Shown here: in pieces, positions 1-64,000 of the stretch
Layout of the letters: each line of letters begins with the position of its first letter
How positions within the stretch are numbered: position 1 is the stretch's first letter
DNA from: Octopus vulgaris
Taxonomy: Eukaryota
Direction: 5' to 3'
DNA length: 64,000 nucleotides
Assembly: GCA_951406725.2 (NCBI GenBank)
Contig: OX597837.1
Coordinates: 20,832,001 to 20,896,000, forward strand
Translations under genes and position numbers: made by a program
Notes under the pieces: generated by a model
Databases searched by the model: none
What the model saw: only the letters and a program-made list of their open reading frames with translations
What the model was told of the DNA's origin: nothing

Positions 1-346
1 ACATAAAAATACTATACATGCATCCCCCACACACACACACACACAAATACAAGCTCACACGCAAGTACAGATGCTTATATATACAAATGTTTCGCCAGAT
101 CTCCACCACGCATCCGCAGTGTAACAAATGATATGAAATATTTCTATCAATTTCTTATTAAGTCCGAAATCTGATTTCTGTCTGTCTTTTTGTTTATTCT
201 TTCTACTGTTAATTTTGTTATTCTAAGCTAAAAATCTTGATAGGACAAGATGGACGACTTCAGTAAATTTAGCTGACTATTCATCATTATTAAAAGTAGT
301 TTAGTGAGGGTCGATTTAAACGAATAGCGATATTCGTAACATATAA

Positions 347-432
347 AGCGGCGAGCAGGCAGAATCGTTAGCACGCCGGATAAAATGCTTAGCGGCAATT
401 CGTCCGTCTTTGCCTTTCATTCTTTCGGGTCA
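347..432 (+). mobile_element. SINE family B fragment
   Basis: Head GGCGAGCAGGCAGAATCGTTAGCACGCCGG followed by TTTGCCTTTCATTCTTTCGGG, matching other family B copies. Confidence 0.75.
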
Positions 433-491
433 ATTATAGCCTTATGGGTGGATTTAGTAGATGGAAAATGAAGGAAGCCCGTCGTACGTGC

Positions 492-534
<43 letters not shown>

Positions 535-758
535 TGTGTGTGTATCCAAGGATGTCTTCTGACCAGCGTTTGACAACCGGTACTGCTGTCTTTACATCCT
601 CATAACTTAGCGGTACAGAAAAAGGGACTGATATAACAAGTATCGGGTTTAAAACAAACCAACTAACAAACAAAAACAAGCACTGAGGTTGATTCATTCG
701 ACTAAAAATTCTTCAAGGCGGTGCCCCAGCATGGCCGCGGTTTAATGACTGAAACAAG

Positions 759-801
<43 letters not shown>

Positions 802-1027
802 CGTGTGTGTGTGTCCAAGGATGTCTCCTTACCAGCGGTTGACAACCGGTGCTGCTGTCTTTACATCCCCCTAACTTAGCGGTACAGAAAAAGGGACTGA
901 TAGAACAAGTATCGGGTTCAAAACAAACCAACTAACAAACAAAAAACAAGCACTGAGGTTGATTCATTCGACTAAAAATTCTTCAAGGCGGTGCCCCAGC
1001 ATGGCCGCGGTCTAATGACTGAAACAA

Positions 1028-1030
<3 letters not shown>
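433..1030 (+). mobile_element. SINE family A, 3' part tandemly duplicated (~270 bp unit)
   Basis: Two near-identical blocks CCAAGGATGTC...ACTGAAACAAGTA starting at 547 and 815, joined through (GT)n. Confidence 0.85.
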
Positions 1031-1089
<59 letters not shown>

Positions 1090-1116
1090 TACTTAACATG
1101 AACAGTATTCTCATAG

Positions 1117-1213
1117 ATTGCTTTCCATATCTGAACAGCTGCTTCGAAATTACAAAGCACAAGTGTTACACGAACAATTCCGCCCTGCTTACGTTCACGG
1201 GGTGGTACAGCTG
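1117..1213 (+). CDS. Candidate internal exon of an unknown host gene
   Basis: Unique sequence between TTCTCATAG and CTG|GTAAAA; open as LLSISEQLLRNYKAQVLHEQFRPAYVHGVVQL, but a second frame is also open; no homology recognised. Confidence 0.3.
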
Positions 1214-1642
1214 GTAAAATACACACGTAAATATTTTTCATTGCATCAAAAGAATAAACAGGCCGTTCGATATTGATGACTCACTAATTCGATAGAAATG
1301 CTAGCACTTGTGCATGTCTTCTCTTTCTCACTACCGTTTATTATTTCATTGAACTCTGGCCGCATGGTAGACTAATCCCCAAAAGAAGAATAAACGCAGG
1401 GTGTTGAGACTTTAATATATTTGGTCATAGCAAAGCGGCACGCTGGCAGAATCGTTAGCACACCAGGCAGAATGATTAACGGCATTTCGTCCGCCTTCAC
1501 GGTCTGAGTTCAAAGTCGGCTGAGCTCGACAAATGTAATCTGTAAGCGAAAGAGTAAAAACAATACTAAACTTTTCTCAAATTTAAAATGTGATATTTTT
1601 TTTTATCTACATTCCATCGATAGAGCTTTTTATTTTTATCAG

Positions 1643-1735
1643 AAGTTGACTGCTTCCTCAGAAGAAGATTGCAAGAAATTAAAACAGAAAACATACATAT
1701 ATTCCAAAGATTCGCCATCTGAGATTCTTATGTGA
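1643..1735 (+). CDS. Candidate terminal coding exon
   Basis: Strong acceptor TTTTTATTTTTATCAG, then KLTASSEEDCKKLKQKTYIYSKDSPSEILM*, phase-compatible with 1117-1213; AATAAA at ~1880. Confidence 0.3.
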   Translation, partial: KLTASSEEDCKKLKQKTYIYSKDSPSEILM

Positions 1736-2274
1736 ATAGATGCTCACACTTGGGTATATGCATCGGCAATTCAACCAACACATGAACTCACCCTCATATT
1801 TACAAACACCGGGAAGTCACTAAACCAGAAATGTCTTGTCGATTTGTTTGCGACCGGCTTGAATTCTCTCAAGAACTTAAATAAAACTCAAAGAAAAACC
1901 ATACATACATACATACGTACGTACGTACATACATACATACATACATACATACATAAGTATACATTCAAGCATGCAGGTATACATATACAGATACATATCT
2001 AGGACGCCCATGATAAAGCCGACCGTGAGAAGGCCGAACGTAAGATGACCGTATTTCAAATACTGTAAATCCTCGAGTATAACCTAAAATTCAAAATACT
2101 GGAAGCATGAAAGACTAAATGCTCGAAAAACATGCCGGATGCTCTCCTTGTGGTCAACCCTCACCTGTTTCCAAACACGGTAATATTTCCCCATGGCTGG
2201 ACTTGTTTTCGCAGAAGATTGGAAATGAATAACAATAATGGGATGACTGTGACACTCATTTAAAAATATCATGC

Positions 2275-2720
2275 ATGCGTACATACATACATGTGTACAT
2301 GTTTGTATGTATGTATGTATGTATGTATGTATGTATGTATGTATGTATGTATGTATAAATGTATGTATGTGCGTATGTATAAATGTATTTACGTATGGAT
2401 GTATATATGTATGTGCGTATATATGTATGTGTGTATGTATGTATGTGTTTATGTATGTGTGTATGCATGTATGTATCTATTTTGTGTATGTAGGTATCTA
2501 TTTTTGCTTGTATGTATGAATGTATGTATTATGTGCGTATGTATGTATGTATGTATGTATGCATGTATGTATGTATGTGTGTATGTAATTATGTATGTTT
2601 GCATGTATGAATGAATGTATGAATGTATGTATGTATGTGTGCATGCATGTATGTATGTATGTATGTATGTATGTATGTATGTATGTATGTATGTATATGT
2701 GTTTGTGTGTATGTGTATGA
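2275..2720. repeat. (TATG)n-based compound microsatellite
   Basis: Direct reading. Confidence 0.95.
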
Positions 2721-3639
2721 GTGTGTAGGAGTATGTGTGATATGACAGCTCCAGTGACAAAGCGAATGAAACGAGACTAAGAGAATAAAAGCGAGCATAC
2801 GACACTCACTGAAGAGCAGCAGACACACAGAGATAGAGAAAGAGGCAGCGGAAAGTGAGGGAGAGGGAGGTGAGAAAAAGAGACGAAGGGGGAGAGAGGG
2901 TAAAGACGGAATGATCGACAAAAAGACAGAAAGAGAGCAAAAAAATAAACTGAGAAAAAGATGGCGTCTCCATCAACTGCAACTATTTTACACATGACTA
3001 TCACAGCTTAGTATGAAGTTCCATGAATGTTATGTCAGTCGTCCACGTCATCCGCCATGACACCTCCTCGCTCACTGCCGATTACCTCCCTCCTTCCATA
3101 AAACTCGCCATCTCAAATCAAAGATGACATCAACTCGTCTTGACACCAAACGTGAAAACATCACAAATGATTTGTGACTTGGGAGAAACAAATGTTTACA
3201 AAAAAACGAACGGAAACAAAAAAACATTTCCCTGTTGAAATCTTATTGTTGTTGAGCCTCTTGTTGGTTTTTTTTATATTATTGTTATTACGCTTGCTGT
3301 TGTTGTCTATGTTAGAAATATAATGCTTGTTGTTATAAGTCCACCATGAAATTGCTGTTAAGCATAATCCCGATAATATTATTACCGTTATTGTAATATC
3401 TGTTGGTGTTGTTGTTCTTGGTGGTAGTGGTGTGGTTGTGGCGGCAGCGGTGGTAGGGATGGTGCATACTTTTATAAGTATGGTGCATAACGTTATAAGA
3501 AAAGATATTGGGTTGATATACGGTCACTTATCAATATGCTCCCATCTTCGCATGCATAATTTTACACCTACTCTCAATCACATACATACATACATACAAA
3601 TAAAATGGGCGCACACACACTAGCACATTCAAACATATA

Positions 3640-4490
3640 TATTGAGAGAAAGAGAGTTGACAATTTAAAGGAAAAATTCAGAGGAATAATTATAAGGTAG
3701 CTAAATCTTACTTAAGTGTGACTAGGAATTAAATCCGGGAGAGTAAGTCGTATTTAGTCAGTCAAGAAATATCTACAGCCGATATGGAAAAGAAAATAAC
3801 GTACTTAAACAAAGGAAAGAGGAAAGCTCTACGGTACTGTTGATGCAAGAATCACTTTCGAGGAAGAAGCCAAGAAGCATTCAACAACTCCTAACTGAAC
3901 TAGTGCTGCTGCCAACATATTTAGGCAAGAGGACATGAAAAGTAAAAATAGGGAAGATACCGCCGGAAATATTACTAAACTTGGAGGATAAAATCACCAT
4001 TCTTCAAGTCACCAAGCTGCGCCAGCAGAACTGGTGGAACCAGGGCCTAGAACTCGTAATTCAGGCCACTCAGCAAGACGTGGAATTGCTAGATCAAATT
4101 TTTCTGCCGGATGAAGCTACTATAAATGTATTAGTGGAGGTGCGAAGGCCAAGTTGCCTCCTGTGCGGCATCTCTAGTAGCATACCCTACAACCAGTAAT
4201 CCCCAACAAGCTGAGAAAGCCATAGGAATCCCAAAAGAGACGGCCAATACTGTAATAAAACAACACACACTAACAATAGTGAGAGAAGAGACAAAACAAC
4301 AAAAGAGGAACGCCTCTGAGAAAACAACTTCAACCACATCTGAAGAAGTAGTGAACGAATGAAGGGCGGTAAAAAAAGGTGCAAGAGGATGAACAACTTC
4401 CCCACACACACTACCACACAAAACCCTCATTTTAACTCTCTAGCTTTCTGGGGAAAACAAGATGTAGCACATAAGGTGTGAAAAGTAAAT
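3640..4490 (+). pseudogene. Degenerate LINE ORF1-like remnant (L1/Tx1-like)
   Basis: LELVIQATQQDVE...VLVEVRRPSCLLCG resembles the lead-in to an ORF1 zinc knuckle; related peptide IELLIQTTQKNVY at ~63200. Confidence 0.45.
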
Positions 4491-4720
4491 TATTACTGGA
4501 TGTTTTGAAAGGAATTGATTAAAGTCAGTCTATATTTATGACATGCTTATACACTTACTCAAATGCGATCAATTGGAAGAAAACACAAAGGATTTTACTG
4601 TGCACGGCGGTCTGTTTGTATCTAAAATTTAATGTTCATTCTCCCATTAAGTGTGTAGAAGGAGGAAGGTACAGAGAGCAAGTCTCGCGCGAAAGAAGTT
4701 TGTACGTGCTGCATACAGCT

Positions 4721-4797
<77 letters not shown>

Positions 4798-4804
<7 letters not shown>

Positions 4805-5115
4805 TAAGAGAGTGGTCACTATGTGGCTCACTCTAGCACTAGTAAATCCAAAAGGTTTCAACCACAAAAAATACATGTTTCCCATGAAAGTCCATGTTTC
4901 CCATGTATTTTTTGTATTTTTTGTGGTTGAAACCTTTTGGATTTACTAGTGCTAGAGTGAGCCACATAGTGACCACTCTCTTATATTTATTTTTATAAAA
5001 TATTATAATATGTTATAAAATATTATAATAATCCAGGTTTCTCGGGGCACTGGGCCACTTGGTGTGGAATAGGTATACTATTAAATTAGTATCTAATTCT
5101 CTCACCCATTATTAA

Positions 5116-5120
<5 letters not shown>
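4798..5120 (+). mobile_element. (TA)n-flanked insertion with a 78-bp perfect inverted duplication (Penelope-like architecture)
   Basis: Arms 4798-4875 and 4913-4990 are reverse complements; (TA)n on both sides. Confidence 0.7.
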
Positions 5121-5195
<75 letters not shown>

Positions 5196-5204
5196 GTATA
5201 TCAG

Positions 5205-5395
5205 ACGCCATGATAGATCGTTAGCTACTACACGCATTTTTCTCTCTCCTTGTTTTTTTTCTGTGTATCTTTCTGTGGAAGAGCGTAGGCTCGAAACGTA
5301 AAAGACTTTTTCTATTCCTGAGCGCTATACTAATATACATTTGTTTGTTTGTACACCACCTGCCTTCGTCTTTTGTTTATTTTCGTAAACTTTCC

Positions 5396-5399
<4 letters not shown>
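5205..5399 (+). mobile_element. ~200-bp hammerhead-bearing element (family HH1), 3' end fused to (TA)n
   Basis: TCTTT-CTGTGGA-A-GAGC(GTAG)GCTC-GAAACGT-A-AAAGA at 5268-5305; shared tail CTTCGTCTTTTGTT...; near-identical copy on minus strand at 56091-56285. Confidence 0.8.
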
Positions 5400-5474
<75 letters not shown>

Positions 5475-5705
5475 CACCGATCTGATGGATCTGATGTCCT
5501 GCAAGTCCCTTCAAAGACCGCCACACAGCGAGGTGCCACCAACTTCTGTCCAGTCACGCGATCCAAAACATTCTCCTTTTTATTACGTTTGGCATCGGTA
5601 GAACGTCGAACTCACATCTAGTAACACCATACGACCCGCCTTGACCAATAGCAGTCCAGTTTCCGGTAGCCATTTAGGACTTTCTATATCTTTCCATTCG
5701 GCTAC

Positions 5706-5765
5706 TTGTGCCTGACGAGGTAGATACATTCCTCTAAGAAGCCTACGAAACTTTAACTTGCATGG
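5706..5765 (+). ncRNA. Degenerate type I hammerhead motif
   Basis: TTGTGC-CTGACGA-G-GTAG...CTAC-GAAAC...CTT-GCATGG; stems I and II pair, stem III has a mismatch. Confidence 0.45.
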
Positions 5766-5800
5766 GGCTGAATCAAGCAGTTTCAAATAATATGAGCGAG

Positions 5801-5839
<39 letters not shown>

Positions 5840-6490
5840 GTGGGTGTGCGTGTGTGGGTGTGTGGGTGTGTCTCCAACCACCTCTTGACATCTGGCGTTA
5901 GTTGGTTTACATCCAAGCAACACAACGATTCGGAAAAAAGACAAACAAAATAAATACTAAGCTTTAAAAATATATCCTGGTGTGTATTTCTTTTTCCCCG
6001 ACTAAAACCTTCAAGGTGGTGGCCCTGCATGGCCACAGTCCAGTGACTGAAACAGGTAAAAGATAAACAGATATACAAAGAAAGGAGAGTTAACCAAGGA
6101 TAATGAACCAATTTCGCCCCGAGAAAATTGTGATGGGTAAAGCTGGCAGCAGAGACGAGCAAGGTGGCGTTTGCATACATGTCAAAATGGTACAATGGTG
6201 TAGCAGTTACGTTTTTCAGCCATAAAAAAAGTAATAATTCGTAGAAAGCTAAAAGGTGAGAATGGGGCAAGGGACGGGAGAAGAAAGAAAGAAACAAACA
6301 AACAAACAAAGGAAGAGAGAAACAAAGAATGGGAGGCTAGCGCTTCTTATCTTAAATATCCAGCCCCTAAAGTATAGGGATGTCAGACCCTATATTTGAT
6401 ATAATAGGTATATCGCATTTAGATGTCACAGCGGACACAACGGTTAATGATAATTTAGATATCTATGATGTTTGGTACTGACATTTTTGA

Positions 6491-6588
<98 letters not shown>

Positions 6589-6716
6589 TGTATATGTACA
6601 TGTAGAGGTAGGTACGTACATATATGTTTATATATATGCATATGTTTTATTTCATTTATTAATATATATATATATGTCTGTCTGTCTTTCTATCTATTTA
6701 TCAATAGTGGTTGGGC

Positions 6717-6991
6717 GGGGATCTGGACAAAAGCACCCACGGACAGAACCCCGCTCGGACAAAAGCCCCATAGTTAAAGTGTGAAAGTGGGCAAAAGCCA
6801 CACGGTTATATCTTTAGGTTATTTTTTCGTTTTTCCCCCCACCTTTTACTAGAAATAACAGCCAAATCTCTTGAAATTTTTAAATAAACCCCTCGGTTAT
6901 ATATATATATATTTGTTATTCTTCGTTTTTTTTTTATTTTCTAAAAATCTTTTTAGTTGCTTCAGTCATTGGGTGCTTTCGTCCTACACTC
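6717..6991. mobile_element. MITE with subterminal GGACAAAAGC repeats
   Basis: GGACAAAAGCACCCA near left end, TGGGTGCTTTCGTCC near right end; GTTGGGC duplicated in both flanks (6710-6716, 6993-6999). Confidence 0.6.
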
Positions 6992-7417
6992 TGTTGGGCA
7001 TGATTGTCTTGCCGTATACTTATATCTATGTGGCTTCCATGAACAGATGTGTGAGTGTGTGTGTATGATTGGTTTATTTGAAGCAGTGTATGAAGGTAGT
7101 AGTAATAAAATTTGATAGCCAAAACAAAACGATCGTCAAAAAATACAATATTTTTATCATTCAATTTTTTCAGTCATTGGACTGCGACCATGCTGTAACA
7201 CTGCCATTAAGGGTTTTAGTCGAACAAAAAGCTCCCCCGCACCACTGTGTATTTTTTTTTAAGGCTGGTACTTATCGGATTTCTCTTTGTTGAACTTTTA
7301 CATTATGTGGACGTAAACAAACGAACACCAGTAGTCACGCGATAGAGAAGACAAACGGAAACACACACATGCACTCATTGATGTATGCATACACGCGCCC
7401 CACCCCTAATGTATATA

Positions 7418-7481
<64 letters not shown>

Positions 7482-7486
<5 letters not shown>

Positions 7487-7920
7487 CAACAATTGAGGGT
7501 AAAATTAATTAATTATTAATCAATTTCACCAAGTATTCAGTATGTAAAGGGACCATTTAAGGCGAATTCAAAATATTACATTTTATAAAGGGCTCAGTAA
7601 AATAAATTACTTTGCCACATACTGAACTCATTAGAAATAGCAGCCAAAAAAAATTTTTTAGCCGAATTCTAATACTTAAAGAAAATTTCTCTCAGATAGT
7701 GCTTACTCAGAATAGCCCACGAAGGTATGGGGGTAAAAACATTAAAAAATCACAAATGCAAAGGTTATTTGAGAACGTACGTTTCTAGATCAGCCAAATA
7801 CAATTCGACATTTCTTTCGTCAGCCCAAAATTCCTTAATTCGGATTTGCAAACACTGAAAGTAGGAGCATACCCTTTTGGCGACTTTTCACCTCAGAAGA
7901 TCCGTTCAGACTATCAGTGC

Positions 7921-7926
<6 letters not shown>
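7482..7926 (-). mobile_element. Unclassified insertion flanked by (TA)n on both sides
   Basis: Unique 445 bp between two long (TA)n; shares CACCAAGT and a hairpin layout with the 4798-5120 element. Confidence 0.5.
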
Positions 7927-8376
<450 letters not shown>

Positions 8377-8468
8377 AATATACACATACATACATACATA
8401 CATACATACATACATACATACATACATGCATATGTACATACATGCGTACATACATACGTACATACATA

Positions 8469-8827
8469 GGCGCAGGCGTGACTGTGTAGTAAGAAGCTTG
8501 CTTCACTACCACACGGTTCCTGGTTCAGTCCCACTGCGACCAAAGCCTTATGAATGGATTTGGTAAACGAAAACTGAAAGAAGCCCGTCGTATACATGTA
8601 TATATCTATATGTGTGTGTCGTTGTGTTTGTGTTTGTCCCAAATCACCGCTTGGTAACAAGTGTTGGTGTGTCTACGTCCCCATAACTTAACAGTTCAGC
8701 AAAAGATACCTATAGAATAAGTACTAGTCTTAAAAAATAAGTCCTGGGGTCGATTTGTTCGGCTAAAACCTTTCAAGGCGGTGCTCCTGCATGACTGCAG
8801 CCAAATGACTGAAACAAGTAAAAGAAA
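8469..8827 (+). mobile_element. SINE family A
   Basis: Head GGCGCAGGCGTGACTGTGTAG, B-box GGTTCAGTCCC, tail ACTGAAACAAGTAAAAG; inverted 5' half follows at ~8840-8985. Confidence 0.85.
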
Positions 8828-9541
8828 ACGAAATATACATACGGGCTTCTTTCAGTTTCCATCAACCAAATTCACTCACAAGGCTTTGGTCGATCAGTGG
8901 CTAGAGTGGAAATTACACACCCATGGTGTCACGCAGTGGACCTGAACCAGGAAACTTGTGGCTGGAAAGCAAACTTCCTACCATTTACAATTTTTATTAT
9001 TTATTTATTTATTTACTCCGTTAGGTAGCTGGATGCTAATGCTTTACGTTCTGAGTTCAAATTCTGCCGAGGTCGACTTTACCTTACATCCTTTCGTGGG
9101 TTAATGAAATAAATTCAAGTCCCTTACTGGGGTTGTCTTGATTAATTACACCCACCCAACCACCGCCATAACCACCACCGCCGCTACAAAAATTGCTGGC
9201 CCTGTGCCAAAACTTGAAATCATTATTTAGTTATGCATTAGGATTGTATTTCGATTTCAAAGAGTCTTTTCAAATAATAGAGTAAAGAAGAAGAGCAATT
9301 AATATGCAAAATACAAAAAGATATTAGCCATTGGCTGTCGAGACCGATCGGGAGAGAAAAGACCCAAAGTCAAATAAGCTACAGTGATTTATGCAACTTA
9401 TGGCTGCTGTAAGCGTTGCATCATTCACTGTCCTTGTATATGTAAATCTAAAAAGATCCTACCAGAGTGTTATGTATGTATGCATGCATGTATGTATGTA
9501 TGGACGGAACGTAAACATTTATACACATACACACACCAAAT

Positions 9542-9642
<101 letters not shown>

Positions 9643-9909
9643 TATATACATATTTACACACACATACATACATATACACATACATATATACAAATATATC
9701 TATGTATGTTTGTATGCAAATATGTATGTATATATATATATACATACACACACACACACATATATATATATAAATATATATATATATAGTTATATAAATA
9801 TATGTATATATACATATATATAAATGTGTGTGTACAGACATATGTATGCATACATGTATATGTGAATATGTACCAATATACCAACTGGGTGGGTGTATAC
9901 TAAATACAG

Positions 9910-9977
<68 letters not shown>

Positions 9978-10008
9978 ATATGTATATATATATGTGTGTA
10001 TATATATA

Positions 10009-10061
<53 letters not shown>

Positions 10062-10497
10062 ATGCACACATACATAACGAAAGAGAGAAAGTGAGGCAGA
10101 CAGAAAGGGAATACATGAAAATCAAAATCTTAGAAGTTGATTGTTTCGTGTCCACATTGCATATATTGCAAATGTTTTATTCTGTTGCACAAACAACTGC
10201 AGATACTGCACTGAAATGCACCACATGAATATTGCACAAATTGCAGAGCAGCATAAACATGAAGTCTGTTTTGTTTTACCTTTTTTCCTCCCTTCTATTA
10301 GTTCTTTTCATTCTTTTGCCTTCATAAAAGGCTCGATCTTCAAAGAAAGGTTTTTTCAGACGGGCGCTTAGAACTGGTCAAAGATGGCGCTCGCTCTGTT
10401 GACGCCATGTTGGTTTGTAAGAGAAGCCTCTCGATTTAAGGCTAACGAATGTGCGCACGTGTTGGGAAAGATGGGGGTGGCGGTGATGGTGGTGGTT

Positions 10498-10730
10498 GTG
10501 GTTGTGGTTGTGGTGATACTAGTAGTAGTCGTAGTAGTAGTGGTGGTGGTGGTAGTGGTGGTGGTGGTGGTGTACGAGAATGAGCGCCGGAGTGAAAAGA
10601 AAAAAAAACAAACGAATGAGAATCTGATGAATGATAAAATAGATTCGTGTGGAAGAAGAAGAAGAAGAAGAAGAAGAAGAAGAAGAAGAAGAAGAAGAAG
10701 AAGAAGAAGAAGAAGAAGAAGAAGAAGAAG
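10498..10730. repeat. (GTG/GTA)n and (AAG)n microsatellites
   Basis: Direct reading. Confidence 0.95.
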
Positions 10731-11122
10731 AAAAGGGAGGAGGATGACAGGGAGAAAGAAAAAAGGGAAAGGTTGAGGTGGGGGAAGGAGAAGGGAGACT
10801 GGTATGTAGTTTAACGAAGTAGTTAAAAGACCAAATTTAGTATCCTGGCTTTGATGTCGCTTACCACAGACACACACACACATATACACATACACACACA
10901 CGTATACACATATATTTAGACACACACACACATACAAATTTTTTTAAGATCAAAGACAAAGAGTCGACATCGATGTTTGCCCGTGTAGGTATTAGTGCGT
11001 ACATTGATATAAAGATTTCTCCTTCCACCGCACAATCAGCATCAACACCATCAGCGCCATCAACTCTACACTCCGTGGATACTGAAACAGAGTTTTCTTT
11101 CTGTCTCCTTCCCCCCTCTCTC

Positions 11123-11213
<91 letters not shown>

Positions 11214-11550
11214 CACACACATAGAGAGAGAGAGCGAGAGCGATATATACATACATATAAATATAAATATAAATATAAATATAAATACGTGTGTGTATGT
11301 GTGTATATTTATATATGTATATATATGTATATATATACAAATATTATATGCATGTATGATTGTATATATATATATATATACAAATATTATGTATAATATG
11401 TATGTATATGTATGTATATGTATGTATATACATGCATACATACATACATACAAATATGTAAGTGTATGTGAGTATAAATATATATTTACAAACCTGTGTG
11501 TGTATATATATATGTACATACATACATATATAAATACATACGTACGTACA

Positions 11551-11584
<34 letters not shown>

Positions 11585-11598
11585 AATACATACGTACG

Positions 11599-11632
<34 letters not shown>

Positions 11633-11646
11633 AATACATACGTACG

Positions 11647-11680
<34 letters not shown>

Positions 11681-12168
11681 AATACATACATACATACATA
11701 CATATACATACATACATACATACTTACATACAAATATGTAATTGTATGTGTGTATAAATATGTATTTACAAACCTGTGTATATGCATATATAGGTATGTG
11801 TATACACACACACATACACATATGCATACATACACACACACACATACGCACATACATACATACATGTCATGAATAATGCAGATGCAAAAGCATCACTCTT
11901 TTCTTAATTGAACATGGAACAGTTTCGGACTCGAAGCGGAGACTCAAAAAAGTATCGCAGCTGAAGTTAGAAAACTGAAATTAAATGAAATTCCTTTTGT
12001 ATGGGTTTCAGATTGAAAAATAATAATAATAATGATAAATAAATGGTGAGGAACAAGTAAGGAAAAGATTAAAGAGAAAACTAGTGCGCGCTTGAGCTGT
12101 ATTTGAGCTACGTGGGTGTATTTGAAGAGCCATTTCCGTTCCCTCAACAGCACCCACTCATGTGCATA

Positions 12169-12691
12169 CCGTAAATCCTTGAGTATAATCCGCATATTTT
12201 TCCCCAAAATTTAAAGGTCAAAATCCCTAGTGCGTATTATATACGAAGTTAAAAATGAAAAATATTTTCTAAGCAATGTCCGAGTCTCTATTTGCTGTCC
12301 GGCAATGTTTATTCAGACGCATTTTGTGATGCCGGGTGCGAAAATACCTTAAGCTAAGCCTGAAAGCAATGAAGTCATAAAAGAATCATCCATAACTTGC
12401 AGTAAGCAACATTTATTAAAATAAAAGTATTCAGAACACATAATAACATATAACAAAAACAAGTTGCAAACATACTTACATTCCCATATAACAGTTAAGA
12501 ACATCACCATTATTGTATTACGCATGCGCGGAAGTGTTTGTTCGACTAGGTGCTGTTGGCTTAATTACGCACAACTCGAGTTAGAGAAGGGGTGCGTATT
12601 ATACACAAGGTTTAGGGTTTTCAGAGGTATAGCCCCCTAAAAATCCCCTGCGTGTTATACTCAAGGGCGGACTACACTCGAGGATTTACGG
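12169..12691. mobile_element. Non-autonomous pogo/Tc2-type DNA transposon (MITE)
   Basis: TIRs CCGTAAATCCTTGAGTATAATCCGC / GCGGACTACACTCGAGGATTTACGG; TA on left flank; subterminal TGCGTATTATA repeats. Confidence 0.8.
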
Positions 12692-12727
12692 TGTCTGATT
12701 CCTACTCAGGAGGTTATGCTCAGTGAA

Positions 12728-13040
12728 GGTGCGAGACTTAGTGATTAGCGTAATCGACTCACAATCGTGAGTTCAATTCCTAGCGACATGTTGTGTCCTT
12801 GAGCAAGACACTTTATTTTACTTTGCTCATATCCATTCAGCTGGCAGAAATTAGTAGAACCTGTATTTTAAAGGGTCAGCTTTGTTACACTCTGTGTCAC
12901 ACTGAATCTCCATGAGAATTTATGCTAAGGGTACAATTGTCTGTGGAGCGCTCAGTCACTTGCTCGTTAATTTCACTAGCAGGCTGTTTGCATTGATCGT
13001 ATCAGCTGGAACCCTCATTGTAGTAATCGACGAAGTGCCA
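12728..13040 (+). mobile_element. SINE family C
   Basis: tRNA-like head, TGTGTCCTTGAGCAAGACACTTTATTT core, tail CTGGAACCCTC...GACGAAGTGCC. Confidence 0.8.
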
Positions 13041-13614
13041 AGTAACGCTCAGTCCGAGCGATACACATCACATTTTGTGTACTTTGTGGAAGAGAGATCT
13101 GTTAGTCAATATTCATGGAAGACACGATTATTATGGTGGGAAGTTTGGGATGTCAAGAGCCCAAAAGTGTTGGCTTTTCAGCGCTTCGTAGACATAGATT
13201 CTAAATAGATTCCCCTCTAGTGAGTTATCGCGAATGTATATCTTTTTTAAAGCCGAAATAACTCACTGAAATTTGAATTGAATAGGTTTATCTAGATTTC
13301 ACTCTGTTTTGTTAAAGACGTTGGCGAATTTGAAAGATTAAACAAATGGATTTTAAGCGCTCAATTGAAGAATGGAAACGAACGCGAAGACCGGGGTTTC
13401 GATCCCTGGTCATGAACCTGCTGTATATCTCCTACAATACCTTCCTTCTAGTGAGCTAGTCATTAAAAAAATTAAACGAAATATGAAAAGTTATAATTGC
13501 TCAACGGGGAGGAAGTTACACTCATGGAACAGATATAGCGAAACCTTAAATGTAAAGGGGTGTTGAGGTGGAGTTGTGACAGGAGACTGTAAAATGCTAG
13601 TATTTACATGCTAG

Positions 13615-13950
13615 CACATGGCTCAGTGGTTCGAGCGTCGGGTTCACAATCATGAGATAGTTAGTTCCATTCCGAGACGAGCTGTGTTAGGTTGTATTCT
13701 TGAACAAAACACTTTATTTCACGTTGCTCCAGTTCACTCAGCTGTAGAAATGAGTTGCGACATCACGGAGCCAAGATGTATCGGCATTTTCCTTTCCCTT
13801 GGATAACATCGATGGCGTGGAGAGAGGAGGCTGGTATGCATGGGCGACTGCTGGTCTTCTATAAACAACCTTGCCCGGACTTGTGCCTCGGAGGAACTTT
13901 CCAGGTGCAATTCCATGATCATTCATGACCGAAAGAGTTTTTTTTTTTTT
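13615..13950 (+). mobile_element. SINE family C variant with a different 3' tail
   Basis: A-box TGGCTCAGTGG, core ACACTTTATTTCACGTTGCTCCAG, distinct tail ending CATGACCGAAAGAG. Confidence 0.75.
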
Positions 13951-14174
13951 TTACCACAAGTTGCATAGAAATACAGATAACAGAATGGGGCAAGACTTGA
14001 AGGTATCTAACATCAAGGCATACAGAAATATAATCTCTACCGGGGATGGGGTGGAGAAAGAATGCCTTAGAGGCACTTTAACTCGACTAGTACCTGTCAA
14101 ATAGGCAGTTAGTATCCACTTACCTACGAAATAATCAGTGATCATTTTGCAAACAGCTGTTTTTGTCAAACATA

Positions 14175-14620
14175 GGCGCAGGCATGGCTGTGTGATAAGA
14201 AGCTTGCTTCCCAAGCACATGGTTCCAGTTTCAGTCCCCCTGCGTGGCATCTTGGCAAGTGTCTTCTACTATTTCCTCGGACCAACCAAAGCCTTGCAAA
14301 TGGATTTGGATGTTGAAAAGTGAAAGAAACTCGTCGTGTGTGTGTGTGTGCATGTGTAGGGGATTATGCGTGTGTAGGGGGTTATGCGTGTGTGTCTTTG
14401 ATTCTGTGTTTTCCTTCCACCACCGCCGCTTGACAACCGATGTTGGTATGTTTACGCCTCCGTAACATGGTGGTTCGGTAAAAGATACCGACAGAATAAG
14501 TACCAGGCTTAACAAAAAGAATAAGCCCTGGGGTCGATTCTTTCGACTAAAATGTCTTCAAGGCGGTACTCCAGTTTCGCCGCAGTCTAATGACTGAAAC
14601 AAGTAAAGAATAAAAAAGAA
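14175..14620 (+). mobile_element. SINE family A, full length
   Basis: Family head, internal microsatellite and tail. Confidence 0.85.
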
Positions 14621-14851
14621 AAGATTAAAGACATCGAACAACCAAGTTGGGTCGACCCCTCTAATCTCATTTCGTCTGCTGTGTTGATAAGCATCCGCGC
14701 ATGCGGAAATGAGCAGCTGAGTTTAAAAACATCCGGATTTTAAAAACATCCAGCGAAGAAATTTTGGGGTGGGAGATTAAATAAAACAGAAGTGGTTTGC
14801 GTATTCGAGATGCCTGCTCTCCAATATCTTCCACTTTTAAACTGTTTATAT

Positions 14852-15177
14852 TCTTGGTTCTCAACCACTTTTTGTCTGCTTCTGAACCCTTTTTTACTTA
14901 TTGACCCCTTTGATTACTATTTTACTCTGGTGGACCCCCATAACCATTTGATTCCTATTTAGCTTTTCCCACATTAATTTGTGTTGGTTGAATTATGTAA
15001 AATGTCAGAGAAAGAAAACTTGCTGTTTCTTACAATAAACACATCGAAATCAAAACTTTTTTCATGGACTCTTAAAATACTACTGTGCACTTCCAGTTTA
15101 GTATTTTGCTTGCATGGTCCCCAAAAAGTCTAATATGGACCACCAGGGGTCACATGAACCCCAGTTGAGAATCACTG
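14852..15177. mobile_element. hAT-type MITE
   Basis: Ends TGGTTCTCAAC / GTTGAGAATCACTG; 8-bp flanks GTTTATAT and GTTTATAA fit a hAT TSD. Confidence 0.75.
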
Positions 15178-15499
15178 GTTTATAACGGTTAATTACCAAT
15201 TCAGAACATCTCCAATCCGCATGGTTTTTATTGTTTACCCTATGTATGCATGTATGCCTCTGTGAGGGCGCGTGGCCTGGTGGTTAGAGTGTTGCTGTCA
15301 TGGTGGCGAGATCTTGCTTTCGTGGAGTGAGAGAGAGTGAGAGAGAGAATAATATACTGCTAAACGAGGGAAAATTTGAACTTATGCACTACCAAAATCA
15401 AGAGTGAAGGAGAAAAACCCCGAGGAAAAAAAAAACTTACCTCAAAGTTTTTCTTTATCCTTACCTGCCTGCATTCTTTCCTGAGTGGTTGGTTGCATT

Positions 15500-15990
<491 letters not shown>

Positions 15991-16106
15991 ATTGTTGACC
16001 TTCCGTTGCACTGCTAGCTGCTTTTTTTTGTTTTTGTTTTTGAAGATATGTTTTTTTACCACTCCGTAGGAAATTACAAAACAATGATTATGTGGAATGC
16101 GAAAAC

Positions 16107-16398
16107 GCCTAGCTTCGTGGTTAGGGTATTCGACTCACGCTGCATAGGTTCAAATCCAGGCGACGAGTTGTGTCCTTGAGCAAGACTCTTTATTTCACGT
16201 TGCTCCTGTCCACTCAGCTTGCAAAAATGAGTTGTACCTGTACTGCAAAGGGCCAGTCTCGTCACATTGTATGTCACGTTGAATTTCTCTGAGAACTACG
16301 TTAAGGGTATACGTGTCTGTGGAGTGCTCAACCACCTGCACTTTAATTTCAGGTGCGCAGGCTGTTCTGTTGATCGGACCAACTGGAACCCTTGTCGC
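16107..16398 (+). mobile_element. SINE family C
   Basis: Head GTGGTTAGGGTATTCGACTCAC, core and tail as at 12728. Confidence 0.85.
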
Positions 16399-16772
16399 GG
16401 ACTCCGTCGGTTACGACGACGAGGGTTCCAGTTGATCCGATCAACGGAACAGCCTGCTCATAAAATTAACGTGCAAGTGGCTGAACACTCCACAGACATG
16501 TGTACCCTTAATGTAGTTCTTGGGGAGATTCAACGTGACACAGTGTGACAAGGCTGGCCCTTTGAAATACAGGTACAACAGAAACAGGAAAAAAGATTAA
16601 GAGAAAGTTGTGGTAAAAGTGTACAGCAGGGTTCACCATCATCCCCTGCCAGAGTCTCGTGGAGCTTTAGATGTTTTCGCTCAATAAACACTAACAACGC
16701 CCGGTCTGGGAATCGAAACCGCGATCCTACGAGCGCCAATCCACTGCCCTAACTATTGGGCGATTGCGCCCA
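16399..16772 (-). mobile_element. tRNA-derived SINE sharing the family C tail but with a different head and body
   Basis: Minus strand B-box GGTTTCGATTCCC; 3' ~175 nt complementary to the tail of the adjacent plus copy. Confidence 0.8.
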
Positions 16773-17009
16773 CACGTATATATATAAAAAGGAAATATAA
16801 TTTATGGTCTACCTCCACGCCACCACACACTCAATAACACTATGAAATGGTCAAAACTGAAATTCTTTTTCCCCAAGATCTGAGATCCCCCTACCTTGGA
16901 GTAAGCATGCTGTCCAGCAGAGTAAAAAAATTCTTTTCTTCTTCTTCCTTCTCCCTTCCCCTTTGTTTCTTTAGCACTCGTTCCAAATACAAAAGCACAC
17001 ACACCTGAG

Positions 17010-17045
<36 letters not shown>

Positions 17046-17047
17046 TG

Positions 17048-17079
<32 letters not shown>

Positions 17080-17353
17080 TTCTCCTCATCCATCACCCTC
17101 TTGTACTGTCTTATATTCCTCCCAGCCACTACAAACTCAATACCACTATAAAATGGTCAAAACTTTTCACACAGGAACTTAGTTTGATTTGAAAACCCCA
17201 CTAGAATGGGAGAAAGCGCTAATACATGATCTAAGTTATATAATGTATAAAAACATGTAATATACAAATAAATATCTGTAAATACAAACCATCCGATTTT
17301 CTGAGTACCTCATTTCTTCTAATATAAAATACCTGTACATCATATCCAAACCT

Positions 17354-17390
<37 letters not shown>

Positions 17391-17832
17391 CCTCCGTCCG
17401 CGAGTCCGCTGCCCTAACCACTGGGCCATTGCGCCTCCACCATGAGGAACGAAGCAATTACAAATTACAAACAAATGAAAGAAAAAAGATGCCTTGACAG
17501 GCCTTGAATATTGGAATCGTCAGAAAAACACTCGGACTTTATAAACTTGAAACCTGCTTTGCCCTCTACAATTTGGCAAATATACTAACAACATTGTCCA
17601 AATGATCTTACATCTAATTTAGAAAAATCATCCTCTCCTGGAATCCTTTGCCACACGCATGCTCCTATACTAATCAGGTGCACATCGCATAAACACATTA
17701 AGATATAGCTATTTAACGTCATCTAGCCTACTTTTGTTTAACACTCTGCAGTACAAGAAGCCGGCGAACGGCAGGGTCGTTAGTTTGCTGGGTAAAATGC
17801 TAAGTGACATTTCGTCCATCTTTACGTTCTGA

Positions 17833-18177
17833 TACAGTTCTATAACTAAGAGATGAGGAATTATGTACATTGTTTACATTTGACGGATATTTGTCCTCAT
17901 CTTGTTTGTTGTTAACAAGTTTTAGTGGATATACCTTCCAACCTTTTTTCAGGTGTCTTGGGGAAATTTCGAATCTGGGTTCTCATTCCTAAAGTTAGTA
18001 GCCCGCGCTCTTAACCACTACGCCGTATGCCCACGGGCATATGGTGCAGCGGTTATCCCAGGTTCGAAATTTCCCCAAGACACCTGATGAAGGCTGGAGG
18101 ATATATCAGCCGAAACGTTGTGTTAACAACAAACAAGATGAGGACAAATATCCGTCAAATGTAAATGATGTAAATAA
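17833..18177. mobile_element. tRNA-headed hammerhead element as an inverted dimer, inserted in a family B SINE
   Basis: Arms 17859-17979 / 18057-18179; TTTACGTTCTGA duplicated at 17821-17832 and 18178-18189. Confidence 0.8.
18079..18124 (+). ncRNA. Type I minimal hammerhead ribozyme motif
   Basis: GACAC-CTGATGA-A-GGCTG(GAGGATATAT)CAGCC-GAAACGT-T-GTGTT; palindromic ACGT stem III, GUU site. Confidence 0.75.
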
Positions 18178-18362
18178 TTTACGTTCTGAGTTCAAATCCC
18201 GCCGCCGTTGACTTTGCCTTTTCATTCGGTCGGTGTCGGTAAAATAATAAAATAAGTAAGTACCCGTTGAGTGTTGGGGGTCGATGTAATCGACTAGCCC
18301 CACCTCTCCCAATCGCGCTGGCCTTGTTCCAAAATTTAAAGCATTTATTATTATTATTATTA

Positions 18363-19165
<803 letters not shown>

Positions 19166-19169
19166 GCTA

Positions 19170-19388
19170 AGGCGGTGAGCTGGCAGAATCGTTAGGACGC
19201 CGGGCAAGATGCTTAGCAGTGTTTGGTTCCTCTTTATGTTCTGAGTTCAAATTCCACCGAGGTTGACTTTCCTTTTAATCCTTTCTGGGTCGATAAGATA
19301 AGGATCAGTTGAATACTGGGGTCGATGTATTCCACTCATCCACCCCCAGCCCGAAATTGCTGGCCTTGGTGCTAAAATTTGAAATAAA

Positions 19389-19425
<37 letters not shown>

Positions 19426-20070
19426 GCTAAGGCGGTGAACTAGCAGAAATGTTAGTACGCCGGGCGAAATGCGTAGCCGTATTTCGTCTGCCGTTACGTT
19501 CTGGGTTCAAATTCCGCCGAGGTCGTCTTTGCCTTTCATCCTTTCGGGGTCGATTAAATAAGTACTAGTTACGCACTGGGGTCGATATAATCGACTTAAT
19601 CTGTGTGTCTGTCCTTGTTTGTCCTCTCTGCGTTTAGTCCCTAGTGGGTAGTAAAGAAATAGGGCTGCCGCTACGTTCTGAGTTCAAATTCCGCCGAGGT
19701 CGACTTTGCCTTTCATCCTTTCGGAGTCGATAAATTAAGTATCAATGGAGTGCTGGGATCGATGTAATCGACTTAATCCCTTCCACCAAATTTCAGGCCT
19801 TGTGCATATAGCAGAAAGGATTATTGTTGTTGTTGTTGTTGTTGTTGTTGTGTTTAAGGTGGCGAGTTGGCAGAATCGTTAGCGCGCCTAGCAAAATATT
19901 TAGCAACAATTCGTCCGTCTTTATGTTCTGAGTTCAAATTCCGCCGAAGTCGACTTTGCCTTTTATCTTCCCGGGGTCGGTAGAATAACTAGCTGTTGAG
20001 TACCGGAGTCGATGCAATCACCGTAGCCCCTCCCCCGAACTAGCTGACCTCGTGCCAAAATTTGAAACCA
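19170..20070 (+). mobile_element. Cluster of family B SINEs separated by (ATT)n/(GTT)n
   Basis: Four repeats of GTTCTGAGTTCAAATTCCGCCGAGGTCGACTTTGCCTTTCATCCTTTCGGGGTCGAT-like core. Confidence 0.9.
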
Positions 20071-20317
20071 ATATTATCCCGGTACAAGTCAAAGAAGAAA
20101 ATACCTCGTAACCTTCAGACCATCCCAGAAAAATTTCTCCAAGGAATTCTAAACAAAACACCTATGTCTGGATATGCTTCGGTCAACAACAACACCAGTT
20201 TGACTGAACTACGGTGGTATAAATCACGACTATTTAACCGTAATTGGAAAAAGAAAATACACCGGGTGGTGTTATTAAAATAAATATGGCAAAGGCCAAA
20301 ACAGACCAAAGCATGTA

Positions 20318-20404
<87 letters not shown>

Positions 20405-20488
20405 ATGTTTATCTGTCTGTCTGTTTGTCTATCTGTCTGCTATCTATCTATCTGTCTGTGTTTCTGTCTGTTGGCTATCAATCAATCA

Positions 20489-20551
<63 letters not shown>

Positions 20552-20552
20552 G

Positions 20553-20626
<74 letters not shown>

Positions 20627-20706
20627 ATGTTTATCTGTCTGTCTGTTTGTCTATCTGTCTGCTATCTATCTATATGTCTGTGTTTCTGTCTGTCGGCTAT
20701 CAATCA

Positions 20707-20749
<43 letters not shown>

Positions 20750-21890
20750 GACCGAACTGCAGTCGTGGATCAAAAAGAGGCCGAGGAAGGGCGAATGGCA
20801 CCGCGAGTGTCGCGTTGCTCTCAAGCAACTCTGCCGTCCTGGGTCGACCTTAAGTGACTTCAACACAACCAAAGCATTCTATAGGGGTTTAGTGGAGGGG
20901 AGGTACGACGACGAGCTCGGGGCGAACCTGGACGTCGACGAGGAGTACCTGACCCGCCTGTTCAGGACGACTTTCGGGCCAGGGCCCATGGACAACTTCC
21001 AGAGATCCCTGGCCTGGCAGTGCTACCGAGAAGCGCTACCCGTTCGGGATAAGCTCTACAGACACGGCTCGAGAAACACGGGGCCGACCTGCCCGAGATG
21101 CGGTCAGAGCGACGAAACCGTTCTGCACGCACTCGTTCAGTGTCCAACAATTTCCGACCTGTGGGCTTATGTCGAACAACTGCTGTCACGTGTGGGACGA
21201 GTCGGTTTATCAGCTGAGTCTATCGTCAATATTGTCACGCCTCCTTCCTTCAAACGGGAAGGAAGAGCTATTTTCATCATCCTTGTGGCTATGGCGAAAG
21301 AATGTATCTGGTGGACGCGTCTGAAAGGATTGGAGACAAACACTTTCCTCTCTGGTCAATCTCTCATCAACTTCTTCAAGTACCACTTGAAAAGGAAAGT
21401 GAGAGTAGAGAGGCAAGTTTTGTCTAGCGAATGTTTTAAAAAAAGATGGGTGAATGTAGCAAGAATGGCACGTATGAATGACGAAGCCACCTTGAGCATA
21501 GTCCTATGAACCCAGAAATCGAAAACAGAGAGTTGCTTATTTGCAAAAAAAAAAAAAAAAAAGAAATATAAAATGTGACATCATTGACCGAGGTTACCGT
21601 GGTCTTTTCCGTAGGCTTTTCTTTGCACGGGTAAACCTCACCTGTCCTCCCCTTTACACTTCATATTGACATTTCTGTGATAACGATCCCTATTGATCAA
21701 TTTTTTTTCCTCCCCCCCTTTTTTTTAAACCCCCTTTTTTTTGTCCTCTTTCTCTCCTTTTACGATCCCTTTTGATCGAAACTCCCCCTTCCTTTTTTTT
21801 TTTTTTTTTTTTTCTTAAACCTTCAAAAGAAAAGCTCTACCTTGTAATTTGTTCTATCTGTGTGCAGCCCTGTGTGGCTAATAAAGAAAC
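20750..21890 (+). mobile_element. 5'-truncated L1/Tx1-type LINE inserted in (TATC)n
   Basis: Intact frame 20751-21509 with zf-RVT-type [18 protein letters not shown]; pyrimidine-rich 3' UTR ending AATAAAGAAAC; (TATC)n on both sides. Confidence 0.9.
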
Positions 21891-21891
21891 A

Positions 21892-21926
<35 letters not shown>

Positions 21927-21933
21927 ATATATA

Positions 21934-21964
<31 letters not shown>

Positions 21965-22044
21965 ATGTTTATCTGTCTGTCTGTTTGTCTATCTGTCTGC
22001 TATCTATCTATCTGTCTGTGTTTCTGTCTGTTGGCTATCAATCA

Positions 22045-22105
<61 letters not shown>

Positions 22106-22548
22106 CCAATTTTTGCCATCTACCTACTTATCTATCTATCTGTCTATCTATCTATTTATCTATCTACATGTATGTGTATACATGTGTGTATGCGTGTGTA
22201 AGCCTGTACATTTGTGTGCGTGTGTGTGTGTACATCCTTAAGCGCTCCCTTCGTTCAATCTCTGGAATTTGCCTATCCTCGGTACTGTAACGGCCCACCC
22301 TTCCCCTTTCCCCCTCCCTCCACACTGCCACTATGAACCGTGGCTGGAATTAGATCAGCTGACACACCCATGTGATGTCCGACGACTGTCAAAAAAAGAT
22401 GACACGTGACTTGGCTAGGTCATTATCTGTTCAAACAGCCTTGACTCAAATGTCACATGCAAGCCGAACCCTAAATTCCTGGCTCATCTTTCAGACAGTT
22501 TGACACTTGGGATTTAAAGGTTGGACCCTCCCCCATCATAGAGTAGTG

Positions 22549-22595
<47 letters not shown>

Positions 22596-23353
22596 TCACC
22601 AACACTACATCTGCAATCGTTTACCCGTTTTTTGTGTTAAGTTTGTACATTTCTAGTGTGTGGGTGTTTTGTATGCACGTGTGTAAGTATGCATGTGTGT
22701 ATGTATGTATGTATGTATGTATGTATGTATGTATTTATGTATGTATGTGTGTATGTATGTGTGTATGTATTTATGTATGTATGTGTGTATGTATGTGTGT
22801 ATGTATGTGTGTATGTATGCATGCATATATGTATGTATGTTTGTATGTATGTCTATGTATGTATGTAAGTATGCTTGCATGTATGTATATATATATATAT
22901 ATATATATGCATGTATGTATGCATGTATGTTTGTATGTATGTATGTATATATGTATGTATGTATGTGTGTGTGTATGTATGTATGTATGTATGTATGAAT
23001 GCTTGCACGTATGTATGTACATATGTATGTATATGAAAGCGTGTGTGTGTGAATGTTAATGTATAAGTATATGTCTATAGCTACTATCTAAGTGTGTGTG
23101 TGTATGTGTGTGCTCGCGTGTGTGTGTGTGTTTTACAGAATATGTATAATTGACGGGATGGTACTTATGTATCTAACCAACTATTTCTAGTTTATAACAT
23201 ATTTTGAACCTGTGATGTTTATAACATACATATTACTAATGTCTAGAAACAGCAGCTAATACGCAAATATCCCTCAAATCACTCCCTGTTTATTATAAAG
23301 GAAAGACACACTGGATTGTGTAGTTCGAACCACAATACCTGAAATAAATAGAA

Positions 23354-23940
23354 GGCGGCGAGCTGGCAGAATCGTTAAGACGCCGGCCAAAATGCTTAGA
23401 GACATTTCGTCCGTCTTTACGTTTTGAGTTCAAATTCTGCTGAGGCCCACTTTGCTTTTCATTCTTTCGATGTCGATAAAATAAGTACCAGTGAAACACT
23501 GGGGTAGATGGAATTGACTAGTCTCCACCCGAATATTTCAGGCCTTGGGCCTTTATTAGAAAGATCATTATTACTATTAAGGCGACGAGTTGGCAGAATT
23601 GTTAGGACACGGGCAAAATGCTTAGCGGTGTTTTGCCAGTCTTTACATTCTGTGTTCAAATTCCACTAAGGTTCACTTGGCCTTTTATAAATATATATAT
23701 ATTCTTTTTTTTTCGGGCTCGATAAAATAAGTACCAGCTGAATACTGGGATTGGTGTAACCGACTTTACCCTCTCCCCTGAAACTGCTGGTCTTGCGTCA
23801 AAATTTGAAAGCAATACGAATGTTAGAATTATGGCGGCGAACTGGCAGAATCGTTTGCACATCGGGCAAAAAGCGTAGGAGCATTTCTTCCGTCTTTACG
23901 TTCTGAGTTCAAATTCCTTATGTCAAAATTTGAAACCATT
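23354..23940 (+). mobile_element. Three tandem family B SINEs
   Basis: Heads GGCG(G/A)CGA(G/A)(C/T)TGGCAGAAT at 23354, 23581 and 23834. Confidence 0.85.
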
Positions 23941-24049
23941 ATTATAATCTTAATTTTTTTTTTTTTGAAAAATTGGAACGATGATTTTTTAAAGAGTTGT
24001 CTTTCTTTTTATTTCGCGTCAACGGTTTCAGAAACAAAGGACCAAACCA

Positions 24050-25700
24050 ACCCACCAGAGTCCGGAGGAGATCTAAAGGAAACCCTACAAAAGCACGATT
24101 ACCCTGACCACTAGAGCAAGTGCCCTCTCTCCAGCATCTCCACTCAATTTACAGGTGTATGCTCTGAGCAAGCTCGAACGCGGCTCTTCCGCAGAAAGCA
24201 AGTGAGCAGGTATTCCAGTCCAGTCTAACGTGAACCGGACAAAGCACGATCAGGCTTTAAAAAAATGTATTGGGGTCGATTCGACTGACTAAAATTCTTC
24301 GAAGTAGTACTCCAGCATGGTCTCAGTCTAATGACTGGTAAAAGTAAAAGACAAATGATAAAGATGCAATGAAGGTGAAGATGTCTGCGAATTCCGACAT
24401 AGGTCACAAATCTTGATTGCACGCAGGATACCTCTCAATGCCTCTAATTTCCGCAGCAGTGGCTCAAGAGTCAGTTTATGCAGAAGAGACGAGAGTGGCA
24501 ACTTTAACGGATCAAGTACATGGTACTGATCCATGTGAACCACCGAGCAGAGGTCGCTGGACATGGCGGCGATTCGACCGCGACACGCCGCCAAGGTAGG
24601 CATTGAAATACATCCTGCGTTCTAACTTCCCATTCTTCTCAGACAATCGACCAACGTGCTGCTGAAAAGCCGTACATGTCTGCTTGGGGTTGAGTAACAT
24701 GCACCCATTAAGGTCCAGCAAAGATAGTTGCCATGTTGTCCTTTTTGACGTTGAGAAGCTTTTGTCCCCTCGTGTCTTAGAGCACGCTCCTTAACTCTGA
24801 CAATGCAGCCTTCAGTCGAGGGTAAGTCTTGCTATGAGCTGCTTCTAAGGTTCAAACTTAGTCTCCGTCTATTCTTTTTTGACATCACTAAAATTGTTCG
24901 AATCCATTCTAATCACCCTTTTTCAGGGTGAACCACCATTTGTTTTTAACGGCTGCCTCTATCAGCGTCCGCTTAACTCACTCGCTAACTCGGTCTCTGT
25001 AAGCTTGGCACGCCGGGAGCAACGCATTCAGCTTTTAATAACTGGTTATCTGCGTACGAAGACTATCTAGGACAACTGTACAGAACACAAATGTGTGGCC
25101 TCTGTAACCGATGTTTTTAAAATGTGGACGACTTCTATGATCATCATCCTGTGTTTTTTACAGAATAGTCTATCTCCGTACAACGTAGATGGCCCAACGT
25201 GGTTTGTCCATGTTCACATTGGCTCATTCGGAAAATCCAGTTGGTACCTGTCAGACAACTGGAAACGTCTGAGCAAAACCGCGAGGCTTTTGCATCCTTT
25301 CTCATGTCATCTAACTCCACACAATCCAAACATACAGTCAAGATGGCGTCCGAATCGCCCACAGCACTAAAGGGCAGAAGATACCGAGTAAAACTTCCAA
25401 AACGTCCGAAGAGATGCAATTGTCACACCCCGGTCGGAAAAAAAAACAGCTACTAGTCTGAATGCACCCAAATCACAACTGCTTACATCCAGGAAGACCA
25501 CCTTGCCTTTCGGATTCAAGATGGACCGTATTGTGAAATACAGATCCTTCCGAAACAACACAGCAGCCCTGCCTCCCAATCTCGGTCTACTTGGAAATAA
25601 TTAAATCTCGCATCCACCGAAAATGGGCATGAAGGCTTGTTAATTGAAAACCCTGGTCTCACTGATAGCCAATGCGTCTGTGTCTAGTGACCTTTAAGGT
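24050..25700 (-). pseudogene. Degenerate L1/Tx1-type ORF2 (AP-endonuclease region and downstream)
   Basis: ALAISETR, GGRAAVLFRK, GKVVFLDV, FRLVAVF are APE-like motifs; many stops and frameshifts; SINE A tail inserted at ~24250-24360. Confidence 0.65.
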
Positions 25701-25863
25701 CGTTGAGCAGGTGTCTCTGCTTCTAAGGTGAATCGAGGCCAAGTACATTTGTACTGCTTATTCTGAGTCGACCATGATCGACAAAAGAGAATAAAGATGG
25801 AGAAAGGGAAAGGAATTAAATCCACATAACATAACTTACTAATATGGGTAGTAATATATATAA

Positions 25864-25925
<62 letters not shown>

Positions 25926-25989
25926 TTCACTGGATTTTTTCGTTCATGTAAATCGGCTCCAATCTGCCACGACTTTTGAACTCTTTGAA

Positions 25990-26222
25990 CTTTTTGAACT
26001 TGCTGAACTGTTATACTCTGTACGTTAATACTTTGTCCCTCTCTCTCTCTTCTTTTTTACACGTTTTGTTTTTCATTCTCTCTCTGTTTATTCCCCCTTA
26101 TTCTTTTCTGTTGAAGAGCGTAGGCGCGAAACGTAAAAGACTTTTCCATTTTACCAGAGCGTCAAACTAATACACTTGTTGTTCCTAGACCTGCCTTTGC
26201 CTTTTGTTTTTCTATAAATTTC

Positions 26223-26226
<4 letters not shown>
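25990..26226 (+). mobile_element. Family HH1 hammerhead element
   Basis: CTTTT-CTGTTGA-A-GAGCGTAGGCGC-GAAACGT-A-AAAGA at ~26103-26140; tail runs into (TA)n. Confidence 0.75.
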
Positions 26227-26288
<62 letters not shown>

Positions 26289-26588
26289 ATATATATATAT
26301 ATATATTTGTATGTATGTGTGTATGTATATGTTTGTATGTATACACAAACATACACAGACACACTTAATAGGTGGTACGGGAATTTTGAATAAGTTAAAA
26401 GTATGTTTGAAAGTGAGAAAAATTTCGATTTAAAATTGCATCATTAAGATGTGTGCGTATATGTGTGTGTGTGTATGCGTGCGTTTTGCCTGTGCATGTG
26501 TGCGTATATATGTGTATATGTGTGTGTATGTTTATATATACATATATATATGTATGTGTAAGTATATATATATATATATATATATATA

Positions 26589-26693
<105 letters not shown>

Positions 26694-27045
26694 CATTTAT
26701 ATATATATATATATATGTATACACACACGCACGCACACACGTCGCGACTGAAGGAAGAATGATAAACTAAAAAGAAAAGCAAAAGAAACAGATAAAAGCC
26801 ACAACAGATGTCGTGACTCACTCGTTTGTCATCAATGGTGATATCAATATTTTCGCGGTGAAGGAACGAGTGGGGATAGGCTGATGTCTGCCGTTATTAA
26901 TTCTCTTTGTTTTGTGTTGCTCTTCTACATTGGGAAGCCTCGTCCCCCCACCCTCCACTTACTTATCCTTCAGACTTCCTCTTTTATTATTCATTGTTGG
27001 TTTTGTTTGTACTGTTAATGCTTTCCAGCATTTGTGGTTGTTGTA

Positions 27046-27613
27046 TTGGGTTGTCCGGAAAGTTCGTGCCAATTTATAGTAGCTTACCTTTCGACTTATT
27101 TTAGAACATGGTTGAGTCCATAAAATAGGATTTGACTACACCTCCATTTAGAGCACAGTTTAAGCTATCTTTTCGTGGAAGAAGATTTGTGTTCCTATAA
27201 ACTGTGTTAATTCTGTAACCCTTTAAAATGGAAGATAAGAAAAATTCATTTTCGGCCCTTCGTGCTTTGGGAACCAGACAAAAATTGCTGCAGCTCGGCT
27301 GGGATGTGTTACCCCACCCGCCATATTCACCAGATATTGCTCCTTCGGATTTCCACTTATTCAGGTCTCTGCAGAATAGTCTTAAAGGTAAATTTCAATT
27401 CCTTGGATGACGTAAAAAGATACCTTGATGAATTCTTTGCCATGAAACCACCTCAATTCCGGGAAAAGGGTATTTTCAAATTAAAGGAAAGATGGAGACG
27501 CATTGTGCAAAAACAAAATGGTTCATATTTGGTTGATTAAAAATGTAATGGCAAGTATTTATTGACCTTTTTCTTTCCTTTAAAAATCGGCACGAACTTT
27601 CTGGACAACCCAA
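27046..27613 (+). mobile_element. Internally deleted mariner transposon
   Basis: TIRs TTGGGTTGTCC(G/A)GAAAGTTCGTGCC with TA on both flanks; transposase motif WDVLPHPPYSPDIAPSDFHLF. Confidence 0.95.
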
Positions 27614-28114
27614 TAATAATAATCCTTTCTACTAAAGGCATAAGGCCTGGAATTTGGGAGCAGGACACGAGTCGATTACATCGATCCCAATGTTCCACTG
27701 ATACTTGATTTATCGACCCCGAAAGCATGAAAGTCGGTCTCGGCGGAATTTGAAGGCTTGAAATGTTGGTGCAAATCCAGAAGTTATGGGGAGTAGGTAG
27801 GTCGATTACATCGACCCTAGTATATAACTGCTATTCTTTTTGACGACCTCGAAAAGATGAAAGGCAAAGTCGACCTCAGCGGAATTTCAACTCAAAATGT
27901 AAGGCCGGAAAAAATGCCGCTAGGTATTTTGCCTGGCGTGCTAACGATCCTGTCAGCTCACCGTCCATCTATAATAATAATAATAATAGTTCTTTCTATT
28001 ATAAGCACAACGCCTGAAATGTTGGAGCGGAGTTATATAGTTGATTACATTGACCACCAGTGCTTAACTGGTATTCTGCCAGCCGCTACCTTAATAAAGA
28101 TAACACCACTACCA

Positions 28115-28542
<428 letters not shown>

Positions 28543-28649
28543 TTATATCATGTAAACAAAATAAGCTGTGAGTTTTCATCACATAATAATAATAATCCTT
28601 AATGGTCCAACTTCATTTTCGCTGTTACAACCAAAGTTCTTCGAAGAAA

Positions 28650-29209
28650 GATACTTTGTCAAAGAGAATGGATTTGGGACAATAATAGAAGAGTTGAAAC
28701 AGCGTAATCATAACAGTGGCAGTCAAGCTCTCCAGATACCAGAAAAGAATAGATCAATATCAACAGAATAGATTATTTGAGACAGACCAGAGGAGATTTC
28801 ATAACTAAATAAATAGCAGAGAACGAAGTACTGAAGATGAGAAATCTAATGCAGAGGAAGCTAGAAAGTCCTGGAGTAATATTTGGGATGGACCTGTCAA
28901 TTATAATGGAGATGCAGTATGGCTAAAGAAAGTGAGGGAAGAAGTAGTGAGTGAGAAGCAGCCAGATCTAAGATTAACTCTTTACTCTCTTTTTACTTTT
29001 ACTTGTTTCAGTCATTTGACTGTGGCCATGCTGGAGCACCACCTTTAGTCGAGCAAATCGACCCCAGGACTTATTCTGTGTAAGCCTAGTACTTATTCTA
29101 TCGGTCTCTTTTGTCGAACCGCTAAGTTACGGGGACTTAAACATATCAGCATCGGTTGTCAAGCGATGTTGGAGGGACAAACACACACAAACACACAGAC
29201 ACAAACACA

Positions 29210-29284
<75 letters not shown>

Positions 29285-31460
29285 TACAACAGGCTTCTTT
29301 GAGTTTCCGTCTACCAAATCCACTCACAAGGCTTTGGTCGGCCCGAGGCTATAGTAAAAGACACTCACCCAAGGTGCCACGCAGTGGGACTGAACCCGGA
29401 ACCATGTGGTTCGTAAGCAAGCTACTTACCACACAGCTATTCCTATGCCTGACTAGTGCATTAATGAGAAAAGTGTTAGGAAAAATGCCGAATTGGAAGG
29501 GCTCAGGTGCAGATTTAGTTCAGGGGTTCTGGCTAAAGAAACTTAGTAGTTTACATGTGATACTGAGAGAACAACTTCAGGATTGCCTTAATGGAGGAAT
29601 AATACCAGATTGGATGACTAGAGGGTTGCCAATACTCATTATGAAGGATAAAAGGAAGAGTAATATAGCTAGCAACTATAGACCAATCACTTGCTTACCA
29701 TTAGTGTGGAAGCTGTTAACAGGAATACTTTCAGGAAGCATTTACGAGTACCTTGAAAACCAGAATTGACTACCAAAAGAACAGAAAGGTTGCAGGAAGG
29801 CTAGAGGAATGCATGATCTATTATATATAGACAAAGCAGTTCTAAATGAAGTAAACGCTACAAAAGAAAAATTTAACAACAGTATGGATAGATTATAGGT
29901 AAGTCTATGACATGATCCCACACTATTGGGTAAGTAAATGCTTTAGTATATTCAGTATAGCAGACGACATAAGAGAATCAATTAGCTTTAGCGTGAAGAA
30001 ATGGAAAGTAGATCTATACTCAGGTGACACACCCTTAGGGATAGTTAATATCAAAAAAGGAATTATCCAGAGGGACTCATTGTCTCCTCTAATATTTGTC
30101 TTATGTTTGATCCCCGTCAGTTTAGTATTAAGGAAGGCAAAGGCAGGGTATTAGTTTAGAAATAGTAAGGGAAAAGTTAACCATTTGCTCTATATAGATG
30201 ATCTGAAGCTTTTTAGTAAGAATGAAAAAGAGATATATTCCTTAATACAAACTGTAAGACTCTTCAGCAAAGATATAGACATGGAATTTGGCATAGATAA
30301 GTACGCAATATTAGTCATGAGAAGGAGACAGATAGTCAACAGCGAAGGCATCCATTTATCAGATGACCAGACATTAAAATCATTGAAAGGAGGGGAGAAT
30401 TATAAGTATCTAGGTGTATTAGAATCCAACAGAGTACTAACAACAGAAATGGAAACGAAATTTGAGTGTGAGGAAGCTAATAAAGTCAAAGCTAAATGAT
30501 CTGAATCTAGTGAAGGCTGTAAATACTTGGACAGTATCATTACTTGGATACTCAGCAGCTTTTGTAGATTGGACAAAAACTGAATCACCAAAGCTGGACA
30601 GAAGAACTAGGAAGGAATTCGATATGAATGAAGGACTCCACCCAAGAGCAGGAATAGCACGAATATACCTACCTAGAAAGGAAGGCGGAAGAGGTTTGAT
30701 ATCAGTAGAAGACTGCGTGGAGTTAGGTAGAGTAGATATAGACTCCTATGTAGGTAATAGTAAAGACAGTTTATTAAAAGCTGCTAGAGTCACAGCAAGA
30801 CATAAGGAAACCAAAACACAAACGAAGTTAAAAACCAGAAAATAGAGCAGAAATTATCTGACTGGTAGAAGAAGCCGTTGCCCGTTAGATTCCCAAAGGT
30901 AGTTTCAGCAAATAGTAGTACTGAGACATGGTTATGGCGGCAGAAAGGAAAGCTAAAGAGGAAGACAGAAAGTATGTTGGTAACGGCACAAGATCAAGCA
31001 TTAAGGACTAATTGGATAAAGGCTAAGATAGACAAAAACCTAGTAGATACCCAATGTAGGTTTTGCAAATCAAAAGAAGAAAGCGCTACTCATATAGTAA
31101 GTGAATGCTGGCACGAAAAGAATACAAAAAAAGACATGACAACCTAGGGAGAGTAATCCACTGGGAGTTAGATAGAAAGCTAGTATTTGAACATACTGAT
31201 AAATGGTATGATCATGGATCTTGTAAAGTACTAGAAAGTAAGAAATACAAGATGTGGGACTTTAACATTTAGACTGACAGTGTAATAAAAGCTAGAAGAC
31301 TTGATTTGCTTGTAGTAGATAAAGAGTGCCAGATAATTGACTATACAGTCTCAAATGATGAAAAAATTAATGATAAATACGGAGAAAAAGCAAAGCATCA
31401 GGACCTAGTTATTGAATTACAGAGACTACGGAAAGAGCCGGTAAAATGGAAAAGACAGTG
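28650..31460 (+). pseudogene. Decayed R4/Dong-type LINE: RT, CCHC finger and RLE
   Basis: NYRPITCLPLVWKLLT, GIIQRDSLSPLIF, LYIDDLKLF, YKYLGV, IYLPRKEGGRGL, AQDQALRTN, CRFCKSKEESATHIVSEC; multiple stops and frameshifts. Confidence 0.92.
28979..29450 (-). mobile_element. SINE family A nested in the R4/Dong LINE
   Basis: Full family sequence interrupting the LINE reading frame. Confidence 0.9.
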
Positions 31461-31479
31461 AAATACGATAAAAATATAC

Positions 31480-32575
31480 ATTGTATACAGAGTGTATGAT
31501 AACAAGTAATGGTGTAGTCCTCCTGATGGAGGAGAAACTCCCGTTAAGGCCAGTCAAGGAGCTCCACATATCCAAGATTACACTGATCACCAAAAGCAAA
31601 TGTTGCAAACCATTTTTACCACAGTCGCCTATCTTTTCACCGATTCACTGGAAGGTAGCGCTTCCCTCTCCATCCACTTGACTGAAGAGGAAAGTGTTCT
31701 TTCAAACTCGTCCCCCACACTGTCTCTTCCGCCATAGCCACTAGACAGAGAAACACCACCTGCCTTGCCTTGCTAAAGATGGATATTGGGGCGATCTTCA
31801 CGATGGATTCGGCTGATAGTCGGATTCGACCCACAGGTGATAACAGCTTTCGACATAGTTTCACAAATCGGTAATACTCGGACACTGTGAGTGCAGACCG
31901 CTTTCATCGCTTTATGCGCATCTCGGACAGTTCCGCTCGACAGCGCTTCCGCGCCTGTAGAGTTTATCTATTTTAGGTACAAAGCTTGAAATTTGGGGTG
32001 AGAGAACTAGTCGTTTACACTCCACCCCAGTACTTAACTGACACTTATTTCATCGGTGAAAGACAAAGTCAACCTCGGCAACATTTGAACTCAGAGCGTA
32101 AAAACTAACGAAATGCCGCTCGCTCAATCAAAATGGAAGACATCACAAGGATAGGGTCACAAAAGCTGAAAGTTAGGATCTCGATGTAAGGGAAAATGTA
32201 AAGAACATGGTAACATAGAGGTCGGTTTCGCTCCCCTGCACGCATATTTGGACAGGTTCGGTTTTCGGTGCTTCCATGCCTGAGAAGCTTGTCTCTAACA
32301 TAAATTTCCCTTCTCCTTGTTGCCAAAGACTTTTGGAAGTTGTACATAGACTTCGATCTGAAAGTGCTCCTGAAGAGACCACTCAAACGGTTCTTGTCGA
32401 CGCCCAGAGTCAACCCTGGTTCTTGTCTCTCATACTCTTTAGAGAAATCTTGAGTTGTTTTCCAAATAACGGCTTTGTACAGCTGTGAGTGCTTGGCAAC
32501 ATTCTTGACGTCTAGCGCCCAATCTTGGTCTACGCTTGACCATGACTACAGCTAGGTCAAGAAAGACGTGTCGCA
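31480..32575 (-). pseudogene. Two decayed L1/Tx1-type 3' fragments separated by a family B SINE (~31975-32120)
   Basis: NFQKSLA..VRDKLLRHGS and VGRIRLSAESIV..VFLCLVAMAEETVW align with the 20751-21509 peptide. Confidence 0.8.
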
Positions 32576-32748
32576 CGAAAGGTGTTCACAACGATGGCGA
32601 CAACAACTACAACAATAATAAAAAATAAATAATGGTTTCTAATTTAGGCAAAAGGCCAACAAATTTAAGGGGAAGAGATTAGTCGATACCATCAATTCCG
32701 GTACTTCAATGATACTTATTTTATCAAGCAGGATAAATAAAATGCAAG

Positions 32749-32785
<37 letters not shown>

Positions 32786-32905
32786 TTGGTATCTAGAAGA
32801 CCCAAAAAGTGGCAGGTAACGCTAAGTGCTATGGACAGACGGTAATTAAACTCTTGGTTCGGTAGTGATACAAGTGAGGAGTCTAATGTGGGTCTTGTAT
32901 TAGCA

Positions 32906-32954
<49 letters not shown>

Positions 32955-33026
32955 CAAAATGAGATAACAAAGCCAAGGCTGTGAAGAGGATTTTAGAACA
33001 TTTATAAGGAAAAAGATACAGATATA

Positions 33027-33074
33027 GTCTTACAGCTGTTTCTGGGATATTATGGATATCCCTTCATCAGAAAC
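33027..33074 (-). ncRNA. Type I hammerhead motif in a (TA)n-anchored element (~32951-33110)
   Basis: GTTT-CTGATGA-A-GGGATAT(CCATA)ATATCCC-A-GAAACAGCTGT-A-AGAC; palindromic stem III, GUA site. Confidence 0.75.
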
Positions 33075-33675
33075 GATGTTATTTCATTTTATCTAATATA
33101 TATGTATATAGATATATAAATTTGTGTTGCAAGATTCCTGATGTGAAATCGTGTGTTGAAACAGATAATGTTCGATTTCTCCGTTGCCCAAATTTCCGAT
33201 CTTGAGTTAGAATTTATTAAATCGTCGGACAAAGATACCTTGAGCTGTTTGTTCCAGCTCTTTGCATTCTGAGTTAAAATCTCACAGAGAACTCCTTTGC
33301 TTTTCATCCTTTTAGAGTCGATAATAAAGTAGTCGTCATACCTCATGCCCTGGGTATGACTTTAAACTACATCTGGTTGTAGGTCCCTGGTTCGGGAGCG
33401 TCAGGGCTTTGAGGTGTAAAGAACCACCTCTCAGCCACTGTTGTTCCGAGGGCGACTCTGACCCGCATTAGTAACACCTCTCAAGGTACCGGCTACGGGT
33501 CAATTTGCTTATTAGGGCTTGCCTGCCCATACATGTAAAGACTGGATATGCGGGACTCTGCAGAGGAAACCTTCATGGTTTAACAAAGTTGAAGGCGGCT
33601 GCAGGAAGGCATTGTGGGATGCAGAGAGCAAGATAAGGCATGACATGTGCGTCATCCACTGCATCCGTCTCCATC

Positions 33676-33848
33676 CCCCAGTCGTCCTCACTCCAGTCGT
33701 CTTGATCCCTGTCGTCATGACCCACCCCCACCAGTTGTCTTGACCTCCCTCGTCGTCTTGACTCCCCAGTCGTCTTGACCTCCCCCGTCGTCTTAACCCC
33801 TCAGTCGTCTTGACGCCCCAGTCATCTTAACCCCCCAGTCGTCTTGCC
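33676..33848. repeat. ~17-bp minisatellite (CCCCAGTCGTCTTGAC-like)
   Basis: About ten diverged units. Confidence 0.85.
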
Positions 33849-33890
33849 CCTCCCCCTCCCGCGCAAGTCATAAGTCATCCTAAAGGATTT

Positions 33891-33947
<57 letters not shown>

Positions 33948-33948
<1 letters not shown>

Positions 33949-34262
33949 GCCGCTACGTTCTGAGTTCAAAGTCCGCCGAGGTCAACTTTGCCTTTCATCC
34001 TTTCGGGGTCGATTAAATAAGTACCAATTAGGCACTGGGATCGATATAATCGACTTAATCCGCTTGTCTGTCCTTGTTTGTCCCCTCTGTGTGTAGCCCC
34101 TTGTGGGCAGTAAAGAAATAGTTATTTCGTCTGCCGCTACATTCTGAGTTCAAATTCCGCCGAGGTCGACTTTGCCTTTCATCTTTTCGGTGTCGATAAA
34201 ATAAATACCAGTTGAACGCTGGGGGCGAAGTAACCGACTAGTCCCCTCCCAAAAATTTCAGG
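33948..34262 (+). mobile_element. Family B SINE, dimeric core
   Basis: Core repeated after AAAGAAATAG junction. Confidence 0.85.
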
Positions 34263-34609
34263 GAAAGAAATATTGTTGCTGTTGTTGTTATTATTACTGT
34301 TATTGTTTTTGTGGTGGTGGTGGAGGTGGTTAATGATAAAGTGTCTCCGATCAGGTATAATTTAGGATTAAACGACAATAGCCTCCCTTTGATTCTCATA
34401 CTCTGACTCCGAAACTCACTGCCGCACGCACACTCGCACTCATGATTCAAACTCAGTCAATCGTTTTCTGCATAATATTGAGCTAAACTTAGAGTTGCAT
34501 TTAGAGTGAAGCCTTACAACTAAGACCGCCAGGGGAAGTTTATAAAAATAATTATCAAGCGAATAGAGATGGAATGTTCAGGGTTAGTTAGCACTGTTGG
34601 CGTGTACAA

Positions 34610-34662
<53 letters not shown>

Positions 34663-35487
34663 CGTCAAAGATGGCGCTGACAGAATCAACGGTGATCTGG
34701 TCAACTATGGCCGTTAATCAACGTAATGAGGCTTCTGCAGGAAGTAATCAGTTTTTATGTATGCACACAAACACGCAAACACGCAAACACATACGCACAT
34801 TTAAACATACATACACACACATTCAAACGCACAAATACACTGATATGTGTGTGTGTGTGAGTGTGTGTATGTTTATATATATATGTATTTACATATGCGT
34901 GTGTGTGTACATGTGTGTGTATGTTTGTATATATATATATATATATATATATGTTTATATATGTATGTATATATATATGTGTGTGCGTGCGTGTATGTAT
35001 ATATGTATGTGTGTATTAATTTACCCATTCAGCTTAGTTTGGATGTGTTGTTTAAACGCTGTAAGCTACCGTATTCGTACCGAGAAGTTATCTCGTACAG
35101 ACGTTTAATGCTAAACAGCACAGACGGATGAGAACTGTTGTATTACATGATTTCGGCATAATTTCTACCCACCCCACCTCGTGACTGTAGCGAAAATCAC
35201 GTTACCAAGCGATATAGGTAACATTGAATAAAACATTCACGGATAGCTGCCGGGATGAATGAAAAATCTGGTTTTCGCAATTAAAGCAGTATTAAATTTA
35301 AATAACCATCTATGTCACTACGTAATTGAAAAGGCCTCAAAATACCGAAATATTTCTTCGTAATTTTTAAGTGTTTTCTTGTTTGTAGTAACCTATTTTG
35401 CTGTACATTTTTTTTGTAGTTGATTCAATGTATTCATTTTCGTATCCATAGATACCGTCTTCCTCGGGAGAAATCGTATTTCAAATA

Positions 35488-35707
35488 CTCTTTACTTTTG
35501 TATTTGTTTCAGTCATTTAACTGCGGCCATGCTGGAGCACCGCCTTTCGTCGAACTAATCGACCCCAGGAGTTATTCTTTGTAAGCCTAGTACTTATTCT
35601 ATCGGTCACTTTTGCCAAACTGCTAAGTTACGGGAACGTAAACACACCAGCATCGGTTGTCAAGCGATGTTGGAGGGGATAAACACAGACACACAAACAT
35701 ATACAGG

Positions 35708-35747
<40 letters not shown>

Positions 35748-35882
35748 CGACGGGCTTCTTTCGGTTTCCGTCTACCAAATCCACTCACAAGGTTTTGGTC
35801 GGCCCGAGGCTATAGTAGAAGACACTTGCCCAAGGTGCCACGTAGAGGGACTGAACCCGGAATACAGCCATTCCTCCGCCTA
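35488..35882 (-). mobile_element. SINE family A
   Basis: Family sequence with a deletion in the head. Confidence 0.85.
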
Positions 35883-36249
35883 TAAAACATAAACGGACGA
35901 AAGGTCGCCAAGAAATTTGCTCCGTGTCCTGACGATTCTGCCAACTCGCCATTAATAAATAATAATTTAAAACGTTTTTCTTATTTAATCCCAGAGATAT
36001 CTCTTATCTTTTAAAATCGTTTATCATTTACTCGTTTCAGTAGTTGGACAGAGTTTGTAACGAACGAGTTTTTATAGCGTGCTACTTATTATATCGGTCT
36101 CTTTGGTCAAACTCTAAGTTATGGGGATGTAGACAAACCAATACCGGTTGTCAGTGGGGAGGGGGACAAACACAACGATACGTACACATAGCTACATACA
36201 CACACACACACACACACATACACACACACACACATATCATTTTTCAGCC

Positions 36250-36472
36250 AAGCAATGACACACGTGCTTTTCGCGGACTATTCTTTCCCTTCTCTCCAGA
36301 CTTTTCCCTCTTTCGTCTTCTTGACGAAGAGCCATGCTCGAAACGTCACACCCCGTCTTTTTTTCCCATCTTAAACTTTCTCCAGCATCAATCTGATACA
36401 TTCACTGTGTTCATCTTTTGACTTTTGTTATTTTTCTTTTTTTCTTTTTATTTTTTATTTTTCCGGCAAATT

Positions 36473-36476
<4 letters not shown>
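36250..36476 (+). mobile_element. Diverged HH1-like element
   Basis: TTGACGA-A-GAGC(CAT)GCTC-GAAACGTC at 36321-36347; ends in (TA)n. Confidence 0.6.
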
Positions 36477-36540
<64 letters not shown>

Positions 36541-36783
36541 AGATAAGAAAATGGAGAAATACATCTAAATCAAATATCAATTATCAGATAATACTCAATC
36601 ACATACTTTATTAAACCACCACATAAGAGACTGTAGGGTTAAACATAAAAAAGCAGAACAAATCAGTGTACACAGAGGAATGTACATAAAAAAGTGTACA
36701 TAAAAGAGTAATGTTGTATAATAAGTAGAAAATATATAAAAAAGAGAATATGAATATAAGTAAATATAAATATAAGTATAGAT

Positions 36784-36916
36784 TACATCTTACAGCTGTT
36801 TCGGCCATGTAGATAAGTATGTCTCATTTTACCAATATTAGCCTATTATGGTAGGTCAATATATGGATATAAATGAGACATTTACAAAAGTATCATAAGG
36901 CCTCTTCAGAGATATA
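36784..36916 (-). ncRNA. Type I hammerhead motif with a long stem II insert
   Basis: TATATCT-CTGAAGA-GGCC[92 nt]GGCC-GAAACAGCTGT-A-AGATGTA; insert holds an 11-bp inverted repeat ATGTCTCATTT/AAATGAGACAT. Confidence 0.75.
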
Positions 36917-38144
36917 CATATACATATGAGTGCATATACACACTGCTATACATATAAAAATATAAATATACATAATAATGCAAATAAATAATATAAATTA
37001 GTAAACATATATATGTTCCACACTCAATGTTTCAGTTCTTCAACTTAATATTGTGATAATAAACATACACATATTAGTACCTAGATGCAAATATACATAG
37101 TCAATAGTACATTATATTATTTCCTACTAATTTCAAAAGTGTCATTAAAGTTAGCATCATTATCGTTGTCAATACCATTAATGCTACCATCATTATCATT
37201 CATAATATTATTAATAACGCTTACATTAGGATCCAAAGTGGCACATATGTATGTCCGGGTTCCATTTAGTAATTTTCCTTATGACATAAATACACTATTG
37301 GATTTGAATTTAAATTATCATTGTCTACCTTATGGTTGGTCCGTTGAGAGCTGCCCCCACACCGCACAAGAAAAACATACACATCCCCATTCAACCCTAA
37401 ACCCACACACACATGCACACACACATGCACACACACATGCACACACACATGAATAAACCCCGACACATCGCTACACATTCACTAGATTGCGGAGTGCATG
37501 TCTGTCATCACATGGCTTATAGACAAATCAGTACAGGCCGCAGTGTCTATACACTAACACACACACTCATACGCACATCCGCATATACTCATAGATATTA
37601 ATACAATCTCATATACTGTATCAGTGAACATTCGCACACACATATATATACATATTTAAATATATGTCTACGCACTCATACGTACAAATAAAACCTATAC
37701 TTATATCCACATATGTATAAGAAAAACATACATCCGCACGTCCACACACGAACATACCTATACGTACAAAAACATACATTCGTACACATACACATTTTCA
37801 CACACATCGCCACCTCAACCCACATCTACCAAATCATAAATTAAAAATATATGTCTGCCCATCCAAGAACGTATATATACATACACAAAAAGTAAACAGA
37901 AGTTACTATTAACTTAGATATAAGTTCATTAATTATAAATTAAATTAAATCAATTATAAGTTAGTAAGTGCCAAATAAACAAAAATACATAATTAAATAA
38001 ATAAATATATAATATATATATATATATATATATCCATGTATAGATAAATAGATAAATAAAATGGAATACAAATTAAGAAGAGCACAAAGATAAACCTAAT
38101 ATAGTAGTATGTATGTATGTAGGTATGTATGTATGTATGTATGT

Positions 38145-38224
<80 letters not shown>

Positions 38225-38562
38225 TTTCGGTCCCACTGCGTAGCACCTTGGGCAAGTATCTTTTTCTATAGCCTAGGGACGACCAAAGCTTTGCATGTGA
38301 ATTTAGTAGACGGAAACTGAAAGAAACTTGTCTGTGTATATATATATTTGTATATCTATGTCTGACCCACACCACAGCTTGACAACCGATGTTGTCCACG
38401 TAACCTAGCTGTTCGGGAAAAGAGACCGATAGAGTAATTCCCAGTCTTATAAACAAACAAGTACTAGGGTTGATTCATTAGACTAAAAATTATTCAAAGC
38501 AGCACTCCAGTATGGCCGCAGTCTAACGACTGAAACAAGTAAAACAAAATGTGTGTGTGTGT

Positions 38563-38613
<51 letters not shown>

Positions 38614-38672
38614 CGTGCGTGTGTGTGTGTGTATGTGTGTGAACGTCGGTATTATCTCAGGTATTATTGTAG

Positions 38673-38892
38673 GGCGGCGACCTGGCAGAAACGTTAGCAC
38701 TCCGGGCGAAATGCGTAGCCGTATTTCGTCTGCCGTTACGTTCTGAGTTCAAATTACGCCGAGGTCGACTTTGCCTTTCATCCTTTCGGGGTCGATAAAT
38801 TAAGTACCAGTTACACACTAGGGTTGATATAATCGACTTAATCCGTTTGTCCTCTCTGTGTTTAGCCCCTTGTGGGTAGTAAATAAATAGGT
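38673..38892 (+). mobile_element. SINE family B
   Basis: Head, core and TAGCCCCTTGTGGGTAGTAAA tail. Confidence 0.9.
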
Positions 38893-39598
38893 ATTATCTC
38901 AGAATTGTAAGTTTGTTGCGATCACACTCTTCGAACAGCGCATAACCAATGTGTTAAGTAAAGAGAATTGTTTCTAGGCGGGAATGGAAACCTGGACGTG
39001 AGATCATTTCAGACGGAAACACTAAACTAAAATATCTTATCTGCTCGACAGAAACCCACATTGCAAAGAATTTCTCGTTCAACAAGAGAATATCTTCCGT
39101 ACGGTTGGTCTGTTTGGCAAAGGAGGAAAATCACAATTTGTTTCGCGACAATGTCGAAATTTATTTCGCGCTATAACCTTTTGTACGGTTGCCATATCAA
39201 TAGCAATACCGATATTAATATCGTTTATAACTTCCTTCCAGGCAGCAATGCTTTGTTTATGGAATACGTGCTTATAATTTACACGGGAAAACCTCGGCGA
39301 ATTTTCATTATTTTTATTTTCACCGTCATTAAAGAAATCTTTTTCTGGCAATTCTGTCTGCGGTTTCATTCCCCGTTGGCAATGTGAGATTAATTGTGAA
39401 GCATCTTATTGATTTTATTAAGTCATTCGTCCACAACTGTGTAATTCCAACCCGCAGTGTGGTCATTGGAGTTTTATAATTGATCTCCCCAAGTGTTTCA
39501 AATGATTTTCAGAGGTTATGTTGCAACTATTTATAAAAACTTCAAAAGCGCCAAAATATTACACACACGCACGCACGCAAGCTCACTCGCACACACAT

Positions 39599-39669
<71 letters not shown>

Positions 39670-39713
39670 TATATATGTATATATATGCATATATATATAT
39701 GTGTATATATATG

Positions 39714-39771
<58 letters not shown>

Positions 39772-40454
39772 CATACATACACATATACATAGGCACACAC
39801 TCACGTACACGCACGCACGTAGAAAACATATTTACATATATATAAACATAAATACACATGCATATTAGAACACGCATACTGATCCGTTGAGATATATCTA
39901 TGAATGAGTACACACACACACGCATGTGTGTATGTGTGTATGTATGTACGTGAGAGGGCCCGGAAGATTATGTCTACTTTGGGTTCTAATGGAGTAATTT
40001 CCACTGCCGCCAATTCTTTCATTCTTCACTCGTCAACACCTCCCCGGCAACCATCTCGCCACCACCACCACCACCGCCGCCACCGCCACCACCACCAACA
40101 TCGTTACATCTGTTCAAATTATGATGGAAGCCAGAGACGAAAATGATTGCACATGCAACAATCAGTTACTTAAACTAATAAATAAAAGAGGAATTAGTCC
40201 AGTCCTGTTGACCAGCCAATAGTAACTGGCCGTGTTGCACTGAAATTGGTGATCGACCAAGTGTATAATTGAGTAGAGCTTTCTATCTAAAAGTACGAGG
40301 TTCGTATCCGACCAGCATTCAAATCACCTCGGACAGCATTCTCTGTGGCTACTTTCTTGCTTCTTTCGACATGAATCATATCGGATGATTCATTAATTCG
40401 TCGATAATTGGTTGATTTTATTAGTTGTTTGTTTGATTGATTATTTATTTGATT

Positions 40455-41875
40455 GTTTGTTTGTTTGTTTGTTTGGTTGGTTGGTTGGTCAGTCGGTCGG
40501 TCGGTCGGTCGGTTGGTTGGTTGGTTGGTTGGTTGGTTGGCTTGTTGGTTGGTTGGTTGGCTTGTTGGTTGGTTGGTTGGTTGGTTGGTTGGTTGGTTGG
40601 TTGGTTGGTCGGTTGGTTGGTTGGTCGGTTGGTTGGTTGGCTTGTTGGTTGGTTGGTTGGTTGGTTGGTTGGTTGGTTGGTTGGTCGGTTGGTTGGTTGG
40701 TCGGTTGGTTGGTTGGCTTGTTGGTTGGTTGGTTGGTTGGCTTGTTGGTTGGTTGGTTGGTTGGCTTGTTGGTTGGTTGGTTGGTTGGTTGGTTGGTTGG
40801 TCGGTTGGTTGGTTGGTCGGTTGGTTGGTTGGTTGGCTTGTTGGTTGGTTGGTTGGTTGGTTGGTTGGTTGGTTGGCTTGTTGGTTGGTTGGTTGGTTGG
40901 TTGGTTGGTTGGTTGGTTGGTCGGTTGGTTGGTTGGTCGGTCGGTTGGTTGGTTGGTCGGTTGGTTGGTTGGTTGGCTTGTTGGTTGGTTGGTTGGTTGG
41001 TTGATTGGTTGGTTGGTTGGTCGGTTGGTTGGTTGGTTGGTTGGTTGGTTGGTTGGTTGGTTGGTTGGTTGGTTGGCTTGTTGGTTGGTTGGTTGGTTGG
41101 TTGGTTGGTTGGTTGGTTGGTTGGTGGTTGGTTGGTTGGTTGGTTGGTTGGTTGGTTGGTTGGCTTGTTGGTTGGTTGGTTGGTTGGTTGGTTGGTTGGC
41201 TTGTTGGTTGGTTGGTTGGTTGGTTGGTTGGTTGGTTGGTTGGTTGGTTGGCTTGTTGGTTGGTTGGTTGGTTGGTTGGTTGGTTGGTTGGTTGGTTGGT
41301 CGGTTGGTTGGTTGGTCGGTCGGTTGGTTGGTTGGTCGGTTGGTTGGTTCGTTGGCTTGTTGGTTGGTTGGTTGGTTGGTTGGTTGGTTGGTTGGTCGGT
41401 TGGTTGGTTGGTCGGTTGGTTGGTTGGTTGGCTTGTTGGTTGGTTGGTTGGTTGGTTGGTTGGTTGGTTGGTTGGTTGGTTGGTTGGTTGGTTGGTTGGT
41501 TGGTTGGTTGGTTGGTTGGTTGGTTGGTTGGTTGGTTGGTCGGTCGGTTGGTTGGTCGGTCGGTTGGTTGGTTGGTTGGCTTGTTGGTTGGTTGGTTGGT
41601 TGGTTGGTTGGTTGGTTGGTTGGTCGGTTGGTTGGTTGGTCGGTTGGTTGGTTGGTTGGCTTGTTGGTTGGTTGGTTGGTTGGTTGGTTGGTTGGTTGGT
41701 GGTTGGTTGGTTGGTTGGTTGGTTGGTTGGTTGGTTGGTCGGTTGGTTGGTCGGTCGGTCGGTTGGTTGGTTGGTCGGTTGGTTGGTCAGTCGGTCGGTC
41801 GGTCGGTCGGTCGGTCGGTTGGTTGGTTGGTTGGTTGGTTGGTTGGTTGGTTGGTTGGTTGGTTGGTTGGTTGGC
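40455..41875. repeat. ~1.4-kb (GGTT)n array with GGTC and GGCTTGTT variants
   Basis: Direct reading. Confidence 0.98.
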
Positions 41876-42740
41876 TCTAATATAAAGACTGTCAACTGTT
41901 GGGCGCAAGAGAAGACAGCAGGTTCCATCCTTATTGATAAACGAAATAAATAAATATCAGCAAAAACAAACGAAAATGAGTCCATACAAGAGCTTCTACG
42001 TGGTCGCCTAAATATCTAGAAATAGCAGCCATATCTTCCTGAAATCATATTCCATGTCTGAATAAAAGAAAGAAAGAAAGAAAGAAAGAACAGTTGTAGG
42101 CACGGCTGTATGGTTAAGAGGCTCGCTTTGTAACCTCGTGGTTTTGAGTTCAGTCCCACAGAGCAGCACCTTGGTCAAGCATTTTCTATAGTACTGGGTC
42201 GAGTAATGCCCTGCGAGTGAATTTGGTACCTATTGTATGTGTGTGTGTGTGTGTGTTTGTGTATTTATGTATGTGTGTATGTGTGTTTTGTGTCTGTTTT
42301 TCACCCCCATCACCGCTCAGCAACCGGTGTTGGTTTGGTTATATATTCGAAATTTTAAAAACAAAAATACGTTAGAATAAGTACCAGACGTTAAGAAAAA
42401 CGGTGCTGGTATCGATAAGTTCGAGTAACTTCTTTGATGGCGGTGCACCAGAATGGTCGTAGTCCAATAAATGAAACAAGTACAAGTATGAAAAAAACAC
42501 ACCTGAAAGACACCCTCAAAACCAATTGGGCGGTCAGGACGGACTGGAATACTTTTGGCAATATGTCTGCTGTCCCACGTTTGAGTAGGGACTAAAATAA
42601 TCTGAATAATCACGAAAATAGACAAAAATATGAATGAAATGTGTTGGCTAAAATCTTGGGGCGAAAAAGAGCTGTTGGGTTTAAAGGTCAACGGCCAGTG
42701 AATGGACGGCAGTGTTTTCCTTCATCGAAGTGATCAAATA

Positions 42741-43140
42741 GGCGTAGGAGTGGCTGTGTGGTAAGTAGCTTGCTTACCAACCACATGGTTCTGGGTCCAG
42801 TCCCACTCCATGACCCCTTGAGCAAGTGTCATCTACAATAGCCTGGGGTCAACCAAAGCCTTGTGAGTGGATTTGGTAGATGGAAACTGAAAGAAGCACG
42901 TCGTATATATGTATATGTATATGTGTGTATGTTTGTGTGTCTGTGTGTGTCCCCCCAACATCGCTTGACAACCGATGCTGGTGTGTTTACGTCCCCGTAA
43001 CTTCGCGGTTCGGCAAAAGAGATGGATAGACTAAGTACTAGGCTTACAAAGAATAAGTCCTGGGGTCGATTTGCTAGACTTAAGGTGGTGCTCCAGCATG
43101 GCCACAGTCAAATGACTGAAACGAGTAAAAGAGTAAAGAG
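42741..43140 (+). mobile_element. SINE family A, full length (older copy at ~42098-42490)
   Basis: Family head, core and GTAAAAGA tail. Confidence 0.9.
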
Positions 43141-43348
43141 TATTTAGGATTTGTCACACATATTGACCCTCTCATCTTGTTCCTGGTTGAGCCTATATTT
43201 TTATATATAACCATATGTGTGTATTTGTATGTATGTATGTATGTATGTATGTATGTATGTATAAACATACATACATACATAATATATATATATATATCAC
43301 ATACATATATATATACACACACACACACATACATATATATTCACACAC

Positions 43349-43401
<53 letters not shown>

Positions 43402-43676
43402 TCGTGCTGAGGCAATATAATTAGAACATATAACACGAATATATTTAGTAAAAGAATCCACCCAACGCTGATATATTCACACACGCACACACACGCACAC
43501 ACACGCACACACACGCACACACACGCACACACACGCACACACATACTCACACACACCTACATACACACATATGTATTATAATATCTATATACATATGTAT
43601 CTACATTACTATATTTATATGTATATATATATATATCACCATATCTAAGTCTATATCTATCTACCTGTCTATCTAT

Positions 43677-43768
<92 letters not shown>

Positions 43769-43779
43769 AGCTAGCTACT

Positions 43780-43795
43780 TATATATATAAAAGAG

Positions 43796-43851
<56 letters not shown>

Positions 43852-44382
43852 CGTGCGCGTATGTTCCTTATGCATTCGAAAAATGAGCTGCTGATTTTGA
43901 CATATGGGGTATCAAAACATGCAGTAATCTTTCGGTTACTGTAGTTATTTGAAAGATACTGCTCTACAACGAACATGTTTCATTAGAAAGTGAAAATAGT
44001 TTCACACTTTCAATTTCCACCAAAATTACAAAGTACTGCATTACGAGAGAGACGATGTATGAATAAAGAAAGTAATGTTTCTTCAAATTAGTCACATCTG
44101 TACTATAATAAAGAAAGCTGCTTATCATCTGTCTATATATATAAAGGCTATTATATAAACTAAAATAACCTCAGAAATGAGGTCGGGTCGCAAATAAAAC
44201 CTATAAAACTTCATTAAAAGACATCCATTTCTCTATATATTATGAGGAAATATAATCACTCGCTCTCTCTCTCTCTCTCACATGCTCACGCACAGGCATA
44301 CACACATGCAAAATGATGTATGCATATGTATTTATGTACGTGTAAATGAAAGATGATGTGTCTGAGAGAGAGAGAGCAAGAG

Positions 44383-44423
<41 letters not shown>

Positions 44424-44899
44424 GTGAGTATTATTTACACATACATGCAAAAAATACATGACCACACACACACACACCTTCACTCACTCACTCACTCACT
44501 CACTCACTCTTTCTCTCTCGCGCACTCGCACACACGCACATATACACACAAGCACACACACGTCTAAAAATTCGTAAAAAGTCATAAATTAAGAATTTGC
44601 GGTGGGGACAGAAAGAAATTGGAATTTTGAAAACGTGATTTCAGGGAAAATCGTATTAACCTCCCTTTGACACGATGAAACAATACATAATTTGTGGTCC
44701 TTCTTAAAAACAGAAAGCATTTTCGTGCAAACCCAAGCAAGTTGTCCCCTCCTTCACTTTGAAACAAGCAATAACTTCCATTACGCCAGTGATCCAGTTC
44801 ACTATATTTCAGCTGTGCCGATTCTGCCCTTGAAAGGAACAAATAATACAATATGGCTGTAGGTCGTAACATCCGGTCAACGCCGAGATGCACTGCTAG
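43780..44899 (+). mobile_element. Non-autonomous Helitron-like element
   Basis: Starts TATATATATAAAA plus microsatellite; ends CCGGTCAACGCCGAGATGCACTG-CTAG followed by T. Confidence 0.6.
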
Positions 44900-46962
<2,063 letters not shown>

Positions 46963-47451
46963 CTATGTTATATATATGTATATAAATATATGTATTTATA
47001 TAAATATACGCATATGTATGTGTGCGCATTCTCACGTAAGATAACGCAATACACACACATATACACAAAAACGCACTCTCTCTCTCTCTCACACACACAC
47101 ACACAACCACACACATATTAAAACTTTCTTGACCTTTACGAGGAAGTATTAAATTCCTTTAACGAATTTTGCAGATCAAAAAGAGTTTGAGGAGAATGGC
47201 TGATTGGAAGAGAGAGAGAGGAGGGAGGGGGAGAGTGAGAAAGGGAGAGAGGCAGATATACAGAGTGATAATGAGAGAGTAACGGAAAGAGAGTGAGATA
47301 GATGGACAGACAGACAGGGGGACAGACGGGCAGACAGGCAGACAGGCAGATAGACAGAATCACAGAAAAACTGTGACAAAGATTAAGATGCAGACACCTT
47401 CAGAAAGGAAACAGACAATTGAATTGACCGGAAGAGAGAGAGAAAGAGGGT

Positions 47452-47502
<51 letters not shown>

Positions 47503-47780
47503 GGCAGACAGACAGATAGAAAGAGATAGAGACAGAGGGACAGAGAGAAACAGAGAAAGAGAGAGAGGAAAAGAAAGAGGGTAGAGAGGGAAAATAGAGA
47601 GGGAGAGAGAGAAAGAAAGGAGAGAGGGAAAAAGAGAGGGAAAGAGAGGGGAGGGGAGACTGAGTAAAAGTGAGATAGACAGAAAGCGAGTGTGCGTGAA
47701 TGTGTGTGTGTGTGTATGTGCGTGTGTGTGTGTGTGAATGAAACAGGAAATGCTACAGGAGAGCGTGAGTGAATGTCAGA

Positions 47781-47832
<52 letters not shown>

Positions 47833-47944
47833 GTAGCGAGTAGAAATTGAGAGAATAAAAGAGAGATAGAAGTGGGTGTGAGGACTAGAGTTGGAATAGT
47901 TGAGAGGTAAAATGAATTAGGGTCAAATCTATGGTAAGAAATTA

Positions 47945-48096
47945 AGAGAGATTTCTTCCCTTTCTCTCTTAATCCTTTCTGTCGAAGAGCTTAGGCTCGA
48001 AACATCAAAAAGTTTCTCATTCTTTCCGTCTGTTAAAACTAATACACTTGCTTGTTGTTTCTTCACCTATCTTCGTCTTTTGTTTTCTGTAAATTT
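47945..48096 (+). mobile_element. Family HH1 hammerhead element, decayed
   Basis: CTGTCGA-A-GAGC(TTAG)GCTC-GAAACATC at 47979-48006 with shared tail. Confidence 0.7.
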
Positions 48097-48098
48097 GT

Positions 48099-48360
48099 AG
48101 TGGCTGTGGAGTAAGTAGCTTGCCTGTGAACCACATGGTTCCGGGTTCAGTCCCACTGCGTGGCACCTTGGGCAACTGTCTTCTACTATAGGCGCAGGAG
48201 TGGGTGTGGGGTAAGTAGCTTGCTTATGAACCTCATGGTTTCGGGTTCAGTCCCACTGCGTGGCACCTTAGGCAACTGTCTTCTACTATAGCCTCGGGCC
48301 GAGCAAAGCCTTGTGAGTGGATTTGGTAGACGGAAACTGAAAGAATCCCGTTATATATAA

Positions 48361-48416
<56 letters not shown>

Positions 48417-48608
48417 TTGTGTGTCTGTGTTTGTACCCCCAACATCGTGTGTTTACGTCCCCGTAACTTAGCGGTTCGGCAAAATACACCGATAGAATAA
48501 GTACTAGACTTACAAAGAATAAGTCCTGGGGTCGATTTGCTCGACTAAAGTCGGTGCTCCAGCATGGCCACAGTCAAATGACTGAAACAAGTAAAAGAGT
48601 AAAAGAGT
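48099..48608 (+). mobile_element. SINE family A with duplicated head
   Basis: Head at 48099-48190 repeated from 48191; both carry the variant GCAACTGTC. Confidence 0.85.
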
Positions 48609-48609
48609 A

Positions 48610-48656
<47 letters not shown>

Positions 48657-49144
48657 CACACACACACACATACACACACACACACACATACACGGTAGGA
48701 AGCTTGCCAGTGTGCCTTGCAGTGGCCGAAGGGGTCACTGTATGGCACCTTGGGCAAGTGTCTTCTGCAATAACCTCGGGCCGACCAAAGCCTCGTGAAT
48801 GTGTCATACATTTTCAAATGTTTTTCTTACGTAAAAAGTTTCCCCACTATAATTTCCAAGGGTGTGCTGAAAAAAAAATTTGAAAAATCTCCGAGAGAAC
48901 GGAGAAAATGCAAATTATGTGAGCGTGTTAATTCGAAACTCCTTCATGCCATTCTGTGATGAAAATTGCCCGGTAACGACGAGATACTCAGCCAATGTGT
49001 ATGTGTGTGTGTGCAGGTATGTGTGGGTGAGTGCGCGCGCGCGTACACTCACATACATACATATATATGTGTATATATATATATATATACATAAATATAT
49101 ATATATACGTTATTATATATATACATTTATATATATATATATGT

Positions 49145-49348
49145 AGGTCCCGGGTTGAGTCGGGGTTAACCACAGTAAATAAGGTACTCAATACATGGCA
49201 GAGTAAATTAATTTATTTTATAGAAGGAGCTTCTACAGGACTAGAACTGTTTCATTCAAATGAAATCATCAGGAAATCATAGGCCAAGCTTCCTGATGAT
49301 TTCATTTGAATGAAACAGTTCTAGTCCTGTAGAAGCTCCTTCTATAAA

Positions 49349-49354
<6 letters not shown>
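49145..49354. mobile_element. (TA)n-flanked element with a 65-bp perfect inverted repeat carrying hammerhead cores on both strands
   Basis: Arms 49211-49275 and 49290-49354 with a 14-nt spacer. Confidence 0.85.
49287..49337 (+). ncRNA. Type I hammerhead ribozyme motif
   Basis: AGCTTC-CTGATGA-TTTCATTTGAAT-GAAACAG(TTCTAGTC)CTGT-A-GAAGCT; 6-bp stem I, 4-bp stem III, GUA site, weak stem II. Confidence 0.8.
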
Positions 49355-49419
<65 letters not shown>

Positions 49420-49646
49420 TATACATAGGGCTTTTTTCAGTTTCCGTCTACTAAATTCACTCACAAGGCTTTGGTCGGACCGAGGCTATAGTAGAAGACA
49501 TTTGCCCAAGGTGCCACGCAATGGAGCTGAGCCCGGAACCATGTAGTTAGTAAGCATGCTACTAACCACACAGCCGCTCCTGCGCCGGCACACACCCAAT
49601 TCTGCGCCTTCACACACCCAATTCTGCGCCTTCACACACCCAGTCG

Positions 49647-49700
<54 letters not shown>

Positions 49701-49707
49701 ATGTATG

Positions 49708-49764
<57 letters not shown>

Positions 49765-49856
49765 TAATTGATTAATTAATTAAAACTGCACTCTTTATTC
49801 ATTATCAAACTAAGTATGGAATTTCACTTATGAGGTTCGCATGTCATTCAGTACAT

Positions 49857-50328
49857 TACCTATTTCTTTACTACCCACAAGGAGCTAAACACAGAGAGGA
49901 CAAACAAGGACAGATACACGGATTAAGTCGATTACATCGACCCCAGTGTGTAACTGGTACTTATTTAATCGACCCCGAAAGAATGCAAGGCAAAGTCGAC
50001 CTCGGCGGAATTTGAACTCAGAACGTAACGGCAGACGAAATACCTATTTCTTTATTACCCACAAGGGGCTAAACACAGAGGGGACAAACAAGGACAGACA
50101 TAGGTATTAAGTCGATTACATCGACCCCAGTGCGTAACTGGTACTTAATTTATCGACCCCGAAAGGATGAAAGGCAAAGTCGACCTCGGCGGAATTTGAA
50201 CTCACAACGTAACGGCAGCCGAAATACCGCTAAACATTTCGCCCGACGTGCTAACGATTCTGCCAGCTCACCGCCCTTTCTAGCTCCCCGCCCTTTCCAG
50301 CTCCCCGCCCTTGCCAGCTTACCGCCCT
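49857..50328 (-). mobile_element. Dimeric family B SINE with reiterated 5' end
   Basis: Two cores; CAGTACATTACC occurs on both flanks. Confidence 0.9.
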
Positions 50329-51274
50329 AACTATCCAGTACATTACCATAACGTCATTCAGTACATTATCATAACGTGATTATCCTAATTCATAGGATTG
50401 ACCCATTGATCCCGTAGCTGATTTCATATTTTAATTATGTGAAATAAACTGACTGAAATTATTCGTAATTGTCTTTCTATAGGTAAACATCCTTGTCAAC
50501 TGATTACGTAGGCTTAGTGTAGACAATATTGTGCTGAAGAGGTCTAATTGACATGAATATCTTCATAGTTGTCCCCCTTGCTTGGAAACAAAGATCAGAC
50601 CCTCCTTCTCTTAAACCGGTGCCTCTACTTTTTGTCTTCTTTCAGTTTCACTTTTTGAACTGCAGTCATCCTTGAGCACCTCCTTCGAGAGTTTTGTTGA
50701 ACAAACCGACATCTGTACTTACTATTTTATATCTGGCACTTATTCTATCAGTCGCTCTTGCTGAACGGATAAGTTATGTGGACGTAAAGAAACCAACACC
50801 GGTTACCAAACAGTTTGCGGGGTGGGGGATAGAAGCAGAACTACACAGACAAACATATGTGTATAGACATATGCAGGCTTCCGTACAGTTTCCATCATAC
50901 TCACTCACAAGGTTTTGGTTGGCCCGGGGCTATAGTAGAAAATAACTGGCCCAGGATGATGTACAGTGAATGAACCCGAAGCCTCATGGTTGCAAAGCGA
51001 GCTTCTCAACCACACAGCCATGCATGGGCCTATAGCGTAAGTATAAACTGTAAAAACATATTCATGCACAAACACATACAGTAATATCTGTATATTATAT
51101 AGGCGCAGTCGTGGCTGTGTGGTTAGAAGCTTGCTCTCCAACGACATGGATCCTGGTTCAGTACCACTGTATGGCACTTTGGGCAAGTGTCTTCTACTCT
51201 AGCCTCGGGCCGACTAAAGTTTTGTAAGTGGATTTGGTAGACAGAAACTGTAAGAAGCCCGTCGTATATATATA

Positions 51275-51484
51275 TAATCGGTGGACGCACGCTGTTCTCG
51301 AGTGGTACCCGCGCGAGAGGAAAAGACCACCCGGAAAACCTCCACGACGGTGGAGTTACGATTTCAGGAGGAAAATTGGGATCACGTGGATGAGAAGGGC
51401 GCGATCCAGAGAGGAGTGGACAGCGTGCTGTGACTAGCGGTGTCAAATGGACGCCTGACGGACTGGTCGGTCAAAGTGAAGTGA
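51275..51484 (+). mobile_element. RTE-clade LINE 3' end inserted in the (TA)n of a family A SINE (51102-51270)
   Basis: NRWTHAVLEWYPRERKRPPGKPPRRWSYDF..WMRRARSREEW is a typical RTE C-terminus. Confidence 0.85.
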
Positions 51485-51509
51485 TATATATATATATATA
51501 TATATATAT

Positions 51510-51925
51510 AGGGAGAATTCACAAAAAAACAAAAGACGAATACAGGTGGTGTAGACAACAAGCAGATGTATTAGTTTAATGCTCGGGACGAGAAAAAGAC
51601 TTTAACGTTTCGAGCCTGCGCTCTTCCACAGAAAGAAGCAAACAGTTAAAAAAAAATTTTTTTAGAAAGTGCAAAAAACTTAAGAAAATTTCAAAAGGTT
51701 CAAAAGCTTCGAACATCGTGATGTATTGGAGCGATTTCTCATCAACAGAAGAGTCCAGTGTAATCCATGGGCAGGAGAGGTGCAGCTGAAAGTCCAGGTA
51801 GAATAGTCCAGTGTAGAAGGTGTAAAAGTTCGTTGGGTAATGAGGAGACTGGATCAACTGGTACGACCACGTGAGCGTGTAATATATGGACGAAGACAGG
51901 TGATGTAGACAACAAGCAGATGTAT
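51510..51925 (-). mobile_element. HH1 element with upstream unique sequence and a partial direct repeat of its tail
   Basis: Minus CTTT-CTGTGGA-A-GAGC(GCAG)GCTC-GAAACGT-T-AAAG at 51600-51635; GTAGACAACAAGCAGATGTAT occurs at ~51551 and ~51905. Confidence 0.75.
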
Positions 51926-51957
51926 CTATCTATCTAGCTCGATCGATCGATCGATCG

Positions 51958-52050
<93 letters not shown>

Positions 52051-53177
52051 TATGGGCAGTACATAGGGTTACTCAGGGTTTCGCGTCCGTAAGCGCTTAG
52101 CTTTACATATGCCCTAACAGCCGGCTTCTTTTAGTTTCCGTCTCCCAAATCCACTCACAAGACTTCGGTCGGCCTGAGGCTATAATAGTAGAAGGCACTT
52201 TCCTAAAGTGCCACGCAGTGGTATTGAACACAAGACCATGTGGAAAGGAAAGCATGACTTTTACCACACAGCCACACCTGCGTCCATATTAACATTTGAA
52301 GATGCTTAGATGCATATCTACAACCACACTCACATATTCACGTTCATATACCCACAAAGAGCACATCATTTGCGGATGTGCGCATGTGTGTGTTGTGTGT
52401 GCGCACGCGTGTGAGTGAGCGAGTAACGTGATCGATATTCTGTAAGTATAAAATGTCTTTGAGGTTTCGTGAAGAGGTTGTATTATGAGTGAATCGAGAG
52501 AAAAGTAGTCGAGAAGTCATGTTGAAACGTTCAAACGTAATCAAGTGTTATTGTGAGAAAGAAGTGCTGTAGTTTACTGGTCATCATGGCTGCCCATCTC
52601 TGGCCCCCACTTCTTTCACTCTTTCTCTCTCTCTCTCTTTTCCTCTCTCTTTCCCCCTCTCTCTTTCTTCTTCTCTCTGTTTTTTTCTCTCTTTCTCTCT
52701 TTCTCCTTCTCTCTTCATACACACATAAACTCGTGCGCATGCACACATACACACACACGCATAAACACACACACATACACTTTATTGTGTATTGGCCAAC
52801 CGATCTAACAGTTTTACTGCTTCTCGCATTACACACACACACACACATGCATGCATGCCTGTATGGATGGATGGGTGAATGGGTGGGTGGATGTGTATAT
52901 TTATAAATTGTATGTTTGTACATATGTACTTAGGTACGCTTGTATATGTATATATATATATATATATACATTCTTTTATTCTTTTATTTGTTTCAGTCAT
53001 TTGAATGCGGCCATACAGGATCACTGCCTTTAGTCGAACAAATCGACCCCAGGACTTATTCTTTTTAAGCCTAGTTACTTATCCTATCGTTTGCCGAACC
53101 GCTATGTTACGGGGATGTAAACACACCAACATCGGTTGTCAAACAATTGTGGGGGGACAAACAGAGACGCAAAAAAC

Positions 53178-53233
<56 letters not shown>

Positions 53234-53244
53234 TACAGATATAT

Positions 53245-53358
53245 AATGCGTAACTCTGGGTGGTTCCTATGTAGAAAAAGACTAATAACTGTGCCAAGTT
53301 TCGTTGCTCTACTATTATGGGAAGTGGGTCAGGGGCATTACTTCTTGAACGCCCCTCG
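53245..53358 (-). mobile_element. Mariner-like terminal fragment
   Basis: Minus strand TA|CGAGGGGCGTTCAAGAAGTAATGC resembles a mariner TIR; no partner end seen. Confidence 0.55.
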
Positions 53359-53612
53359 TACCTACATCTATATGTATATATACATGCATATATGGGTACA
53401 TGACATCAAAAAAGTCGGGGGGGGAGAAGTAAGAAAGAGGGAACAGTGAAGGGGAAAGGAGAAGAATAGAGGAGTGTGGGGGAGTTTTTCGTTGTTTGAA
53501 AAAAGTTCGTTTCCATGTTTTTGCTTTTATGTTTTCGTTTCTAATTATGTTCAAGGTTTTTTTGATGTCATGTACCCATATATGCATGTATATATACATA
53601 TAAATGTAGGTA
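53359..53612. repeat. ~55-bp inverted repeat (one mismatch) around a ~145-bp spacer
   Basis: TACCTACAT(C/T)TATATGTATATATACATGCATATATGGGTACATGACATCAAAAAA on both strands. Confidence 0.85.
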
Positions 53613-53788
53613 TGTACATATATGTATGTATATATGCATATATTTATATATTATTTATATTATTATATGATCGAACACCACGCATCCTTTTCCAAGTAAG
53701 CTTTATACACACACACACATATATATATATATGAACCCAAGACCATGTGGTTGGGAAGCAAGCTACTTACCACACAACCACTCCTGCG

Positions 53789-53833
<45 letters not shown>

Positions 53834-54479
53834 TAATATAATATAATATAATATAATATAATATAGTATAATATAATATAATATAATATAATATGATATA
53901 ATATAGTGTAATATAGTATAATATAATATAAATAATTTATATATATATATATATATATATACATATACATACGCATATGTACATAAATCTATACGTATAT
54001 CTGTCTGTCACTCTCTTCCTCTGTTGCTCACATTGCTCCCATGTGACCATCGGCCATCTTTCTTTTAACTTGTATTTCTTTCTTTCTTTCTATCCGTTGT
54101 AGCTGGAACAAAGAAGACGTGTTCTTGTCTGTCTCCTATCCAAGCTTGATTTACGTGTTTGCCACCACAACTTCCTTTAGGCGTTGCAGCCCTTTCTGTT
54201 TGTTTTCACTGTCCTGTTTGTGTTACCAATTTTGACGCTCCGCAAGATCCTAAATTGCGTATCCTGTTGTTAAATGCTATAAAATACGAGACTAGAAAAA
54301 AAGCCAGCAACTGATGAAGGGTCGTGCTTTGTGTTGTTTGTCTTGTTTTCCATTTATGTCTTTTGTTGTTCGAAAAAGTAGTTCATATTCTATGTACTCG
54401 TACTAAGTATTCTTTGTTGTTGCACACGTTTCGTGACGTCCTGTGCATATATATATATATATACGTACAGATGTATTTA

Positions 54480-54543
<64 letters not shown>

Positions 54544-54622
54544 TATATACAGATATACATATATATATATATATAAATATATACATATATACATATATAC
54601 ATATATATACATATATATATAC

Positions 54623-54653
<31 letters not shown>

Positions 54654-54689
54654 CATATATATATACATATATATATATATACATATATA

Positions 54690-54823
54690 GGCGCAGGAGT
54701 GGCTGTGTGGTAAGTAGCTTGCTAACTAACCACATGGTTCCGGGTCAGTCCCACTGCGTGGCATCTTGGGCAAGTGTCTTGTGAGTGGATTTGGTAGATG
54801 GAAACTGAAAGAAGCCTGTCGTA

Positions 54824-54885
<62 letters not shown>

Positions 54886-55088
54886 TCCCACTAAAATTGC
54901 TTGACAACCGATGCTGGTGTGTTTACGACCCCGTCACTTAGCGGTTCGGCAAGAGAGACCGAAAGAATAAGTACTGGGCTTACAAAGAATAAGAAGTCCC
55001 GGGGTCGATTTGCTCGACTAAAGGCGGTGCTCCAGCATGGCCGCAGTCAAATGACTGAAACAAGTATAAGAATAAAAGAATAAAAGAA
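54690..55088 (+). mobile_element. SINE family A
   Basis: Family sequence. Confidence 0.9.
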
Positions 55089-55138
55089 TATATATATACA
55101 TATATATATACATATATATATATACATATACATATATA

Positions 55139-55174
<36 letters not shown>

Positions 55175-55236
55175 TGTATGTATGTATGTATGTATGTATG
55201 TATGTATGTATGTATGTATGTGTGTGTATGTATGCA

Positions 55237-55283
<47 letters not shown>

Positions 55284-55329
55284 TATTTATATTTCGTATG
55301 ATTGAACGCTCCGCATCTTCTTCCAAGTA

Positions 55330-55543
55330 AGTTTCTTCTCTCTCTCGCTCTGAACGCGTGTTTCGTTAGCGATTTTCTTTCTCCGTCTTCCCTTTTTAGG
55401 ACTTTTTCTATATTTCTGATGAAGAGCTTCGCTCGAAACCTGAATTCCTCTTTCTTTTCTTTCCTTTCCTGAGCGTCCAATAACACAGTACTTGTTCCAC
55501 GTCCTCACGTTAATGTGTTTTCTTGCTTGTTCATGTTTGGATT

Positions 55544-55547
<4 letters not shown>
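55330..55547 (+). mobile_element. HH1-related element with canonical CUGAUGA core
   Basis: CTGATGA-A-GAGC(TTC)GCTC-GAAACC at 55416-55440; shares TTCCTGAGCG downstream; ends in (TA)n. Confidence 0.7.
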
Positions 55548-55589
<42 letters not shown>

Positions 55590-55619
55590 AAATAAAATAT
55601 GTATATATATATATATATA

Positions 55620-55847
55620 CTCTTTTACTCTATTACGTGTTTCAGTAATTTGACTGCAGCCATCCTGGAGCACCGCCTTTAGTCGTGCAAATCGACCCCA
55701 GGACTCACTCTTTGTAGGCCTAGTACTTATTCTATCGGTCTATTTTGGCGAACCGCTAAGTTACGGGGACGTAAACACACCACCATCGGTTGTCAAACGA
55801 TGTCGAGGGGACAAACAAAGACACATAAACATATACACACACACATG

Positions 55848-55897
<50 letters not shown>

Positions 55898-56043
55898 CGC
55901 ACACACACAGTTTCCGTCTACCAAATCCACTCACAAGGCTTTAGTCAGCCCGAGTTTATGGTAGAAGACACTTGCCCAAGGTGGGACTGAACCACGAACC
56001 ATGTGGTTGGTAAGCAAGCTACTTACCATAAGCCACTACTGCG

Positions 56044-56045
<2 letters not shown>
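55620..56045 (-). mobile_element. SINE family A
   Basis: Family sequence. Confidence 0.9.
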
Positions 56046-56090
<45 letters not shown>

Positions 56091-56094
<4 letters not shown>

Positions 56095-56285
56095 AAAGTT
56101 TACGAAAATAAACAAAAGACGAAGGCAGGTGGTGTACAAACAAACAGATGTATTAGTATAGCGCTCAGGAATAGAAAAAGTCTTTTACGTTTCGAGCCTA
56201 CGCTCTTCTACAGAAAGGTACACAGAAAAAACAAGAAGAGAAACAAGGAGAGAAAAAAAATGTGTGTAATAGCTAACGAGATTTA
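56091..56285 (-). mobile_element. Family HH1 hammerhead element
   Basis: Minus CTTT-CTGTAGA-A-GAGC(GTAG)GCTC-GAAACGT-A-AAAG at ~56182-56217; 3' end abuts (TA)n. Confidence 0.8.
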
Positions 56286-56604
56286 CATACAGTTATATAC
56301 ATATATATATACTTTATATGCACGCACAAACACACAAAGACACGCAAATGTATATATACAAGGAGGAAGAGCGGGAGAGGGAGGAGAGAGGGAAAAAGAG
56401 GGGGACGTGAGAGAGGGAGATGGAGAGCGAGGGAAAGCGGAGAGAGAGAGCTATAAGAGAGTGCGTGGGAGTTGAGCGTATTTACTTGATACGTTAGATA
56501 CACTTGTATATAATATCACTGACGGTCTGTCTATGATGAAGTCGATGGTATGAGTGACGGTGGTGATGATGAAGATTTCGATGGTGGCGCCGGCAGTGTT
56601 GTTG

Positions 56605-56636
<32 letters not shown>

Positions 56637-57257
56637 GGTGGTGGTGGTGGCGGCGGCGGCGGCTACCTCTGCTGATGGGTATGATGCTGGTGACGACGAT
56701 GGAGACGGGATTCACTTCAATCTTTCCCTTGTTTCTGTCATTTGACTGCGGCCATGCTGAAGCACCCACTGCTAAATTGAACCTCAGTACTTATCTTTTA
56801 AAGCCTGGTGTTATGCTATGGCTCTGATTTGTCGAACCGCCAGCCTGTGCGCATATGTATATGTTTATGCGTGTGTGCGTGTGTCTGTATGTACGTATGT
56901 ATGTACGTATGTATGTCCCGGGGTCGATTTGCTCGACTAAAGGCGGTGCCCCAGCATGTACGTATGTATGTATGTATGTATGTATGTATGTATGTATGTA
57001 TGTATGTATGTATGTATGTATGTATGTATGTATTGTACGTATGTATGTATGTATGTATTGTATGTATGTATGTATTGTACGTATGTATGTATGTATGTAT
57101 GTATGTATGTATGTATGTATGTAGGTATGTATGTATTGTACGTATGTATGTATGTATTGTGTGTGTGTATGCATGTACGTCTGTAACATGGCGAGAAGAG
57201 GAGTTTAAAAGTTCAGAAAGTTCAAAAGTCATGGTAGATTAGAGCGATTTACACACA

Positions 57258-57322
<65 letters not shown>

Positions 57323-57325
57323 CTG

Positions 57326-57358
<33 letters not shown>

Positions 57359-57365
57359 GTATGTA

Positions 57366-57412
<47 letters not shown>

Positions 57413-57704
57413 GTATGTATATATATACACATATATATGTGTGTGTATACATATATATATATGGAGACAGAGAGAGAGAGAGAGAAAAGCAGGGAGAAAG
57501 AGACATGCGGGGAGAGTGTGTGGGGGTTGAGTGTATATTTTGCTCCGTTGCATACACATTTTTGTATATAAGTATGTATCCCCCCTCTTTCTCTCTTTCT
57601 CTCCCTATCTCTCTCCCTCTATATATAAATATATACGTGTGTTTGTATGTGTGTGCGTGTGTGTGTGTGTACGTCCGTGCGTGAGTGTGTGTAAAGGCGT
57701 GTGT

Positions 57705-57925
57705 ATGAAGGGTATTCGGCTCACGGTCGTAAGGTCGTGAGTTCGATTCTCTGCAGTGCGTTGTGTCCTTGAGCAAGACTCTTTATTTCATGTTGCTCCA
57801 GTCCACTCATTTGGCTAAAATGCGCAGTACGAGCATTTCAAGGGGCCAGCGTTTTCACGTTCTCTGTCAACTTCATTAAGGCTACGCGTGTCTGCGGAGT
57901 ACTCAGCCACTTGGACGTTAATTTC
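57705..57925 (+). mobile_element. SINE family C
   Basis: GGGTATTCGGCTCAC...GAGTTCGATTC...TGTGTCCTTGAGCAAGAC. Confidence 0.8.
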
Positions 57926-57984
57926 ATAATCCAATAACTGAAACGAATAGAAGTGAAAGGTAAGATGATTTTGCCTATTTTAGG

Positions 57985-58703
57985 CCACTGGCCTGCGGCC
58001 ATGATAGGGCACTGAACCCAGCAATTATATTTTGTTAAGCCTAGTACTTATTTTATCGAGCACTTTTTTCAAACCGCTAAGAAACACAGAGCCTCAACAA
58101 ACCAACTTCGGTTATCAAGCGATGGTGGGAGACAAACCGAAGCAGAAAGATATAAACGCATGTGCACACACACGCATACATGCATGTGCGCACACATACA
58201 GAATGACACGCACGCGCGCACACACACATACACATACGCACACACACATACACACACACACACACACAAACACACACGATGGGCTTCTTCCAGTTTTCAT
58301 TTACCAGACCCACGCAAAGGTCTTTGGTCGGCGCCCGAAGCTATATTAAAAGGTACTTGCCCAAGGTGCCACGCAGTGGGACTGAACTCAGAACCATGTG
58401 GTTGAGAAGTAATCTTCTTACCACAGAGCTACGTTTGCGTCTATAAATAAAATATATTTATATATAGGAGCAGGCGTAGCTGTGGATCCGGGTTCAGTCC
58501 CACTGCGTGGCACCTTGGGCAAGTGCCTTCTAATATAGCCTCGTACCGACCAAAGTCTTGCGAATGGATTTGGTAGACGGAAACTGAAAGAAGCCCGTCG
58601 TCTATGTGTGTATATATATGTGTGTGTGTGTGTTGTGTGTGTATGTATGTGTGTGTGTTGTGTGTGTATGTATATATGTGTGTGTGTGTGTGTGTTGTGT
58701 GTG

Positions 58704-58736
<33 letters not shown>

Positions 58737-58933
58737 TTGTGTGTGTGTGATGTGCGTGTATGTATGTATATATGTGTGTGTGCGTGTGTGTGTGTGTGTT
58801 TGTCGCCCCCCCCCCGCAAGTACTAGACTTACAAAGAATAAATCCTGGAGTCGTTTTGTTCGCCTGAAACCCTTTAAGGCGGTGCTCCAGCATGGCCGCA
58901 GTCAAATGACTGAAACAAGTAAAAGAATAAGAG
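57985..58933. mobile_element. Head-to-head pair of family A SINEs (57985-58441 minus, 58467-58933 plus)
   Basis: Family sequence on both strands, 25-bp AT spacer. Confidence 0.85.
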
Positions 58934-59453
58934 TATATATATTTAGATCTTCGAATTACGAAAAGGCATCCCTATGAACAGGGCAATAACCTCTGTCTCT
59001 GAAACGTTCTGGCATTCTTCTCATTATATGCAGTATACAGGAATTCCTCAGTACTATGAGCCAGGAATTTCGAAATACGAAAGCTGTGAACAGCCACAAC
59101 CACCTGCCAAATATTAGAAGTTAGGAAAAAAAGAAGGAAAAAAGAGTTCTGATTTTACATTCTTTAATGGTTCGTTAACGTCGCTGCGCCATCGTTCTTG
59201 CCCCCCCCCCACTCCGCCTCTTCTTCATCATCATCATCATCATTGTCATCGTCACCATCATCCTTTTACTAACATCATCATCGTCACACGGTCTAATTGC
59301 AGTCCTCGTTATTGTCTCTCCATATTTCTTTGATCTTCAAATGAGTTCTAATACCACCGACATAAGCTTTGGTTTCAAACTCTTTTTAATAGATTAGGAA
59401 CAGGAACCTAGGGAAATCATCATCATCATCTCCACCATCATCTCCACCATCAC

Positions 59454-59511
<58 letters not shown>

Positions 59512-59705
59512 TCCACCATCAACAACAACAACATCTTCATCATCATCATTATTATTAACTGAGGTCGACTTTGCCTTTCATCCATTCGCGGTCGATGAAT
59601 CAAGTACCAGTGAAACACTGAGGTCGACGTAATCGACTTGTCCCTTCCCCCAAAATTTCAGACCTTATGTTTATAGTAGAAAGGATTATTGTTGCTGTTG
59701 TTGTC

Positions 59706-59741
<36 letters not shown>

Positions 59742-59900
59742 GTCATTTACTTTTAATCTGCATGTTTGATGCAATCACTTGCCGGGGCACACCCAGCGCC
59801 CTAGGGCAAGTGAAGGTTAAGAGTTGTTGAAATATAGCTGAAAGCTTGGGGAGGGGAAGTAGAGAAATATCTCCATGTAATACAAACACAAACATTTACA
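59742..59900 (-). mobile_element. 3' UTR-only copy of the R4/Dong element in (TAA)n
   Basis: Near-identical to 18365-18503. Confidence 0.9.
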
Positions 59901-59916
59901 AACACAAACACAAACA

Positions 59917-60853
<937 letters not shown>

Positions 60854-61298
60854 GTTCAGAGTTCAAATTCCGCCCAGGTCGACTTTGCCTTTCATCCTTT
60901 CGAGGTTGGTGAAATAAGTACCAGTTACGCACCGGAGTCGATGTAATCGACTAGCACCCCCACCCAAATTCCAGACCTTGTGCTTATAATAGAAAGGATT
61001 TGCATTGTCCTGTGCAGTCCATATTGTTTTCCTTCATGTAAACCCTCGTGGTTAATAAAGAAATCATTGTTATTATTATTATTATGGCCGTCGGCCCGGC
61101 AAGCCTTGCTTGACCTCCTTCCGTGGATTTTATAAGGAGAAAGCAAATAATACGTGTATTTGCACCTTTCAAATTTGTATCAGCGCGGACAACAGGTTAA
61201 TTGCTGTCGAGTGGTGAGTTTATTTTCGTGTTTTCTCCTCCAGTTTTGGGGGACAGGTCAAGTGATTTTGCCTTTTTCCCACCAACATGGGGAAGAAT

Positions 61299-61460
61299 GG
61301 CGTAGGAGTGGCTGTGTGGTAAGTAGCTTGCTTACCAACCACATGGTTCTGGGTTCAGTCCAACTGCATAGCATCTTGGGCAAGTGTCTTCTGCTATAGC
61401 CTCGGGACGACCAAAACCTTGTGAGTGGGTCTGGTAGACGGAAACTGAAAGAAGCCCGTC

Positions 61461-61514
<54 letters not shown>

Positions 61515-61711
61515 CTGTGTTTGTCTCCCCGACATCGCTTGACAACCGATGCTGGTGTGTTTACGTCTCCGTAACTTAGTGGTTCGGCAAAAGAGGCCGA
61601 TAGAATAAGTACTAGGCGTACAAAGAATAAGTCCTGGGGTCGATTTGCTCGACTAAAGGCGGTGCTCCAGCATGGCCGCAGTCAAATGACTGAAACAAGT
61701 AAAAGAGTAAG
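61299..61711 (+). mobile_element. SINE family A, full length
   Basis: A-box TGGCTGTGTGG, B-box GGTTCAGTCC, internal (TA)(TG) tract, GTAAAAGA tail. Confidence 0.92.
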
Positions 61712-61739
61712 ACGCAACAAAACACGGTGACGTTCATTT

Positions 61740-62470
61740 GTGAGAGAGGGGGAGAGAGTGAGGAGCATCACCAAACATCAGTGAGAGAGTATGAGTGTGG
61801 CAAGCGAATTAGCACTAAAAAACGAATTAGATCTAAAAAAAAAAAAAAAAAAAAGAAGAAGAAAACAAACGACGACTGTGTTTTTGCTTAAAGAAAATTT
61901 AAAAAAAGAAAGCAGAGCCAATTTTTCCGAGAAAGATCTCTTAGAAGATCTTCGTAGAAACAGCGGCTCCGTTTTCGACAACACTGTTCGAAGTGAAAGC
62001 AGTTATTTCGAAAATGTAAACAATAAGAGCCCTTTCGTGAGCGAAGCAACGAACGATGCGGGTGCAACAGTTAACAACAACACCAGCAAATGCAGTTACA
62101 ACAACAGCAACAACAATATCAGCAGCACCATCAACAACCACAACAAACAACAACAACAATGGCAGCATCAAAAGCAACAACAACAATGATAAGAACAATG
62201 AAAGAGCTGAGATGCGAACCGGTGCAACGGCTCAGAATAACTCTTCTAAACTATCTTTCACTGGAGCAATCAAGTCATCTCTTCAGGGGATATAATTAGG
62301 CGCAAGAGTGGCTGTGTGGTAAGTAGCTTGTTTACCAGCCACATGGTTCCGGGTTCAGTCCCACTGCGTGGCACCTTGGGCAAGTGTCTTCTACTATAGC
62401 CTCGGACCGACCAAAGCCTTGTGAGTGGATTTGGTAGACGGAAACTGAAAAGAAGCCTGTAGTATATATG

Positions 62471-62556
<86 letters not shown>

Positions 62557-64000
62557 TATGTGTGCTTGTGTGTCTATGTTTGTCCTCCTAGCATTGCTTG
62601 ACAACTGATGCTGGTGTGTTTATGTCCCCGTCACTTAGCGGTTCGGCAAAGGAGACCGATAGAATAAGTACTGGACTTACAAAAGAATAAGTCCCGGGGT
62701 CGAGTTGCTTGACTAAAGGCGGTGCTCCAGCATGGCCGCAGTCAAATGACTGAAACAAGTAAAAGAGTAAAAGAGTAAAGAAGGTAATTCTCTGGAGAGG
62801 AACTTTAAATTGTCAGACAGCTAATCGAGAGAGAGACGGAAGAGCAGTAAAGTTAAATACCACCTCACCCGAGACAATTTGAGATACGATTCGCCGTATA
62901 GTGGACCTACTGTACAATCGGAACAGTAGGTCCACAGAGGGTGGAAAGAGCCGCAGAGGCTCAAATACGAAAACCTTTAGGTTCCGTCTAGAATCTAAAG
63001 GAATATATACAGAAAGGAAGGGCCTACGAAAAGGTGGACGTTCGATTCCGTGCCTAGAAAGAAGCCAAGCATCACTCTTTGAATCCCCGAGACTGAATAG
63101 CTATTCCTTGGTTAATTGTTGCAGTGACGATAGAGATCGAGGAAAACTCGAAAATCGTCGGAGCTTAACAGACCAAAAAGGATAACTAGTCTGAGATGAC
63201 CATAGAACTCCTCATACAAACGACACAAAAGAATGTATATCTCATCACACGGACCAGATCCCCTTCGTAGAGGCAGTAATTAAACGGCCACCAGAAATCC
63301 AGTGACAACAGCAGCAGCACTATCACCATCAGTAGATTCAGCTGTGGCACCCCTAACACCAGCAACCCTACCGACACTGAGTTTCCCCAAACACCTCTCA
63401 GCGCCCGAAGATATTCCACTTCCCGATGCAGAGCGGGTGGAGATCACAGGTGGAGAGTCGGACCGCGATGAGGAGTGGAAGTTGAAAACTCAAAAAAGGA
63501 AAAGAGACTGAAAAAAAAACAAACAAACAAACAAACGTGTGAACAAACAACAACAATCATCCACAGAAGAAGTAGAAAGAAAAAAAAGACAAGGCAACAA
63601 AAACAAATACACCCAAAACAAACACTGCATCGATACCACCACCTCTAACACCTGAAACACAATCCATCCCACGCACGCAATTACAACAACAATCACAACC
63701 ACAATCACCACCACCACCACCACAACAACAATAACCACAACAACAACAATTATTAGCGCAAATTAAAGACACTAACATTACAAACTACGTGGCAAAAAGT
63801 ACAAAAAAAACAATGAATTAATGAAGTACATCATAATAGACACAAACCTTACAGCAAAAGATTTTGTCACACCCACATTCTCCTTACCTGCACTCATATA
63901 AATCATTCAAACAACACGAAACATACACACACTTAAAAATCTAATTCACACAGGAAATCGGAAATTTTCGAGGGAATATCACCAAGAGAACTCTTGGCGA
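61740..64000 (+). pseudogene. Decayed LINE ORF1-like region interrupted by a SINE
   Basis: IELLIQTTQKNVY (~63200) resembles LELVIQATQQDVE (~4050); frames broken; extent uncertain. Confidence 0.4.
62299..62781 (+). mobile_element. SINE family A, full length
   Basis: As above. Confidence 0.92.

Follow-up and report, generated by a model that had tools for sequence, protein, structure and literature searches.

The closest described relatives of the motif analysed here are the minimal hammerhead ribozymes (min-HHRs) of metazoan Penelope-like elements (Cervera and de la Peña 2014, PMC4209133), located in the terminal repeats of retroelements that encode a reverse transcriptase (RT) and a GIY-YIG endonuclease. 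As far as the available parts of that paper describe them, they combine a short helix I, an extra base between positions 9 and 10.1, a G10.1-C11.1 pair, H17 and a palindromic 15.2-16.2 stretch without a helix III, and they occur as thousands of single truncated copies; the sole core variant mentioned in its text is U3-A8. The role of the hammerhead in Penelope-like elements is debated, the proposals being RNA processing, parasitism or dispensability (PMC8557442, PMC11167929). PAc, the hammerhead of the Poseidon element of Anolis, cleaves only with the ORF protein, and its main template is the uncut RNA (PMC11167929). Natural changes in the uridine turn have been recorded: A6C retains low activity (PMC3088659, PMC7151607), as in the phage Bcep176 ribozyme, which performs poorly in Mg and better in Mn, and U4C lowers activity yet leaves enough in a viroid (PMC3088659). 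A6C brought one ribozyme down to ~4e-6 per min at 0.3 mM Mg (PMC7151607), and in a deep mutational scan every single substitution within the CUGA turn gave a poorly active ribozyme (PMC9901934).

The octopus motif shares all of the listed features with the min-HHRs, including the terminal-repeat location, but differs in having U6 instead of A6 and, in a sister lineage, C4; its 4-bp helix II lies at the short end of the published range. With PAc it shares a position upstream of the RT start in the terminal repeat, and PAc provides a model for protein-assisted cleavage and for read-through of uncut RNA. The PAc ORF starts inside the ribozyme, whereas the octopus ORF starts several hundred nucleotides downstream and carries a Neptune-type linker; cleavage of PAc has been assayed, whereas the present motif is known from sequence alone. 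Like Bcep176 it has a natural change at position 6, which in the phage is C6 in a single sequence and here is U6, fixed in ~22,000 animal retroelement copies. Published min-HHRs already have this architecture, extra base and dimer logic; the present analysis adds to them the U6 core, for which no earlier report was found in the literature searched, together with the whole element, copy counts and the sister lineage with U4C.

Hammerhead-like copies in the octopus window

The window, a 64,000-nt stretch of an Octopus vulgaris contig, contains the seven copies that a first-pass annotation had described, and a pattern search with sequence checks recovered the same cores. Five belong to the U6 lineage: CTGTGGA with loop GTAG at 5273 (+), CTGTTGA with GTAG at 26108..26135 (+, an old subfamily), CTGTCGA with TTAG at 47979..48006 (+, an old C17 subfamily), CTGTGGA with GCAG at 51604..51631 (−) and CTGTAGA with GTAG at 56186..56213 (−). 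The other two are of the A6 lineage: TTGACGA with loop CAT at 36321..36347 (+), which is decayed, and CTGATGA with loop TTC at 55416..55442 (+), from a G17 side subfamily. The annotated U6 in five of seven copies, the variable loop II, the extra A before helix II in all seven and the helix II mismatch at 26.1 kb, where the 3′ strand of the 26108 copy reads GCGC, were all found again. The annotation had missed G16.2A in the 47979 copy and ACCT with G17 in the 55416 copy, and its treatment of the seven as one family was not borne out: both A6 copies have 3-nt loops and fall in a lineage distinct from that of the five U6 copies.

In the copy at 5273 (+), the 5′ strand of helix I, TCTTT (5268..5272), pairs with the 3′ strand AAAGA (5301..5305). 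The core box C3 U4 G5 U6 G7 G8 A9 and the extra A occupy 5273..5280, with U6 at 5276 and N7 at 5277, and are followed by helix II (GAGC/GCTC) with its GTAG loop at 5281..5292. G12 A13 A14, the palindromic ACGT and A17 at 5293..5300 fit the min-HHR consensus GAAAN-palindrome-NUH. Through the ACGT palindrome a helix III is possible in a dimer only, and the predicted cut site lies between 5300 and 5301. The surrounding 5200..5398 (+) is what remains of a Penelope-like terminal repeat after 5′ truncation; it matches each of the two terminal repeats of the full-length copy L114 at ~81% identity and is flanked by (TA)n tracts at 5121-5201 and 5399-5470. Element copies in the window are 200-nt fragments between (TA)n tracts that lack an ORF, and tblastn with two element ORFs gave no match anywhere in the window. 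The 5200..5398 copy is a truncated fossil, the broken-off end of a Penelope-type element, and since it lacks an ORF it is probably inert.

Three other features of the window were noted. A near-perfect 160-nt palindrome at 4814-4974 adjoins the 5273 copy; it scores 88.7 bits against Rfam MIR2863, under the cut-off of 94, and is probably an inverted repeat or MITE-like element. A degenerate hammerhead-like string, CTGACGAG...GTAG/CTAC...GAAAC, is found at 5712-5765 (+), ~440 nt downstream of the 5273 copy. A (TTGG)n array 1.4 kb long, strongly skewed between the strands, occupies 40449-41874.

The host element and its two young lineages

Longer copies were traced upstream of the motif through a C/T-rich stretch into a GIY-YIG endonuclease and an RT. 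In 20 long copies the unit measures ~4.5 kb and its reading frame, counted from the probable start, stays open for as many as ~1,070 residues; CUGUUGA stands downstream of the ORF in all 20 and in 11 of them also upstream of it. RT and a GIY-YIG domain at the C-terminal end are encoded on a single ORF, their motifs being visible in the translation; in Pfam searches RVT_1 scored above the cut-off (E=4.6e-8) and GIY-YIG below it (E=0.006). A CX4CXXC linker, CSRPRCRTC, lies between the two domains. The copies have the partial-tandem terminal repeats and the (TA)n insertion bias of Penelope-like elements, and the tail end, judged by tail position, would place the putative RT start ~95 nt downstream of the motif. 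EN+ elements of Neptune type have a CX2-5CXXC linker between RT and endonuclease (PMC8557442), and the available description of the Neptune and Nematis clades shares with the octopus element the RT, the CX4CXXC linker, the C-terminal GIY-YIG with two internal cysteines, the (TA)n targets, the partial tandems and the inverted tails. A tandem truncated copy has one inverted element tail at its 5′ junction (L050:5955-5984), as described for Penelope-like elements. A protein search of the genome returned 23,649 candidates, 119 of which were scored, many with equal score; 19 U6-lineage ORFs have a median nucleotide identity of 99.7% over 1,779 nt. The host is a young and probably active Penelope-like element of Neptune type, the type being assigned from features described in PMC8557442. 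A GIY-YIG fragment upstream of the A6 copy in L194 was considered as a sister ORF and rejected, as it belongs to another element and is separated by (TA)n.

A pattern of helix II and GAAACGT matches exactly at 37,321 places in the 2.8-Gb genome and its reversed control at none, so the motif is not a chance occurrence. With the same helix II anchor, position 6 is U in 22,039 copies, A in 15,960 and C or G in 862; a 4-nt loop occurs in all of the first 100 U6 matches listed, and only 623 A6 copies have one. Two sets of copies were chosen without the core pattern. One, retrieved by flanks only, comprises 93 copies (taken from the first 100 of 9,150 matches listed, all on contig C1), with U at position 6 in 90 and C in three; the other comprises 30 ORF-anchored loci, 27 of which had the motif within range, every one with U6. 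Contigs from four runs with four organism labels, consulted for expression, cover the motif and have no other letter listed at position 6, RNA ends and strand not being visible in contigs. A flank-only tree of 235 copies sets the U6 lineage (140 copies, support 0.99) apart from the A6 lineages. U6 is fixed through several successive subfamilies up to the youngest full-length copies and is therefore not decay; both the genome-wide and the ORF-anchored counts bear out the annotation's view of a non-canonical hammerhead family, the motif being hammerhead-like, of type I, with U6 as the fixed core base of many copies.

The sister lineage (L231-L250, e.g., L234:1424-1451, +) has a unit of ~6.2 kb with a long CA-rich 3′ region, and its hammerhead combines U4C, C17 and, in the youngest copies, a U-U mismatch in helix I. 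The box reads CCGACGA, with A6 but C4, in 19 of 20 regions. This lineage is also young (99.7% median identity) and is 71% identical to the U6 lineage in amino acids and 41% (99/241) at four-fold sites. Among the first 100 A6 matches listed, ~64 carry U4C, as counted by eye.

A small old group (L133, L134, L135, L140 and L005) has canonical CUGAUGA with a GTAG loop and is nested among old U6 copies; it may represent the ancestral state or a reversion, the flank-only trees being weakly supported within lineages. U6 in unrelated families amounted to 91 matches, with no second large U6 family among them: about half are of the long-helix family found at 18084 in the window, whose U6 versions are probably single changes, and the rest are decayed or old relatives. 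Seven loci (L371, L374, L375, L383, L384, L387 and L388) carry an isolated CUGUUGA motif whose helix II is paired but differs in sequence and whose flanks are rich in pyrimidines; homology to the tail was not detectable in these seven, and they may be older U6 relatives. We also considered that U6 had been selected to lock the monomer as a rod hairpin (U6-A15.1, G5-C15.2). The hairpin is predicted, but the idea was rejected because A6 copies have other predicted hairpins that are at least as stable, so that a rod hairpin is not specific to U6.

Position 7 had been described as varying freely. All four bases do occur (U 41, A 28, C 19 and G 12 in the first 100 U6 matches listed, counted by eye), but the base is tied to subfamily and does not vary from copy to copy: flank type CC goes with A7 in 35 of 36 copies, TC with G7 in 23 of 30 and AT with C7 in 13 of 17 (chi-square p ~1e-21), and the youngest copies have U7. 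N7 is thus free on the master lineage and is a subfamily marker. Position 17 switches among A, C and U; G17 accounts for 512 of 37,321 matches (1.4%) and includes one small G17 subfamily, in the A6 lineage. About nine of its copies, that at 55416 in the window included, share diagnostic flanks, which indicates modest amplification, the G17 loci having been retrieved because of G17 itself. Members of this subfamily (L314, L318, L319, L321, L322, L327, L329 and L183) combine canonical CUGAUGA with G17, and their helix I is A-U at pair 2.4-1.4.

Conservation of the fold and the question of cleavage

Comparison of core and flanks had been suggested as a check, and at non-CpG sites the core is the more conserved. 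In the 93 flank-anchored copies, 14 of 830 non-CpG core cells differ, against 439 of 6,295 in the 3′ flank, a flank figure raised by substructure and by the alignment of low-complexity sequence. Of the motif's CpG cells, 54 of 498 are changed, those of the catalytic G12 among them, which is A in 9 of the 93 copies; after insertion, copies decay neutrally and the motif is free of selection. Clustering on flanks alone placed 322 of 339 copies in 14 clusters, 13 of which have the same commonest string at 20 positions (C3, G5, G8, A9, the extra A, helix II and G12-U16.1), the exception being five copies with CpG decay. Flanks of the youngest U6 clusters are 19-35% divergent from those of older ones, and flanks of different lineages ~40-50%. 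Because many copies were found with the core pattern, part of this invariance is ascertainment; in the flank-anchored copies the C3-G8 pair, G5, A9, G12 A13 A14 and A15.1-U16.1 are each present in at least 84 of 93. The extra base between 9 and 10.1 and the G10.1-C11.1 pair are present, and 15.2-16.2 reads ACGT in most copies, with no monomer helix III.

Changes fall at N7, H17, loop II and paired sites in the helices, where the hammerhead model expects them. In helix I, 85.5% of cells are paired, and pair 2.4-1.4 is C-G in 21 and G-C in 13 of 50 distinct rows, the U6 lineage having C-G, the sister lineage G-C and a side subfamily A-U, a covariation that amounts to few independent events. Helix II of old U6 copies has compensatory changes to GGGC/GCCC in four and GGAC/GTCC in one, which argues that structure rather than sequence was kept; the tails of these five score 43-65 bits on the old-U6 profile, and shuffles at most 0.5. 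The pattern of substitutions indicates that on the replicating lineage the motif is under selection.

If cut RNA were the common template, copies should begin at the cut. Copy 5′ ends have no clear peak at the predicted site among junctions judged by eye (first 100 of 254 listed), which argues against efficient cleavage; of the junctions listed, 18 fall on the TA that straddles the cut, 17 on the loop II TA and 10 one base downstream of the cut. Likewise, none of 19 long copies begins at the predicted cut: 10 read through the upstream site and nine begin 139-1,511 nt downstream of the cut (with one repeat unit subtracted where needed). Internal RT initiation has been shown for another Penelope element (PMC11167929). 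Amplification of the G17 subfamily, although G17 is outside the H17 consensus, also argues against efficient cleavage, and the U-U mismatch in the youngest sister copies counts against a ribozyme reading.

On balance we lean slightly towards an attenuated and likely protein-assisted hammerhead, a slow predicted ribozyme. A partial-tandem transcript would carry two motifs whose ACGU palindromes could pair to form helix III in the dimer. Reverse transcription, starting downstream of the motif, would cross the predicted cut site, so that fast cleavage would destroy the template and slow cleavage might be tolerated or even favoured. The uridine turn would be weakened by A6U, and in the sister lineage by U4C, with G8 and G12 left as they are, and cleavage would take place in the dimer only, probably only with the element's own protein helping. 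A more specific and rather doubtful proposal is that the two young lineages dismantled the uridine turn in different ways (A6U and U4C) and kept the catalytic guanosines, the ribozyme now being a ribonucleoprotein enzyme in which the element protein would replace lost RNA contacts and time cleavage to the transposition cycle.

Retention of the fold as a recognition or positioning signal for protein, with catalysis lost and U6 and C4 as the first drift in the part needed for chemistry alone, is possible but clearly less probable than slow cleavage. The altered uridine turn of both young lineages fits a loss of catalysis too, as do the lack of copies ending at the predicted cut, the amplification of a G17 subfamily with helix I still paired and the sequence-invariant helix II of all young subfamilies; in another Penelope element cleavage was dispensable for insertion in vitro, according to the available account (PMC11167929). 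Against a pure recognition signal, the positions that serve chemistry (G5, G8, G12, A13, A14 and the C3-G8 pair) are unchanged in every amplified cluster, G17 remains rare, and helix II of old U6 copies was changed by compensatory pairs. That the motif is a dead relic carried neutrally, with U6 having hitch-hiked on a successful master element, accords with the G12A and CpG decay of inserted copies but is very unlikely, given 20 positions constant across U6 clusters with 19-35% flank divergence, sets chosen without the core included, and compensatory changes in two helices. Least probable is a U6 so fully compensated that the ribozyme matches the speed of other minimal hammerheads from Penelope elements: U6 has lasted through many subfamilies to the youngest copies, but position-6 substitutions were damaging in the published assays, as far as these are described (PMC7151607, PMC3088659, PMC9901934), and the small CUGAUGA group among old U6 copies may be a weakly supported reversion.

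Intact, near-identical elements thus carry a core whose activity, going by mutagenesis, is predicted to be crippled, and their sister lineage has another change in the core. The U6, U4C, canonical and G17 groups form a natural series for asking whether selection acts on cleavage.

Detection of the variant and motifs of other families

The suggestion that standard searches could miss the variant holds for the published descriptor ^cuganga, which would; the Rfam miss has another cause than U6. No Rfam hammerhead family was among the best 150 of 303 matches in the window, and targeted Rfam scans gave no hammerhead at the 5273 copy or at the canonical 18084 copy. Since Rfam also misses a canonical CUGAUGA minimal hammerhead, the miss reflects the minimal architecture. 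The first box reads CUGUNGA instead of CUGANGA in 22,039 copies, which makes the motif a variant of the min-HHR rather than a plain member. About 85% of superfamily copies fail ^cuganga (57% through U6, the rest extrapolated from C4 among the first 100 A6 matches listed), so descriptor searches undercount the superfamily. The extra A, singled out by the first-pass annotation, is present in all seven copies but is a conserved feature already published for Penelope minimal hammerheads (PMC4209133).

U6 is absent from the rows of the PMC4209133 supplementary alignment that were examined. Term look-ups in PMC11014351 and in a 2026 retrozyme preprint gave no natural A6U hammerhead, and the main text of an octopus repeat-annotation paper mentions neither hammerheads nor ribozymes. 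We found no report in the literature of a natural A6U hammerhead or a Penelope-like CUGUNGA core, which Lünse et al. 2017 and some supplements could contain. The former reportedly lists very many Penelope-associated hammerhead variants.

The canonical copy in the window, at 18079-18122 (+), belongs to another family and has CUGAUGA, a long helix II (GGCTG/CAGCC) and helix I ACAC/GTGT. Another Penelope-like family (~30% protein identity), seen as a single copy, is represented at ~7950-8010 (−) of L194, and its hammerhead-like motif has C4 (CCGAAGA) and a palindromic GTAC loop III.

What the first reader, a model, noticed from the sequence alone, without database searches (positions are those of the whole stretch)
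49211..49354. Sense and antisense hammerheads in one perfect palindrome
The 65-bp arms place the same core on both strands. A transcript through both arms would form a long hairpin that sequesters the ribozyme, whereas one starting in the spacer could fold and cleave. Only the plus copy keeps the 6-bp stem I because the inversion breakpoint cuts the other.
Basis: partly seen in the sequence, partly recalled or inferred. Interest (0 to 1): 0.7.

Follow-up and report, generated by a model that had tools for sequence, protein, structure and literature searches.

The report
Back-to-back Penelope retroelement stub with hammerheads
The mirror-image sequence and its two hammerhead ribozyme motifs are really there, but they are the two short end pieces of a very common jumping gene joined back to back, a known footprint found hundreds of times in this genome and likely made by copying the element's RNA onto both cut DNA ends, not a purpose-built RNA switch.

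Summary
The 65-bp arms are exact and each holds a type I hammerhead core. The insert is larger than reported (49143-49354): the minus arm has a 68-nt tail, and both ends sit in TA repeats. It is the end repeat (pLTR) of a Hydra-clade Penelope-like retrotransposon: 20 of 20 loci chosen for its reverse transcriptase carry the same repeat. The motif matches 5,726 times genome-wide; 666 loci are perfect palindromes centred on stem I, where both copies keep it. The one-sided stem I here is an accident of a slipped junction. Head-to-head pLTRs with one tail are published. Two regularities help with mechanism: exactly one tail per pair (40 of 40; 25 of 25), and arm 5' ends that pile up at the first base of stem I (15 of 86; none in the next 9 positions upstream). 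Both fit priming from both target strands on an RNA starting near stem I (inferred). Cleavage is untested, and a footprint of cleavage was inconclusive. This scan reported the same architecture and reading before, in this genome and in others.

The parts
49128..49142 (.). left target TA run (within a TA-rich stretch from about 49050)
   Evidence: sequence
49143..49210 (-). 68-nt tail of the pLTR, on this arm only; in full-length copies it runs on into the 5' leader and ORF
49211..49275 (-). left arm: pLTR end, hammerhead core from 49272, predicted cut between 49234 and 49233, stem I cut to about 4 pairs
49262..49282 (-). 11-nt tandem duplication of the start of the core at the junction; second copy lacks one C in the assembly, and one short-read contig has it
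   Evidence: table 4, run X1, depth 49
49276..49289 (+). spacer; 49283-49289 is the element's own upstream sequence, belonging to the plus arm
   Evidence: (L027, L028)
49287..49337 (+). complete type I hammerhead motif: stem I 6 bp, U-U plus 3-bp stem II, 4-bp stem III with 8-nt loop holding CTAG; predicted cut between 49331 and 49332
49290..49354 (+). right arm: pLTR end without tail, ending at the AT-rich inner site
49355..49427 (.). right target TA run
   Evidence: sequence

Best explanation
This is a stub insertion of a Hydra-clade Penelope-like retrotransposon: two short pieces of its hammerhead-bearing end repeat joined head to head in a TA repeat, likely made by the element's enzyme priming one DNA copy from each cut strand of the target. 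Shown: family identity, link to the RT-endonuclease ORF, TA target, one tail per pair, 5' ends clustered at stem I. Inferred: the endonuclease nicks both strands of the self-complementary TA run. One copy starts at the tail end and the other at the AT-rich inner site. Both usually run off at an RNA 5' end near the first base of stem I, and host end-joining fuses them, most often through the self-complementary AGCT there. At this locus the join slipped and duplicated 11 nt. The two hammerheads are passengers of that geometry.
For: Family: 40 scored candidates were 99-100% identical over 129-131 nt, and 30 of 30 fetched loci have an inverted partner arm. 20 of 20 loci fetched around RT hits carry the repeat at 91-98% identity. 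The window's own loop variant lies 2.8-3.9 kb downstream of ORF 3' ends in L153 and L157. The ORF has RWR, DKT, YRDD, CxCX5C, YIG, CxxC and CxH, the Hydra-clade motif set (PMC8557442), and the hammerhead has the U-U closing of stem II listed for many Hydra families. One-tail rule: 40 of 40 loci chosen on the centre alone and 25 of 25 pairs chosen on a 3' anchor (two are copies of each other). The tail-less arm is the longer, ORF-bearing one in L087, L088, L098, L102 and L157, while the tailed arm is longer in L084, L090, L097, L153 and L061; a single folded-back copy does not readily give both. Hotspot: 666 palindromes centred on the stem I 5' AGCT, against 15, 5 and 0 at three other self-complementary words. 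Biochemical precedent: an anole element cuts and extends both strands, starts at two sites flanking the tail, and is predicted to be a dimer (PMC11167929).
Against: No experiment here shows priming on both strands. The arms of a pair nearly always belong to the same subfamily, which a fold-back also predicts. PMC11167929 saw no difference in start site between the strands in vitro, so it does not explain the strict one-tail rule, and it concerns another clade. Target-site duplications cannot be read in TA runs. What sets the RNA 5' end (start of transcription, nuclease boundary or enzyme stop) is not determined. One pair of 103 had no tail (L159), and L017 carries part of the tail on its short arm. 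Hydra membership rests on motifs; no tree was built.
Confidence: 0.75

Rival explanations
1. Self-priming fold-back: one copy (or an antisense template) turns back at a small palindrome and copies itself, as proposed for rotifer Penelopes.
For: Published proposal from palindromes at inverted junctions (PMC3846280 passages). The commonest junction is a perfect palindrome. Arms share variants (L104, L121, L139). The short arm ends raggedly in AT-rich sequence (ends 60-72 in 39 of 40).
Against: Tail-less arms longer than their partners by up to kilobases, and by 10 nt at this locus. In subfamilies with TAG upstream only 4 bp are self-complementary, too short for a hairpin, yet they form the same centre. 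Some arms start at stem I with unrelated filler between them (L189). No two-tail palindrome in 40 of 40.
Confidence: 0.17
2. The 198-nt palindrome is a non-autonomous element copied as a unit from a few master copies.
For: 666 loci share one centre, and copies are nearly identical. Common descent would explain one tail per copy.
Against: The same centre occurs on several loop and core variants that also exist as long copies. Most sampled junctions are locus-specific. The one-tail rule also holds for pairs with other centres and kilobase interiors. This locus has a unique junction.
Confidence: 0.04
3. A functional switch: full read-through silences the ribozyme, and a transcript from the spacer cleaves.
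For: Hairpin predicted. The plus motif is complete. Common variants between core positions +1 and +44 fall only in unpaired positions (5 of 13 against 0 of 31), so the fold is kept in source elements.
Against: Young, family-typical insertion with a junction accident. No promoter or transcript shown. Competing fold in this loop variant. The conservation belongs to the source elements, not to this copy.
Confidence: 0.03
4. Assembly or long-read artefact.
For: Palindromes next to microsatellites are error-prone. No listed short-read contig spans the whole stretch. The assembly may lack one base in the spacer.
Against: Hundreds of loci with distinct flanks and junctions, and fixed asymmetric ends that a chimeric read would not give. 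A short-read contig holds this spacer with one extra C (run X1, depth 49; it may be the source sample). Head-to-head joints at other centres occur in contigs of all 4 runs laid.
Confidence: 0.01

Closest known systems
Insertions of endonuclease-bearing Penelope-like elements with an inverted 5'-truncated pLTR and a tail at one end (PMC8557442 Fig. 2 legend; PMC3846280)
   Same: Head-to-head pLTRs, tail on one arm, palindrome at the junction, microsatellite target, hammerhead in the pLTR. Pairs of hammerheads on opposite strands about 100-700 bp apart were noted in PMC4209133.
   Different: Tail is 68 nt rather than 30-40. The stub is reduced to the hammerhead and tail. The one-tail rule and the stem I pile-up are counted here, and I did not find such counts in the papers read.
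Hydra clade of Penelope-like elements, including Hydra-1_Obim (PMC8557442 section and supplement)
   Same: C-terminal endonuclease, DKT, CxCX5C linker, CxxC and CxH, no CCHH, TA target, hammerhead with U-U closing stem II.
   Different: A different family from Hydra-1_Obim by eye (other hammerhead sequence, visibly divergent protein; identity not computed). RWR in place of RWK. Unit longer than the usual <3 kb because of a 2.6-3.9-kb simple-repeat 3' region.
Anole Poseidon element PAc (PMC11167929)
   Same: Two start sites flanking a tail, AT-rich target, both strands cut and extended.
   Different: Other clade. Its ORF starts inside the hammerhead, whereas here the first ATG of the long frame lies about 47 nt past the tail.
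Twin priming of LINE-1 (recalled, not read)
   Same: Both target ends prime a copy, giving an inversion.
   Different: In LINE-1 the two pieces come from different parts of one RNA; here both arms copy the same end region.
Non-LTR retrozymes (bioRxiv 10.64898/2026.07.22.740005, part 1 of 5 read)
   Same: Type I hammerhead, derived from pLTRs.
   Different: Retrozymes are head-to-tail tandem arrays; this is a head-to-head single insertion.

Membership tests
Endonuclease-bearing Penelope-like element | pLTR linked to one ORF with RT and GIY-YIG-type endonuclease | tested here: met
   20 of 20 RT loci carry the repeat; 722-aa frame in L083. Pfam gave no RT or GIY-YIG hit on three fragments, so the domain call rests on motifs read by eye.
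Endonuclease-bearing Penelope-like element | direct or inverted pLTRs, with a tail often at one end | tested here: met
Endonuclease-bearing Penelope-like element | target-site duplication | not testable with these tools
   both flanks are TA runs
Hydra clade | DKT, CxCX5C linker, CxxC and CxH, no CCHH, C-terminal endonuclease | tested here: met
   against the description
Hydra clade | RWK motif | tested here: inconclusive
   RWR at that place; Hydra-1_Obim has RWK
Hydra clade | insertion into (TA)n | tested here: met
Hydra clade | placement in an RT tree | not tested
   no reference sequences were held as data
Type I hammerhead ribozyme | core CUGANGA, GAAA, UH and three stems | tested here: met
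   plus copy complete; minus copy with about 4 pairs in stem I
Type I hammerhead ribozyme | G10.1-C11.1 pair | tested here: not met
   U-U, as in many Hydra families in the supplement table; no G-C version of this motif in the genome; no Rfam hit
Type I hammerhead ribozyme | compensatory base changes | tested here: inconclusive
   stems nearly invariant in 284 arms, so conservation but no covariation
Type I hammerhead ribozyme | self-cleavage | not testable with these tools
   genomic footprint test inconclusive
Non-LTR retrozyme | head-to-tail tandem units, each with a hammerhead | tested here: not met
   one head-to-head pair in the window

The most novel reading that the evidence does not exclude
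These mini-palindromes are a genome-wide record of how Penelope-like elements integrate. [quoted passage not shown] The ribozyme would then act as a boundary that defines a roughly 140-nt template, apart from any cutting.
Probability: 0.25. Interest if true: 0.6.

Novelty: new member of a known kind. Interest (0 to 1): 0.3.

Why it matters
As a locus it is ordinary: one of hundreds of like stubs. As a family it bears on an open question, since the papers read call the origin of the inverted repeats and tail, and the role of the hammerhead, unresolved (PMC8557442). A young family with thousands of copies, a strict one-tail rule and a sharp 5' edge gives exact predictions for a reconstitution assay and for RNA end mapping. 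The scan has already raised these points on other DNA.

Tried and rejected
Cleavage footprint. I looked for arms that end at the predicted cut. Counted by eye: 36 junctions among 66 matches at the cut, 25 of 59 one base upstream, 6-7 of 45 three bases upstream, and about 35 among the first 100 of 166 one base downstream, with 21 matches in the reversed control. Five loci have both arms ending at the cut. But about 8 of the first 100 arms break 13-16 bases upstream of the cut, a denser spot, and only 1 of 86 sampled arms stops at +40. The result is inconclusive, and I do not count it as evidence of cleavage.

A G-C-closed stem II variant: 0 matches. Pfam on three ORF fragments: no relevant family. 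PDB sequence search of the ORF: 0. Rfam: 0.

RNA: no RNA holder listed on record. Four runs guessed to be RNA have contigs over the pLTR and ORF start of L083, but contigs show no start or strand; not used.

The script's own test of variable against structured positions gave p = 0.25, because positions -6 to 0 vary by junction truncation. The 5 of 13 against 0 of 31 split is after leaving those out, post hoc (p about 0.001, by hand).

The 'tails' counter was faulty; I used the printed arm ends. A splice acceptor at the AG of stem I was considered and set aside, because the pile-up includes the AG.

Literature searches found no paper on twin priming in Penelope-like elements or on breakpoints at stem I. 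Most subscription papers are not searched, and I saw 1 of 59 parts plus search hits of the PMC8557442 supplement and no other supplements.

Full report
Observation. The arms 49211-49275 and 49290-49354 are exact reverse complements, 65 bp each, around a 14-nt spacer. The strand folds as one hairpin at -105.9 kcal/mol, z = -23. Each arm carries a type I hammerhead core, from 49293 on plus and 49272 on minus. The plus copy has stem I of 6 bp, a U-U pair plus 3 bp in stem II, and 4 bp in stem III. The minus copy keeps about 4 pairs of stem I; the hammerhead folds evaluate at -7.4 and -0.3 kcal/mol. Rfam finds nothing at its thresholds. The insert is larger than reported: the minus arm continues for 68 nt to 49143, and both ends lie in TA runs.

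The spacer. Its last 7 nt match the upstream sequence of longer copies (L027, L028). The rest is a second copy of the 11 nt that begin the core on the minus strand, lacking one C. A short-read contig of run X1 has that C (depth 49), which makes the duplication perfect. So the minus arm begins at the core itself, was started twice, and owes its partial stem I to the duplication. The same call shows head-to-head joints at other centres in all 4 runs laid. X1 may be the source sample, and no listed contig spans the whole stretch.

Family. All 30 fetched best copies have an inverted partner. One long locus showed RT and endonuclease-like frames. Searching with that RT gave 150 scored matches, and 20 of 20 stretches fetched around a chosen subset carry the same repeat at 91-98% identity. 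The window's own loop variant is tied to ORF 3' ends in L153 and L157; most other copies of that variant fetched show no ORF piece within reach. The 722-aa frame of L083 has RWR, DKT, YRDD, CxCX5C, YIG, CxxC and CxH. These match the description of the Hydra clade (PMC8557442, section read), whose hammerheads often close stem II with U-U (supplement table). Pfam and PDB gave no supporting hit, and no tree was built.

One tail per pair. Of 100 loci with the perfect centre, 50 were listed and I fetched 40; three already held and the last seven were left out. All 40 have one long arm (end 102-133) and one short arm (end 30-72). L017, one of those left out, has part of the tail on its short arm. 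In 60 loci taken in order along one contig on a 3' anchor (a filter that under-samples two subfamilies; two loci already held were skipped), 25 of 25 pairs have one tail, two being copies of each other. Over all loci held, 102 of 103 pairs have one tail and one has none; that set includes 30 loci found with a tail-bearing query. Either arm can be the long one: tail-less in L087, L088, L098, L102 and L157, tailed in L084, L090, L097, L153 and L061.

Where the arms meet. Perfect palindromes centred on the AGCT of the stem I 5' strand number 666. Those centred on the AGCT of the 3' strand number 15, on the CTAG of loop III 5, and on a variant 6-bp word 0. The patterns differ in length, but not enough to matter at this ratio. 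Among 86 sampled arms, 15 start at -7 or -6 from the core (stem I begins at -6), none at -8 to -16, 17 reach -17 or beyond, and the other 54 start further in (ungapped extension can stop early at indels). So self-complementarity alone does not explain the hotspot; something ends the copies near the first base of stem I.

Mechanism. Shown: identity, target, one-tail rule, 5' edge. Inferred: both strands of the TA run are nicked and each primes a copy, one at the tail end and one at the inner AT-rich site; the copies run off near stem I and are joined, most often through AGCT. The anole element cuts and extends both strands, starts at two sites flanking the tail and is predicted to be a dimer (PMC11167929, parts 1-2 of 4 read), but it showed no strand difference in start site. 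The published alternative is self-priming (PMC3846280, passages). It fits the perfect centres and the matching subfamily of the two arms, but not tail-less arms longer than their partners or 4-bp centres. Whether the 5' edge is a transcription start, a nuclease boundary at the folded ribozyme or an enzyme stop is open.

The ribozyme. In 284 arms, common variants between +1 and +44 fall in 5 of 13 unpaired positions and 0 of 31 core or paired ones. This split is post hoc; with the junction-affected positions included the test gave p = 0.25. There are no compensatory changes. In this loop variant a competing hairpin takes the GAA of the core. Related motifs cleave weakly and as dimers (PMC4209133, parts 1-2 of 4 read) or only with protein, and cleavage was not needed for insertion in vitro. 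My search for copies ending at the cut site was inconclusive.

Comparison and verdict. Inverted truncated pLTRs with one tail, junction palindromes and opposite-strand hammerhead pairs are all in print. Seven literature searches found no count of the one-tail rule or of the stem I edge, within an open-access library. They are not independent support. Interest 0.3.

Noticed in passing
window 18084 (+), 33070 (-), 55416 (+), 5712 (+): Other hammerhead-like cores of different sequence; the first three have an extra base after CTGATGA and a plausible stem II. Probably ends of other Penelope-like families; none lies in a palindrome.
   Followed up: partly
window 53359-53413 and 53558-53612: A second inverted repeat, 55 bp at 98%, 144 nt apart.
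   Followed up: no
window 30155-30842 (+) and 18504-18989 (-): Frames that look like fragments of another non-LTR retrotransposon (RT motif YIDD; recalled likeness, not searched).
   Followed up: no
L066-L067 (G000:C4:101016000-101034200): Nested structure: an outer head-to-head pair of the window's variant encloses an inner pair of a sister variant, plus an endonuclease frame of a more distant family (about 36-42% identity).
   Followed up: partly
L014, L017, L065, L192-L193: Complex or duplicated palindromes: doubled short arms, and whole palindromic units repeated 2.5-5.4 kb apart.
   Followed up: no
G000:C2:62516262, C8:5403448, C9:105725221, C15:30116021, C21:25026204: Five loci where both arms end at the predicted hammerhead cut, with other letters (mostly AT-rich) following: candidates for copies of cleaved RNA.
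   Followed up: partly
G000:C1:2604326, C1:112392610, C2:97271592: Palindromes whose two arms differ at a subfamily-diagnostic base: two templates or a later mutation; not fetched.
   Followed up: no
L189 (G000:C1:16309420-16310370): Both arms start at stem I (-4 and -6) with roughly 170 nt of other sequence between them.
   Followed up: no
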